A stretch of 42,434 nt of DNA, from positions 1 through 42,434 of the forward strand of contig CAZAHA010000001.1 in assembly GCA_964484915.1 (NCBI GenBank). The letters are read 5' to 3'. The notes below the pieces were generated by a model. The model had not been told where the DNA came from. It made no database searches and saw nothing but the letters and a program-made list of their open reading frames with translations. The stretch is from an uncultured Leptospirales bacterium. GTDB lineage: Bacteria; Spirochaetota; UBA4802; JAFGJZ01. The translations under genes and the position numbers were made by a program. Shown one piece after another: positions 1 to 42,434 of this stretch (its first letter is position 1; each line of letters starts with the position of its first letter).

Positions 1-1
1 C

Positions 2-3000
2 GGCCTGCAGCATATACAGGATCCGGTGTGAGTGAATCATGTTCTTGAGCTCGGAATCCTGGAGTTCAGCAAGATCAAGCCCTCCAAGAACCTCAACCGC
101 GGCATTTGGATTATCGGTATAACTGTCGATCGACGCAAGATATAGCGCATACCGGTACTCGAGATTCTCTATTCCGGAGGCGGCGCTTCTCCACCGGAAA
201 AGATAGTATTTGGCGTCCTCAACATTTCCTCTGATCATGTTCTGCTGATACGAATCAAACAGAGATTCTGCGATCTTCTGATACTCCTCCTCCTCCGGTG
301 TAACGATACCGCCCTTGCCGGTAACGATCAGACTTCTTTCCGATTCCGAAACAGAGTTCATTTCCCCGAATGTCTCATACTCCGATAACAACGTATCCTT
401 TTCCGCAAGCGACCCTACCATACCCGCATGTGTGAATATGACATTCGCGTTTCCGCTATAGAGCGATCCGTAATAGATGAGGCGCTTCTGCCTGTACGAA
501 TCCCGATCGTTTCTGATAAGAAGAGACGGTCTGATCTCACCGCCAAACAGGCTGCGAGAGAGGGATCCGGCCGGAGATGCGTTATCGACCAGTACCGAAT
601 GCTGCAGAAGATCGCGGTCTGCTGCTTCAGCAGCCACATCGCGACCGACACTGTAACCGCTGGTGAGAAGTGAGCGGCTCATCCGTTCAACAAACGGCAC
701 ATCATGGACAGAGAATACGTATGTGTACTCCGGTAAGTTCTCAAAATCCCCATCGGTTTCCGCTGTATCTGTCAGTACGGGATAGATTTCTTCAGACAGA
801 ATTATATACACATCTTTTGACTGTTCTTCGTCCGGCAATAACGTATCGACAAGCTCGATTACTCCCTGTTTCAGCCGCGTAGTGCGCGCTGTCGTACCGT
901 CTGGGACTGAAGCGGATGAATGGGTGACCGATCCTCGGGAATATCTCCATGCGTGTATCGTGTTGTCGAAAATGTAAAAATCAAAAACGATATCGCCGGC
1001 AGCCGACTGATCTTTCTTTTCATCACCGTCGCGTATGATGCCGTCTTGATATCTGATGAAACTGTACAGGAGGGATTCATCTGATACCGCTTCTTTTATT
1101 TCTTCGCTGTTTGTATCAATTTTCTTGCGTATCCGGTCGAGCTCATCTTTGGATGCGCGGCCTGATTCGAGCGCCGTTGTCAGCCGTTCCTTCTGAATGA
1201 TTATTTCGTTAACTGCATACTTGTACGACTGAAACGCGGAGTTTTCTGCTTCATCTGATAATTCGGGAGATACAATATACATCTGGGTTATAAGTTGAAA
1301 GCGTCGCTTCCGCTCGCGAATATCAAATGCCTTACCATACTCTTCCCGCGAAATGAGAAACGTACAGTAATCATCATACAGTGATTCAACGAGAGGGATC
1401 CGCTGTATGAACTGCTGCGGCAGCGATTCTATGAGAGCCAATGCACTGTCATAGTAATCGGCGGCCCTTGAAATATCATATCCCACTTCTTTCGTATGCT
1501 TTCTCAGGAATTCTGCTTCCTTCATGTAAATCAATACGAGAGAATCATCATAGCTATACTCTTCAGCAAGCTCCTGAGCCTGTTCAAGAAATTCAAATGA
1601 GTTGTCTATCTGTCCCAGACGCTCTCGGCAAACGGAAGCGTTTAGCATGAGTTTGAGACGAGTCCTGTTGTCTGTGTCATCCTTATCGAGTGATTTTTCA
1701 AATACGGACGCAGAGCGCGAGTAGAGGTCATATATTTCCTTGTTATACGCATAGATGCGCTCGTCGGTTCGCCTCGATGGATTGGACAAAATCTGCTCAT
1801 ACTGTTCAAAAAGCAATTCGGCCTTGTAGAAATTTAGCGTTGACTGATAGATATCAAGCTTTCTGTATTTCTGTCTGGCGTCCGCCTGCACCTGTTCGGC
1901 TACACGTCTCTCCTCTTCGTATGTCGGTTCAGGCAGTCCACGGAATTCATTTCGTTCCCGAAGCCGCCGAATACGCTGCCGGGTCTCGATTCTTTCATAA
2001 TCCGCGCCGTATGCCTGAATGTCTTCTACCAGCCGATTGATCCTGCGAAGAGGATCGTCAAAATAATCCCTGTTGTTTTCAAAAAGATAGCTGTACAGGC
2101 TGGTCAGGTTGCCGATTGCCATAAACATGCCGTTCTGGTTCTCATTTTTCTCAGCATAGTCCCATGCTTTCGTAAACTGGCGTTCACTTTTTTCAAAGTC
2201 GCCGGTAAGAAAATAGGCATGACCGAGATTATTATATGTCCGCAACCGGATTTCCCGGTGAATCTTCAGTTTCTTACCCTTGATGAACTTTACTTTGTCG
2301 TTCAGAACCTGGATTACTTCATTATAATCACCCTTTGTTCTGTGAAGAAGCTCTCTGAGTGTCAGACTGTATATCTTTTTTGTGAATGTATCAAATTCAC
2401 GATAAAGCCGTGACTCTCCAAACACGGTCTGGTCTTCCGACAGGCCGATACTAAAATGAAGCAGACCAAGATAGGTAATCCGCAGGTTGTGCTTCGGTGT
2501 ATCTGTTTCATCATATGACTCAAGCAGGGTATCGGCCCTGTTCAGGTATTCGTTTGCCCGGTCATACTCTTTCAATTGTATATGGCAGTACGCAATCTCC
2601 TGCAGATACCGTGCCCTGTCGATCTGGACATTGTAACGTGCGGCCACATCAAGAATTCTTCTGTACCAGCGGATTGTTTCGGTATAATCGTTTTCAACCC
2701 TGGCAAAGAGGGAGTAGTACCGATAGATGGTTATCAGGTTCCAGGCGTACCGGTTATTTACGCTGCCCCCCGAAAGGACCGAATAGATGCGCTCAACCTT
2801 CTTCATCTGCTCGGTTGCGTTTGCAATATCACCGGTCTGATAATAGCAATAGCCCAAATGAAAATAAAAAAGTGCCTGCTGCTCTTTCGATGAAAACACA
2901 GTCTTGTATTTTGCTGCAGCTTGATAATTTTTGAGTGCCTCAGGATAATTGACAAGAACGAAGTAGGTGTTGGCCATGTTGAGGTAAATGTTTCCCTCTT

Positions 3001-5725
3001 TTTCCGGGAACTTGAGTTCGTTGTTTGTCTCAAGCGCCCGTTCATACACGTCAATCACGCTCTCGAGCAGATAATCAGGAAAGTACTGTTCATAGAGGTA
3101 GCCGAGCTGACTCTGCTTACTCAGCTCCCTGTTGCGGCGGGAATCAATATAGTGATAGATCCATCCCTTGAGCAGGTATGAATCAGAGAAACTATCATCC
3201 ATATACAATGACCACTCAAGATTATCCAGCGAATTTTTAAAATGCCTGGTTATGAGTTCAGCTGATATCTTTTCAGCATCCGGTTCAAACGTGGTTCTGA
3301 CGTTCGTCAGCTCCGGATCTTCCTTATATGCGGTGTCCAGATGATATCCGAGCTTTGCATAGATATACGCCAAACCAAACATATATGACTTGTCAAAGTT
3401 ACGCCGCGCACGCGAAATTCCATCCAGATAGTCAGCACGGAGGGACTCAAGACTCTCATAAGAGTAGTTTTTGTACTTATAGAATGTATCGATTCGCAGA
3501 ACATGGGCACGGGTGCCGTAGTCGTCGTAGATTGCGTCAAACTTCTTGATGCGTTTGTCCTTTAATGACGAGAGAAATTCTGTATAGTTCTTGTACACAT
3601 TTGACGCTTTTCGGAACTTGTTTTCTTTTTCGTACTGCCTTCCCCTCTGTTCATAGAATTCGATCAGCCTGAGTACGATCTCTTCAAGATCGGCCTGGTT
3701 CCATCGGCCCTTATAGCTGTTCAGGGCGGCAAACAGGTACTGCTCCTCTTCTTCCTTCATCTCCTTGCGCAGTGAAATATCAGCGAGAAGCCTGTTGATG
3801 GAATAATAGAGAACCGTTTCCTGATCGATCGTGTCAAGGCGTGCGGTAAGGTCTTCCTTCACAACCGGGTCGTTTCTGTTATACCGTGTCTGGGCGATGA
3901 TATACCGCGCCATCGCCGTGATGATACGATATTCCCGTTCCTCATTTTCATCATACGCTTCGATCAGTTCTTCCATTCTCCCGATCCGGGAGCTTGGTAC
4001 AAGATCCGACACATACCGCCTCATCATGAACCGGACCGTCTCATCCTTCTGATACGCAGTTCCCTTTGCCATAACCGAGACGAGCTCTTCCGGTACGGCA
4101 GAATCATCCGCGTTAAACAGGAGTATGCCGGCATTGTAGTTCACATATTGCAGTCGGATATAGTCCGGATAATCTTCCTGGATACGCTCATAGTAGAGGA
4201 GGGCTTCTTCCGTTTTGTTCTCATCTCTGTAGTAATTGGCTATATCTTCCATCAGGTACGGCCGAATTGACGAGTCCTCATCCAGAGACTCTAACGCTTC
4301 CTGCAGAACCGGTCCGCCGTCCTCTCCCCTAAGGACGGTGTTTAAAAACGATATGGTCGCGTGCATATACGGATTTTCACCACCGGACTCCTCTTCAGCC
4401 GCGAGAAGCTCATGCATGCGCCATGACTCTGTTTGATTATCGTTTCTGTACGCCTCAAGCGCGACAATCTTGAGCGCTCGCGATGTAAAGATCTGGGACT
4501 CATCATCCAGGCTGTCTCCAAAAAAGTAATAAACCCGCATCAGACCCATGAGATAACGCTCGTAGTCGTTGTCCTCCTGCAGGTACTTCAACGCGGTCTC
4601 GTACTGTTCACCGGCGCTTTGCCGTTTTGGGATCACCCCATATTCCGGAATAATGTTCAGATCGATATTCTCTCCGATCTGCTGTGCATAAACGATGACA
4701 CCGTTGAAGTTGATCTCTTCCGTGTCCTCAAACCTCATGGAATAGACCGGAAAGTAGCGCGGTGAAAAACTGGATACGGAGTAAAAGGTAAGCGGATAGC
4801 TCTGGCCGGTCTGCAGATGACGATACTGAAGAATAGACTTGTCATCGAGGTCAATGACCCCGTCGTCGTTGGTGTCCTTGTCGAAAAGAGTATATACTAT
4901 TTCATAACCGTTTCCGGCAAAAGTCGGATTCATCTCAATATATTCGTTGTCGGTTATCTGCTTCACCGTCCCGGTTTCAACATGTACCGTATAGATGTCC
5001 CCATTATTTTTTTCATCCCGGTACGAGACAAATACAATGTATTCCCCGTCCGGTGAAAACGCCGGATACATCCCGCCGTTGAACGTCAGCTGCCGAAGGT
5101 CATCTCCGTTCCGCCGGACTATCCAGATATTCTCTGTTCCGTCACGTTCTGACGAAAAGGCGATAAAACGGTTGTCCGGCGACCATGCCGGATTTGCGTC
5201 CTTGATGACCTGTCTCATTCCTGTTTCTTCAACAACAACCGAGGAGATGTTCTTTGCCCTGGAATCGAGAGGATCAACTTCTTCCTTTACGTCAGCCTCC
5301 CGGCGGACAAGCGAACCGCTGTTTACACGCAGAACAAAGAGATCGCCCTCGGGATCGTCCTTCTGCGATATGTACGCCAAATATTTTCCGTTGGGTGACA
5401 CAGCTGGAGAATAGTCCTTGGACGCATGTTCGGTTATACGGACTGTCGTGATATCCTTCATCGACCGAAGATATATGTCATAGTTCCCGCGGTCACGGTT
5501 CGAGGTAAAATAAAGAAACCGTCCGCTCTTGGTTATCGATCCATCAACCTCGATAGCGTTCTCAATCGTCAGCGGAATAATGCGTCCCTCGCCGGTCCTG
5601 CCGTACGCCTGTTTGAGCATATCTGAGTAATTGAGGGCATTGTCCAACTCCTCGACATCGCATGTCATTAATGACAGTACGAGAAACGGAAAAATCAGGA
5701 TGAATACTCGTCTAAGTGTGTGCAT
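2..5725 (-). CDS. Very large lipoprotein (>1,908 aa, C-terminus lies beyond the window start): N-terminal TolB-like PD40/WD40 beta-propeller followed by roughly 1,500 aa of TPR-like helical repeats
   Basis: Absent from the ORF track because it has no in-window stop. ATG at 5723-5725 gives MHTLRRVFILIFPFLVLSLMTC (signal peptide plus lipobox-like Cys). Both ends and a mid-point (2195-2230 = NLGHAYFLTGDF) translate in one frame. PD40-type repeats: YSPAVSPNGKYLAY, WSPDNRFIAFSSERDG, YPAFSPDGEYIVFVS. No other ORF longer than 145 aa on either strand in 1-5725. The start overlaps the upstream stop by 1 nt (TGATG). Confidence 0.8.
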   Translation of the reverse strand, partial: MHTLRRVFILIFPFLVLSLMTCDVEELDNALNYSDMLKQAYGRTGEGRIIPLTIENAIEVDGSITKSGRFLYFTSNRDRGNYDIYLRSMKDITTVRITEHASKDYSPAVSPNGKYLAYISQKDDPEGDLFVLRVNSGSLVRREADVKEEVDPLDSRAKNISSVVVEETGMRQVIKDANPAWSPDNRFIAFSSERDGTENIWIVRRNGDDLRQLTFNGGMYPAFSPDGEYIVFVSYRDEKNNGDIYTVHVETGTVKQITDNEYIEMNPTFAGNGYEIVYTLFDKDTNDDGVIDLDDKSILQYRHLQTGQSYPLTFYSVSSFSPRYFPVYSMRFEDTEEINFNGVIVYAQQIGENIDLNIIPEYGVIPKRQSAGEQYETALKYLQEDNDYERYLMGLMRVYYFFGDSLDDESQIFTSRALKIVALEAYRNDNQTESWRMHELLAAEEESGGENPYMHATISFLNTVLRGEDGGPVLQEALESLDEDSSIRPYLMEDIANYYRDENKTEEALLYYERIQEDYPDYIRLQYVNYNAGILLFNADDSAVPEELVSVMAKGTAYQKDETVRFMMRRYVSDLVPSSRIGRMEELIEAYDENEEREYRIITAMARYIIAQTRYNRNDPVVKEDLTARLDTIDQETVLYYSINRLLADISLRKEMKEEEEQYLFAALNSYKGRWNQADLEEIVLRLIEFYEQRGRQYEKENKFRKASNVYKNYTEFLSSLKDKRIKKFDAIYDDYGTRAHVLRIDTFYKYKNYSYESLESLRADYLDGISRARRNFDKSYMFGLAYIYAKLGYHLDTAYKEDPELTNVRTTFEPDAEKISAELITRHFKNSLDNLEWSLYMDDSFSDSYLLKGWIYHYIDSRRNRELSKQSQLGYLYEQYFPDYLLESVIDVYERALETNNELKFPEKEGNIYLNMANTYFVLVNYPEALKNYQAAAKYKTVFSSKEQQALFYFHLGYCYYQTGDIANATEQMKKVERIYSVLSGGSVNNRYAWNLITIYRYYSLFARVENDYTETIRWYRRILDVAARYNVQIDRARYLQEIAYCHIQLKEYDRANEYLNRADTLLESYDETDTPKHNLRITYLGLLHFSIGLSEDQTVFGESRLYREFDTFTKKIYSLTLRELLHRTKGDYNEVIQVLNDKVKFIKGKKLKIHREIRLRTYNNLGHAYFLTGDFEKSERQFTKAWDYAEKNENQNGMFMAIGNLTSLYSYLFENNRDYFDDPLRRINRLVEDIQAYGADYERIETRQRIRRLRERNEFRGLPEPTYEEERRVAEQVQADARQKYRKLDIYQSTLNFYKAELLFEQYEQILSNPSRRTDERIYAYNKEIYDLYSRSASVFEKSLDKDDTDNRTRLKLMLNASVCRERLGQIDNSFEFLEQAQELAEEYSYDDSLVLIYMKEAEFLRKHTKEVGYDISRAADYYDSALALIESLPQQFIQRIPLVESLYDDYCTFLISREEYGKAFDIRERKRRFQLITQMYIVSPELSDEAENSAFQSYKYAVNEIIIQKERLTTALESGRASKDELDRIRKKIDTNSEEIKEAVSDESLLYSFIRYQDGIIRDGDEKKDQSAAGDIVFDFYIFDNTIHAWRYSRGSVTHSSASVPDGTTARTTRLKQGVIELVDTLLPDEEQSKDVYIILSEEIYPVLTDTAETDGDFENLPEYTYVFSVHDVPFVERMSRSLLTSGYSVGRDVAAEAADRDLLQHSVLVDNASPAGSLSRSLFGGEIRPSLLIRNDRDSYRQKRLIYYGSLYSGNANVIFTHAGMVGSLAEKDTLLSEYETFGEMNSVSESERSLIVTGKGGIVTPEEEEYQKIAESLFDSYQQNMIRGNVEDAKYYLFRWRSAASGIENLEYRYALYLASIDSYTDNPNAAVEVLGGLDLAELQDSELKNMIHSHRILYMLQA

Positions 5726-6288
5726 CATTGTTTCTGAAACCAGTTACCGGATTGATTTTGGAGCCAGTCATTTTCCTGTGCGGCTTCACGCTGCTCTTCG
5801 GCAAACTTCTCACCGTACTGTTCGATCTGGTACGGTGTCGGACTTGATGTACCGCCCAGAACGAGCGAACGCGTAAAGATTTTCAGGCGCGCCCTGTTTT
5901 CCTCTTCTATGAGCAGCGTCAGAATCTTCTTCAGTTCGGAATCTTCCTGATACTTCTGTACCGGCCGATACGCAAGCAGGCCGTGATTATTCTCACCAAT
6001 TGCGCCTTCATTCTTGTATTCCCGTACCTTATCGGCGTGTAGTTCACGTATCTTCATTGCCTCAAAGAGCTCTTCGTCCCCGACTATCCGTTCCGTTCTT
6101 GCCGATTCACCCTGCACGTTGGTCTGAACCGAAGAGATGGCCCATGCATTGTCTTCGATTTCCTTGTAGTCACCCACAACCTGGTTTTCCAGCACTGTTG
6201 GTTTACCGGTCAGATGCATCTTCGGGGGCTTAAACGACATACATGATGCGATCGTACAGCAGATAAAAAACACGGCACAGCGTTTCAT
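5725..6288 (-). CDS. DUF1318/YdbL-like periplasmic lipoprotein (187 aa) with an extra N-terminal region of about 85 aa
   Basis: Signal peptide plus lipobox (MKRCAVFFICCTIASC). The C-terminal half carries YdbL-type motifs: GAIGENNHGLL, EEENRARLKIF, and the terminal DWLQNQSGNWFQK (G-x-W-x-x-K signature). ATGA overlap with the upstream gene. Confidence 0.65.
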   Translation of the reverse strand: MKRCAVFFICCTIASCMSFKPPKMHLTGKPTVLENQVVGDYKEIEDNAWAISSVQTNVQGESARTERIVGDEELFEAMKIRELHADKVREYKNEGAIGENNHGLLAYRPVQKYQEDSELKKILTLLIEEENRARLKIFTRSLVLGGTSSPTPYQIEQYGEKFAEEQREAAQENDWLQNQSGNWFQKQ

Positions 6289-9200
6289 TGATAGTCTCCT
6301 TCCCCTATATTACGCAAAAACTCCTGGATCGGTATTCGTTCATATTTAATTTCGTCATTCTCAACAGAGACATTTGTGTAACGCGATATGAATTTTCTTT
6401 CAAGCTTGATCGTCGTATACACGTTTCCCTTCTCTAAATGGAAGATGAACTTATCGAGGTTCATCGTATTATCAACAACAAACTGTGTGGCGCCGAGTTT
6501 GGATTCTCCTTCCTTTTTTGAAAGCGCCTGCATCAACTCATTTGCGAATTCATCACCGATCTTGTAGATGGTAACATATCCTTCAGCGGCAGGGTTTTCC
6601 TGAATATTGACCCCCTTGCCCGAAAGCCGCGTCGTCAGTGACAACTCAGCCTCCCCGGTCTCCTTGTCGGGATTGTCAAGCTTGCCGATACTTATATTCG
6701 TGGCATCAAATGCAAGGCTGTATTCCATGTTATCCGGGTTGAGATCAGCTATATAAAAGAAAGTGTCGCGCATGTAGATCGAACCGTTCATGACCGTCGC
6801 CTTAAAGCGGCTGATTGTGAAGGCATTGCTCCTGAACGCCATGCTCGCGCGAAGGTCCTTCAGATATTCGTACTGTTCCGGACGGGCTGGATGGACCGCT
6901 TTGATTGACTCGATGGTAAAGTTGTCCCGTTCCATAAAATGCTGGTTGTTTATCACATCGGTCTTGTCCGCAGCAGTCATCTCCTTTCCGGTAAACGTTG
7001 GGGCAAAAGAATACTCGTAGGGAAAGTTCATATTGACGTCCTCAACATGAAGCAGCTGCGCCTTGTTCTGGTTTCTGATGTTCAGATTGTCGATGTCTAT
7101 CGTTCCCTGCACACCGCCCGTCTTCAGATCACCGCGCATTCGCGCATTAAACTGTACCTTTCCGCCGAGCTCCCATGTATCATATATCTTGCGGAGTTCG
7201 TCCTTGGCGAAGGTCAACGCCACGCGAACATCTGAATTCCGGAACGGCGCCCCGTTTCTGCCAGGATTCAGATCAAGGAAACCGTGCGTCCGCAGATTAA
7301 CACCAAACGCCTGACTCCATACCCTGAACTCGTTCAGACGCGCGAGCTTGGACTCCGTATCTAACGACGCATCGGTCCGTAAGCGAAGGTCGTATACATC
7401 ATAGTCCGGCAATATGAATCCAAGAAGGACGGTTCCTGCCTGAGTTGTTTCACTGCTGCTGTATCGGGCGTCCATCGTCATGGTAACCGGACGCTCAAGC
7501 GGTATCTCCTGCATGGACTCTCCGATAGAGGCCGGAACCATGTTTATCAGGGGGTTCTTTCTGAAGACCAGGCTTGATATGTTCGCATCCGCGCTTATCG
7601 AGTTTCCCCTTTGCACGTTTGCCGTCATGTCAATACTCAGTGCGTCCTGACCCGTTCTGGAATCGTGAAAGCGGAACGCAAACTTCGGCATCTGATAGCG
7701 AGTGAAGGAATCAGAGGTCTCGGCGTTTACATCAAGATAGAGATTGTTCAGTCCCGAATGTTCCCTTCCGAGTTTATACACAAAGCGCTCCATCGAAAGC
7801 TTCGTCTCGGCACTCACGTCGCTGTTACTGTACAGTACATCATAATCCAACGCAAACTGCGGTATAGTGATCGAAAAATCAGGAACCGATGCCGATACAT
7901 CCGTCATGGAAAGGGCACCGTCGGCTTTTAAGTCTGTTGGCGTGCCCGATACGGTGAGCGGCTTCAGGGAGATCGTTCCGGAAAAACGGGTCGAATCATC
8001 ACCGATAAGCGCCACGTAGTAGGGATAGAGCCTGCCAAGAACGATGGCGCTCTCCTTCATTGTAATATCCACCGTCGGCTGCGATGTTACGGACGATATT
8101 TTGCCCCCAAGGCTTAACCAGCTGTCTCCGGCAAACATGACGTCAAACGAATCTATGGTTACATCATCCTGTACGGGATCGAATGAGAGCTCGTATCCGG
8201 CGGTAAAAGACAGCGGTTTCAGATCGGTCTCCTGAAAACGGACCGGTGTACCGGTCGTCCCCGCAATAAAGCTGCTGTGAAACCGGCGATTCTCTTCGTC
8301 TTCTCCCGAGAACAGCAGATCAAACGAGAAAAGAAGCGGCGGCGAGACGCTTACCGCTTCCGAGTCAAACGCCAACTGCAGACGCCGGTCGGGGTTTATC
8401 CGTACAGCGAACGTCTTGATAAGGTTTATCGCCTGTGGACCCAGTGGTATTTCCTTAGTTGGCGGTATGTCGATCTGTATCTCGGTATCGAACGACGCCA
8501 GCGACGTATCAAAATCTTCACCGTCTACGGTAACATCCAGATCCTGAAGGATAAAATTAAACAGAAAGTTTACCGATATCGGCAGATTTATTGATTCACG
8601 CGGCTCACCCGGTTCCTTTTCCGGACGGGGTTCCTCTTCCGGTAAGGGCTCTTTTTCCTCTTTTACGCTTTCCTTCATCAGTCGCGCGACGTTCCATGAA
8701 CCGTCCTTTTGTATCAGCCGTATCTGCGGCGAGTATATCCCTATCTCCCGGAAGGATACATCGCCGGTAAATATCGAGAAGAAACCGTAATCAAGAACGA
8801 GTTTCTGTATGGAGACAAGATTTTCGTCACCAAAGCCTTCGGGCTGCGTTATGACAATATTCTCTATTACAAAACCGGTATACGGATTAAACGACCGCAC
8901 ATCAAGCGATAGCGACGCGTTGGACATCCTGTTAAAATTTTCCATAGCCAGCGTCTGGACTCGGGAAGGTGAGAGGTAGGCCTTGAGAACGATTAACGCA
9001 GCAAAAACAAGGGATATGAGCGTCAGCGGCACCCATAGAAAAAGGATCTTCGCGGCGATAATGGAAACTCTTGCCGCGATATGCAGCGCCGGCGACTTCC
9101 TGGTTATTCTGTTTGTTTTCTTTTTCTTCCCAACAGCTGGTTTCTTGCGTGGAGGCTTGGTTTTCTCTTCTTCCTTGGGAGGCTCTATCTTTTCCTTTGA

Positions 9201-9308
9201 ATCCGGATTATACAGATAGTCCTTAACACGGCCTTCCATCGAACCGGAACTGCCGTTTTTACTGGACGGAGGTGACTTTTTTTTTTCTGAATCCTTCGGT
9301 TGAGACAT
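6285..9308 (-). CDS. AsmA-family (YdbH/TamB-like) inner-membrane-anchored large envelope protein, 1007 aa
   Basis: Lys/Pro/Glu-rich N-terminal tail of about 70 aa, then a single TM (IIAAKILFLWVPLTLISLVFAALIVL), then a long beta-rich periplasmic region with an AsmA-like N-terminal layout. The genetic link to a YdbL-like gene mirrors E. coli ydbH-ynbE-ydbL. Family assignment is by architecture and context only. Confidence 0.55.
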   Translation of the reverse strand: MSQPKDSEKKKSPPSSKNGSSGSMEGRVKDYLYNPDSKEKIEPPKEEEKTKPPRKKPAVGKKKKTNRITRKSPALHIAARVSIIAAKILFLWVPLTLISLVFAALIVLKAYLSPSRVQTLAMENFNRMSNASLSLDVRSFNPYTGFVIENIVITQPEGFGDENLVSIQKLVLDYGFFSIFTGDVSFREIGIYSPQIRLIQKDGSWNVARLMKESVKEEKEPLPEEEPRPEKEPGEPRESINLPISVNFLFNFILQDLDVTVDGEDFDTSLASFDTEIQIDIPPTKEIPLGPQAINLIKTFAVRINPDRRLQLAFDSEAVSVSPPLLFSFDLLFSGEDEENRRFHSSFIAGTTGTPVRFQETDLKPLSFTAGYELSFDPVQDDVTIDSFDVMFAGDSWLSLGGKISSVTSQPTVDITMKESAIVLGRLYPYYVALIGDDSTRFSGTISLKPLTVSGTPTDLKADGALSMTDVSASVPDFSITIPQFALDYDVLYSNSDVSAETKLSMERFVYKLGREHSGLNNLYLDVNAETSDSFTRYQMPKFAFRFHDSRTGQDALSIDMTANVQRGNSISADANISSLVFRKNPLINMVPASIGESMQEIPLERPVTMTMDARYSSSETTQAGTVLLGFILPDYDVYDLRLRTDASLDTESKLARLNEFRVWSQAFGVNLRTHGFLDLNPGRNGAPFRNSDVRVALTFAKDELRKIYDTWELGGKVQFNARMRGDLKTGGVQGTIDIDNLNIRNQNKAQLLHVEDVNMNFPYEYSFAPTFTGKEMTAADKTDVINNQHFMERDNFTIESIKAVHPARPEQYEYLKDLRASMAFRSNAFTISRFKATVMNGSIYMRDTFFYIADLNPDNMEYSLAFDATNISIGKLDNPDKETGEAELSLTTRLSGKGVNIQENPAAEGYVTIYKIGDEFANELMQALSKKEGESKLGATQFVVDNTMNLDKFIFHLEKGNVYTTIKLERKFISRYTNVSVENDEIKYERIPIQEFLRNIGEGDYQ

Positions 9309-9389
9309 TTCAATATCCGCCGGTTTGTATTGTCAATATACAACACCTGCACACGGAAAAAATCAAGCAAAAAAGCCCGGTCTCAGTTA

Positions 9390-9902
9390 TTAATCATTGC
9401 ACATCGGAGCGGCCGGTGGTGACTGCAGCAAATATTTCATTATTTTCACCTGAAATGACCGTATATCACGCGCATCGTCATGATATGTCCAACCCAGCCG
9501 TGAATAAAAGCGAACAAGCTCGTCAGTGTTGTCCCTGTCGGTAAAGAGGAAAAGAAGCGGATACCCCCTGTTCAGTGCTGTCTGTATCGCAGTCTTGACC
9601 AGGAGTCGTCCGATCCCTCTGTTGCGAAATTTGACATCTACATATAATGCCGAAAGCCACGGAGACAGATCGCGCCTGGTTACCAGATCATATGCCTTCA
9701 GGCTGACCATGCCGATCGGCCTGCTTCCATACATCGCGACGAATGTTGTCGGGAGGAGGCCGGTTCCGGCGCGGTGCTTGTAGTCCGCCTTTACGACAGC
9801 GTATCTGGTTTTATTTTTCTTGTGCCACTGTTCATATGCCCATGATGCACAAACCGTATAAAGTTCGGGACAGGTGCTCAAATTCAATACATGAATACTC
9901 AT
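9390..9902 (-). CDS. GNAT family N-acetyltransferase (170 aa)
   Basis: Acetyl-CoA binding motif A RNRGIGRLLVKTA, with typical size and layout. ATG start confirmed at 9900-9902. Confidence 0.8.
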   Translation of the reverse strand: MSIHVLNLSTCPELYTVCASWAYEQWHKKNKTRYAVVKADYKHRAGTGLLPTTFVAMYGSRPIGMVSLKAYDLVTRRDLSPWLSALYVDVKFRNRGIGRLLVKTAIQTALNRGYPLLFLFTDRDNTDELVRFYSRLGWTYHDDARDIRSFQVKIMKYLLQSPPAAPMCND

Positions 9903-9948
9903 CTTTCGCCAGAACAGGTGTTTTTCCGCCCTTTCACAGACGGTTATC

Positions 9949-10605
9949 CTACATGTCAGACAGAAGCTTGATATCGGTCAGCGTAACTGAAAGACGCCGT
10001 GCTACAGAGTCTACAAATTCCTGTTTCATGTTATCACGGTCAAATTCACCACTACCGACATATTTTTGCTGATGATCAAGATACACTATCTCGGTATCCC
10101 GGTTGATAATAACGATAACGCTGTTGTAGTTTATTGCCTTCAGATACGGAGAATACGCGCCGCCAATTTCATATAGAAGAAGGTAATCCGTATCATTGGC
10201 GCGCATGAGATCCCGTATTTCGTTCCGGTTTGCCGCAAGAACGGTCCGGACCATGCCGAGAGACTTGTATTTTAAAAATTCCCTTCCCGCTGAGACCTGG
10301 TAAAAGCGTTCGTTTTGAGAGGAATACACCGACAGAGCATCGTCCGAACTGACTATCCTGACTTTTTTTTCCGTCTGATATCCCGACAGCCACGTGTTTA
10401 AATTGTTCAGATACTCTTCGTGCGTAATCCGGCTTGATTCGGACAACCGGACAATAACCGCGATAGAGTCCACATCTTCAAAGGTGTCCTTTTCCTGTAC
10501 TATCCGACGCACATTGTTCGCGGATGTGCAGGAAACCCCAAAAATGACCAGACTGCCTATCAGAATGAGACTCCGTACGGCATGTTTCGCTACCAGCACG
10601 TTCAT
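9949..10605 (-). CDS. Hypothetical lipoprotein (218 aa)
   Basis: Signal peptide plus lipobox (LILIGSLVIFGVSC). No family motif recognised. Starts 3 nt after the iorB stop, so probably co-transcribed. Confidence 0.6.
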   Translation of the reverse strand: MNVLVAKHAVRSLILIGSLVIFGVSCTSANNVRRIVQEKDTFEDVDSIAVIVRLSESSRITHEEYLNNLNTWLSGYQTEKKVRIVSSDDALSVYSSQNERFYQVSAGREFLKYKSLGMVRTVLAANRNEIRDLMRANDTDYLLLYEIGGAYSPYLKAINYNSVIVIINRDTEIVYLDHQQKYVGSGEFDRDNMKQEFVDSVARRLSVTLTDIKLLSDM

Positions 10606-10608
10606 ACA

Positions 10609-11172
10609 CTACTTCCTTGTCAGTTGAAACGCAGTCTTGTTGAGATCAACAAACTTCGGCTTCACATGCGTTTCGATTGATTTCATCCAATTCTCCTCCC
10701 GAAAGGGGAGGTGGCGCGACAAAAACCCGAGCATGATGATGTTCAATGCCTTCCTGTTGCCGATTTCCGAAAGGATCCCGTCCGTGTCTACCATCTCCAG
10801 CTTCCGGATGTTCTTCTCAAGCCAGTCGGGTATGTTCGCGGGATAGGTCATGGCTCCGTTCTGAACCGGAACAGGATCTATCTTGAAGTTATTCACTATC
10901 AGCATTCCTTCGTCAGAGATAAACGGCATCATCCGGATTGATTCAAGCAGTTCGAACGAAACGATGAAGTCCGCACCGTTTTTCGGAATAATCGGAGAAA
11001 AAACCTTTTCACCGAAGCGGACGTTGCAGTTTACACTTCCTCCGCGCTGGGCCATACCGTGTACTTCCGACTCCTTCACATCAAACCCCTCGGCCTTTGC
11101 CGTTTCCATAAGCACCTTGGAGGCAAGGATCACACCCTGGCCCCCGACACCACAAAATATAATATTCTTCAT
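10609..11172 (-). CDS. iorB: Indolepyruvate:ferredoxin oxidoreductase subunit beta
   Basis: N-terminus MKNIIFCGVGGQGVILASKVL is typical of the 2-oxoacid:ferredoxin oxidoreductase gamma-type domain. Size 187 aa, directly downstream of iorA. Confidence 0.85.
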   Translation of the reverse strand: MKNIIFCGVGGQGVILASKVLMETAKAEGFDVKESEVHGMAQRGGSVNCNVRFGEKVFSPIIPKNGADFIVSFELLESIRMMPFISDEGMLIVNNFKIDPVPVQNGAMTYPANIPDWLEKNIRKLEMVDTDGILSEIGNRKALNIIMLGFLSRHLPFREENWMKSIETHVKPKFVDLNKTAFQLTRK

Positions 11173-11189
11173 ATCTGTACAGCCTTTCT

Positions 11190-12743
11190 CTATTTTTTCA
11201 GTATGCAGCTTCGTTTCGCAATGATCACAGACGGTTCCCGGGCCGCAAGCTCCTCTTTTAGAAGGGACTCGAATGCATCAACGTCCTTCGGGTCTACACA
11301 GAACACGCGGTTTACCCCAACAGCCTTTGATAACAGCTCAAAATCAAGCTCATGTGTCTTTTCACCCATAAGCGTCACGCCGGTAGCGGGATTTTCCTGA
11401 TGTCCGGTCATCCCTGTGGTCCTGTTATCCAGGATGATGACCGTACCGGTACCCTTGTTGTAGACAATATCGATCAGCCCGGTTATACCGCTGTGTACAA
11501 ATGTGGAGTCGCCGATAACCGCGACACTGCTTGAGGCCATTGCATCACCCTGCGCCTTCTCAAATCCCAGATGCATACTGACGGACGCGCCCATGCATCC
11601 CTGGCTGTGCATTGCGGAGTAGGGCGGCAGTACGCCGAGCGTGTAGCATCCTATATCACCGTTGACCGTTACATCAAGCTTTTTTAGTACGTTAAAAACA
11701 TACGCATGCGGACACCCCTTGCACAACGCCGGCGGCCGTGGAGGGACCGTCTCCGGAAACATTTCGATGGAATTTTTCCGCTCGACCCCGTTGAGTGCGC
11801 GGTCAACAATGTCGACGGTCAATTCATTGCATATCGGCAGAATATCTTTTCCGCGGGTTTTAAAGCCGAGCGCCTTTACGTAGTTCTCGATGAATGGATC
11901 AAGCTCCTCAACGACGTAGAGCTCATCGACCGATTCGGCGAATTTTCTGATAAGCGCATCCGGCAGAGGCCATATCATGCCGATCTTAAGGATCGAATCA
12001 TCCGGACAGCACTCCTTAACGTACTGGTACGCGATCCCGTTTGTGATGATTCCCCGCTTTTTGTTGCCCCATTCGATTGTATTGTACTTCGACGAGGACG
12101 AAAACTCCTTTAGTTTTTCCAGCTGCTCTTCGATGTACACGTGGCGCGGCCGTGCATGCGCGGGTATCATTACATATTTTTTCGGGTCACGGACAAATTC
12201 ACGCACCGGTACCTCATCCCGTTCCTTGCAATCAACAATAGCCCGGGAGTGTGAGATTCTGGTAGTCACCCGTACAAGAAACGGCCGGTCAAACCGTTCG
12301 GAAAGCTCAAACGCCTCCCGGACATAGTCCTTTGCCTCGTTCGGATCGGACGGTTCAAGCATCGGCAGCTTCGATGCCCGGGCATAGTGTCTGTTGTCCT
12401 GCTCATTCTGAGAGCTCCATGCACCGGGATCATCCGCGTTGATGATGACGAGTCCTCCGTTTACCCCCGTATAGGAAAAGGTAAAGAGCGGGTCCGCGGC
12501 GACGTTCAGGCCCACATGTTTCATCGCGCACATGGCACGTGCTCCGGCGATTGAAGCACCGGCAGCTACTTCCAGCGCCACTTTCTCGTTGGGTGACCAT
12601 TGCGATTTAATCTGCGGATGGTTTGCTGCCACCGCTTCGAGAATTTCTGTTGATGGCGTACCGGGGTATGCCGCCGCAACATGACAGCCGCCTTCGTATG
12701 CACCCCTGGCAATTGCCTCGTTACCAAGAAGAACTTTGTTCAT
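11190..12743 (-). CDS. iorA: Indolepyruvate:ferredoxin oxidoreductase subunit alpha (TPP-binding)
   Basis: MNKVLLGNEAIARGAYEGG N-terminus, CKGCPH cysteine motif, GDSTFVHSG TPP motif. Start trimmed from the track's 12830 to the ATG at 12741-12743, which has GGAG 10 nt upstream. The longer form would overlap the ACT gene by 110 nt. Confidence 0.9.
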   Translation of the reverse strand: MNKVLLGNEAIARGAYEGGCHVAAAYPGTPSTEILEAVAANHPQIKSQWSPNEKVALEVAAGASIAGARAMCAMKHVGLNVAADPLFTFSYTGVNGGLVIINADDPGAWSSQNEQDNRHYARASKLPMLEPSDPNEAKDYVREAFELSERFDRPFLVRVTTRISHSRAIVDCKERDEVPVREFVRDPKKYVMIPAHARPRHVYIEEQLEKLKEFSSSSKYNTIEWGNKKRGIITNGIAYQYVKECCPDDSILKIGMIWPLPDALIRKFAESVDELYVVEELDPFIENYVKALGFKTRGKDILPICNELTVDIVDRALNGVERKNSIEMFPETVPPRPPALCKGCPHAYVFNVLKKLDVTVNGDIGCYTLGVLPPYSAMHSQGCMGASVSMHLGFEKAQGDAMASSSVAVIGDSTFVHSGITGLIDIVYNKGTGTVIILDNRTTGMTGHQENPATGVTLMGEKTHELDFELLSKAVGVNRVFCVDPKDVDAFESLLKEELAAREPSVIIAKRSCILKK

Positions 12744-13179
12744 TACTCTCGTCTCCGATAATATCAATTTTTTTGAGTACGTTGAATCCATGTTCGGCAA
12801 AAACCTCCTGCGCCTTGTCAATATCCTCAAAGCGGAAGATCATGACGGCCTTGCCGTCCTTTTTTTCCGGAAACGCATACATATACTCGATATTAATGTC
12901 ATTATCCTTGAAGTATTCGATTGTCTTGTACAGAGAGCCCGGAGTATCTTCGATACCGATACCGAGGACCTCGGTCACCGACGATGTTACGTTTTCAGCC
13001 TTGAGGACTTTGTGCGCCATTTCAGGTTTATCGACGATCATTCTGACAATGCCGAAATCGGAAACCTCGGCTATGGTCAATGTCCTGATGTTTATATCAT
13101 TTTCACCGAGTATTTTCAGGACATTTTGTAGATGTCCCGGTTTATTTTCAAGAAAAACAGATGTCTGTTTTATTCTCAT
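12721..13179 (-). CDS. ACT-domain protein (tandem ACT), partner of PaaK/IOR
   Basis: MRIKQTSVFLENKPGHLQNVLKIL and a second GIGIEDTPGSLYKTIEYF repeat are ACT-type beta-alpha-beta-beta-alpha-beta starts. ATG at 13177-13179 with GGAG 6 nt upstream, 1 nt after the paaK stop. Confidence 0.8.
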   Translation of the reverse strand: MRIKQTSVFLENKPGHLQNVLKILGENDINIRTLTIAEVSDFGIVRMIVDKPEMAHKVLKAENVTSSVTEVLGIGIEDTPGSLYKTIEYFKDNDINIEYMYAFPEKKDGKAVMIFRFEDIDKAQEVFAEHGFNVLKKIDIIGDESNEQSSSW

Positions 13180-13180
13180 C

Positions 13181-14494
13181 TTATGCTCCTTTTTCAATCT
13201 GCCGTCTGTCGATTACCCGCTTGGCCTTGCCCATACTGCGCTCAATGGTCTGAGGTTCAACCAGTATAACCTTTGATGAAATACCGAGTGTTCCCTTTAC
13301 GGCATCTTCTATTTTCAACTTGAGGCTGTTCATGACCTTGAGCTCATCGGAAAAGATCGCCTCGTTAACCTCAACCTGTATCTCTACATCATCCATCGTG
13401 CTCTGACGGTCTACTATGATCTGGTAGTGCGGCTTTACACCGTCCACAGACATCAGTACGGTCTCGATCTGGGACGGAAAGACGTTTACACCGCGTATGA
13501 TAAGCATATCATCTGATCGTCCGGTTACCTTTTCCATCTTTACCGATGTCCGGCCGCAAGGGCAGCTGTCCCGGAAGAGACGGGTAATGTCGCGTGAACG
13601 GTATCGTATAACGGGCGAACACTCCTTTGTAAGCGACGTATAGACAATTTCGCCGGTCTCGCCCTCCGGCAGAACCTCGCCGGTCTCCGGATTGATCGTT
13701 TCCACATAAAAATGGTCCTCAAACACATGAAGTCCTTGCTTCTGGCTGCATTCGATTGACACGCCCGGTCCGATAACCTCGCTCAATCCGTAGATGTCGT
13801 ATGCGTCAATACCCATACGTTCCTCGATTTCGGCACGCATGCTGTCGCTCCACGGTTCTGCGCCGAATATGCCGTATTTGAGCGTCGATGACCTGAAATC
13901 AAAGTCAAGGTTGCTCTTTTCGACATAATCGATGAGGTTGAGCGCGTATGACGGCGTACAGGCCAGCACAGTTGAGTGAAGGTCCCTGACCAGCATTATT
14001 TGCCGCGCGGTATTTCCTCCCGATATCGGTACGGTCACCGCTCCAAGCTTTTCGGCACCGTAGTGTATGCCCAGTCCGCCGGTAAAGAGACCGTACCCAT
14101 AGGCAACCTGGACGATGTCGTCCTTCCCGGCCCCGGCGGCTGCAAGAGTCCGTGCACAGAGCTCCGCCCAAACGTCGATGTCGTTTCTGGTATATCCAAC
14201 GACGGTTGCGTTTCCCGTTGTACCGGATGACGAGTGAATTCGTACGACATCGGAAAGCGGCGAAGCGAAAAGACCATACGGATAGTTATCCCGCATCTCC
14301 TGTTTTTCCATGAAGGGTATATGCTTCACGTCATCAAGACTTTTCAGATCATCGGGATGAAATCCGGCCGAGTCATACTTTTTCCTGAAGTACTCATTAT
14401 TTTGATACGTCCGGCGTACCGTTTCCTGCATCCGCTGCAGCTGGAGCTTTTTTAGTTCGTCAACCGGGAGCAATTCATATTCGGGATTATACAT
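13181..14494 (-). CDS. paaK: Phenylacetate-CoA ligase family adenylate-forming enzyme
   Basis: [17 protein letters not shown]-binding loop, about 437 aa. Start trimmed from the track's GTG at 14602 to the ATG at 14492-14494, preceded by GGAGG at a 5-nt spacing. Confidence 0.88.
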
Positions 14495-14767
14495 ACAACC
14501 TCCGGCAAAAAGAGTATGGGAGTACCGTATTGGTATATACGGCTGATTATGTGAGTTTTGGACCAATACAGGAAAACTGTTGTACCGTATCGGACTTTTC
14601 ACTTTTTCGATTACAGAAAATTGTTTGCCGCTATATGTAAATTGTTTTTTCTTAACGGCAGATTAGTTATATCTTATAAAAATGGTACGTTTGCTGCATT
14701 TATCTTTACAAAATCCGTGCTTGTCCGCAGATTGTAGACGTAAAACTATATTCAAGGCAAAGTATAC

Positions 14768-16402
14768 ATGGTATTTTCCGAACTTGATCTTCATCCTGAC
14801 CTGTTAAAGAGTATTGACGAACTCGGCTTCGAAAGCTGTACCGAGGTTCAGGAGAAGACATTTAAAAGCACATTTCAGGGATCCGATGTCATCATCCAGT
14901 CAAAGACGGGAACCGGAAAGACAGCGGCATTTCTGATTAGCATATTTAATCACTTTACCACGTGTAATGAAAACACACGTAAATTCGCGCTGATACTCGC
15001 GCCGACACGGGAGCTTGCTCTGCAGATTGAAAAGGAAGCCATTCAGATCGGCAAGTATCTACCATACAAAATCGCAACCTTCTACGGCGGTGTCGGATAC
15101 AAGAAGCAGGAGATGCAGCTGGCAGAAGGAGTCGATATTATGATCGCTACTCCAGGGCGGCTGATCGATTTTATAAAGAGCAAAAAGATAAACATATCCG
15201 ACGTGACCTATTTTGTCGTCGACGAGGCGGACAGAATGTTTGACCTGGGATTCTCGAAGGATATAGAATTTATTGTACGTAAACTGCCGGGATCAGACAA
15301 GCGACGTACAATTCTGTTAAGTGCGACGATTAACCGGAATGTAAAAATATTCGCGGGCAAGTTTATTCATGACCCCGTAGAGATCGACCTCTCCCCAGAC
15401 CAGCTTATTGTAGAGAATGTAGAGCATTATGTCGTTCATGTATCCCTGCATGAGAAGTTCAATTTCCTGCTCGGTCTTCTTGAAAAGCAGAAACCGAAGA
15501 CAGCGTTCATCTTTACCAACACAAAACAAGCCGCCATTATGGTTGCCGAAAAGCTGAAACTCCACGGAGTAGATGCTGAATACATAATCGGCGACCTGCC
15601 GCAGGCAAAGCGGACAACAATCATCAACAAGATCAAAGAGAACAAGATCCCCTTTCTTGTTGCCACCGATGTTGCTGCACGCGGTATACACGTAAACGAA
15701 CTCGATATGGTAATAAACTACGACCTTCCGGAGGACCCGGAAAATTATGTCCACCGCGTCGGAAGGACAGCGCGTGCCGGAATGAAGGGTGTAGCCTATT
15801 CGTTTGTCTGTGAACGATTTGTATACGGTCTGGAACCGCTTGAAAATTTTCTGGATATCAAGATTCCGGTTTTCTGGCCGGAAGATGATTATTTCGTCGA
15901 CACTGCCTGTATGGATTACAGCTCACTATCGTCCTTCGACAACAATAAGCGCCGGACAGGCGGTCGAGGCGACAACCGGAGAGGCGACTCACGCCGGAAG
16001 GACAGAAATCTTATTAGGCCGGAAGGCTCGAGGCAGAAACGTCAACAACCCAAACGGTCGCGCCCATCCAATCAGGATACTGACGAGCAGAAGAGAACTC
16101 ATGCCAGAAGCCAGCGGTCAAAATCTGACAGTAGAAGACCGGATAGCCGCAAGTCCACATCAAAAAAATCTTCTGCACCTGTACAGCAAGCTGCCGCTCA
16201 AAAACGGCCAAAACAGATAACAAAGAAAAACATGACTCCGAAACGAAAGCATGATCTTGATAAGCGTCTGAAGATGTATGCAGAAAAATATGGCGAGGAT
16301 TTTTCCGTTGCCGGCACGGAAAAGGCTGGCGTAAACGGCAAGAAAGGGAAGGGGATTCTCTCACAGGTTGCGTCAAAAATATCATCTCTGTTTAAGAAAT
16401 AG
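14768..16402 (+). CDS. DEAD-box ATP-dependent RNA helicase with an Arg/Lys/Ser-rich C-terminal tail of about 170 aa
   Basis: Motifs QSKTGTGKTAAF (I), PTRELA (Ia), VVDEADRM (II), SAT (III) and HRVGRTARAG (VI). The tail after residue 375 or so is low-complexity and basic. Confidence 0.95.
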   Translation: MVFSELDLHPDLLKSIDELGFESCTEVQEKTFKSTFQGSDVIIQSKTGTGKTAAFLISIFNHFTTCNENTRKFALILAPTRELALQIEKEAIQIGKYLPYKIATFYGGVGYKKQEMQLAEGVDIMIATPGRLIDFIKSKKINISDVTYFVVDEADRMFDLGFSKDIEFIVRKLPGSDKRRTILLSATINRNVKIFAGKFIHDPVEIDLSPDQLIVENVEHYVVHVSLHEKFNFLLGLLEKQKPKTAFIFTNTKQAAIMVAEKLKLHGVDAEYIIGDLPQAKRTTIINKIKENKIPFLVATDVAARGIHVNELDMVINYDLPEDPENYVHRVGRTARAGMKGVAYSFVCERFVYGLEPLENFLDIKIPVFWPEDDYFVDTACMDYSSLSSFDNNKRRTGGRGDNRRGDSRRKDRNLIRPEGSRQKRQQPKRSRPSNQDTDEQKRTHARSQRSKSDSRRPDSRKSTSKKSSAPVQQAAAQKRPKQITKKNMTPKRKHDLDKRLKMYAEKYGEDFSVAGTEKAGVNGKKGKGILSQVASKISSLFKK

Positions 16403-16422
16403 CCGCTTTGTTTGCAGACGCG

Positions 16423-18525
16423 TCATTGTGCTTTCAGCTTGCAACATACAACAGCCCCGCTGCCGTCCTCTGAAAAAATATCCAGAGATGCCGAGATTGA
16501 CCGGCATCTCATCCGCATAAACTTGATTCCAAGACCCGCTGATGTTGAATCATATGTAAACCCGCTTCCGAAATCACGGACCTTAATCAATATGAAATCA
16601 TTTTGGCGCGTAATATCGATCTGTACCCTGTCGGTTTGTGCATGCTTTACCGCATTTGTAACAGATTCCTCGATGATGTAATAGAGGTTCTCAAGGATGT
16701 GGTCATCTTTGAATTCTATATCGTCCTCTACCGTCAGTGTACATTCAATATTATATCTATTCTCGACGATGCGGACAAGGTCCTCAAGCATCGTCTGCAG
16801 ACTGGTATATTGTTCATGTATGGGAGAGATACCGCGTGAGAGATTCTTTGCATTGGATATTGCACTGTTGAGGCTTTCCTTTATATCGTGTACGAGTTTG
16901 ACCATCTCAACGGAAGCACCGGTTGCGGCAATCTGCTGGCCCAATATCTTTGAATTAATGGAGATACCGAGCAGTTCATGGGTCAACCCGTCGTGAAGTT
17001 CCATTGCAATCTTCCGCCTTTCGTTCTGGGCAATTTCACTCATGCGAAGGTCCGTCTCGATCTCGTCGGTTATATCATTTATAACGATTATTGCTCCTGT
17101 TATCCGGTTTCTTCGTTCGATATATGGATTGAATGAAATCTCAACATACCGTTCACCGGACGGAAAGTCCAGCCATTGTTCAGTTTTCTGAAACCTTCCG
17201 TTTTCGAAACACTCTTCCAGCATGCCGTCCAGAGCCGATTCATTGACAGATTTACCGAGTATCACGTCCAGGGTTTTCCCGACAATATGCTCAGATGGAA
17301 GTTTAAGCAATGCAAGAATATGGTTATTGGCAAGCGTAATAGTCTTTCTGTCGTCAATGAAAACAATTCCCTCATGTGATGAGTTGACGATATGCTTGTA
17401 CTTTTCAAGATTTGCAACCGCGTATTTCTTTTCTGTAATATCAATCAGTGCCACCTGTATGGCACTGTGCCCGTTATATACTATCCTGTTCCACATGAAC
17501 TCAACCCAGATAAGCTGTCCGGATTTCGTATAGAGCCGAAATTCATAAGAATGTTTTAGTGATGTGTTCTCTACTATCTTTTCGTATTCCTCAAATACTC
17601 TTTCCCGTTCGACGATTGGTACGAGTGTTTTTATTAACAGAGTGATGTCGCGGTCTCTGATGTTGTCTGTCCTGAATCCGATTATCTCCGAAAGACGGCT
17701 GTTAACAAAGACAATTTTGTCTTCCTGTATGATGAAAAGACCAAACGAAGAGTTGTTGACCAGATTTGTATAAGCTTCCTGTATCTCCCTGCTTTTGGAA
17801 ATATCCTGACGGATAATGCCGACCTCGGAAACCGTTCCGTCTTCATTTACAATTGGATAATAGTTATCCTTTAAATAGTATTCCTGATTCTTGTACGTAA
17901 GCGATTTTTTGAGAGAGAGCTCTTCCTTGCTGTTCATGACATGTCGGATATTCTCGACAATCTGCCTGGATGAATACGTATCGATAATTTCCGATATAAG
18001 AATACGGAATGCTGTGGATGGATTATTAATGATCCTGTCTGATCCAAGGAAGTTTTTGATACGTCCCTGTTTGTCAAGAACCGCCATGACAGAATCGGAA
18101 TAGTCTACAATTGTCCGCAGATATATCTCGTTTTTTCTAAGATCAGACTGCTGTTTAACCTCCGCATCGATATTGTGTGCGAGTATGACAACATACACTT
18201 TTCCATCTGATTCGATTCGGTATTTAAGGACGCGTAAATGCGACACACTACCGTTATGCGACAGAGCATGCGTATAGCTGTATGTCTCGCCGTCCACGAT
18301 GATACGCCGCTCAATATCAGCAAGTTTTCGATATTCCAGGCCGAAAATCTCATATTCCTTCCTGCCGATGATTTCGTCCTTGTTTTTCCGCGTACATTCA
18401 AGAAACCTGTCGTTAACATAAACGTATTTCAACGACGAGTCCTTCACCGCGACGAGACCCGGGTAGTGCTGCAACGAGTGGGAAAAAAGTGCATGATGCT
18501 GAATATGTGTATGATCCGCTTCCAT
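16423..18525 (-). CDS. Multi-PAS sensor histidine kinase with HisKA_3 (NarX/DegS-type) dimerisation domain and HATPase_c
   Basis: H-box ERRKIAMELHDGLTHELLG, N-box EESVTNAVKHA, and G-boxes DFGSGF and GLGIKFM. Several PAS-like repeats precede them and no TM segment is evident (cytoplasmic). The track start at 18558 is TTG. The ATG at 18523-18525 lies 1 nt after the regulator's stop and is preferred. Confidence 0.85.
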   Translation of the reverse strand: MEADHTHIQHHALFSHSLQHYPGLVAVKDSSLKYVYVNDRFLECTRKNKDEIIGRKEYEIFGLEYRKLADIERRIIVDGETYSYTHALSHNGSVSHLRVLKYRIESDGKVYVVILAHNIDAEVKQQSDLRKNEIYLRTIVDYSDSVMAVLDKQGRIKNFLGSDRIINNPSTAFRILISEIIDTYSSRQIVENIRHVMNSKEELSLKKSLTYKNQEYYLKDNYYPIVNEDGTVSEVGIIRQDISKSREIQEAYTNLVNNSSFGLFIIQEDKIVFVNSRLSEIIGFRTDNIRDRDITLLIKTLVPIVERERVFEEYEKIVENTSLKHSYEFRLYTKSGQLIWVEFMWNRIVYNGHSAIQVALIDITEKKYAVANLEKYKHIVNSSHEGIVFIDDRKTITLANNHILALLKLPSEHIVGKTLDVILGKSVNESALDGMLEECFENGRFQKTEQWLDFPSGERYVEISFNPYIERRNRITGAIIVINDITDEIETDLRMSEIAQNERRKIAMELHDGLTHELLGISINSKILGQQIAATGASVEMVKLVHDIKESLNSAISNAKNLSRGISPIHEQYTSLQTMLEDLVRIVENRYNIECTLTVEDDIEFKDDHILENLYYIIEESVTNAVKHAQTDRVQIDITRQNDFILIKVRDFGSGFTYDSTSAGLGIKFMRMRCRSISASLDIFSEDGSGAVVCCKLKAQ

Positions 18526-18526
18526 T

Positions 18527-19213
18527 TTAATCCGGATTGCTGGTTGTTGTGTTTTCAACCGCTATACAGCGGTATCCGACGTTTCGGACAGTCTCTATAA
18601 GCGAATTAAAGTCGGCACCGAGTTTGGATCGGAGTCGGCGGATATGAACATCGACCGTGCGGGTACCCCCTATGTATTCAATACCCCATATCTTGCTCAG
18701 GAGTTCCTTGCGCGAGAAGACCTTGCCGCTGTTCTGTATGAGAAACTTCAGGAGTTCAAATTCCTTATAGGTAAAATCAATCTTTTCGTTATTCAGAAAA
18801 ACGGAATACTCATTCAGATTAATTTCTATGTCACCGATCCTGATAATCGAATCATCGATCGATTCAAAACTTTTTCCAAGCTGCTTTTCAATACGGAGGC
18901 GCAGCTCTCCTTTCCGCAGAGGATAGAGTATGAAATCGTCAAAGAACCACTCAACATCGACGGCATCACGCAGTGACAGGTGGAGCAGCAAAATAACCGG
19001 CTTATGGGCCAGTTTTTTCCGTATTCTTGAAAGATTAAACTGAAAGGTTTCATCACCTTTAAAGTAGTCAGAGTCGATAAGCAGCACATCGGTCAGTTCA
19101 GACCTGATCGCGTTAATCGAACGGTGATGCTGAATGGAGAGACCCTCCAGTTCTCCCGCGATATCGGACTGGGTCTTTGTCTCTCTCGTTACTGTTGTTA
19201 CCCTGATACTCAC
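18527..19213 (-). CDS. OmpR/PhoB-family winged-helix DNA-binding regulator with a degenerate receiver domain
   Basis: C-terminus has typical Trans_reg_C features: FTYKEFELLKFL, RTVDVHIRRLRSKL, VRNVGYRC. The N-terminal receiver lacks the acidic DD pair (IRVTTVTRE) and the conserved Lys (DDFILYPL instead of KP). GTG start overlaps the GT4 stop (GTGA). Confidence 0.8.
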   Translation of the reverse strand: MSIRVTTVTRETKTQSDIAGELEGLSIQHHRSINAIRSELTDVLLIDSDYFKGDETFQFNLSRIRKKLAHKPVILLLHLSLRDAVDVEWFFDDFILYPLRKGELRLRIEKQLGKSFESIDDSIIRIGDIEINLNEYSVFLNNEKIDFTYKEFELLKFLIQNSGKVFSRKELLSKIWGIEYIGGTRTVDVHIRRLRSKLGADFNSLIETVRNVGYRCIAVENTTTSNPD

Positions 19214-20382
19214 AACGTTTCACCAAACACAACTTTCATAAACAGATTCATATATTGTCCGGCAATCTCTTCCGAATAATATTTTTTTATGTCCTTTTTG
19301 TTATTCCGGGAACATCTGTTGTACAACGCCCGTTGTTTCATAAGGCGGTCAACTGATTCCGCACATTCATCGACGCTTCCAACATTGCAAAGCAGTGCAT
19401 TCTTCTCATGCTTTAACAGATCAAGCTGGCCGCCGTTATTCGTACAGACAATCGGAAGACCGAAATGCATGGCTTCCTGGAAAATTATTCCAAAACCCTC
19501 ATGAAGCGATGTCATGAGCATGAGATCGGCGTTTGCGAGGTAGTTGTACTTTTCATTATCATTAACATATCCGACAAGCGTTACCCTGTCGCCGGCATTT
19601 TGCTCCCTTATAACAGACTGCAGATACTGCCGTTCCGGACCCTCACCGATTATATACAGGTGAATCCTGTCGCTTTGTATTTCCGAAATTGTTCTGATCG
19701 CATCGTCAAACGCTTTCCGCTTCACGAGCCTTCCGATTGAAACAACAACAAATTCATGCTGCTTGATATGCATCTCATGTCTGCTTTTTTTTGCAAAATC
19801 GGGACGGGAAAACGCCAGCGGTATTATGTGGATATACCTGTTTATTTTGTAGTATTCCAGTGCATTGTTCTTCGTGTTTGTCGACTGCGCGATAATAAAA
19901 TCAGCCTGGTGGAGTATGCATTTTACGATTACCTTAAAAAGCACATTTCTGTGCGGAGAAAGCTTCTTTGATGGATCAAAAATATCTCCGCCGTGCAGCG
20001 ACAGAATATTCTTTGTTTTAAACAGCTTGCCAAGGATCATGCCAAGCGGTCCCGACGGCACGGCAAAATGAGTGTTGATAACCGTGTATTCATTCCGTTT
20101 CATCAGGGAGATTCCCTTCAAGAATCCGGAAACGAGGAACGATATCATGGATATAAATGTTGCCGTATCCCGGAAGCGCCGAAAGAATACCCGGCTCCTG
20201 TAGATCGACACGCCGTCCCGTTTTTCAAACATCGGAAGATCCTTGAACGATGAGGTCAGCACATGTACTTCCGAGTCCTTCGCCCATTCCCTGGCCAGGA
20301 TTTCAGACGAGATACCGCCTCCGCCGCCAAGCGGAGGATACTCATAATTGATCAAGAGGATACGACGTATAGTATGTGCCAT
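19210..20382 (-). CDS. Glycosyltransferase family 4 (GT-B fold)
   Basis: N-terminus YEYPPLGGGGGISS and the C-terminal E-x7-E region SLHEGFGIIFQEAMHFGLPIVCTNNGG. Confidence 0.85.
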   Translation of the reverse strand: MAHTIRRILLINYEYPPLGGGGGISSEILAREWAKDSEVHVLTSSFKDLPMFEKRDGVSIYRSRVFFRRFRDTATFISMISFLVSGFLKGISLMKRNEYTVINTHFAVPSGPLGMILGKLFKTKNILSLHGGDIFDPSKKLSPHRNVLFKVIVKCILHQADFIIAQSTNTKNNALEYYKINRYIHIIPLAFSRPDFAKKSRHEMHIKQHEFVVVSIGRLVKRKAFDDAIRTISEIQSDRIHLYIIGEGPERQYLQSVIREQNAGDRVTLVGYVNDNEKYNYLANADLMLMTSLHEGFGIIFQEAMHFGLPIVCTNNGGQLDLLKHEKNALLCNVGSVDECAESVDRLMKQRALYNRCSRNNKKDIKKYYSEEIAGQYMNLFMKVVFGETL

Positions 20383-20511
20383 AAATCCAGTCTTTCGCCA
20401 TCATTTGTGAGATTCTGTATCACCGAAATGCAGCTTTACAGTTTATTTTAGTGCAATACTATCCAGAAACATATATTTTTTGTCTATAAAACTATTAATT
20501 TCATGTGTTGC

Positions 20512-20523
20512 GAACAATTGTTC
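20512..20523. promoter_or_regulatory. Perfect 12-bp palindrome GAACAATTGTTC in a divergent promoter region (candidate operator)
   Basis: Read directly. It lies 36-47 nt upstream of the ATG at 20559, inside the 176-nt divergent intergenic region 20383-20558. Confidence 0.3.
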
Positions 20524-20558
20524 TTGAAAAGTGTTTATAACAGTATCAGTACATACCC

Positions 20559-21323
20559 ATGAGAGCAATAAGTGCCTTGGTGTTCATTCTGTTTCAATCA
20601 TCGTCCCTTTTTGCCCTGACGCGCTTCGAGGACCTTGACAAGAATCCTGTTGGAGCATACGGGGGGCAGGTCTTCTTTGGGGCATCGATCGGTCTTGGTA
20701 TACCTACCGGTTCCGCGATCGAAGCCGAAGATTCTTTCATTGACGGTACAACATATACCTTTACCGGACAGGAAACAACACGTACCGTCGTTGTCAGTCA
20801 TCTCAACTACTCGGTATCACTCTTCTCCGAATACATGTTCATTGACCACTTGGGCGCACGGCTTACTGTTGACCGGAACATGGTAATACAGCGGACTCAT
20901 TTTGGCAAGAACTACAAGAATGAAAGCTTTCCTTTATATCAGGACATCTCCCTGATGCTCGGACCGGCTTATCACGTGACCGTACGGGAACCGTGGGACG
21001 TCCTCATTAGTCCGCAGATAGGCGTTGCGTTTGCACAGTACACGCCGGCCCCCTGTGCCGATGAACTCTTTACCGGGTTCTCCCAACCGAAAACATTTGA
21101 TCAGACGATTTTTGTGTACGGTGCCGCACTTCATGGCGTGTATTACTTTAACAACGGCGTATTCATCTCGGCCGGTGTAACCTATACGCATATCGACCTG
21201 TCATACGACTCGTTTGATCGTACGACTCCCGAACCACAGCAGAACTTTAACGGCGGAAAGTCACGTTCAACGCTTGGCCTTTTCCGATTTCTTCTGTCAT
21301 CGGGATATGCTCTGTATAACTGA
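20559..21323 (+). CDS. Secreted protein, possibly an outer-membrane beta-barrel (254 aa)
   Basis: Signal peptide MRAISALVFILFQSSSLFA. Alternating hydrophobic and aromatic beta-strand-like segments (VFISAGVTYTHIDLSY, LGLFRFLLSSGYALYN). No family motif recognised. Confidence 0.5.
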   Translation: MRAISALVFILFQSSSLFALTRFEDLDKNPVGAYGGQVFFGASIGLGIPTGSAIEAEDSFIDGTTYTFTGQETTRTVVVSHLNYSVSLFSEYMFIDHLGARLTVDRNMVIQRTHFGKNYKNESFPLYQDISLMLGPAYHVTVREPWDVLISPQIGVAFAQYTPAPCADELFTGFSQPKTFDQTIFVYGAALHGVYYFNNGVFISAGVTYTHIDLSYDSFDRTTPEPQQNFNGGKSRSTLGLFRFLLSSGYALYN

Positions 21324-21333
21324 GGTAGAGAAC

Positions 21334-22254
21334 ATGATACGTCTGTACGCTTTTCTTCTGATTGCTGTACTCACTACCGTTATCCTGTTGCCGGATACTC
21401 CCGTGGTGGGGGAAACCGTCAACCGAAAGCTGAACAAGCTGCTTCGGGAAGAGATGGCTCCGGTAGCAGATATTTTGCCGCAGGAACGTATCTACCGCAG
21501 AAACGATATTCTTTACTGCAGCGGAGACAGTTTCGTCGCGACCGAGAATAACAATGCCGCCGTGTTGATGCAGTCTGGCAGCTACAGGGAAGCAATAGAT
21601 GTTCTTGAACAGGCACTCAAGAAAGCGCCGCTCTTTTATCCGCTTCTGTATAACCTCGGTAAATCATATGCTCATCTTTTGGACTTCAGGCTTGCCATTC
21701 ACTATCTGAAAAAAGCCCAGCACATCGTTCCGGAGTATTACCTTACCTATGTTGAAATGGGGCGGACATACGAAACTGCGGGTGAAGTCGAAGAGGCGAT
21801 CGAACTGTACAGGAACGCTTCACACCTTGATCCCAACCACCTCGACATCTATGTTCTGCTCGGCAACGCGTATCTGTCAATGAACCGCCGTACTCAAGCG
21901 CAGAAATACTATAATGCGGTACTTGACAGGGACCCCTACCATTCTAACGGCCTGCTCGGCAAAGCACGGCTTCAGTTTCTTGACAATAAGTATTACCGTG
22001 CGTACCAGACACTGCGGATCATCGATACCGAACGCGGAGAATACGACAAGGCATACCATTACTATTACGCAGAGAGCGCGTACAATATGCAGCGGTACGG
22101 CGAGGCGTATGAACAGTACGAAAAGCTGCTCGAATTTCAAGGCGACCGCTTCTTTCTGACAACGCCGATTCGGGTTATCGAACACAAGCGTGAGATGTCC
22201 AGGCGATTCTATGAGCAGGAAGTGCTGCAGCGGGAGCTTCAGGAAGGAAACTGA
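21334..22254 (+). CDS. TPR-repeat protein with N-terminal signal/anchor (306 aa)
   Basis: Start trimmed from 21214 to the ATG at 21334 (GAGGTAGAG upstream, 10 nt after the preceding stop). N-terminus MIRLYAFLLIAVLTTVILL. Several 34-aa TPR units follow (for example GSYREAIDVLEQALKKAP and AGEVEEAIELYRNASHLDPNH). Confidence 0.8.
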   Translation: MIRLYAFLLIAVLTTVILLPDTPVVGETVNRKLNKLLREEMAPVADILPQERIYRRNDILYCSGDSFVATENNNAAVLMQSGSYREAIDVLEQALKKAPLFYPLLYNLGKSYAHLLDFRLAIHYLKKAQHIVPEYYLTYVEMGRTYETAGEVEEAIELYRNASHLDPNHLDIYVLLGNAYLSMNRRTQAQKYYNAVLDRDPYHSNGLLGKARLQFLDNKYYRAYQTLRIIDTERGEYDKAYHYYYAESAYNMQRYGEAYEQYEKLLEFQGDRFFLTTPIRVIEHKREMSRRFYEQEVLQRELQEGN

Positions 22255-22259
22255 CGGCT

Positions 22260-22679
22260 CTACTCTCCGATGACCGAGACGCGTACTGACCGGCTCCGCG
22301 AACGGTTGTCATTGTTGATGAGGATTATCTGCTGCCACGTGCCGAGAAACACCCGGCCGTCATCCACAGGAGCCGTTATCTCACAGCCGAAGAGTGTAGT
22401 GCGCATATGAGAGAAACCATTATCGTCACCCCAGGTTTCCGAGTGACGGCTTCGTATTGAACTGGGTACCAGTTTTTCGAGAATGTCACGGACGTCCTCG
22501 ACAAGAGCCGGCTCGTATTCGACGACGGTTACCGTACTGGTGGATCCGATACCGAACACATTGACGATACCGTTGCGTATACGGGATTTCGATACGATAC
22601 GCTGCACTTGGTCGGTCATGTTTACTGCTGATGAAAATCCGTCAACTTGCAGTGTGAGAGTCTCTTTATACACTGCCAT
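22260..22679 (-). CDS. YjbQ/UPF0047 family protein (secondary thiamine-phosphate synthase-like)
   Basis: Family-typical blocks DNGFSHMRTTLFG and GRVFLGTWQQIILINND. Preferred start is the ATG at 22677-22679 (MAVYKETL). The alternative ATG at 22700 would overlap the STAS gene by 35 nt. Confidence 0.8.
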   Translation of the reverse strand: MAVYKETLTLQVDGFSSAVNMTDQVQRIVSKSRIRNGIVNVFGIGSTSTVTVVEYEPALVEDVRDILEKLVPSSIRSRHSETWGDDNGFSHMRTTLFGCEITAPVDDGRVFLGTWQQIILINNDNRSRSRSVRVSVIGE

Positions 22680-23016
22680 GAAAGTTCCTGAGTGCGTCAT
22701 CGACAGAGTTGTAGAGGTCTATGAATTTGTCGATGCCGGTAATCGAAAAGACGTTCATGATGTCGTCGTTTACGGATGATATCACGAGCGTTCCGCCTTT
22801 TTCTTCTGCGTTTCGCTTGATATTGACAAGAAGTCCTATCGCGGTTGAATCGATATACTTGATCTTGGAAAAATCAATGATGATCTTTTTTTGTCCATTC
22901 GACAGATACTCATCAAAGAATGAGGTATAATCGGCCAGATCAAAGACTTTCAAATCGCCGATTATTTCGATAATATCGACATCGTCCATGGTCCGTATAT
23001 TGTATTGAAAAGGCAT
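22666..23016 (-). CDS. STAS-domain protein (SpoIIAA/RsbV-like anti-sigma-factor antagonist), 116 aa
   Basis: IIIDFSKIKYIDSTAIGLLVN carries the conserved phospho-acceptor Ser context (DS-T/S). C-terminus VFSITGIDKFI is typical of STAS. ATG at 23014-23016 with AAAGGGG upstream. Confidence 0.85.
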   Translation of the reverse strand: MPFQYNIRTMDDVDIIEIIGDLKVFDLADYTSFFDEYLSNGQKKIIIDFSKIKYIDSTAIGLLVNIKRNAEEKGGTLVISSVNDDIMNVFSITGIDKFIDLYNSVDDALRNFHGSV

Positions 23017-23031
23017 ATTTCCCCTTTTATT

Positions 23032-23060
23032 AATACCGGCTGCGCGTAACAGCCGGTATT
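23032..23060 (-). terminator. Perfect 11-bp stem / 7-nt loop hairpin between the last AIM24 gene and the STAS gene (no U-tract)
   Basis: AATACCGGCTG-cgcgtaa-CAGCCGGTATT, read directly. On the minus strand it ends 15 nt before the STAS ATG, just 5' of its SD. The lack of a T-run makes it an attenuator, processing or stability element rather than a canonical intrinsic terminator. Confidence 0.35.
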
Positions 23061-23138
23061 GTGTGACACATCAGTTTTTCTGCAACAAGAGATTAATACT
23101 CGACAGTATTTGTAAGAAATCACCGATCGGTGAATTGA

Positions 23139-23813
23139 TCAACTCTTTTTTTCCACTCGTCTGAACTGGTTTGCCCAAGCAGAAAATGAATTCTGGTTTC
23201 GGGTCTGTATATAGAGCGCTCCGTTGCCGGAGAAACGGCAAACGAGTCCCTCTCCCGAAAGAAAGAGTGATTTTAATCCGCCGACTTTTTCTATATTATA
23301 CTGCAGTGACGGTTCGAAAGCAACGATATGTCCGGTATCAACGATGTAATCACCTGATACGTCTATCTTCTTTATCGCGCCGAAGCTCGAGAAAAAGAGC
23401 GTTCCGGTTCCGGACGCCTTCAGAAAGAATAGTCCCTCACCGCCGAAGAATCCCTTGAATCCGCCCCACTTACTGTCGATCTCGATCTCGGGACTGCCGC
23501 AGACATATGCTCCGGTAGACATGATCAGTTCATTACCTGAAAGTTCCACTACATCTATGTCTCCGGTTGTGCCTGACGTAAAAAATATCTCACCAGGACC
23601 GTCCGTAGCGGTAAACGTACTCTGGAAAAAGGATTCTCCGCCCAAAAGTGACCGCTTCGCCGCGCCGAAGAGACCGCCCTTCGCAGCAGCCTTGAGCTCA
23701 ATGTTTGCAGTCATCGATATCATGGCTCCGGCTTCTGATACAATCGATTCGTCCTTCTCCAGATTCACCTTTATGCAGGGAAAATCAGGCTTTCCCAGTA
23801 TTTCGTATTTCAT
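23139..23813 (-). CDS. AIM24/DUF124 (TIGR00266-type) family protein, paralog 3 (224 aa)
   Basis: Shares EAGAMISM, LLGGESFF, FFGGEGLFFLKASGTG, IVDTGHIVAF and SGEGLVCRFSGNG..YIQTR with the two upstream genes. TAGGAGG-N5-ATG context, 9 nt after the previous stop. Confidence 0.85.
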   Translation of the reverse strand: MKYEILGKPDFPCIKVNLEKDESIVSEAGAMISMTANIELKAAAKGGLFGAAKRSLLGGESFFQSTFTATDGPGEIFFTSGTTGDIDVVELSGNELIMSTGAYVCGSPEIEIDSKWGGFKGFFGGEGLFFLKASGTGTLFFSSFGAIKKIDVSGDYIVDTGHIVAFEPSLQYNIEKVGGLKSLFLSGEGLVCRFSGNGALYIQTRNQNSFSAWANQFRRVEKKS

Positions 23814-23822
23814 GCTATCCTC

Positions 23823-24500
23823 CTAACCCTTTCTCGGCGGCAGCATCTGTCCAAGCCAATCGCCGAATGACTTAACGTTTCTGCTCTGAATCCAGATACG
23901 GCCCTTGCCTGAAAATTCCATTATCAGGCCTTCTCCGGAGAAGAAGAAGGACTTCCAGCCGCCGAACTTCTTCACCTTATACGATAGTCCCTCGCTGAAG
24001 GCAACGATATGTCCCGTATCCACAATTATGGATCCGTCAACCGGAAGCTCCTCAATGCCGCCGTAACTCGACAGAAGAACATCACCGTTGCCGGTAAGCT
24101 TGAGAAAGAAGAGGGATTCTCCGGAAAAGAACCCCCTCATGCCCTGAAACTTCGTATCAAAATCAAGATCCTCTGGACCGGCAAGGAACGATGATGACTG
24201 TACGAACATTGATCCATTGAGTGTGACAGTGGCTATGTCTCCGGGGAGGGTCGGCGCGAGTGTGACTTCTCCCTTTCCGTTTTCCGCGGTAAATGTATTC
24301 ATCCAGAAAGACTCACCGCCAAGGACCGCCGCCTTGAGCGATTTCAGGATTCCGCCTTTTTTTGTGGCTTTATGTGTTTGTATGTTAACGTTAGACGACA
24401 TGCTCGCCATTGCTCCGCCTTCGGCCTTGATTTTTTCACCGGCTTCAAGCGAAACCTCAGCAAGCGCATATGACGGTTTATACTGAATATCAATTTTCAT
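23823..24500 (-). CDS. AIM24/DUF124 (TIGR00266-type) family protein, paralog 2 (225 aa)
   Basis: EGGAMASM, VLGGESFW, FFSGESLFFLKLTGNG, IVDTGHIVAF and SGEGLIMEFSGKG..WIQSR. TAGGAGG-N5-ATG context, 9 nt after the previous stop. Confidence 0.85.
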   Translation of the reverse strand: MKIDIQYKPSYALAEVSLEAGEKIKAEGGAMASMSSNVNIQTHKATKKGGILKSLKAAVLGGESFWMNTFTAENGKGEVTLAPTLPGDIATVTLNGSMFVQSSSFLAGPEDLDFDTKFQGMRGFFSGESLFFLKLTGNGDVLLSSYGGIEELPVDGSIIVDTGHIVAFSEGLSYKVKKFGGWKSFFFSGEGLIMEFSGKGRIWIQSRNVKSFGDWLGQMLPPRKG

Positions 24501-24509
24501 GATAACCTC

Positions 24510-25175
24510 CTAGTTTGGCAAGAGACGCGTTACCCAGTCGATGAACCCCCCCGGCACTCTCGACTGAATCCACAGCTTTCCTTTACCGGAAAACTCCATA
24601 ACCAGACCCTCACCTGAGGCCATCGTCGAGAACAGTCCTTTCGACGCCTTTTTAATCTTGTAGGCCAGAGAATCTTCAAAAGCGACAATATGCCCCGTAT
24701 CGACGATGTATGATCCATCCACCTCGATTGGCACTATCGCGCCGTACGATGTGTAGAAGAGATCGCCTGTGCCGCTTGCCTTCAGGAAAAATGCGCCTTC
24801 TCCGCTGAAAAACGACTTCAGTCCGCCGAACATTGCCTTTATCTCTACCTCTTCAGAGGAAGCGAGAAATGCACCGGCCTGCATGATCAGCGTTGTGTTC
24901 TCAAGCCGAACATGCGCCACATCACCGGCAAGATCAGTCGCAAGCCCCAATACCCCTTCTTTCTCCTGTGCACTGTACACATTGACGAAGAGGGACTCAC
25001 CACCCAGAAATTTTCCGGCAAGCGCCGAAAGAAATCCGCTCCCAAACTTGGTAACAACAGAAAAGTTTGGACTCATGTACACCATTGCTCCAGCCTCTGT
25101 TTTTATCTTTTCGCCCGGCTTCAATCGAAGCTCAACAAGCGAATAGGAGGGCTGATGTTTTAACGCAAAGTCCAT
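24510..25175 (-). CDS. AIM24/DUF124 (TIGR00266-type) family protein, paralog 1 (221 aa)
   Basis: EAGAMVYM, FLGGESLF, FFSGEGAFFLKASGTG, IVDTGHIVAF and SGEGLVMEFSGKG..WIQSR. ATG at 25173-25175 with AAGGGG upstream. Confidence 0.85.
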   Translation of the reverse strand: MDFALKHQPSYSLVELRLKPGEKIKTEAGAMVYMSPNFSVVTKFGSGFLSALAGKFLGGESLFVNVYSAQEKEGVLGLATDLAGDVAHVRLENTTLIMQAGAFLASSEEVEIKAMFGGLKSFFSGEGAFFLKASGTGDLFYTSYGAIVPIEVDGSYIVDTGHIVAFEDSLAYKIKKASKGLFSTMASGEGLVMEFSGKGKLWIQSRVPGGFIDWVTRLLPN

Positions 25176-25205
25176 CGCAGACCCCTTGTAGAATATTTTT
25201 TATGA

Positions 25206-25233
25206 AACATATTTGTAATACAATAAAAGTCAA
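25206..25233 (-). promoter_or_regulatory. Candidate sigma70-like promoter for the AIM24 array (TTGACT-N16-TATGTT)
   Basis: On the minus strand, TTGACT is the revcomp of 25228-25233 and TATGTT the revcomp of 25206-25211, with a 16-nt spacer. It sits about 31 nt upstream of the ATG at 25175, in the AT-rich 93-nt gap after the vWA-FHA gene. Sequence match only. Confidence 0.3.
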
Positions 25234-25268
25234 GTTGTATTTGGGGCCAGACAGGTGAGCGCAAATAT

Positions 25269-26738
25269 TTATACGGTTGACCCGCGGAAGATAAACGAAA
25301 CAGGTCCGATGGTGATCTCGTCCCAGTCAAAGAGCTGCCGCGGACGAAGGAGTTTTTTCCCGTTTAAAAAAGTTCCTTGAAGTGAGACGAGGTCGAATAG
25401 ATAGTACGATCCGTCCATATACTTTATACTGCAATGTCGGGGTGAGACGTCACTGTTCTTTACAACAAGGTGTGATTCCTGTGATGTACCGATAACGACC
25501 TCGTCCTTGGAAAGAGGAAACTTCTTTCGGCGCCCCCCGCTCTGCAGGATCAGCCATGCATTGGCATACATCTCATAATCCCTCTTCTCCGGCTGTCCCG
25601 CGGCTGTGTCCGCCGAATACATCCTGTCTGTCGATGCCGTAAAGAATTCATCATCAAAATCAGGCTCTTCGCTTGTACCGTATTTCTTCCTGTTTTTTTC
25701 CTTTCGTTTCTTATCCTTCCGTTCATACGGAATGTGCGACCGTCTGCGGACAAGGAAGACAAGACCGATACCGAGAAGAACGACAAATAGAATAAGCATG
25801 ATGATTAAAAGAATCTGCGTGTAATCAGGAAACTCTATCGTAAAGAATTCCTTTTCTACCATAAACTCCCTGATGTCCCTGTCACGGATCGATTCGTACT
25901 TCAGCCGTACTTCGAGACGGTGTGGCCTTCCGTCGGCCGTGGCCATGGAGACATATTTCACCAGATGCTGGCTCTTGATATTCTGGATGACTCGTTTGTA
26001 CGCAAGAACAAGGCTGTCGACCGTATCGATAAGGACTGTCTGTCCACCGGTCAGCTTTGCCATCCTGTTCATCGATTCGATATGCCGGGATCCGGACATC
26101 GTGATAACATACAGCGGAACACCTGACTCACGCGAAAGGTCGACAACATCGTCCATTGTTACACTGCTTCCTTCGTCCTTCCCGTCCGTAAAAATGACGA
26201 TAGCTTTTCGGCCGCTGTCAGCACGAGAGACCAGGTCGACCGAATCATAGATCGCGTTATACAGCATCGTCTTCGTACCGTTCCGCGACATCTCGCTTAG
26301 TGTCGAGACGAGTGCGTGTTTGTTGTCACTGAAATTTTTAACTATGACGACACGGTCATTAAAGCGGACCAGGGCGATCCGTTCTGACATGGACGAAGCC
26401 GTAACGATATCGACAGCTGACTTCTTCAGCTTCTTGAACGTATTTTCTGACAGACTCTTGCTCGAATCGATAGAGAAGACAAGATAGAGCGTATCGGTAC
26501 TGCGAGACTGACCGGCAACCTGCACATAGTTTACCCGGAAGCCGTCTTCATAGATAAGGATGTTGTCTTCGTCAAGGCCGCTAATCCAGTTTCCATCCGT
26601 GTCCCGTGCTGACACCAACAGGGAAACCCGCGGAAAGTCACTATCAGTATCGACGGAGTGAATCCTGATAAACGGTCCGCCTAACGCCTCACTGGCTGCG
26701 CACAGGACGAAGAGAATGAGTATCAGCGCTTTTTTCAT
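25269..26738 (-). CDS. Membrane protein with periplasmic vWA domain (intact MIDAS), single TM, basic linker and cytoplasmic FHA domain
   Basis: Signal peptide MKKALILILFVLCAAS. MIDAS DxSxS in FSIDSSKSL, plus NGTKT and IFTDGKDEG. TM segment ILLIIMLILFVVLLGIGLVFLV, then KDKKRKEKNRKK. FHA signature VVIGTSQESHLVV..VSPRHCSI..YYLFDLVSLQGTFLNG. The track start at 26747 is GTG, so the ATG at 26736-26738 is preferred. Confidence 0.85.
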   Translation of the reverse strand: MKKALILILFVLCAASEALGGPFIRIHSVDTDSDFPRVSLLVSARDTDGNWISGLDEDNILIYEDGFRVNYVQVAGQSRSTDTLYLVFSIDSSKSLSENTFKKLKKSAVDIVTASSMSERIALVRFNDRVVIVKNFSDNKHALVSTLSEMSRNGTKTMLYNAIYDSVDLVSRADSGRKAIVIFTDGKDEGSSVTMDDVVDLSRESGVPLYVITMSGSRHIESMNRMAKLTGGQTVLIDTVDSLVLAYKRVIQNIKSQHLVKYVSMATADGRPHRLEVRLKYESIRDRDIREFMVEKEFFTIEFPDYTQILLIIMLILFVVLLGIGLVFLVRRRSHIPYERKDKKRKEKNRKKYGTSEEPDFDDEFFTASTDRMYSADTAAGQPEKRDYEMYANAWLILQSGGRRKKFPLSKDEVVIGTSQESHLVVKNSDVSPRHCSIKYMDGSYYLFDLVSLQGTFLNGKKLLRPRQLFDWDEITIGPVSFIFRGSTV

Positions 26739-26816
26739 CAATGTCACTTTACACTTGGATATTCAGGTATACTATCGGACAAAATGAAAGCGGTGATGAG
26801 ACAAATTGGAAGAATA

Positions 26817-28100
26817 CTACGGTGTTTTGTGCAGAACGATCGAAACGGGAGAGGTTCCCTGTCCCGCCGATCCTTCGTACACGTCATATCCGTCCGCTGT
26901 TACCGTTACCGTATAGGTCCCCGGGTCGCAGATGAGGTGAAAGAAGCCGTTTGTACGGTCACTTTCGGTAAAAAGGGAATAGAGCACCGGGTCCCTGGGA
27001 TCTCTGCCGGCCTCCGCTGCATGGATAACAGCCTGAACCGCTTCGCCGGTATCGCCGTCGGTAACCGTGCCGGAGATACCAGTGGCGCAGATATCAAGGA
27101 GTCTGACCAGCGCGTTGCGATGTTCATCCCAGACATGCCGTATCTCATACTCCGGAGAATAGAGCTTCCGCTTCGAGAGCTCTATCGTGTATGCAACCGC
27201 TCCACGTTGGCCGTACATCCAGTCTCCGAGGGTTCCGTAGCACGGATACCAGTCAAAACCTTCAATTGAATAAAAGTCATCATTACCCGCATTAACAACA
27301 TCCAGTTCATATTCCCGTGCGTATGAGAATACCGTCTGTGCGTTAGGCATGTAGAACGCAAGAAAATCATCGTACGAATAGGATTGCGGATCACCCAGAG
27401 ACTCCGTTGTCCCGATATAGTCCCAGGGAGTTGATATACAGGCCTCACCCGCATGAAATGTCAGCGAAAGGGAATAGGCATTATCAAGGGCATCATCCCG
27501 TATGAGAGCAGACTCACTCTGATCAAATGGTTCATCGCCGTGGTACGAGCCTTCCGTCCATGCCCATGAGAAGTTTCTGTTAAGATCAACCAGATCGGCT
27601 GTATAGCGCTTTCTGTTTTTCAGTCCCCATGGATTTGGTACAGGCATGATGTGAAAACTGTATGATTCAACCAGCTGCTTTATACCGGGATCATCCGATT
27701 CCAGCAGAAGAGACGCAAACGCAAGCGGAACATACACGGCTGACTGCTCGTCTCCATGGACGGCACCGATTATCTGTATCTTCGGCTCAGCCTCAACTGT
27801 TCCTGGATTGTCAGAAATGATTATCTTTGAAAGGGGATATCCTCTATCGGATGAATAACCGAGCACCACATACTCGCACGTCTCATACGTTTCGGCAAGA
27901 TCCTGCAGAAACCTGTCTACCTTGTCAGGATCGTCATAGATAGATTCGATTTGCAGTCCGTCATCGCCGCTTTTGTCTGCGCCCGATGCGTTCCGATAAC
28001 CGATGTCGTCGCATGACACTACCGTGACAAGGAGTACAAGCAGCAGTACCAGAAGCCTATTTCCCGATACAGAACCTGCTGAAGATCGACTCAAGCACAT
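26817..28100 (-). CDS. M14-family zinc carboxypeptidase lipoprotein with C-terminal carboxypeptidase-regulatory-like (CarboxypepD_reg) domain
   Basis: Lipobox LLVTVVSC. Zn motif GAVHGDE. DLNRNF substrate-binding motif. C-terminus ISGTVTDGDTGEAVQAV is beta-sandwich-like. The ATG at 28098-28100 overlaps the 3' end of mnmE by 44 nt. Confidence 0.8.
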   Translation of the reverse strand: MCLSRSSAGSVSGNRLLVLLLVLLVTVVSCDDIGYRNASGADKSGDDGLQIESIYDDPDKVDRFLQDLAETYETCEYVVLGYSSDRGYPLSKIIISDNPGTVEAEPKIQIIGAVHGDEQSAVYVPLAFASLLLESDDPGIKQLVESYSFHIMPVPNPWGLKNRKRYTADLVDLNRNFSWAWTEGSYHGDEPFDQSESALIRDDALDNAYSLSLTFHAGEACISTPWDYIGTTESLGDPQSYSYDDFLAFYMPNAQTVFSYAREYELDVVNAGNDDFYSIEGFDWYPCYGTLGDWMYGQRGAVAYTIELSKRKLYSPEYEIRHVWDEHRNALVRLLDICATGISGTVTDGDTGEAVQAVIHAAEAGRDPRDPVLYSLFTESDRTNGFFHLICDPGTYTVTVTADGYDVYEGSAGQGTSPVSIVLHKTP

Positions 28101-29409
28101 CGTCTGTCGTTACCTCTCCTGTGATTTCCTGCAGCGTGTCAAGAAGCTCCTGTATATCGGACGCAACGATCTCCTCCGGATTTCCACTCGCGGCAGACTC
28201 GGCAAGAACACCGCAAAGGCTCTTTGACTTTTCGAGAGCCGCAATGATTCTGGTGTCTGCGAGAAAAGACTGGTCACGCTCCTCGAGACCAAGATGCATC
28301 ATGGCGGTTATCGCTTCTTCAAGTTTCGCAAAACCCTCTCCTGTACGCGCCGAAAAAAGTATGCTCCGTGCGGGTAGATCACTCTCTGAGATGATCACGC
28401 TATCGGCGATATCGGACTTGTTTAACAAAAATATGACACGGTCTTCAGGAAGAATCGAGAATATGTTGCGGTCTTCATCAGTGATGCCTGTCGTCAAATC
28501 GAGAACCGCGAGTACGATATGTGCCTTCTCAACCGCTTCGCGCGACCGTTGAATACCGATCTTCTCAACCGCATCCTCCGAGTAGCGGATACCCGCCGTA
28601 TCGATCAGATTCAGGTGGATGCCGTTTAACTGTACGGTCTCCCTGACAAGGTCGCGTGTCGTGCCCGGAATGTCGGACACGATTGCTCGTTCTTCGTTGA
28701 CGATATAGTTGAGGATGCTTGACTTCCCGGCGTTCGGTTTGCCGACGATGGCGATGGAAAGTCCCTGTGCGATTCGTTCGCCGGTGCGGCACCGTTGCAG
28801 TACGAGAGAGAGCTGTTCACCGATGACACCGACGGCATCGGTAATCTCCTCACGTGAAACGAACTCTATGTGTTCTTCAGAAAAATCTATTGCCGCCTCA
28901 ACATCGGCGCGCAGTTCAATCAGCCTGCTGCGCATCGAGTCGATTTCAGTGCGAAGCGAACCGTGCATCTGCCGGAGTGCCGTGCTGATCTCCCAGCTGC
29001 TCCTGGCACGTATGATCGCGTCCACCGCCTGTGCGGCGGTCAGGTCAATCTTGCCGTTTTTAAACGCTCGTCTGGTAAATTCACCCGGCTGTGCTATGCG
29101 GACGGAAGTGTCACGCTGCAGGAGCGTGATGATGTTCTGGACGATCAGCGGATTACCGTGACAGCTGATCTCGACCGTGTCCTCGCCCGTAAAGGAGTGT
29201 GGCGCGGTAAAGCAGGTACAGACAACGTCGTCCACACGCGCGTCACCGTCGAGAATCCAGCCGTAAGCCGCCCGGCGCTGCTTTATTCTTTCCGGATGCG
29301 AGAAGATCCGCCGGACGACGGCAACAGCATCAGGACCGCTGATGCGGATGACAGCCAGCGCGGACTGTACAGGGGCGCTGGCCGGTGCGCAGATCGTCTG
29401 ATTATCCAT
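28057..29409 (-). CDS. mnmE: tRNA uridine-5-carboxymethylaminomethyl modification GTPase MnmE
   Basis: G1 GKPNAGKSS, G3 DTAGIR, C-terminal CIGK. Start trimmed to the ATG at 29407-29409 (MDNQTICAPAS), which overlaps the jag stop by 8 nt. Confidence 0.92.
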   Translation of the reverse strand: MDNQTICAPASAPVQSALAVIRISGPDAVAVVRRIFSHPERIKQRRAAYGWILDGDARVDDVVCTCFTAPHSFTGEDTVEISCHGNPLIVQNIITLLQRDTSVRIAQPGEFTRRAFKNGKIDLTAAQAVDAIIRARSSWEISTALRQMHGSLRTEIDSMRSRLIELRADVEAAIDFSEEHIEFVSREEITDAVGVIGEQLSLVLQRCRTGERIAQGLSIAIVGKPNAGKSSILNYIVNEERAIVSDIPGTTRDLVRETVQLNGIHLNLIDTAGIRYSEDAVEKIGIQRSREAVEKAHIVLAVLDLTTGITDEDRNIFSILPEDRVIFLLNKSDIADSVIISESDLPARSILFSARTGEGFAKLEEAITAMMHLGLEERDQSFLADTRIIAALEKSKSLCGVLAESAASGNPEEIVASDIQELLDTLQEITGEVTTDDVLESIFSRFCIGK

Positions 29410-30049
29410 TTTTCCTTGGTATAACACGGACCTTCCGGTAAATACCGTGTCCTTCACTCTTCGTCAGGACCCTCCGGTCGTTCTGAAGAGTCAGATGAAT
29501 GAGCCGCCGCTCAAACGGGTTCATCGGCTCCATGACATAGGGTTTACCGGTACGTGCTACTTTCGTGGCAATAGTACGTGAAAGATTTTTCAACGCACGC
29601 TCCCGTTTTGCACCATATCCTTCGATATCCAGTATGATTTTCTTGTCTGTGTTGTTCTGGTGGTTTGCGATCAGGTTTACCAGAAACTGTACGGCCTCGA
29701 GTATCTTTCCCTTCTTCCCGATAATCAAACCGGAGTTCGAGCTTTCAAGTTCAACATAGACCTTGTTTTCGCCCTCATGAAACTCGATGATCGAAACATC
29801 CACTCCTATACGCTTGAAGATGGAATGAATGATGTCCTTAACGGTGTCCCCGATATCTGTAGTGCGGACATCGAAGCTAACCTGAATCCGCGCCGGTCGT
29901 GATACACCGAGTCCAAAGATGCCTGTCTTTCCCTCGTCTATAATATCAATATGTGAATTCTCGAGTTTTTCGACTGTTATGCCGAGCTCGACGGCTGCTT
30001 TCCTTTTGGCGTCTTCAATGGAACGCCCCTCAACTTCTATAACTTTCAT
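29402..30049 (-). CDS. jag: Jag/KhpB RNA-binding protein (Jag_N, KH, R3H)
   Basis: MKVIEVEGRSIEDAKRKAAVELG N-terminus, KH GxxG (IIGKKGKILEAVQ) and R3H (ERRLIHLTLQ). Sits between yidC and mnmE. ATG at 30047-30049. Confidence 0.9.
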   Translation of the reverse strand: MKVIEVEGRSIEDAKRKAAVELGITVEKLENSHIDIIDEGKTGIFGLGVSRPARIQVSFDVRTTDIGDTVKDIIHSIFKRIGVDVSIIEFHEGENKVYVELESSNSGLIIGKKGKILEAVQFLVNLIANHQNNTDKKIILDIEGYGAKRERALKNLSRTIATKVARTGKPYVMEPMNPFERRLIHLTLQNDRRVLTKSEGHGIYRKVRVIPRKNG

Positions 30050-30088
30050 TTCATGTACCTCACTGCATGAAGATAACACAAGACTCGT

Positions 30089-31750
30089 TTAGTCGTCCTT
30101 CCCTCTGTTTACAAACAGCTGATGTCCCACCTGCAGTATGTTCTGCACGGTCCAGTAGAGTATCAAACCCGACGGCATGGACCAGAAAATGAACAAGAGC
30201 ACAACAGGCATGACCTTCATCATCATCTGCTGCTGGCCGCCCGCTCCGGTATCCACCGTTGAAACTTTCTGCTGAAAGAACGATGTGACTGTCATAATAA
30301 GCGGAAGAATATGAATATCATATCCTGCAACAGAGAACGCGGTATCCGGAATAGAGAGATCGTTTATCCACAGAATGAACGGCGTATTCCAAAGCTCGAC
30401 CGAGTTGATCAGCGCACTATACAACGCAATAAAGAAGGGCATCTGTACGATAAGCGGCAGACATCCTCCCATCGGATTTACACCGCGCTCCTTGTACAGC
30501 TTCATCGTTGCTTCCTGCAGCTTCTGCTGGTCGTCCTTGTACTTTTCCTTGAGCTTCTGAATCTCCGGCTGGAGTTTGGACATCTTCTTCATCGATTCCG
30601 TCGAACGCTGCGTAAGGGGAAGAAAGAGCAGCTTGGTGATGATGGAGAAGACGATCACACACCATCCGTAATTGGGGATGATAACATTAAGCTTCGTCAG
30701 CGACCAGAGAACGGCAACTCGTATGGGGTCGATAAACTTGTTCGTATCCGACGCCCCTTCAAGGTTCGGATCGATAGAGGAGAGGAGGTTTTTCTTCTTT
30801 TCAGCGATGGCCACCTTAAACTGATAGGTCTGTTTCACATCCTCCGCCAGCACGGGCAGTTCATAAATAAGTCCGGTGCGGTATGCGGTGTCCTTGCGTG
30901 TATCCGCGACGATACCGTCAGCAGGTTTTCCGTCTGTCATGATAAGTGCCGCGAAATATCGGCTGATGATTCCGGTCCATTCACCCTGTTCCCGTATATG
31001 GGTGATATCCTTCGCTTCCTTCATAAAACCGCCGCCCTTGGAGAACTTCTTCTTTTTATCCGTATAGTAGAGCTGCGTTATGATGTTGTAACGGTTGTCG
31101 TAATCATTCATCCGCGGTCCGATAAAATCGTTCGCAGAAAAGATCAGCTTTCCTTCCGGCAGAGCAACCGCCTCGCCGGCACCGTTTGTAAAGCTGTACG
31201 TAAGATTAAAGTGATATGAATCCTGTACGAACTCGTAAGTCTTGTTGACGATTACTCTCTTGCCGTTGACCAAAATACTCTTTGCAAAGACGATCTTCAT
31301 GTCGCTTTGTTCTGACACATGCCAAAGCGTATCGTCCAGTGCATTACCGTTCAAAAACGACCGGTCACTCATGTAGAATGAACAGTCGATCATTCCGTCG
31401 GAATACTTTGTTGGTGCAACGAGCTCGATATTGCGATCACCGTACAGAAGGCTCGTTATCCGCGCGCCGTGGTTTGAAACGGATACCGTGTAGACGTCAG
31501 TCTGCACAGTGAATGTCTGTTCAGTCAGCGATGCTTCATCATACTCTTCAGTATCCGTTTCAACGATCTGTGCCGTTTCGACAGTCTCAACCTCTTGCTG
31601 CTCTTGCTGAGGTTCGGAACCCGTTACGGTCTCTTCGGTTGTCCCGGGTCTCTGCTGAGGCTGTTCAGGCGGTGTCGGTGTAAAGAACTGCAACCATGCC
31701 AGCATTACCACAATGGAGAGTACAATTGCGAGTAGTGTTCTTCTATCCAT
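30089..31750 (-). CDS. yidC: Membrane protein insertase YidC
   Basis: N-terminal TM, large periplasmic domain, and a conserved C-terminal core (GGCLPLIVQMPFFIALY, PSGLILYWTVQNI). Conserved synteny. Confidence 0.95.
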   Translation of the reverse strand: MDRRTLLAIVLSIVVMLAWLQFFTPTPPEQPQQRPGTTEETVTGSEPQQEQQEVETVETAQIVETDTEEYDEASLTEQTFTVQTDVYTVSVSNHGARITSLLYGDRNIELVAPTKYSDGMIDCSFYMSDRSFLNGNALDDTLWHVSEQSDMKIVFAKSILVNGKRVIVNKTYEFVQDSYHFNLTYSFTNGAGEAVALPEGKLIFSANDFIGPRMNDYDNRYNIITQLYYTDKKKKFSKGGGFMKEAKDITHIREQGEWTGIISRYFAALIMTDGKPADGIVADTRKDTAYRTGLIYELPVLAEDVKQTYQFKVAIAEKKKNLLSSIDPNLEGASDTNKFIDPIRVAVLWSLTKLNVIIPNYGWCVIVFSIITKLLFLPLTQRSTESMKKMSKLQPEIQKLKEKYKDDQQKLQEATMKLYKERGVNPMGGCLPLIVQMPFFIALYSALINSVELWNTPFILWINDLSIPDTAFSVAGYDIHILPLIMTVTSFFQQKVSTVDTGAGGQQQMMMKVMPVVLLFIFWSMPSGLILYWTVQNILQVGHQLFVNRGKDD

Positions 31751-31950
31751 ATTCTTGTATCCTGTAAATAATATCGTCCCCGCGAATCCACTTCATGGAT
31801 CTGAGCGGGACACATACCGTACTGCGGCGCTCACCATCGGAATCTTTCCGACGAGGTCCGGTACTGACTATGTGTTATGCCATCCCGTTATGAAAGAAAC
31901 GTGAATACGATGAATTATGGAAGGAATAGATGTTGCGGCAGAGAACAAAC

Positions 31951-32223
31951 TTACGGAACAGGATCATGTCCGCCGGGAAAGAAGGGATTACATCTGAGAA
32001 CACGCCTGATCGAAAGATAGAATCCCTTGACCATACCGTATTTTCTGAATGAAGCCGCCGAATAATCGGAACACGTCGGGTAATATCTGCATGCCCGGGG
32101 CAGGAATGGAGAAATACATACCTTGTATACCCGGATGAACAGAATACATGCCAACGCCGCGCCCCTGTTGCACACAGAGACTATCCTCTGGACGGCCGCA
32201 TAGATTTTATTTTGTAAAAACAA
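31951..32223 (-). CDS. yidD: Membrane protein insertion efficiency factor YidD
   Basis: IRVYKVCISPFLPRACRYYPTCSDYS...RCNPFFPGGHDPVP signature. The track start at 32223 is TTG and overlaps rnpA by 43 nt. An alternative GTG at 32173-32175, with AGAGGA 8 nt upstream, gives a 74-aa product. Confidence 0.88.
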   Translation of the reverse strand: MFLQNKIYAAVQRIVSVCNRGAALACILFIRVYKVCISPFLPRACRYYPTCSDYSAASFRKYGMVKGFYLSIRRVLRCNPFFPGGHDPVP

Positions 32224-32561
32224 TCCCGTATTTCCTTTTTGATCTCGTCTTGCGTCATATCAATAAAGCCGGTGTACAGGCGAACAATCATACAATAGTC
32301 TTTATGTTCTGTTAAACAATAATCTCTGAAAGCCTCTTTGAACTTTCGTTTCGCTCTATTCCGTAAAAACGCCTTACCAAAGTACCGCGGTACAACTATT
32401 CCAATTTTTATCGTATTATCGTTTTTCTTACAATAGTCTGATTCTTTCAACGCGCATTGCGCAACGACAAAGAATGTGCAGTTTTTCTGCCGTATTTTCT
32501 GTCCCTTACGGTAGACGTGTTTGAAGCACGCCTTACCCTTCAGGGAGTACATCCTCTTCAC
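32181..32561 (-). CDS. rnpA: Ribonuclease P protein component
   Basis: Basic 126-aa protein with the RNR-type motif FLRNRAKRKFKEAFR, immediately downstream of rpmH. The start is GTG at 32561 or ATG at 32552. Confidence 0.9.
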   Translation of the reverse strand: MKRMYSLKGKACFKHVYRKGQKIRQKNCTFFVVAQCALKESDYCKKNDNTIKIGIVVPRYFGKAFLRNRAKRKFKEAFRDYCLTEHKDYCMIVRLYTGFIDMTQDEIKKEIRDCFYKIKSMRPSRG

Positions 32562-32570
32562 ATGCGGTAC

Positions 32571-32726
32571 TTACTTTCCTCGTCTCTCGCTTGAAACTGT
32601 CAGCTTGTGACGACCCTTGCGCCTGCGCCGGGAGAGGACTTCTCTGCCTCCGGCTGTTGCCATACGTGCACGGAATCCGTGTGTTCTGAGTCTTTTGATA
32701 ACACTTGGCTGAAAAGTACGCTTCAT
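32571..32726 (-). CDS. rpmH: 50S ribosomal protein L34 (51 aa, below the ORF-track length cut-off)
   Basis: Manual translation of the minus strand gives [54 protein letters not shown] at 32724-32726, TAA at 32571-32573, GAGGTAA SD upstream. Confidence 0.95.
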
Positions 32727-32755
32727 GATTATTACCTCGTTTATATAATAATTTC

Positions 32756-32764
32756 ATTATAACA
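32756..32764 (-). promoter_or_regulatory. Extended -10 promoter element (TGtTATAAT) for rpmH-rnpA
   Basis: The minus-strand sequence TGTTATAAT is the revcomp of 32756-32764, and its 3' end lies 29 nt upstream of the rpmH ATG. No good -35 is present, which fits the extended -10 class. Confidence 0.4.
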
Positions 32765-32822
32765 GCAGAATTCAATCAAACTACCAGTAAAAAAGGGTCT
32801 TTCCCAATGTCAAATTAATTTT

Positions 32823-33671
32823 CTAACGTTTCAGAGCAAAGACTTCCATTGTATCGGAAAAACCAGTAATCCGAGAGAAGATTGAATAGGCAGGAGCAAA
32901 AAACGGATACAGCGGTGAATCGGCGTGTAACACACGTTCCGGATGAATCGATGCCGGACGGATAATGATGTCTGAGAACCCGGCAGCCTTCAGAACCAGC
33001 CGAACCGACGACGGCGTAAAATCCAATGAATGGTCGGATGGAAAGGCCTGGAAGTACTCTGCTGGGTGAAACGTCCGCCGGGGACCGTACGCAGAGGGTA
33101 GTGAAAATGAGACGATACCCGGAGTGTTCAGCAATGAATATATCCGGCCGATCGCTTTTACCGGATCCTTCATATGCTCAAGACAATACCACGCAGTAAC
33201 GAGATCAAACTGTTTTTCCGGATGGTAATCCGAGAACAGACCATTAAACACCGGAACCCCGTAATGGCCGGTGCAATACGCTGCCGCATATGACGACGCC
33301 TCCACGCCGTCATACCGGCACTCCTTCGTTGTTTCCAGACGGTCGATGCAAGCCTTTAAAAAAAAACCAAGCGCGCATCCTATGTCGCAGACACTCTGTA
33401 CGGCTATACGATATTTGTTGATGACACGGTTAATCGTCTCAACACGGCCTATGGAAAACTGGTAGAGTGCGTCAAAGTCTTCCTCATATGTCCTGCCGTA
33501 CTGATTTCTGTATTCATCCGTAAAATATGTGTCCGGGTATGAGGCTTCGGTGTATGCGGTGTTCATCACAACACCGCATCGTGAGCAGATCGTAAACATT
33601 CGGTTGATGCGGTTTGGTATCATCATGCCAGTGCATGCGGGACACCGATGTACAGTGTCAGCGTCCCGCAT
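32823..33671 (-). CDS. Class I SAM-dependent methyltransferase with N-terminal CxxC...CxxC zinc ribbon (282 aa)
   Basis: HRCPACTG...CSRCG zinc ribbon. SAM motif I VCDIGCALGFFL. Substrate unknown. Confidence 0.75.
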   Translation of the reverse strand: MRDADTVHRCPACTGMMIPNRINRMFTICSRCGVVMNTAYTEASYPDTYFTDEYRNQYGRTYEEDFDALYQFSIGRVETINRVINKYRIAVQSVCDIGCALGFFLKACIDRLETTKECRYDGVEASSYAAAYCTGHYGVPVFNGLFSDYHPEKQFDLVTAWYCLEHMKDPVKAIGRIYSLLNTPGIVSFSLPSAYGPRRTFHPAEYFQAFPSDHSLDFTPSSVRLVLKAAGFSDIIIRPASIHPERVLHADSPLYPFFAPAYSIFSRITGFSDTMEVFALKR

Positions 33672-33714
33672 GAACGATCTTTCCGGTACTAGACTTTCTC
33701 ATGGACTCGTACGA

Positions 33715-34206
33715 TTACGCATTCTGCTTTTGTTTGGCGGGTTCTAGAACAACAGTCGAACCGCGGAAGCGGACATTGTCAAACGACATGAGGACAATTT
33801 CTGCATACTGCTCCGGGATTTCGATAAATGAATAGTTCTGGTGAATGTCTATCTTTCCAATCACCTTTCCATCAATACCTGAGCGCTTCACAATTTCGCG
33901 GATTATGTCACCAGGTACAATCTTGTGGCTCTTGCCGATATTCATGAACAAACGGATCTTTCCGTCTTTTATGTCCTCGAAGACGAGATTCTCATTGCCG
34001 ACATTTTTAAATGCCTGGGGATCGTACTCAAAATCCGACACATCCCCCAGATACTCCTTCAGCAGGGCAGCTGCAATTTTCTTTGTTCCGAAGAAGGGAA
34101 GGCCTAATGACTTTTTCATGTGCTTGATGATGTCACCATACGCGGTCAGGTCGTCAGTCATGGCGGAAGTCAGAACTTTGGAAATTTTCTTTTCATGGCG
34201 ATTCAT
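33715..34206 (-). CDS. Stand-alone DbpA-type RNA-binding domain protein (163 aa)
   Basis: The C-terminal 80 aa or so (RLFMNIGKSHKIVPGDIIREIVKRSGIDGKVIGKIDIHQNYSFIEIPEQYAEIVL) match the RRM-like C-terminal domain of DbpA/YxiN helicases. No helicase core is attached. Confidence 0.7.
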   Translation of the reverse strand: MNRHEKKISKVLTSAMTDDLTAYGDIIKHMKKSLGLPFFGTKKIAAALLKEYLGDVSDFEYDPQAFKNVGNENLVFEDIKDGKIRLFMNIGKSHKIVPGDIIREIVKRSGIDGKVIGKIDIHQNYSFIEIPEQYAEIVLMSFDNVRFRGSTVVLEPAKQKQNA

Positions 34207-34373
34207 GGTTAACCTTCTGTTTTAATCATAAAATAGGTGAATCTATACTTCACCCCGTCGGCAATAAATCAAGTCATTTTTAACTGTATATATATTTACA
34301 TAGAATTCATTCACCAACACAGTCCTGGAACAAAACCGAATTGTGTGGCGCTCTATCCACCGACACTTCACAG

Positions 34374-34399
34374 CCGGTATCACCTTTTGTGAATACCGG
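34374..34399 (-). terminator. Hairpin (10 bp with one bulge, 5-nt loop) 24 nt downstream of the Maf-like gene stop, no U-tract
   Basis: CCGGTATCAC-ctttt-GTGAATACCGG, read directly. Shares the 10-mer CAGCCGGTAT and AATACCGG with the hairpin at 23032-23060. Confidence 0.3.
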
Positions 34400-34422
34400 T
34401 GTGTAACAAAGCGTGTATACCG

Positions 34423-35979
34423 CTACTTTTTCACACTTATCAACAGATTATTAATAATTGTTAATAACTTCGGTGCATAGCGAAGCGGAACATGTGAATG
34501 GGTGATGACGCTCTTGAGTACCTCCTCCGAACCGAGAGTGTGCAAAACCGCTATCGGATCGGGCCTGATATCAGGTATCGTTTCGGCAAGCATTCGCTTT
34601 ACGGGATAGTCAATCACCGGCTTCTCGCTGTCAAGTGACCCGGCAGCCTTCACCGCGGGTCCGTACTCTTCTCCATCTTCCCGCAGATACACAACAGGAA
34701 TATCAATCGAATCCGTCAGCTTCTGAATACCATCCCTGTACGCCAGAAAATTTCTCCGGGTACGCCACCGTCCCAGATAGACGCTTCCCGCGCGGACATA
34801 GTCCATGTTCAGCCGTTCCTTCGGCGAGAACCTGTTCCTCTTATAAAAATCGTACCTGTTCTGGTATGCGCTCCCGCGTGCGTACATCACGTTATGCGGA
34901 AAACAAAAATCGGTTCCCGTAAGGTATATCCTCTCCGGGCACATCAAGACCGCCGCGGCCAGCGCGTCTCCCGCCACGGAACCGCCCTCAGAGGAAAGTG
35001 ACGGAAAATATCCCGGATAGAGCGATTCGACGATTTGCAGGAGCGGATGTGACGTCAGAGCTCCGAAGACCGGAACGGGAGCGTCGCGAAGAGCGGATGT
35101 GAACACCGTGATTATTCCGGCAGTGCCGGCTGTTTGTCCGATCAGATGTTCATGTATCCACGGCTGCGGATCGACCGAGACGACAAAGTCGGCACGTATC
35201 CCGAATCCCGCGAGGACCGGCAGCGCGGAGTCGACAGCGATAACAACAAGACGCGACCTGTTTTTGAGTATTGTGTCCAGGAATACACCAAGGGTAGGTG
35301 AGGATGAGGCAACGAGAACATCTTTTCCAGCGCAGCATCCGGCAAGCACTTGCAGCGAATGATAGCGGTCAATCCGCGAAATGTGAAAGAGTGCGTTCTT
35401 GAAAAAGGGCAGCGCAAAACGGTTGATCGTCGCACGGTTTGACATCTGCTTATCCAGCAGCGCGGAAAGCTCCTGCTCTATCCGCGCATAATAGGAGTTG
35501 AAGATCCTGTACGATGCCGGGTGCCTCAGAACAGAAAGCGATGCATACGCAACCGGCTGTACATCATCCGAAAAGAAATCCGTAATCTGTGAAAGCGTTT
35601 TTCCGCTTAACACTTCTATTGTTCCATCTTCGATCATCTTCCGGACATGACCGGCGACAGGCTGTGACATGATGTCGGGGATTCGCTCTATGGCGATTAT
35701 CTTTTTTGCCTGCAGAAAATCCGGAAGCATCGGGCTGATATGATATCCCAGCCCCAGCCCCAGAATAACAATCAGTCCCCCGGGTGAGCGGGTTGCCATT
35801 TCCGTAAACCGTACATGCTCACGGAACGGGTCCCGTCTGCTGTGCAGAAGCTGCCGCTTTCCGTCTGCGATGTAGACGAGTGTTGGATAACCGCTTTTTG
35901 TAGCTTCGGTTTTTGTATGAAATGTCTGCTCCATCGGTCCGTCTGCCCTGTATTCCATAATTCTCCCGGGATCAGACAT
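34423..35979 (-). CDS. Motility accessory factor (Maf)-like / MptE-like DUF115 protein (518 aa), putative flagellin glycosyltransferase family
   Basis: LLHSRRDPFRE N-terminal motif, ILGLGLGYH, and the DUF115 core RADFVVSVDPQPW...YLTGTDFCFP. ATG at 35977-35979. Confidence 0.7.
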   Translation of the reverse strand: MSDPGRIMEYRADGPMEQTFHTKTEATKSGYPTLVYIADGKRQLLHSRRDPFREHVRFTEMATRSPGGLIVILGLGLGYHISPMLPDFLQAKKIIAIERIPDIMSQPVAGHVRKMIEDGTIEVLSGKTLSQITDFFSDDVQPVAYASLSVLRHPASYRIFNSYYARIEQELSALLDKQMSNRATINRFALPFFKNALFHISRIDRYHSLQVLAGCCAGKDVLVASSSPTLGVFLDTILKNRSRLVVIAVDSALPVLAGFGIRADFVVSVDPQPWIHEHLIGQTAGTAGIITVFTSALRDAPVPVFGALTSHPLLQIVESLYPGYFPSLSSEGGSVAGDALAAAVLMCPERIYLTGTDFCFPHNVMYARGSAYQNRYDFYKRNRFSPKERLNMDYVRAGSVYLGRWRTRRNFLAYRDGIQKLTDSIDIPVVYLREDGEEYGPAVKAAGSLDSEKPVIDYPVKRMLAETIPDIRPDPIAVLHTLGSEEVLKSVITHSHVPLRYAPKLLTIINNLLISVKK

Positions 35980-36031
35980 AATGCGCCCGGTTCATTTTGC
36001 AATACATTAAACGGTGCACGACGAGTTAAAA

Positions 36032-37879
36032 ATGACTCACAGAAACACACAGGAACAATCGATAATTAACACAGGCGCAGCATGGAAAGCCGCCGCTATG
36101 CATCATTTACCGAAAGACAGGTACAGGATTATGTCTTCTCATTATACTCAACTTTCAGCGGTCATCGAGATCCTTGCAAACAAAACAGCCGCCCGTTCCG
36201 TTTCACCCCGCAGCATCATTTACGCACTTTTCGGGGATGAGGCACCCAACAGTTTTGTTGCCGAAGAAATCAAGATGCTGCAGGCATACCTTCGGTCCAT
36301 AAAGCCGGATTCATTTATTGATATCGCGGGTATGGTTTATCAGGAGATTCAATCTGCATGTGACCTGAAGTACAAGGGACAATTTTTCACCAGCGACAAG
36401 ATTGTCGATTCCATACTCGACCAGGCGCTTGAAAATACCAGTACGGAAACACTGTTCTCCTTCCGCATCATGGACCCGGCGTGCGGGTCGGGACAGTTTC
36501 TGACAAGCGTATTTAAACGGCTGCGGTCATTGTACACAAATATCGGCATTTCCATTGAAGAAGCAGGCAGGAGAATTGTTTTGCACAACCTGATCGGTTA
36601 CGACAGCGACCCCACAGCGGTTTACATCGCCAGACACAACCTTTCCATGTTAAGCGGCTTGCCTGTATCAGAGATTACGTCAATCCGGCACAACGATTTC
36701 ATCTACAAGGATTCTCTCTCGCTGGAACAGGACACCCTCAGCGAGGACCAGTATGACCTGATCATCGGCAATCCACCATGGGGCAGCACCCTTACACCGG
36801 AAGAAAAGAAATATTACCGCGCTGCGTACTACTCGGCAAAATCCGGGATCAATACCTTTACCCTGTTCATCGAACGGTCGCTTGAACTTCTGAAGGAGAA
36901 GGGGAGACTGTCTTTTTTGGTCCCTGAGGCCCTGCTGAACATACGTGCCCACCGCAACTGCAGGGAAATGCTGATAACCCACACACAGATACAGAACATC
37001 AACCTGTGGGGTGATCAGTTCAAGGGGGTCTATGCGCCAGCCATATCTTTCTGCTGCGTGAAAGACACAACCCACAACAAGGACAACACAATAACGATCA
37101 ACGACGTGACGCACAAGCGTTTCGATACGATGTATGTTAAACAGGCAGCTGTCAGACGGGTTCCCGAACACATCATCAGCATCCACTTCACCGTCCACGC
37201 GCTTGACATCATAGAACATATGAACACGGTCAACTGCTACTACCTCAAGGACTCGGCGCGTTTCTTTCTGGGAATCGTTACGGGTAATAATCCGCGCTTT
37301 CTGTCAGACAGCCGGTCTGAAGATACTCCCGACCCCATCCTCACCGGACGGGACATCACACCGTACAGGGCAGGGAAAGCGGGTACGTACTTCAGATATG
37401 ATCCTGATGCCCTTCAGCAGACAGCACCCCGGGAGCTTTATCTGACGAAAAACAAGATCATCTACAAGTTCATCGGCAAACGACTCACCTTCGCCATGGA
37501 CCGCGAGGGTCACTACACGCTGAACAACGTGAACGGATTTATCCCGGACATGGAAACCGTGACCCCCGAGGCAATGCTTGCCATCCTCAACTCTTCACTC
37601 ATCCAGTACTTCTACGAGAAGAACTTCTTTACCATCAAGGTGCTCCGCGGCAATCTCGAACGCCTTCCGCTGAAGAAACTGTCAGGAGAGGCGGAGAAAC
37701 TGCTGACCGGTCTTGCGCTGGAAGCGATGAACGCCGACGGCCTGTCGGAAAAAAAGCGGATACAGGACACCATCGACGACATCGTCTTTCATGAATATGA
37801 CATCACGGAAAAAAATGCATACCGGATATGGGAAGAATATAACTCGTCGAAGGGCCAGCAGATTCTGCCCAACCACTGA
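36032..37879 (+). CDS. Gamma-class N6-adenine DNA methyltransferase (Eco57I/TaqI-like catalytic domain plus TaqI_C-like target-recognition domain)
   Basis: Motif I IMDPACGSGQFL precedes motif IV IIGNPPWGS (gamma order). FFTSDKIVD N-terminal motif. The C-terminal 250 aa or so look TRD-like (FLGIVTGNN...ILNSSLIQYFY). The track start at 36014 is GTG and the first ATG is at 36032. The true start is uncertain because the divergent Maf-like ATG is only 34-52 nt away. Confidence 0.85.
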   Translation: MTHRNTQEQSIINTGAAWKAAAMHHLPKDRYRIMSSHYTQLSAVIEILANKTAARSVSPRSIIYALFGDEAPNSFVAEEIKMLQAYLRSIKPDSFIDIAGMVYQEIQSACDLKYKGQFFTSDKIVDSILDQALENTSTETLFSFRIMDPACGSGQFLTSVFKRLRSLYTNIGISIEEAGRRIVLHNLIGYDSDPTAVYIARHNLSMLSGLPVSEITSIRHNDFIYKDSLSLEQDTLSEDQYDLIIGNPPWGSTLTPEEKKYYRAAYYSAKSGINTFTLFIERSLELLKEKGRLSFLVPEALLNIRAHRNCREMLITHTQIQNINLWGDQFKGVYAPAISFCCVKDTTHNKDNTITINDVTHKRFDTMYVKQAAVRRVPEHIISIHFTVHALDIIEHMNTVNCYYLKDSARFFLGIVTGNNPRFLSDSRSEDTPDPILTGRDITPYRAGKAGTYFRYDPDALQQTAPRELYLTKNKIIYKFIGKRLTFAMDREGHYTLNNVNGFIPDMETVTPEAMLAILNSSLIQYFYEKNFFTIKVLRGNLERLPLKKLSGEAEKLLTGLALEAMNADGLSEKKRIQDTIDDIVFHEYDITEKNAYRIWEEYNSSKGQQILPNH

Positions 37880-37894
37880 CGGCGCTTCTGATGT

Positions 37895-38599
37895 TTATTT
37901 GAATTCAGCCGTTCGCGCGGCAAACCTTTTTATGACCGGAAACTTGCGGGGATATTCCTCCGGAGTATGTGCCACCTTCCTGAATGCGATACCGTCTGCA
38001 AAGAAAGGAGTATCCGCAGCAGCGCCGAGATCCGCTGCAAAGCGCATCATCTCGTCGGACAGGCTGCGGCTGGTCTTGTTACTGTAAACATAAAGATGGC
38101 CTCCTTCCTGAAGCATGCAGAGTCCAAATTCCAGGCTGTAACACACGGGACCAAACGCACGGGAGACGACAATTCCGCATCTGTTCCGGTATCTTGATGA
38201 CGCCTCCTCGGCCCGTCCGTTGTAAACGGACACATGGGGGAGGGCAAGATCAGCGACGACACGACAAAGAAAGGCGCATTTTTTCTCGTTTGAGTCAACA
38301 AGAAGATACCGGTATTCGGGGAAGAGCACAGACAGCACGATACCCGGGACACCGTTTCCACTGCCAAGATCAGCGATCAATGTTCCACGTGGAACATTAT
38401 AGACGGTAAGATCACGTATGGACTGTTCAACAAGATTTTTGTATATCTCGTCAACCGTTCGGAAGCCGGTGAGGTTCTTTACCTGGTTATATTCGTACAC
38501 CATCCTCGCATACAATGACAGCTTTTCATTCTGCTCACAAGTTATCTGTTCCACGTGGAACACCTTCCTTGCGTTCGAGTCTGTCCATATGGACCGCAA
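37895..38599 (-). CDS. rsmG: 16S rRNA (guanine527-N7)-methyltransferase RsmG
   Basis: VKNLTG, SAM motif [11 protein letters not shown], and synteny downstream of mnmG. The track start is TTG at 38599 and overlaps mnmG by 65 nt. A GTG at 38552-38554 with AGGAAGG 8 nt upstream is a plausible shorter start. Confidence 0.9.
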
Positions 38600-40430
38600 T
38601 TATTGATACATGCACCGGGTCGACTCCGCGGATTCTTCCCGCCTGACCGAGCGTCCGCGGACGTACATCCTTCAACTTTTGCTTTGCTTCATGCTTGATG
38701 CCGTCAAGCAGGTCATAGTCAAAATCCAGAGGAATCTCGCGGTTTTCCATGGATTCCATCCGCCTGATTTTCTCCAGTTCCTTTTTGATGTATCCTGCAT
38801 ATTTGATTTCCATCTCCGCTACCGCAGCCGTCTCGTCGGGTATGCACTCTCTGAAATACGCTGCTATCGCATGAACAGTGATTCCCGGCCTCTTGAGCAG
38901 TTCACCCGCTTTGATACTTCCGCGGATTGCGCCGATATTTGAGCGGTCGTCCGTGAAGATTTGTTTCGTGCGCTCATCGACCGTTACCGTCCGGGAGGAA
39001 AGCTCCTCGGTAAACTCGCGAATCAATCTGTATTTTTCCTGCATCCGGGCAAGCCTTTCGGGACTGTTGAGCCCATATGTCTGTCCGTAATGCATCAGAC
39101 GCCTGTCTGCGTTATCCTGCCGCAGGAGGAGACGGTATTCTGCTCGTGAGGTAAACATGCGGTACGGCTCATCAAGCCCCTTGGTTACAAGATCATCTAT
39201 CATGACACCGGTATACGCCTCTGAACGCTTCAGTACAAACGGCTCTTCACCGCGTATCTTTGCCGCAGCGTTTATTGCAGCCATTAAACCCTGTGCGGCC
39301 GCCTCCTCGTACCCTGATGTTCCGTTTATTTGACCGGCATGATAGAGTCCTGCCACAATCTTCGTCTCAAGTGTCGGATACAGCTGCACTGGGGGAATAA
39401 AATCGTACTCTACCGCATACGCGGGTCTCATTACCCTTACGTTTTCCAGGCCGGGAACCGTTCTGACCATCGCGAGCTGAACGTCTTCGGGTAGTGAGCT
39501 TGAGAATCCGTTGATGTAGTATTCGTTTGTGTCTGCGCCCTCTGGTTCGAGAAAAAGCTGATGGCGGGGCTTGTCCGAAAAGCGGACGATCTTATCCTCA
39601 ATTGACGGGCAGTACCGCGGGCCGACTCCTTTTATCTTCCCACCATACAGAGGCGATCGGTGTATGTTATCCCGTATGATACGGTGGGTTTCTTCCGTGG
39701 TATAGGTAATCCAGCACGGAAACTGCCGTATACCCAGCAGGTTTTCCGGAACGGTGTCATACGAGAACGGAACCGGTATCTCGTCCGGGTATTGTGCGTC
39801 GCACCGGGAAAAGTCTATCGAATTCCCGTTTATGCGTTGCGGAGTTCCGGTCTTCAGTCTTTCTACTTCAAAACCAAGATGTCTGTAAGAGCCGGACAGG
39901 TGCTCAGCCGAGTAGTCGCCGAGCCGGCCTGACCGATGCTGGTAATCGCCGATATGAATCAGCCCTTTCAGAAAGGTCCCCGTACAGACGATTACCGACC
40001 GCGACAGAAATGTGTTGCCGCGTTCTGTTTCGACACCTGTTACTCTGTTTTGTTCGGTAATCAACGAAGAGGCAACATCCTGGACGATGTCGAGGTTGTC
40101 CTGCTGCTCAAGGATGTGCTTCATCCTGTACTGGTATGCCTTCTTGTCCGCCTGCGCCCGTGGCGCCCATACGGCCGGACCCTTGCTCCGGTTAAGCATC
40201 TTGAAGTGTATTGCGGTATGGTCTATGCTTCGTCCCATCTCGCCGCCAAGAGCGTCGATCTCCTTCACCAGATGTCCCTTCGCAAGACCGCCTATGGCTG
40301 GATTACAGCTCATCTGGGCGATTGTGTCGAGGTTACCGGAGAGAAGCAGTGTATTCATGTTCATACGAGCCGAAGCAAGTGCCGCCTCGCAGCCGGCGTG
40401 TCCTGCACCAATTACGATTATATCATACAT
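38535..40430 (-). CDS. mnmG: tRNA uridine-5-carboxymethylaminomethyl synthesis enzyme MnmG (GidA)
   Basis: [26 protein letters not shown]-binding N-terminus, [11 protein letters not shown], 631 aa. Confidence 0.97.
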
Positions 40431-40537
40431 TATTAAACTCCATCATAGCTGTTCATCTTTTCACGAAATTTGTATCCGTACTCAAGCCCGTCTCTTTTGT
40501 ACTTTAAAAATAAGTTCTTTTATGATATATTAATACC

Positions 40538-41086
40538 ATGAATACCGATTATGTACATCTTTTACTTGGTGATATTACAAAGGTTGCCTGCGACGCTATC
40601 GTCAATGCCGCCAATAGTTCGCTTCTCGGCGGCGGTGGTGTCGACGGTGCCATACATCACGCCGCAGGCCCCGGACTTCTTGATGAGTGCAAAACACTCG
40701 GGGGTTGCGAAACAGGCAACGCCAAAATCACGGCTGCATATAAGCTCCCATCAAAATATGTTATCCATGCTGTCGGCCCAGTCTACCGCGGAGGAAAGTA
40801 CGGCGAAGCGGCGCTTCTTTCTTCGGCGTATGAGAACAGCATGCGATATGTTACGGCCCGTTCCCTGTCAAGCATCGCGTTCCCGGCTATCTCGACAGGA
40901 GTGTACGGTTATCCAAAAGATGAGGCCTGTTCTGTCGCATTGCGAACCGTTTTGTCCTTCTGTTACAAAAATATGGTTTACCCGGATATCTACTTCGTAC
41001 TTTTTGACAATATAAATTACTCTTACTACGAAAAAGAACTCAAAAACGTTTCGGAGTGTGATATGAATGATCTGCGTAACAAATAA
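40538..41086 (+). CDS. Macro-domain protein (YmdB-like O-acetyl-ADP-ribose deacetylase / ADP-ribose binding)
   Basis: GDITKVACDAIVNAANSSLLGGGGVDGAIHHAAG and FPAISTGVYGYP motifs. Confidence 0.9.
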   Translation: MNTDYVHLLLGDITKVACDAIVNAANSSLLGGGGVDGAIHHAAGPGLLDECKTLGGCETGNAKITAAYKLPSKYVIHAVGPVYRGGKYGEAALLSSAYENSMRYVTARSLSSIAFPAISTGVYGYPKDEACSVALRTVLSFCYKNMVYPDIYFVLFDNINYSYYEKELKNVSECDMNDLRNK

Positions 41087-42434
41087 CCGTATTCTAATCG
41101 TTTACAAGAACCGGGAACTTGTGAATGATATATACACACTCTACCCAGACGATACGCTGAACATCATCACAGCAAGATCATCGATCGAGGCGCTCAGCAA
41201 GATATCGTTTCAACTGCCGAATCTGATTATTTCTGAATATGATCTGGAAAATGAAAACGGTATCGACTTCTGTGTCAAGATTCGTTCGAGCATCAAGACG
41301 AAGCTCATACCCTTTATCATCATCTCGGACCATGATGATCATTCCGAAAACATCCGTGCGCTGCAAAACGGCGCAGACGCGTTTCTGGTACGGCCGTTTA
41401 ACGACGAGGAACTCCGTGCACATATTGATAACAAGATTTCACACTACAATGACTTTTACCAGTTATCAATACGGGATGAGCTGACAAACCTCTACAACCG
41501 TCGTGAGTTTATTAATCAGTTTCAGTATATCACGTCAAAAGATCCGTCAATGGTTGTCTCGGTTGCCATGGTTGATATCGATTTTTTCAAGCATGTTAAT
41601 GATATACACGGACATCAGGTCGGCGATTTTGTTCTCATGAAGTTCGCCGAAACACTGCAAAAGTTTTCGTACCAGTCAATCATACCGACCCGTTTCGGCG
41701 GCGAGGAGTTCGCTATCCTGCTTCCCGGCAGGGATGTTCAGGAAGCGTATGAGATAATTGAATCGATACGAAAGGACTTCCTGTCTATTTCCTTTACCGG
41801 AGCAAAAGGTAATACATTTCATGTGTCCTTCAGCACGGGAATCGCATCCTATCCCGATTTTGCGGACAATATTTCTGACATACTGTCTCTGGCTGACCAG
41901 GCACTGTACTCCGCCAAGAAGGACGGCCGGGGACGGACATATATATACAAAAAACATATGTCGTATAACGACAGGTTTTGGGAATACTTTGAACAGACAT
42001 CAAACTTCTACGTAGACGCACACAACAATGATGCCGTAACCGGCCTTCCGTTTCTGCCCAAGCTGCTTGAGTTTTTGACAACGATGAGCGAGAACATCAA
42101 CAGTATCGGCGTTTTAACGGTCAATATCGAACCCCTTGAGGGCATACGAAAGTATTACGGGTCCCATATCTACGAAATAATAATCCAGAACATCAAAAGT
42201 GTCATCGAAAAGGTCTGCTACAGGGAATACGCATCTGAAACGTATTTCAGCATATCGTCATTTCTGGAGTTTGGCTTTACCATTCTCTTTCCCAGCCTCT
42301 TTGACTTTACGCTCAACAGCAGAAAGTGCCATCAGCTTTTTATGGACATTACCCGCCAGGTCGATAACGAACTGACGATCTATCCGGTTGAAATAACATC
42401 CTCGGACGGTGTTATCTATTACGCAAATAACAAC
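41067..42434 (+). CDS. Pseudo-receiver/GGDEF diguanylate cyclase with an additional C-terminal domain (3' end beyond the window)
   Basis: Not in the ORF track (no in-window stop). ATG at 41067, open for 456 codons to 42434 by manual translation. The receiver-like N-terminus has the acidic pair replaced (RILIVYKN), Glu at the phospho-acceptor position (LIISEYDL) and RPF instead of KPF. GGDEF domain with RFGGEEFAI and no RxxD I-site seen upstream. Overlaps the macro gene by 20 nt. Confidence 0.85.
   Translation, partial: MICVTNNRILIVYKNRELVNDIYTLYPDDTLNIITARSSIEALSKISFQLPNLIISEYDLENENGIDFCVKIRSSIKTKLIPFIIISDHDDHSENIRALQNGADAFLVRPFNDEELRAHIDNKISHYNDFYQLSIRDELTNLYNRREFINQFQYITSKDPSMVVSVAMVDIDFFKHVNDIHGHQVGDFVLMKFAETLQKFSYQSIIPTRFGGEEFAILLPGRDVQEAYEIIESIRKDFLSISFTGAKGNTFHVSFSTGIASYPDFADNISDILSLADQALYSAKKDGRGRTYIYKKHMSYNDRFWEYFEQTSNFYVDAHNNDAVTGLPFLPKLLEFLTTMSENINSIGVLTVNIEPLEGIRKYYGSHIYEIIIQNIKSVIEKVCYREYASETYFSISSFLEFGFTILFPSLFDFTLNSRKCHQLFMDITRQVDNELTIYPVEITSSDGVIYYANNN

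Follow-up and report, generated by a model that had tools for sequence, protein, structure and literature searches.

Three consecutive AIM24 genes, here A, B and C, lie on the minus strand of the window, which is the whole analysed stretch of 42,434 nucleotides from an uncultured Leptospirales bacterium. Their coordinates, together with the two junctions between them, a candidate promoter and two hairpins, are provided in Table 1.

Table 1. The AIM24 trio and the features at its junctions and borders.
Feature	Coordinates	Strand	Description
Promoter candidate upstream of A	25206..25233	-	sigma-70-like, TTGACT-16-TATGTT; 9/12 matches, a chance-level frequency
AIM24 paralog A (position 1, type I)	24510..25175	-	221 aa; PF01987 E 3.8e-64; TIGR00266 246 bits; groups with position-1 genes elsewhere
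A/B junction	24501..24512	-	stop TAG + GAGG, N5, ATG of B; 9-nt spacer; read from the sequence
AIM24 paralog B (position 2)	23823..24500	-	225 aa; PF01987 and TIGR00266; AF2 monomer; Foldseek; position-2 orthology
B/C junction	23814..23825	-	stop TAG + GAGG, N5, ATG of C; 9-nt spacer; read from the sequence
AIM24 paralog C (position 3)	23139..23813	-	224 aa; PF01987 and TIGR00266; position-3 orthology; C-terminal signature SF.AWANQFRRV
Weak terminator candidate	23120..23133	-	small hairpin with T-rich tail (TTTCTT), 5 nt past the stop of C
Strong stem-loop between C and the downstream STAS gene	23032..23060	-	12-bp stem, 5-nt loop, no U-tract

The Pfam AIM24 model (PF01987, formerly DUF124; gathering score 25.7 bits) was matched over positions 1-205 of 205 by all three proteins, with 216.6, 229.3 and 227.6 bits for A, B and C, respectively, and E-values from 4e-64 to 5e-68. 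The NCBIfam model TIGR00266, a hypothetical equivalog with a curated cutoff of 96.6 bits, gave 246.3, 248.3 and 229.1 bits, and the deposited record labels each of the three a TIGR00266 family protein. These full-length matches lie well above the cutoffs and bear out the AIM24/TIGR00266 membership proposed in an earlier sequence-only reading of this DNA. That reading had also described the genes as clear paralogs that share motif blocks and are by eye about 40-50% identical; in the alignment the blocks are in register and the pairwise identity is 49.5% for A-B, 44.1% for A-C and 45.5% for B-C, in agreement with it on each point. None of the three is a decayed copy, because the invariant polar residues of the AIM24 family are retained at all three positions; E27, E63, D88, D161, H164, E190, Q205 and R207 are near-invariant across 150 diverse homologs. 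AIM24/DUF124/TIGR00266 proteins are distributed over bacteria, archaea and eukaryotes, the search for homologs returning 5,793 representative clusters (50% identity), and the family has two crystal structures, both more than 20 years old. Published compilations of conserved proteins without a known function include the family (PMC6393860), and a 2019 paper gave the function of every bacterial AIM24 member as unknown (PMC6677890), which matches the earlier remark that no bacterial function has been experimentally defined. Literature searches on Leptospira locus tags, on PA3696/SpyM3_0169 and on mentions of TIGR00266 found no functional data, and a Pfam scan of A, B and C returned no enzyme-family match.

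The AF2 monomer model of B (pLDDT 86.5, pTM 0.83) matched 1PG6 (SpyM3_0169) with a TM-score of 0.79-0.82 and the chains of 1YOX (PA3696) with 0.70-0.84 in Foldseek, which returned no significant PDB match beyond these two. By sequence, PA3696 and SpyM3_0169 are AIM24 members as well (E 5e-27 and 2e-26, respectively), and they share with the window proteins a fold (TM-score 0.7-0.84) that has three TRAP-like repeats per chain. Internal repeats were also detected in an hhalign self-match of residues 12-145 to residues 88-206 (probability 98%, E 4e-14). Each subunit is predicted to consist of three TRAP-like beta-sandwich repeats and a C-terminal amphipathic helix, a prediction extended to A and C through their 44-50% identity to B, and each repeat bears a G-[GS]-E-[SG] motif following a flexible loop. 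The C-terminal tail is amphipathic (muH ~0.7), and its sequence is conserved and position-specific, with SF.AWANQFRRV at position 3. No signal peptide was found in A, B or C, nor a transmembrane (TM) segment, because the maximum 19-residue Kyte-Doolittle hydrophobicity is ~1.1; the three are predicted to be soluble cytoplasmic all-beta proteins of ~25 kDa. In TRAP itself, single-domain subunits assemble into an 11-mer, which binds tryptophan and RNA. The AIM24 repeats are each similar to one such subunit, and closed rings of repeats occur in both (PMC6677890); no sequence match to TRAP was detectable, and the whole-chain Foldseek query gave no TRAP match.

Both junctions were read directly, confirming the earlier report of 9-nt spacers and of TAGGAGG-N5-ATG before genes 2 and 3: each spacer is exactly 9 nt long, and the TAG-GAGG-N5-ATG arrangement lets the upstream stop codon double as part of the Shine-Dalgarno (SD) sequence. 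Across the triplet loci surveyed below, the median intergenic spacer is 12 nt, ~72% of the spacers are ≤30 nt, and the SD frequently contains the stop codon; short spacers that carry an SD are the general pattern in all these phyla. Both sites proposed to delimit the array, a promoter and a stem-loop, are present and the stem is real, but the delimiting role appears weak: promoter matches of this quality are about as frequent in the region as chance predicts (seven found vs 5.3 +/- 2.1 expected), though the site is partly conserved in the nearest relative, L002 (-35 element and spacing), and the large hairpin has no U-tract. The 122-nt intergenic RNA holding the stem-loop has an MFE of -34.7 kcal/mol and a z-score of -3.97. 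A search against Rfam for structured RNA in and around the array gave only a chance miRNA match.

Exactly three tandem same-strand genes were observed in 67 of 80 sources, which are the best matches to paralog A and not an unbiased sample of the AIM24 family. The triplets come from at least seven phyla, namely Spirochaetota, Planctomycetota, Myxococcota, Bacteroidota, Verrucomicrobiota/Lentisphaerota, Cyanobacteriota and Pseudomonadota. Tandem triplets are thus common and phylogenetically broad in this survey, not rare or sporadic. The array contains either one gene or three, no complete two-gene array being seen among the 80 sources, and the apparent departures are contig ends or a frameshift. 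The closest relative in another locus occupies the same position for 62 of 65 first genes (P1) and for all 67 second (P2) and all 67 third (P3) genes. Neighbour-joining gave near-perfect P1, P2 and P3 bipartitions that span both operon types described below (F 0.98-0.99), with cross-position or by-type groupings in 0 of 100 bootstraps, and same-position orthologs of other phyla are closer than the paralogs within one operon. On sequence evidence the triplication of AIM24 genes is ancient, and the earlier suggestion of an old triplication kept by selection is sustained by the same order in at least seven phyla and by the position-specific orthology. Because the trio keeps its order in at least seven phyla, A, B and C most likely act together. 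Many bacteria carry a fixed-order trio of old, diverged paralogs instead of a single gene, and a sister version of the trio shares an operon with an M48 membrane protease; neither the triplet operon and its two types nor the M48 linkage was found described in the literature searched, the coverage of which was incomplete.

By clustering, the AIM24 triplet operons fall into two types, and the window trio, which groups with 43 other type I loci, is assigned to type I. Compared position by position, the proteins of the two types are 38-45% identical. An M48 membrane metallopeptidase gene adjoins 17 of the 67 triplet loci, mostly of type II and in six phyla; among the type II loci it lies upstream in 14 of 22, and an independently annotated M48-linked triplet is found on Flammeovirga kamogawensis p1 (KM029_RS26095-26080). 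Such type II operons have the P1-P2-P3 order, the ancestral triplication and tight spacers in common with the window trio, but they are more diverged, usually have the M48 gene upstream and sometimes carry a Zn-ribbon extension on P3, whereas the window trio has no M48 gene, an HMM built from 14 M48 neighbours giving no match in the window. An independent origin of type I and type II triplets was considered and rejected: positions group across the types, and all type II genes together never form a clade.

In the crenarchaeal PCNA1-PCNA2-PCNA3 heterotrimer, which has been shown experimentally, three paralogs take the place of a homotrimeric ring, and each can engage its own partner. The likeness to AIM24 is one of analogy, covering the gene count of one or three and the logic of a homotrimer turned into a three-paralog ring, but the fold and function of PCNA are unrelated and the AIM24 heterotrimer is a putative one. 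PA3696 and SpyM3_0169 are single genes, whereas the window carries three diverged paralogs in fixed order with coupled-translation signals, which would imply a hetero-assembly so far undescribed. Single-gene AIM24 relatives evidently work alone, so each paralog might form a separate homotrimer. The AIM24 domain is also common to the window proteins and yeast Aim24, Arabidopsis PAWH1/2 and fungal IDC4/HAM-type proteins. An AIM24 homotrimeric nine-repeat ring with its C-terminal helices toward the membrane has been modelled on the 1YOX and 1PG6 templates (PMC6677890), and PMC6677890 and PMC10203443 cite work in which eukaryotic AIM24 proteins stabilise membrane complexes, the proposal being that a trimeric ring, held at the membrane by its C-terminal helices, stabilises MICOS and respiratory supercomplexes and the Hrd1-EBS7 ERAD complex. 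Eukaryotic AIM24 proteins have targeting signals or C-terminal TM helices, whereas the window proteins have no TM segment and end in a short amphipathic helix, and thus lack the features of the membrane-anchored eukaryotic type (yeast Aim24, plant AIM24-B/PAWH).

The array is best explained as a self-contained operon of ancient origin for three specialised AIM24 paralogs. We propose, and give an even chance to the reading, that A, B and C are translated together and assemble into a heterotrimeric A:B:C ring, a scaffold close to the membrane with a part in stress or quality control. The three proteins would be translated in a coupled fashion from one mRNA, as the operon structure suggests, and would co-assemble 1:1:1 into a pseudo-threefold heterotrimeric ring with three non-equivalent faces and tails. 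With much lower confidence, this ring might work near the membrane, where it would be a scaffold or adaptor for stress and quality control of the envelope or of membrane proteins. We infer the hetero-oligomer, its stoichiometry, its membrane association and the function of A, B and C; the functional reading would draw on guilt by association in type II and on eukaryotic analogies, while the window trio is of type I, without an M48 or Ter gene. A more specific version, tentative and rather improbable, is an obligate 1:1:1 nine-repeat ring docked at the cytoplasmic face of the membrane via its three C-terminal helices, which would act as an adaptor or regulatory platform for membrane-protein quality control, with M48 as the partner in type II and another partner in type I, and would be the prokaryotic counterpart of eukaryotic AIM24 at MICOS and in Hrd1-ERAD. 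For a vaguely characterised family this provides two testable hypotheses, a heterotrimeric ring and a membrane-protease link.

The closest competitor, possible though on the unlikely side, is that A, B and C build three co-regulated but physically separate homo-oligomeric rings, as sub-functionalised paralogs (e.g., each with a different client or ligand) that share one operon only for co-expression. Homotrimers are what the published AIM24 modelling yields (PMC6677890), every paralog has the full motif set, and no natural AIM24-AIM24 fusion was found in the 150 best-ranked representatives from a set of 1.84 billion proteins, so that contact between A, B and C receives no Rosetta-stone support. 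However, a strict gene order, a count of one or three and coupling spacers over at least seven phyla are more typical of the subunits of an obligate complex, and the conserved position-specific C-terminal tails likewise argue against separate rings. A linker-less A+B+C fusion folded by single-sequence AF2, without an alignment, gave an uninformative model (pLDDT 34, pTM 0.22). An apparent AIM24 fusion of 434 aa in L071 is an assembly artefact that overlaps a run of N.

Clearly less probable is that the trio is not a scaffold but a module that serves a Ter-like stress response by binding a small molecule or a metal or by enzymatic activity, which would fit either oligomeric state. The invariant acidic and His residues at the repeat junctions would then form ligand sites, as TRAP binds tryptophan between its repeats, and both the TRAP-like repeats and the eight near-invariant residues listed above are consistent with it. 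TerD-AIM24 fusions exist elsewhere in the family, and PMC5822837 cites a reported AIM24-TerD neighbourhood association, Ter-associated AIM24 being part of the ter clusters that Anantharaman et al. 2012 placed in group I. However, no TerD domain was found in the 33 window ORFs scanned, the trio has neither a terD neighbourhood nor a TerD fusion, and Ter genes are absent from the recurrent neighbours of the triplets; the lack of a Pfam enzyme-family match also speaks against such a module, and no ligand for 1YOX or 1PG6 is reported in the literature searched.

The housekeeping genes mnmG, rsmG, rnpA, yidC, jag and mnmE share the origin-proximal region of the locus, and no mobility genes were found there. 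The trio is core-like in Leptospira. The flanking vWA-TM-FHA, STAS and UPF0047 genes are not counted as parts of the system, because beyond the two closest relatives none of them is conserved, except for STAS in one Myxococcales locus. A role in anti-phage defence or as a mobile-element component might be considered, as phage resistance has been associated with Ter systems and the search gave two weak matches to phages, but it is highly improbable given this genomic setting and distribution, and the PADLOC-DB 2.0 defence models gave zero matches for A, B, C and two flanking proteins. In phage and plasmid collections most matches were haloarchaeal genes present in one copy, and triplets turned up on two secondary replicons of Bacteroidota. 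From this pattern the AIM24 trio does not appear to be a trait of mobile elements. A recent lineage-specific tandem amplification of redundant copies, for which the tandem arrangement is the one point in favour, has practically no chance of being correct, as the paralogs are just 44-50% identical and the positional orthology across phyla refutes it.

The three tandem genes at 23139-25175 (A, B and C) matched Pfam AIM24 (PF01987) end to end, with E-values from 4e-64 to 5e-68, and scored 229-248 bits against NCBIfam TIGR00266 (cutoff 96.6), which upholds the family assignment of the sequence-only reading; A, B and C belong to a known and annotated family and are unexceptional within it. The ORFs were found with the positions and sizes claimed for them, as shown in the table, the shared motif blocks aligned in register, and the identity estimated by eye at about 40-50% was measured at 49.5% (A-B), 44.1% (A-C) and 45.5% (B-C) in global alignments. 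The A/B and B/C spacers are both 9 nt, as had been noted, so the three genes share one reading frame, and both junctions read TAG-GAGG-N5-ATG, so the upstream stop codon belongs to the Shine-Dalgarno sequence of the next gene.

Features of the AIM24 array, its surroundings and related loci (L, loci from other genomes; P followed by four digits, single homologous proteins)
Feature	Position or source	Strand	Description
A	24510..25175	minus	ORF, 221 aa
B	23823..24500	minus	ORF, 225 aa
C	23139..23813	minus	ORF, 224 aa
Promoter candidate	25233..25206	minus	sigma-70-like match TTGACT-16-TATGTT, upstream of A
Strong hairpin	23060..23032	minus	12-bp stem; intergenic RNA z-score -4.0
Weaker hairpin, T-rich tail	23133..23120	minus	5 nt past C stop
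vWA-TM-FHA gene	25269..26747	minus	492 aa; 93 nt upstream of array
STAS and UPF0047/YjbQ-like genes	22260-23016	minus	STAS protein 116 aa; downstream of array, its end overlapping the UPF0047/YjbQ-like gene by 35 nt
DUF748/DUF1318 pair	5725-9308	minus	1007-aa protein, then DUF1318 protein
Methylase	36014-37879	plus	621 aa; Eco57I/TaqI-C/N6_Mtase-type restriction-modification
Natural fusions	P0222, P0231, P0234, P0253		AIM24 with TerD (two cases), GYF_2, TPR
N-terminal zinc-ribbon extension	third gene of L058, L067, L070, L073; P0128, P0134, P0170; L086:1982-2740
Split third gene	L014:9370-10052		Leptospira alexanderi; two overlapping ORFs (frameshift)
Triplet with FliL-like neighbours	L085:1682-3530		metagenomic; genes directly downstream give weak FliL matches

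The sequence-only reading had also delimited the array by a candidate promoter and a strong stem-loop. The promoter site is present, but sigma-70-like matches occurred at chance frequency in the scan (seven found vs 5.3 +/- 2.1 expected), yet the -35 element and spacing are kept upstream of the orthologous operon in L002, the closest relative with an intergenic region, so the site is a reasonable but unproven promoter. The stem-loop proved to be a real hairpin but lacks a U-tract. An Rfam search of the array region matched no family.

Scanning GTDB with each species represented by a single genome gave 79 loci, from the top 80 of 543 confirmed relatives, and the six-frame ORFs of these loci were searched with an HMM of A, B and C. 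With the window counted in, 67 of the 80 sources hold a tandem, same-strand array of exactly three AIM24 genes; the sample is biased toward relatives of A. Carriers belong to Spirochaetota (including Leptospira), Planctomycetota, Myxococcota and other deltaproteobacteria, Bacteroidota, Verrucomicrobiota/Lentisphaerota, Cyanobacteriota and Pseudomonadota, so the triplets are neither rare nor phylogenetically sporadic. A total of 11 sources carry single genes, mostly archaea with a few bacteria and contig-end truncations, whilst the other two are L055, cut by a contig end, and L014, the only broken trio seen among these 80, whose frameshifted third gene is a pseudogene or the product of a sequencing error. 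No complete two-gene array was seen in this A-biased sample, arrays consisting of one gene or three; sampled contexts of representatives outside the three positional classes were single genes, and one representative resembling second genes belongs to a triplet truncated where its contig stops.

Two operon classes were defined, type I (44 loci, including the window) and type II (22 loci). For 62 of 65 first genes (P1), and for all 67 second (P2) and all 67 third genes (P3), the nearest relative in another locus occupied the same position. Neighbour-joining on 168 dereplicated sequences recovered P1, P2 and P3 as near-perfect bipartitions, each holding both types (F 0.98-0.99), with F >=0.95 in 40%, 77% and 73% of bootstrap replicates, respectively, P1 being the weakest, while "all type II" and every cross-position grouping obtained 0%. 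A recent amplification is refuted by these bipartitions and by same-position orthologs averaging 45-50% identity over all loci (50-54% within type I) vs 42% for paralogs within a locus. The best reading of these sequence comparisons is a single triplication that would be older than the type I/II split and the divergence of the carrier phyla, its order retained since, in line with the old, selectively kept triplication first suggested.

Over the 67 triplets the median length is 12 nt for either spacer, with ~72% at <=30 nt, and a stop codon inside the Shine-Dalgarno sequence (TAGGAGG, TAAGGAG) recurs in several phyla; in an independently annotated example on Flammeovirga kamogawensis p1 the gaps measure 2, 5 and 2 nt. 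The putative coupling signals are thus general across triplets. In 16 of 67 loci the two spacers are both divisible by 3, vs ~7 expected by chance, an excess that could reflect shared ancestry.

Profile self-comparison revealed an internal repeat (residues 12-145 against 88-206, probability 98%, E 4e-14) and a weaker third register, with a G-[GS]-E-[SG] motif closing each repeat (LGGES, FSGEG, SGEGL). The AF2 model of B, built on a 150-sequence alignment, is a confident one (pLDDT 86.5, pTM 0.83) and shows an all-beta fold, with residues 209-219 forming a C-terminal helix. From the PDB (entries to April 2026), Foldseek retrieved only 1PG6 and 1YOX above noise (TM-score 0.70-0.84), and the sequence search found the same relatives. 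This architecture was described by Lin et al. 2019 (PMC6677890), who used 1YOX and 1PG6 to model a homotrimeric ring whose C-terminal helices point to the membrane, and who state that nothing is known of the function of any bacterial AIM24 protein. Neither TM segment nor signal peptide was found in A, B or C; their C-terminal tails are amphipathic, with position-specific signatures kept across loci (P1 W..p.LP, P2 kLPPr, P3 fRrV or PFRPv), and the family's invariant polar residues are retained at all three positions. Three equivalent low-confidence loops of the B model (41-60, 115-130 and 180-190), one per repeat and just before the GGES/SGEG motifs, are rich in G, K and aromatic residues and may become ordered upon assembly, membrane contact or ligand binding. 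The 1YOX chains differ in how many residues are ordered (186-209). A zinc ribbon is part of an N-terminal extension of ~100 aa seen in type II P3 proteins and in some single AIM24 genes.

From the fixed gene order, the one-or-three gene count, the coupling spacers and the position-specific tails, we propose that A, B and C are co-translated into an A:B:C heterotrimeric nine-repeat ring, a specialised form of the homotrimeric ring modelled on single-gene relatives, which we hold somewhat likelier to be right than wrong. Paralogous hetero-rings exist, PCNA being one example, so an AIM24 hetero-ring would be no surprise in principle. The main rival, in which the same operon would yield three co-regulated homotrimers, appears rather unlikely given those features, whilst a role in binding ligands or metals would fit either oligomeric state. 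The deeply conserved fixed-order trio, its division into types I and II and the M48 link described below appear undescribed, no description having been found in the literature searched, whose coverage is incomplete; such a conserved trio offers a direct way to test what AIM24 proteins do.

Triplet flanks are otherwise unrelated, the sole recurrent neighbour being an M48 metallopeptidase of ~380 aa that combines an N-terminal domain of ~100 aa with a single TM helix and an HExxH domain. Peptidase_M48 was matched by 14 of 65 immediate same-strand neighbours, and an HMM search raised the M48-linked loci to 17 of 67 triplets in six phyla, mostly type II (14 of 22 type II loci); RefSeq annotation confirms one case (Flammeovirga kamogawensis p1). 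Elsewhere in the family AIM24 is fused to TerD, GYF_2, TPR or Zn-ribbon domains, and the first three fusions support a connection with protein-protein scaffolding and with stress systems of the Ter type; of the 5,793 representative clusters, the top 150 contained no AIM24-AIM24 fusion. Judging from the M48 linkage of the sister (type II) operon, the TerD fusions and eukaryotic precedents, the A:B:C ring might act close to the membrane, as a scaffold or adaptor in stress or quality control, a role we consider doubtful at present. FliL, weakly matched beside one metagenomic triplet, is a membrane-associated flagellar protein.

The window covers a housekeeping region near the origin in a Spirochaetota MAG, with mnmG, rsmG, rnpA, yidC, jag and mnmE on the strand of the array, followed by an M14 carboxypeptidase gene, the vWA-TM-FHA gene, the array, STAS and UPF0047. 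No Ter, M48 peptidase or mobility gene was found in the window, and A, B, C and two flanking proteins matched no defence-system model. The array's own neighbours, vWA-TM-FHA included, are kept only in its two closest relatives, L001 and L002, with STAS additionally in one Myxococcales locus (L043). In the vWA-TM-FHA protein, a vWA domain that looks extracytoplasmic is joined through one TM helix and a basic linker to an FHA domain at the C-terminus. Such a combination of vWA and phospho-threonine signalling is reminiscent of the TerY-type modules known from Ter systems, but neither a kinase nor a phosphatase gene lies nearby. The 1007-aa protein has a sub-cutoff Pfam DUF748 match (45 vs 50 bits), and we take the DUF748/DUF1318 pair, which is unrelated to the AIM24 array, to resemble a YdbH/YdbL-type AsmA-like envelope lipid-transport operon. 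The methylase gene sits on the opposite strand amid the housekeeping genes near the origin, with rsmG on one side and an MptE-like gene on the other.
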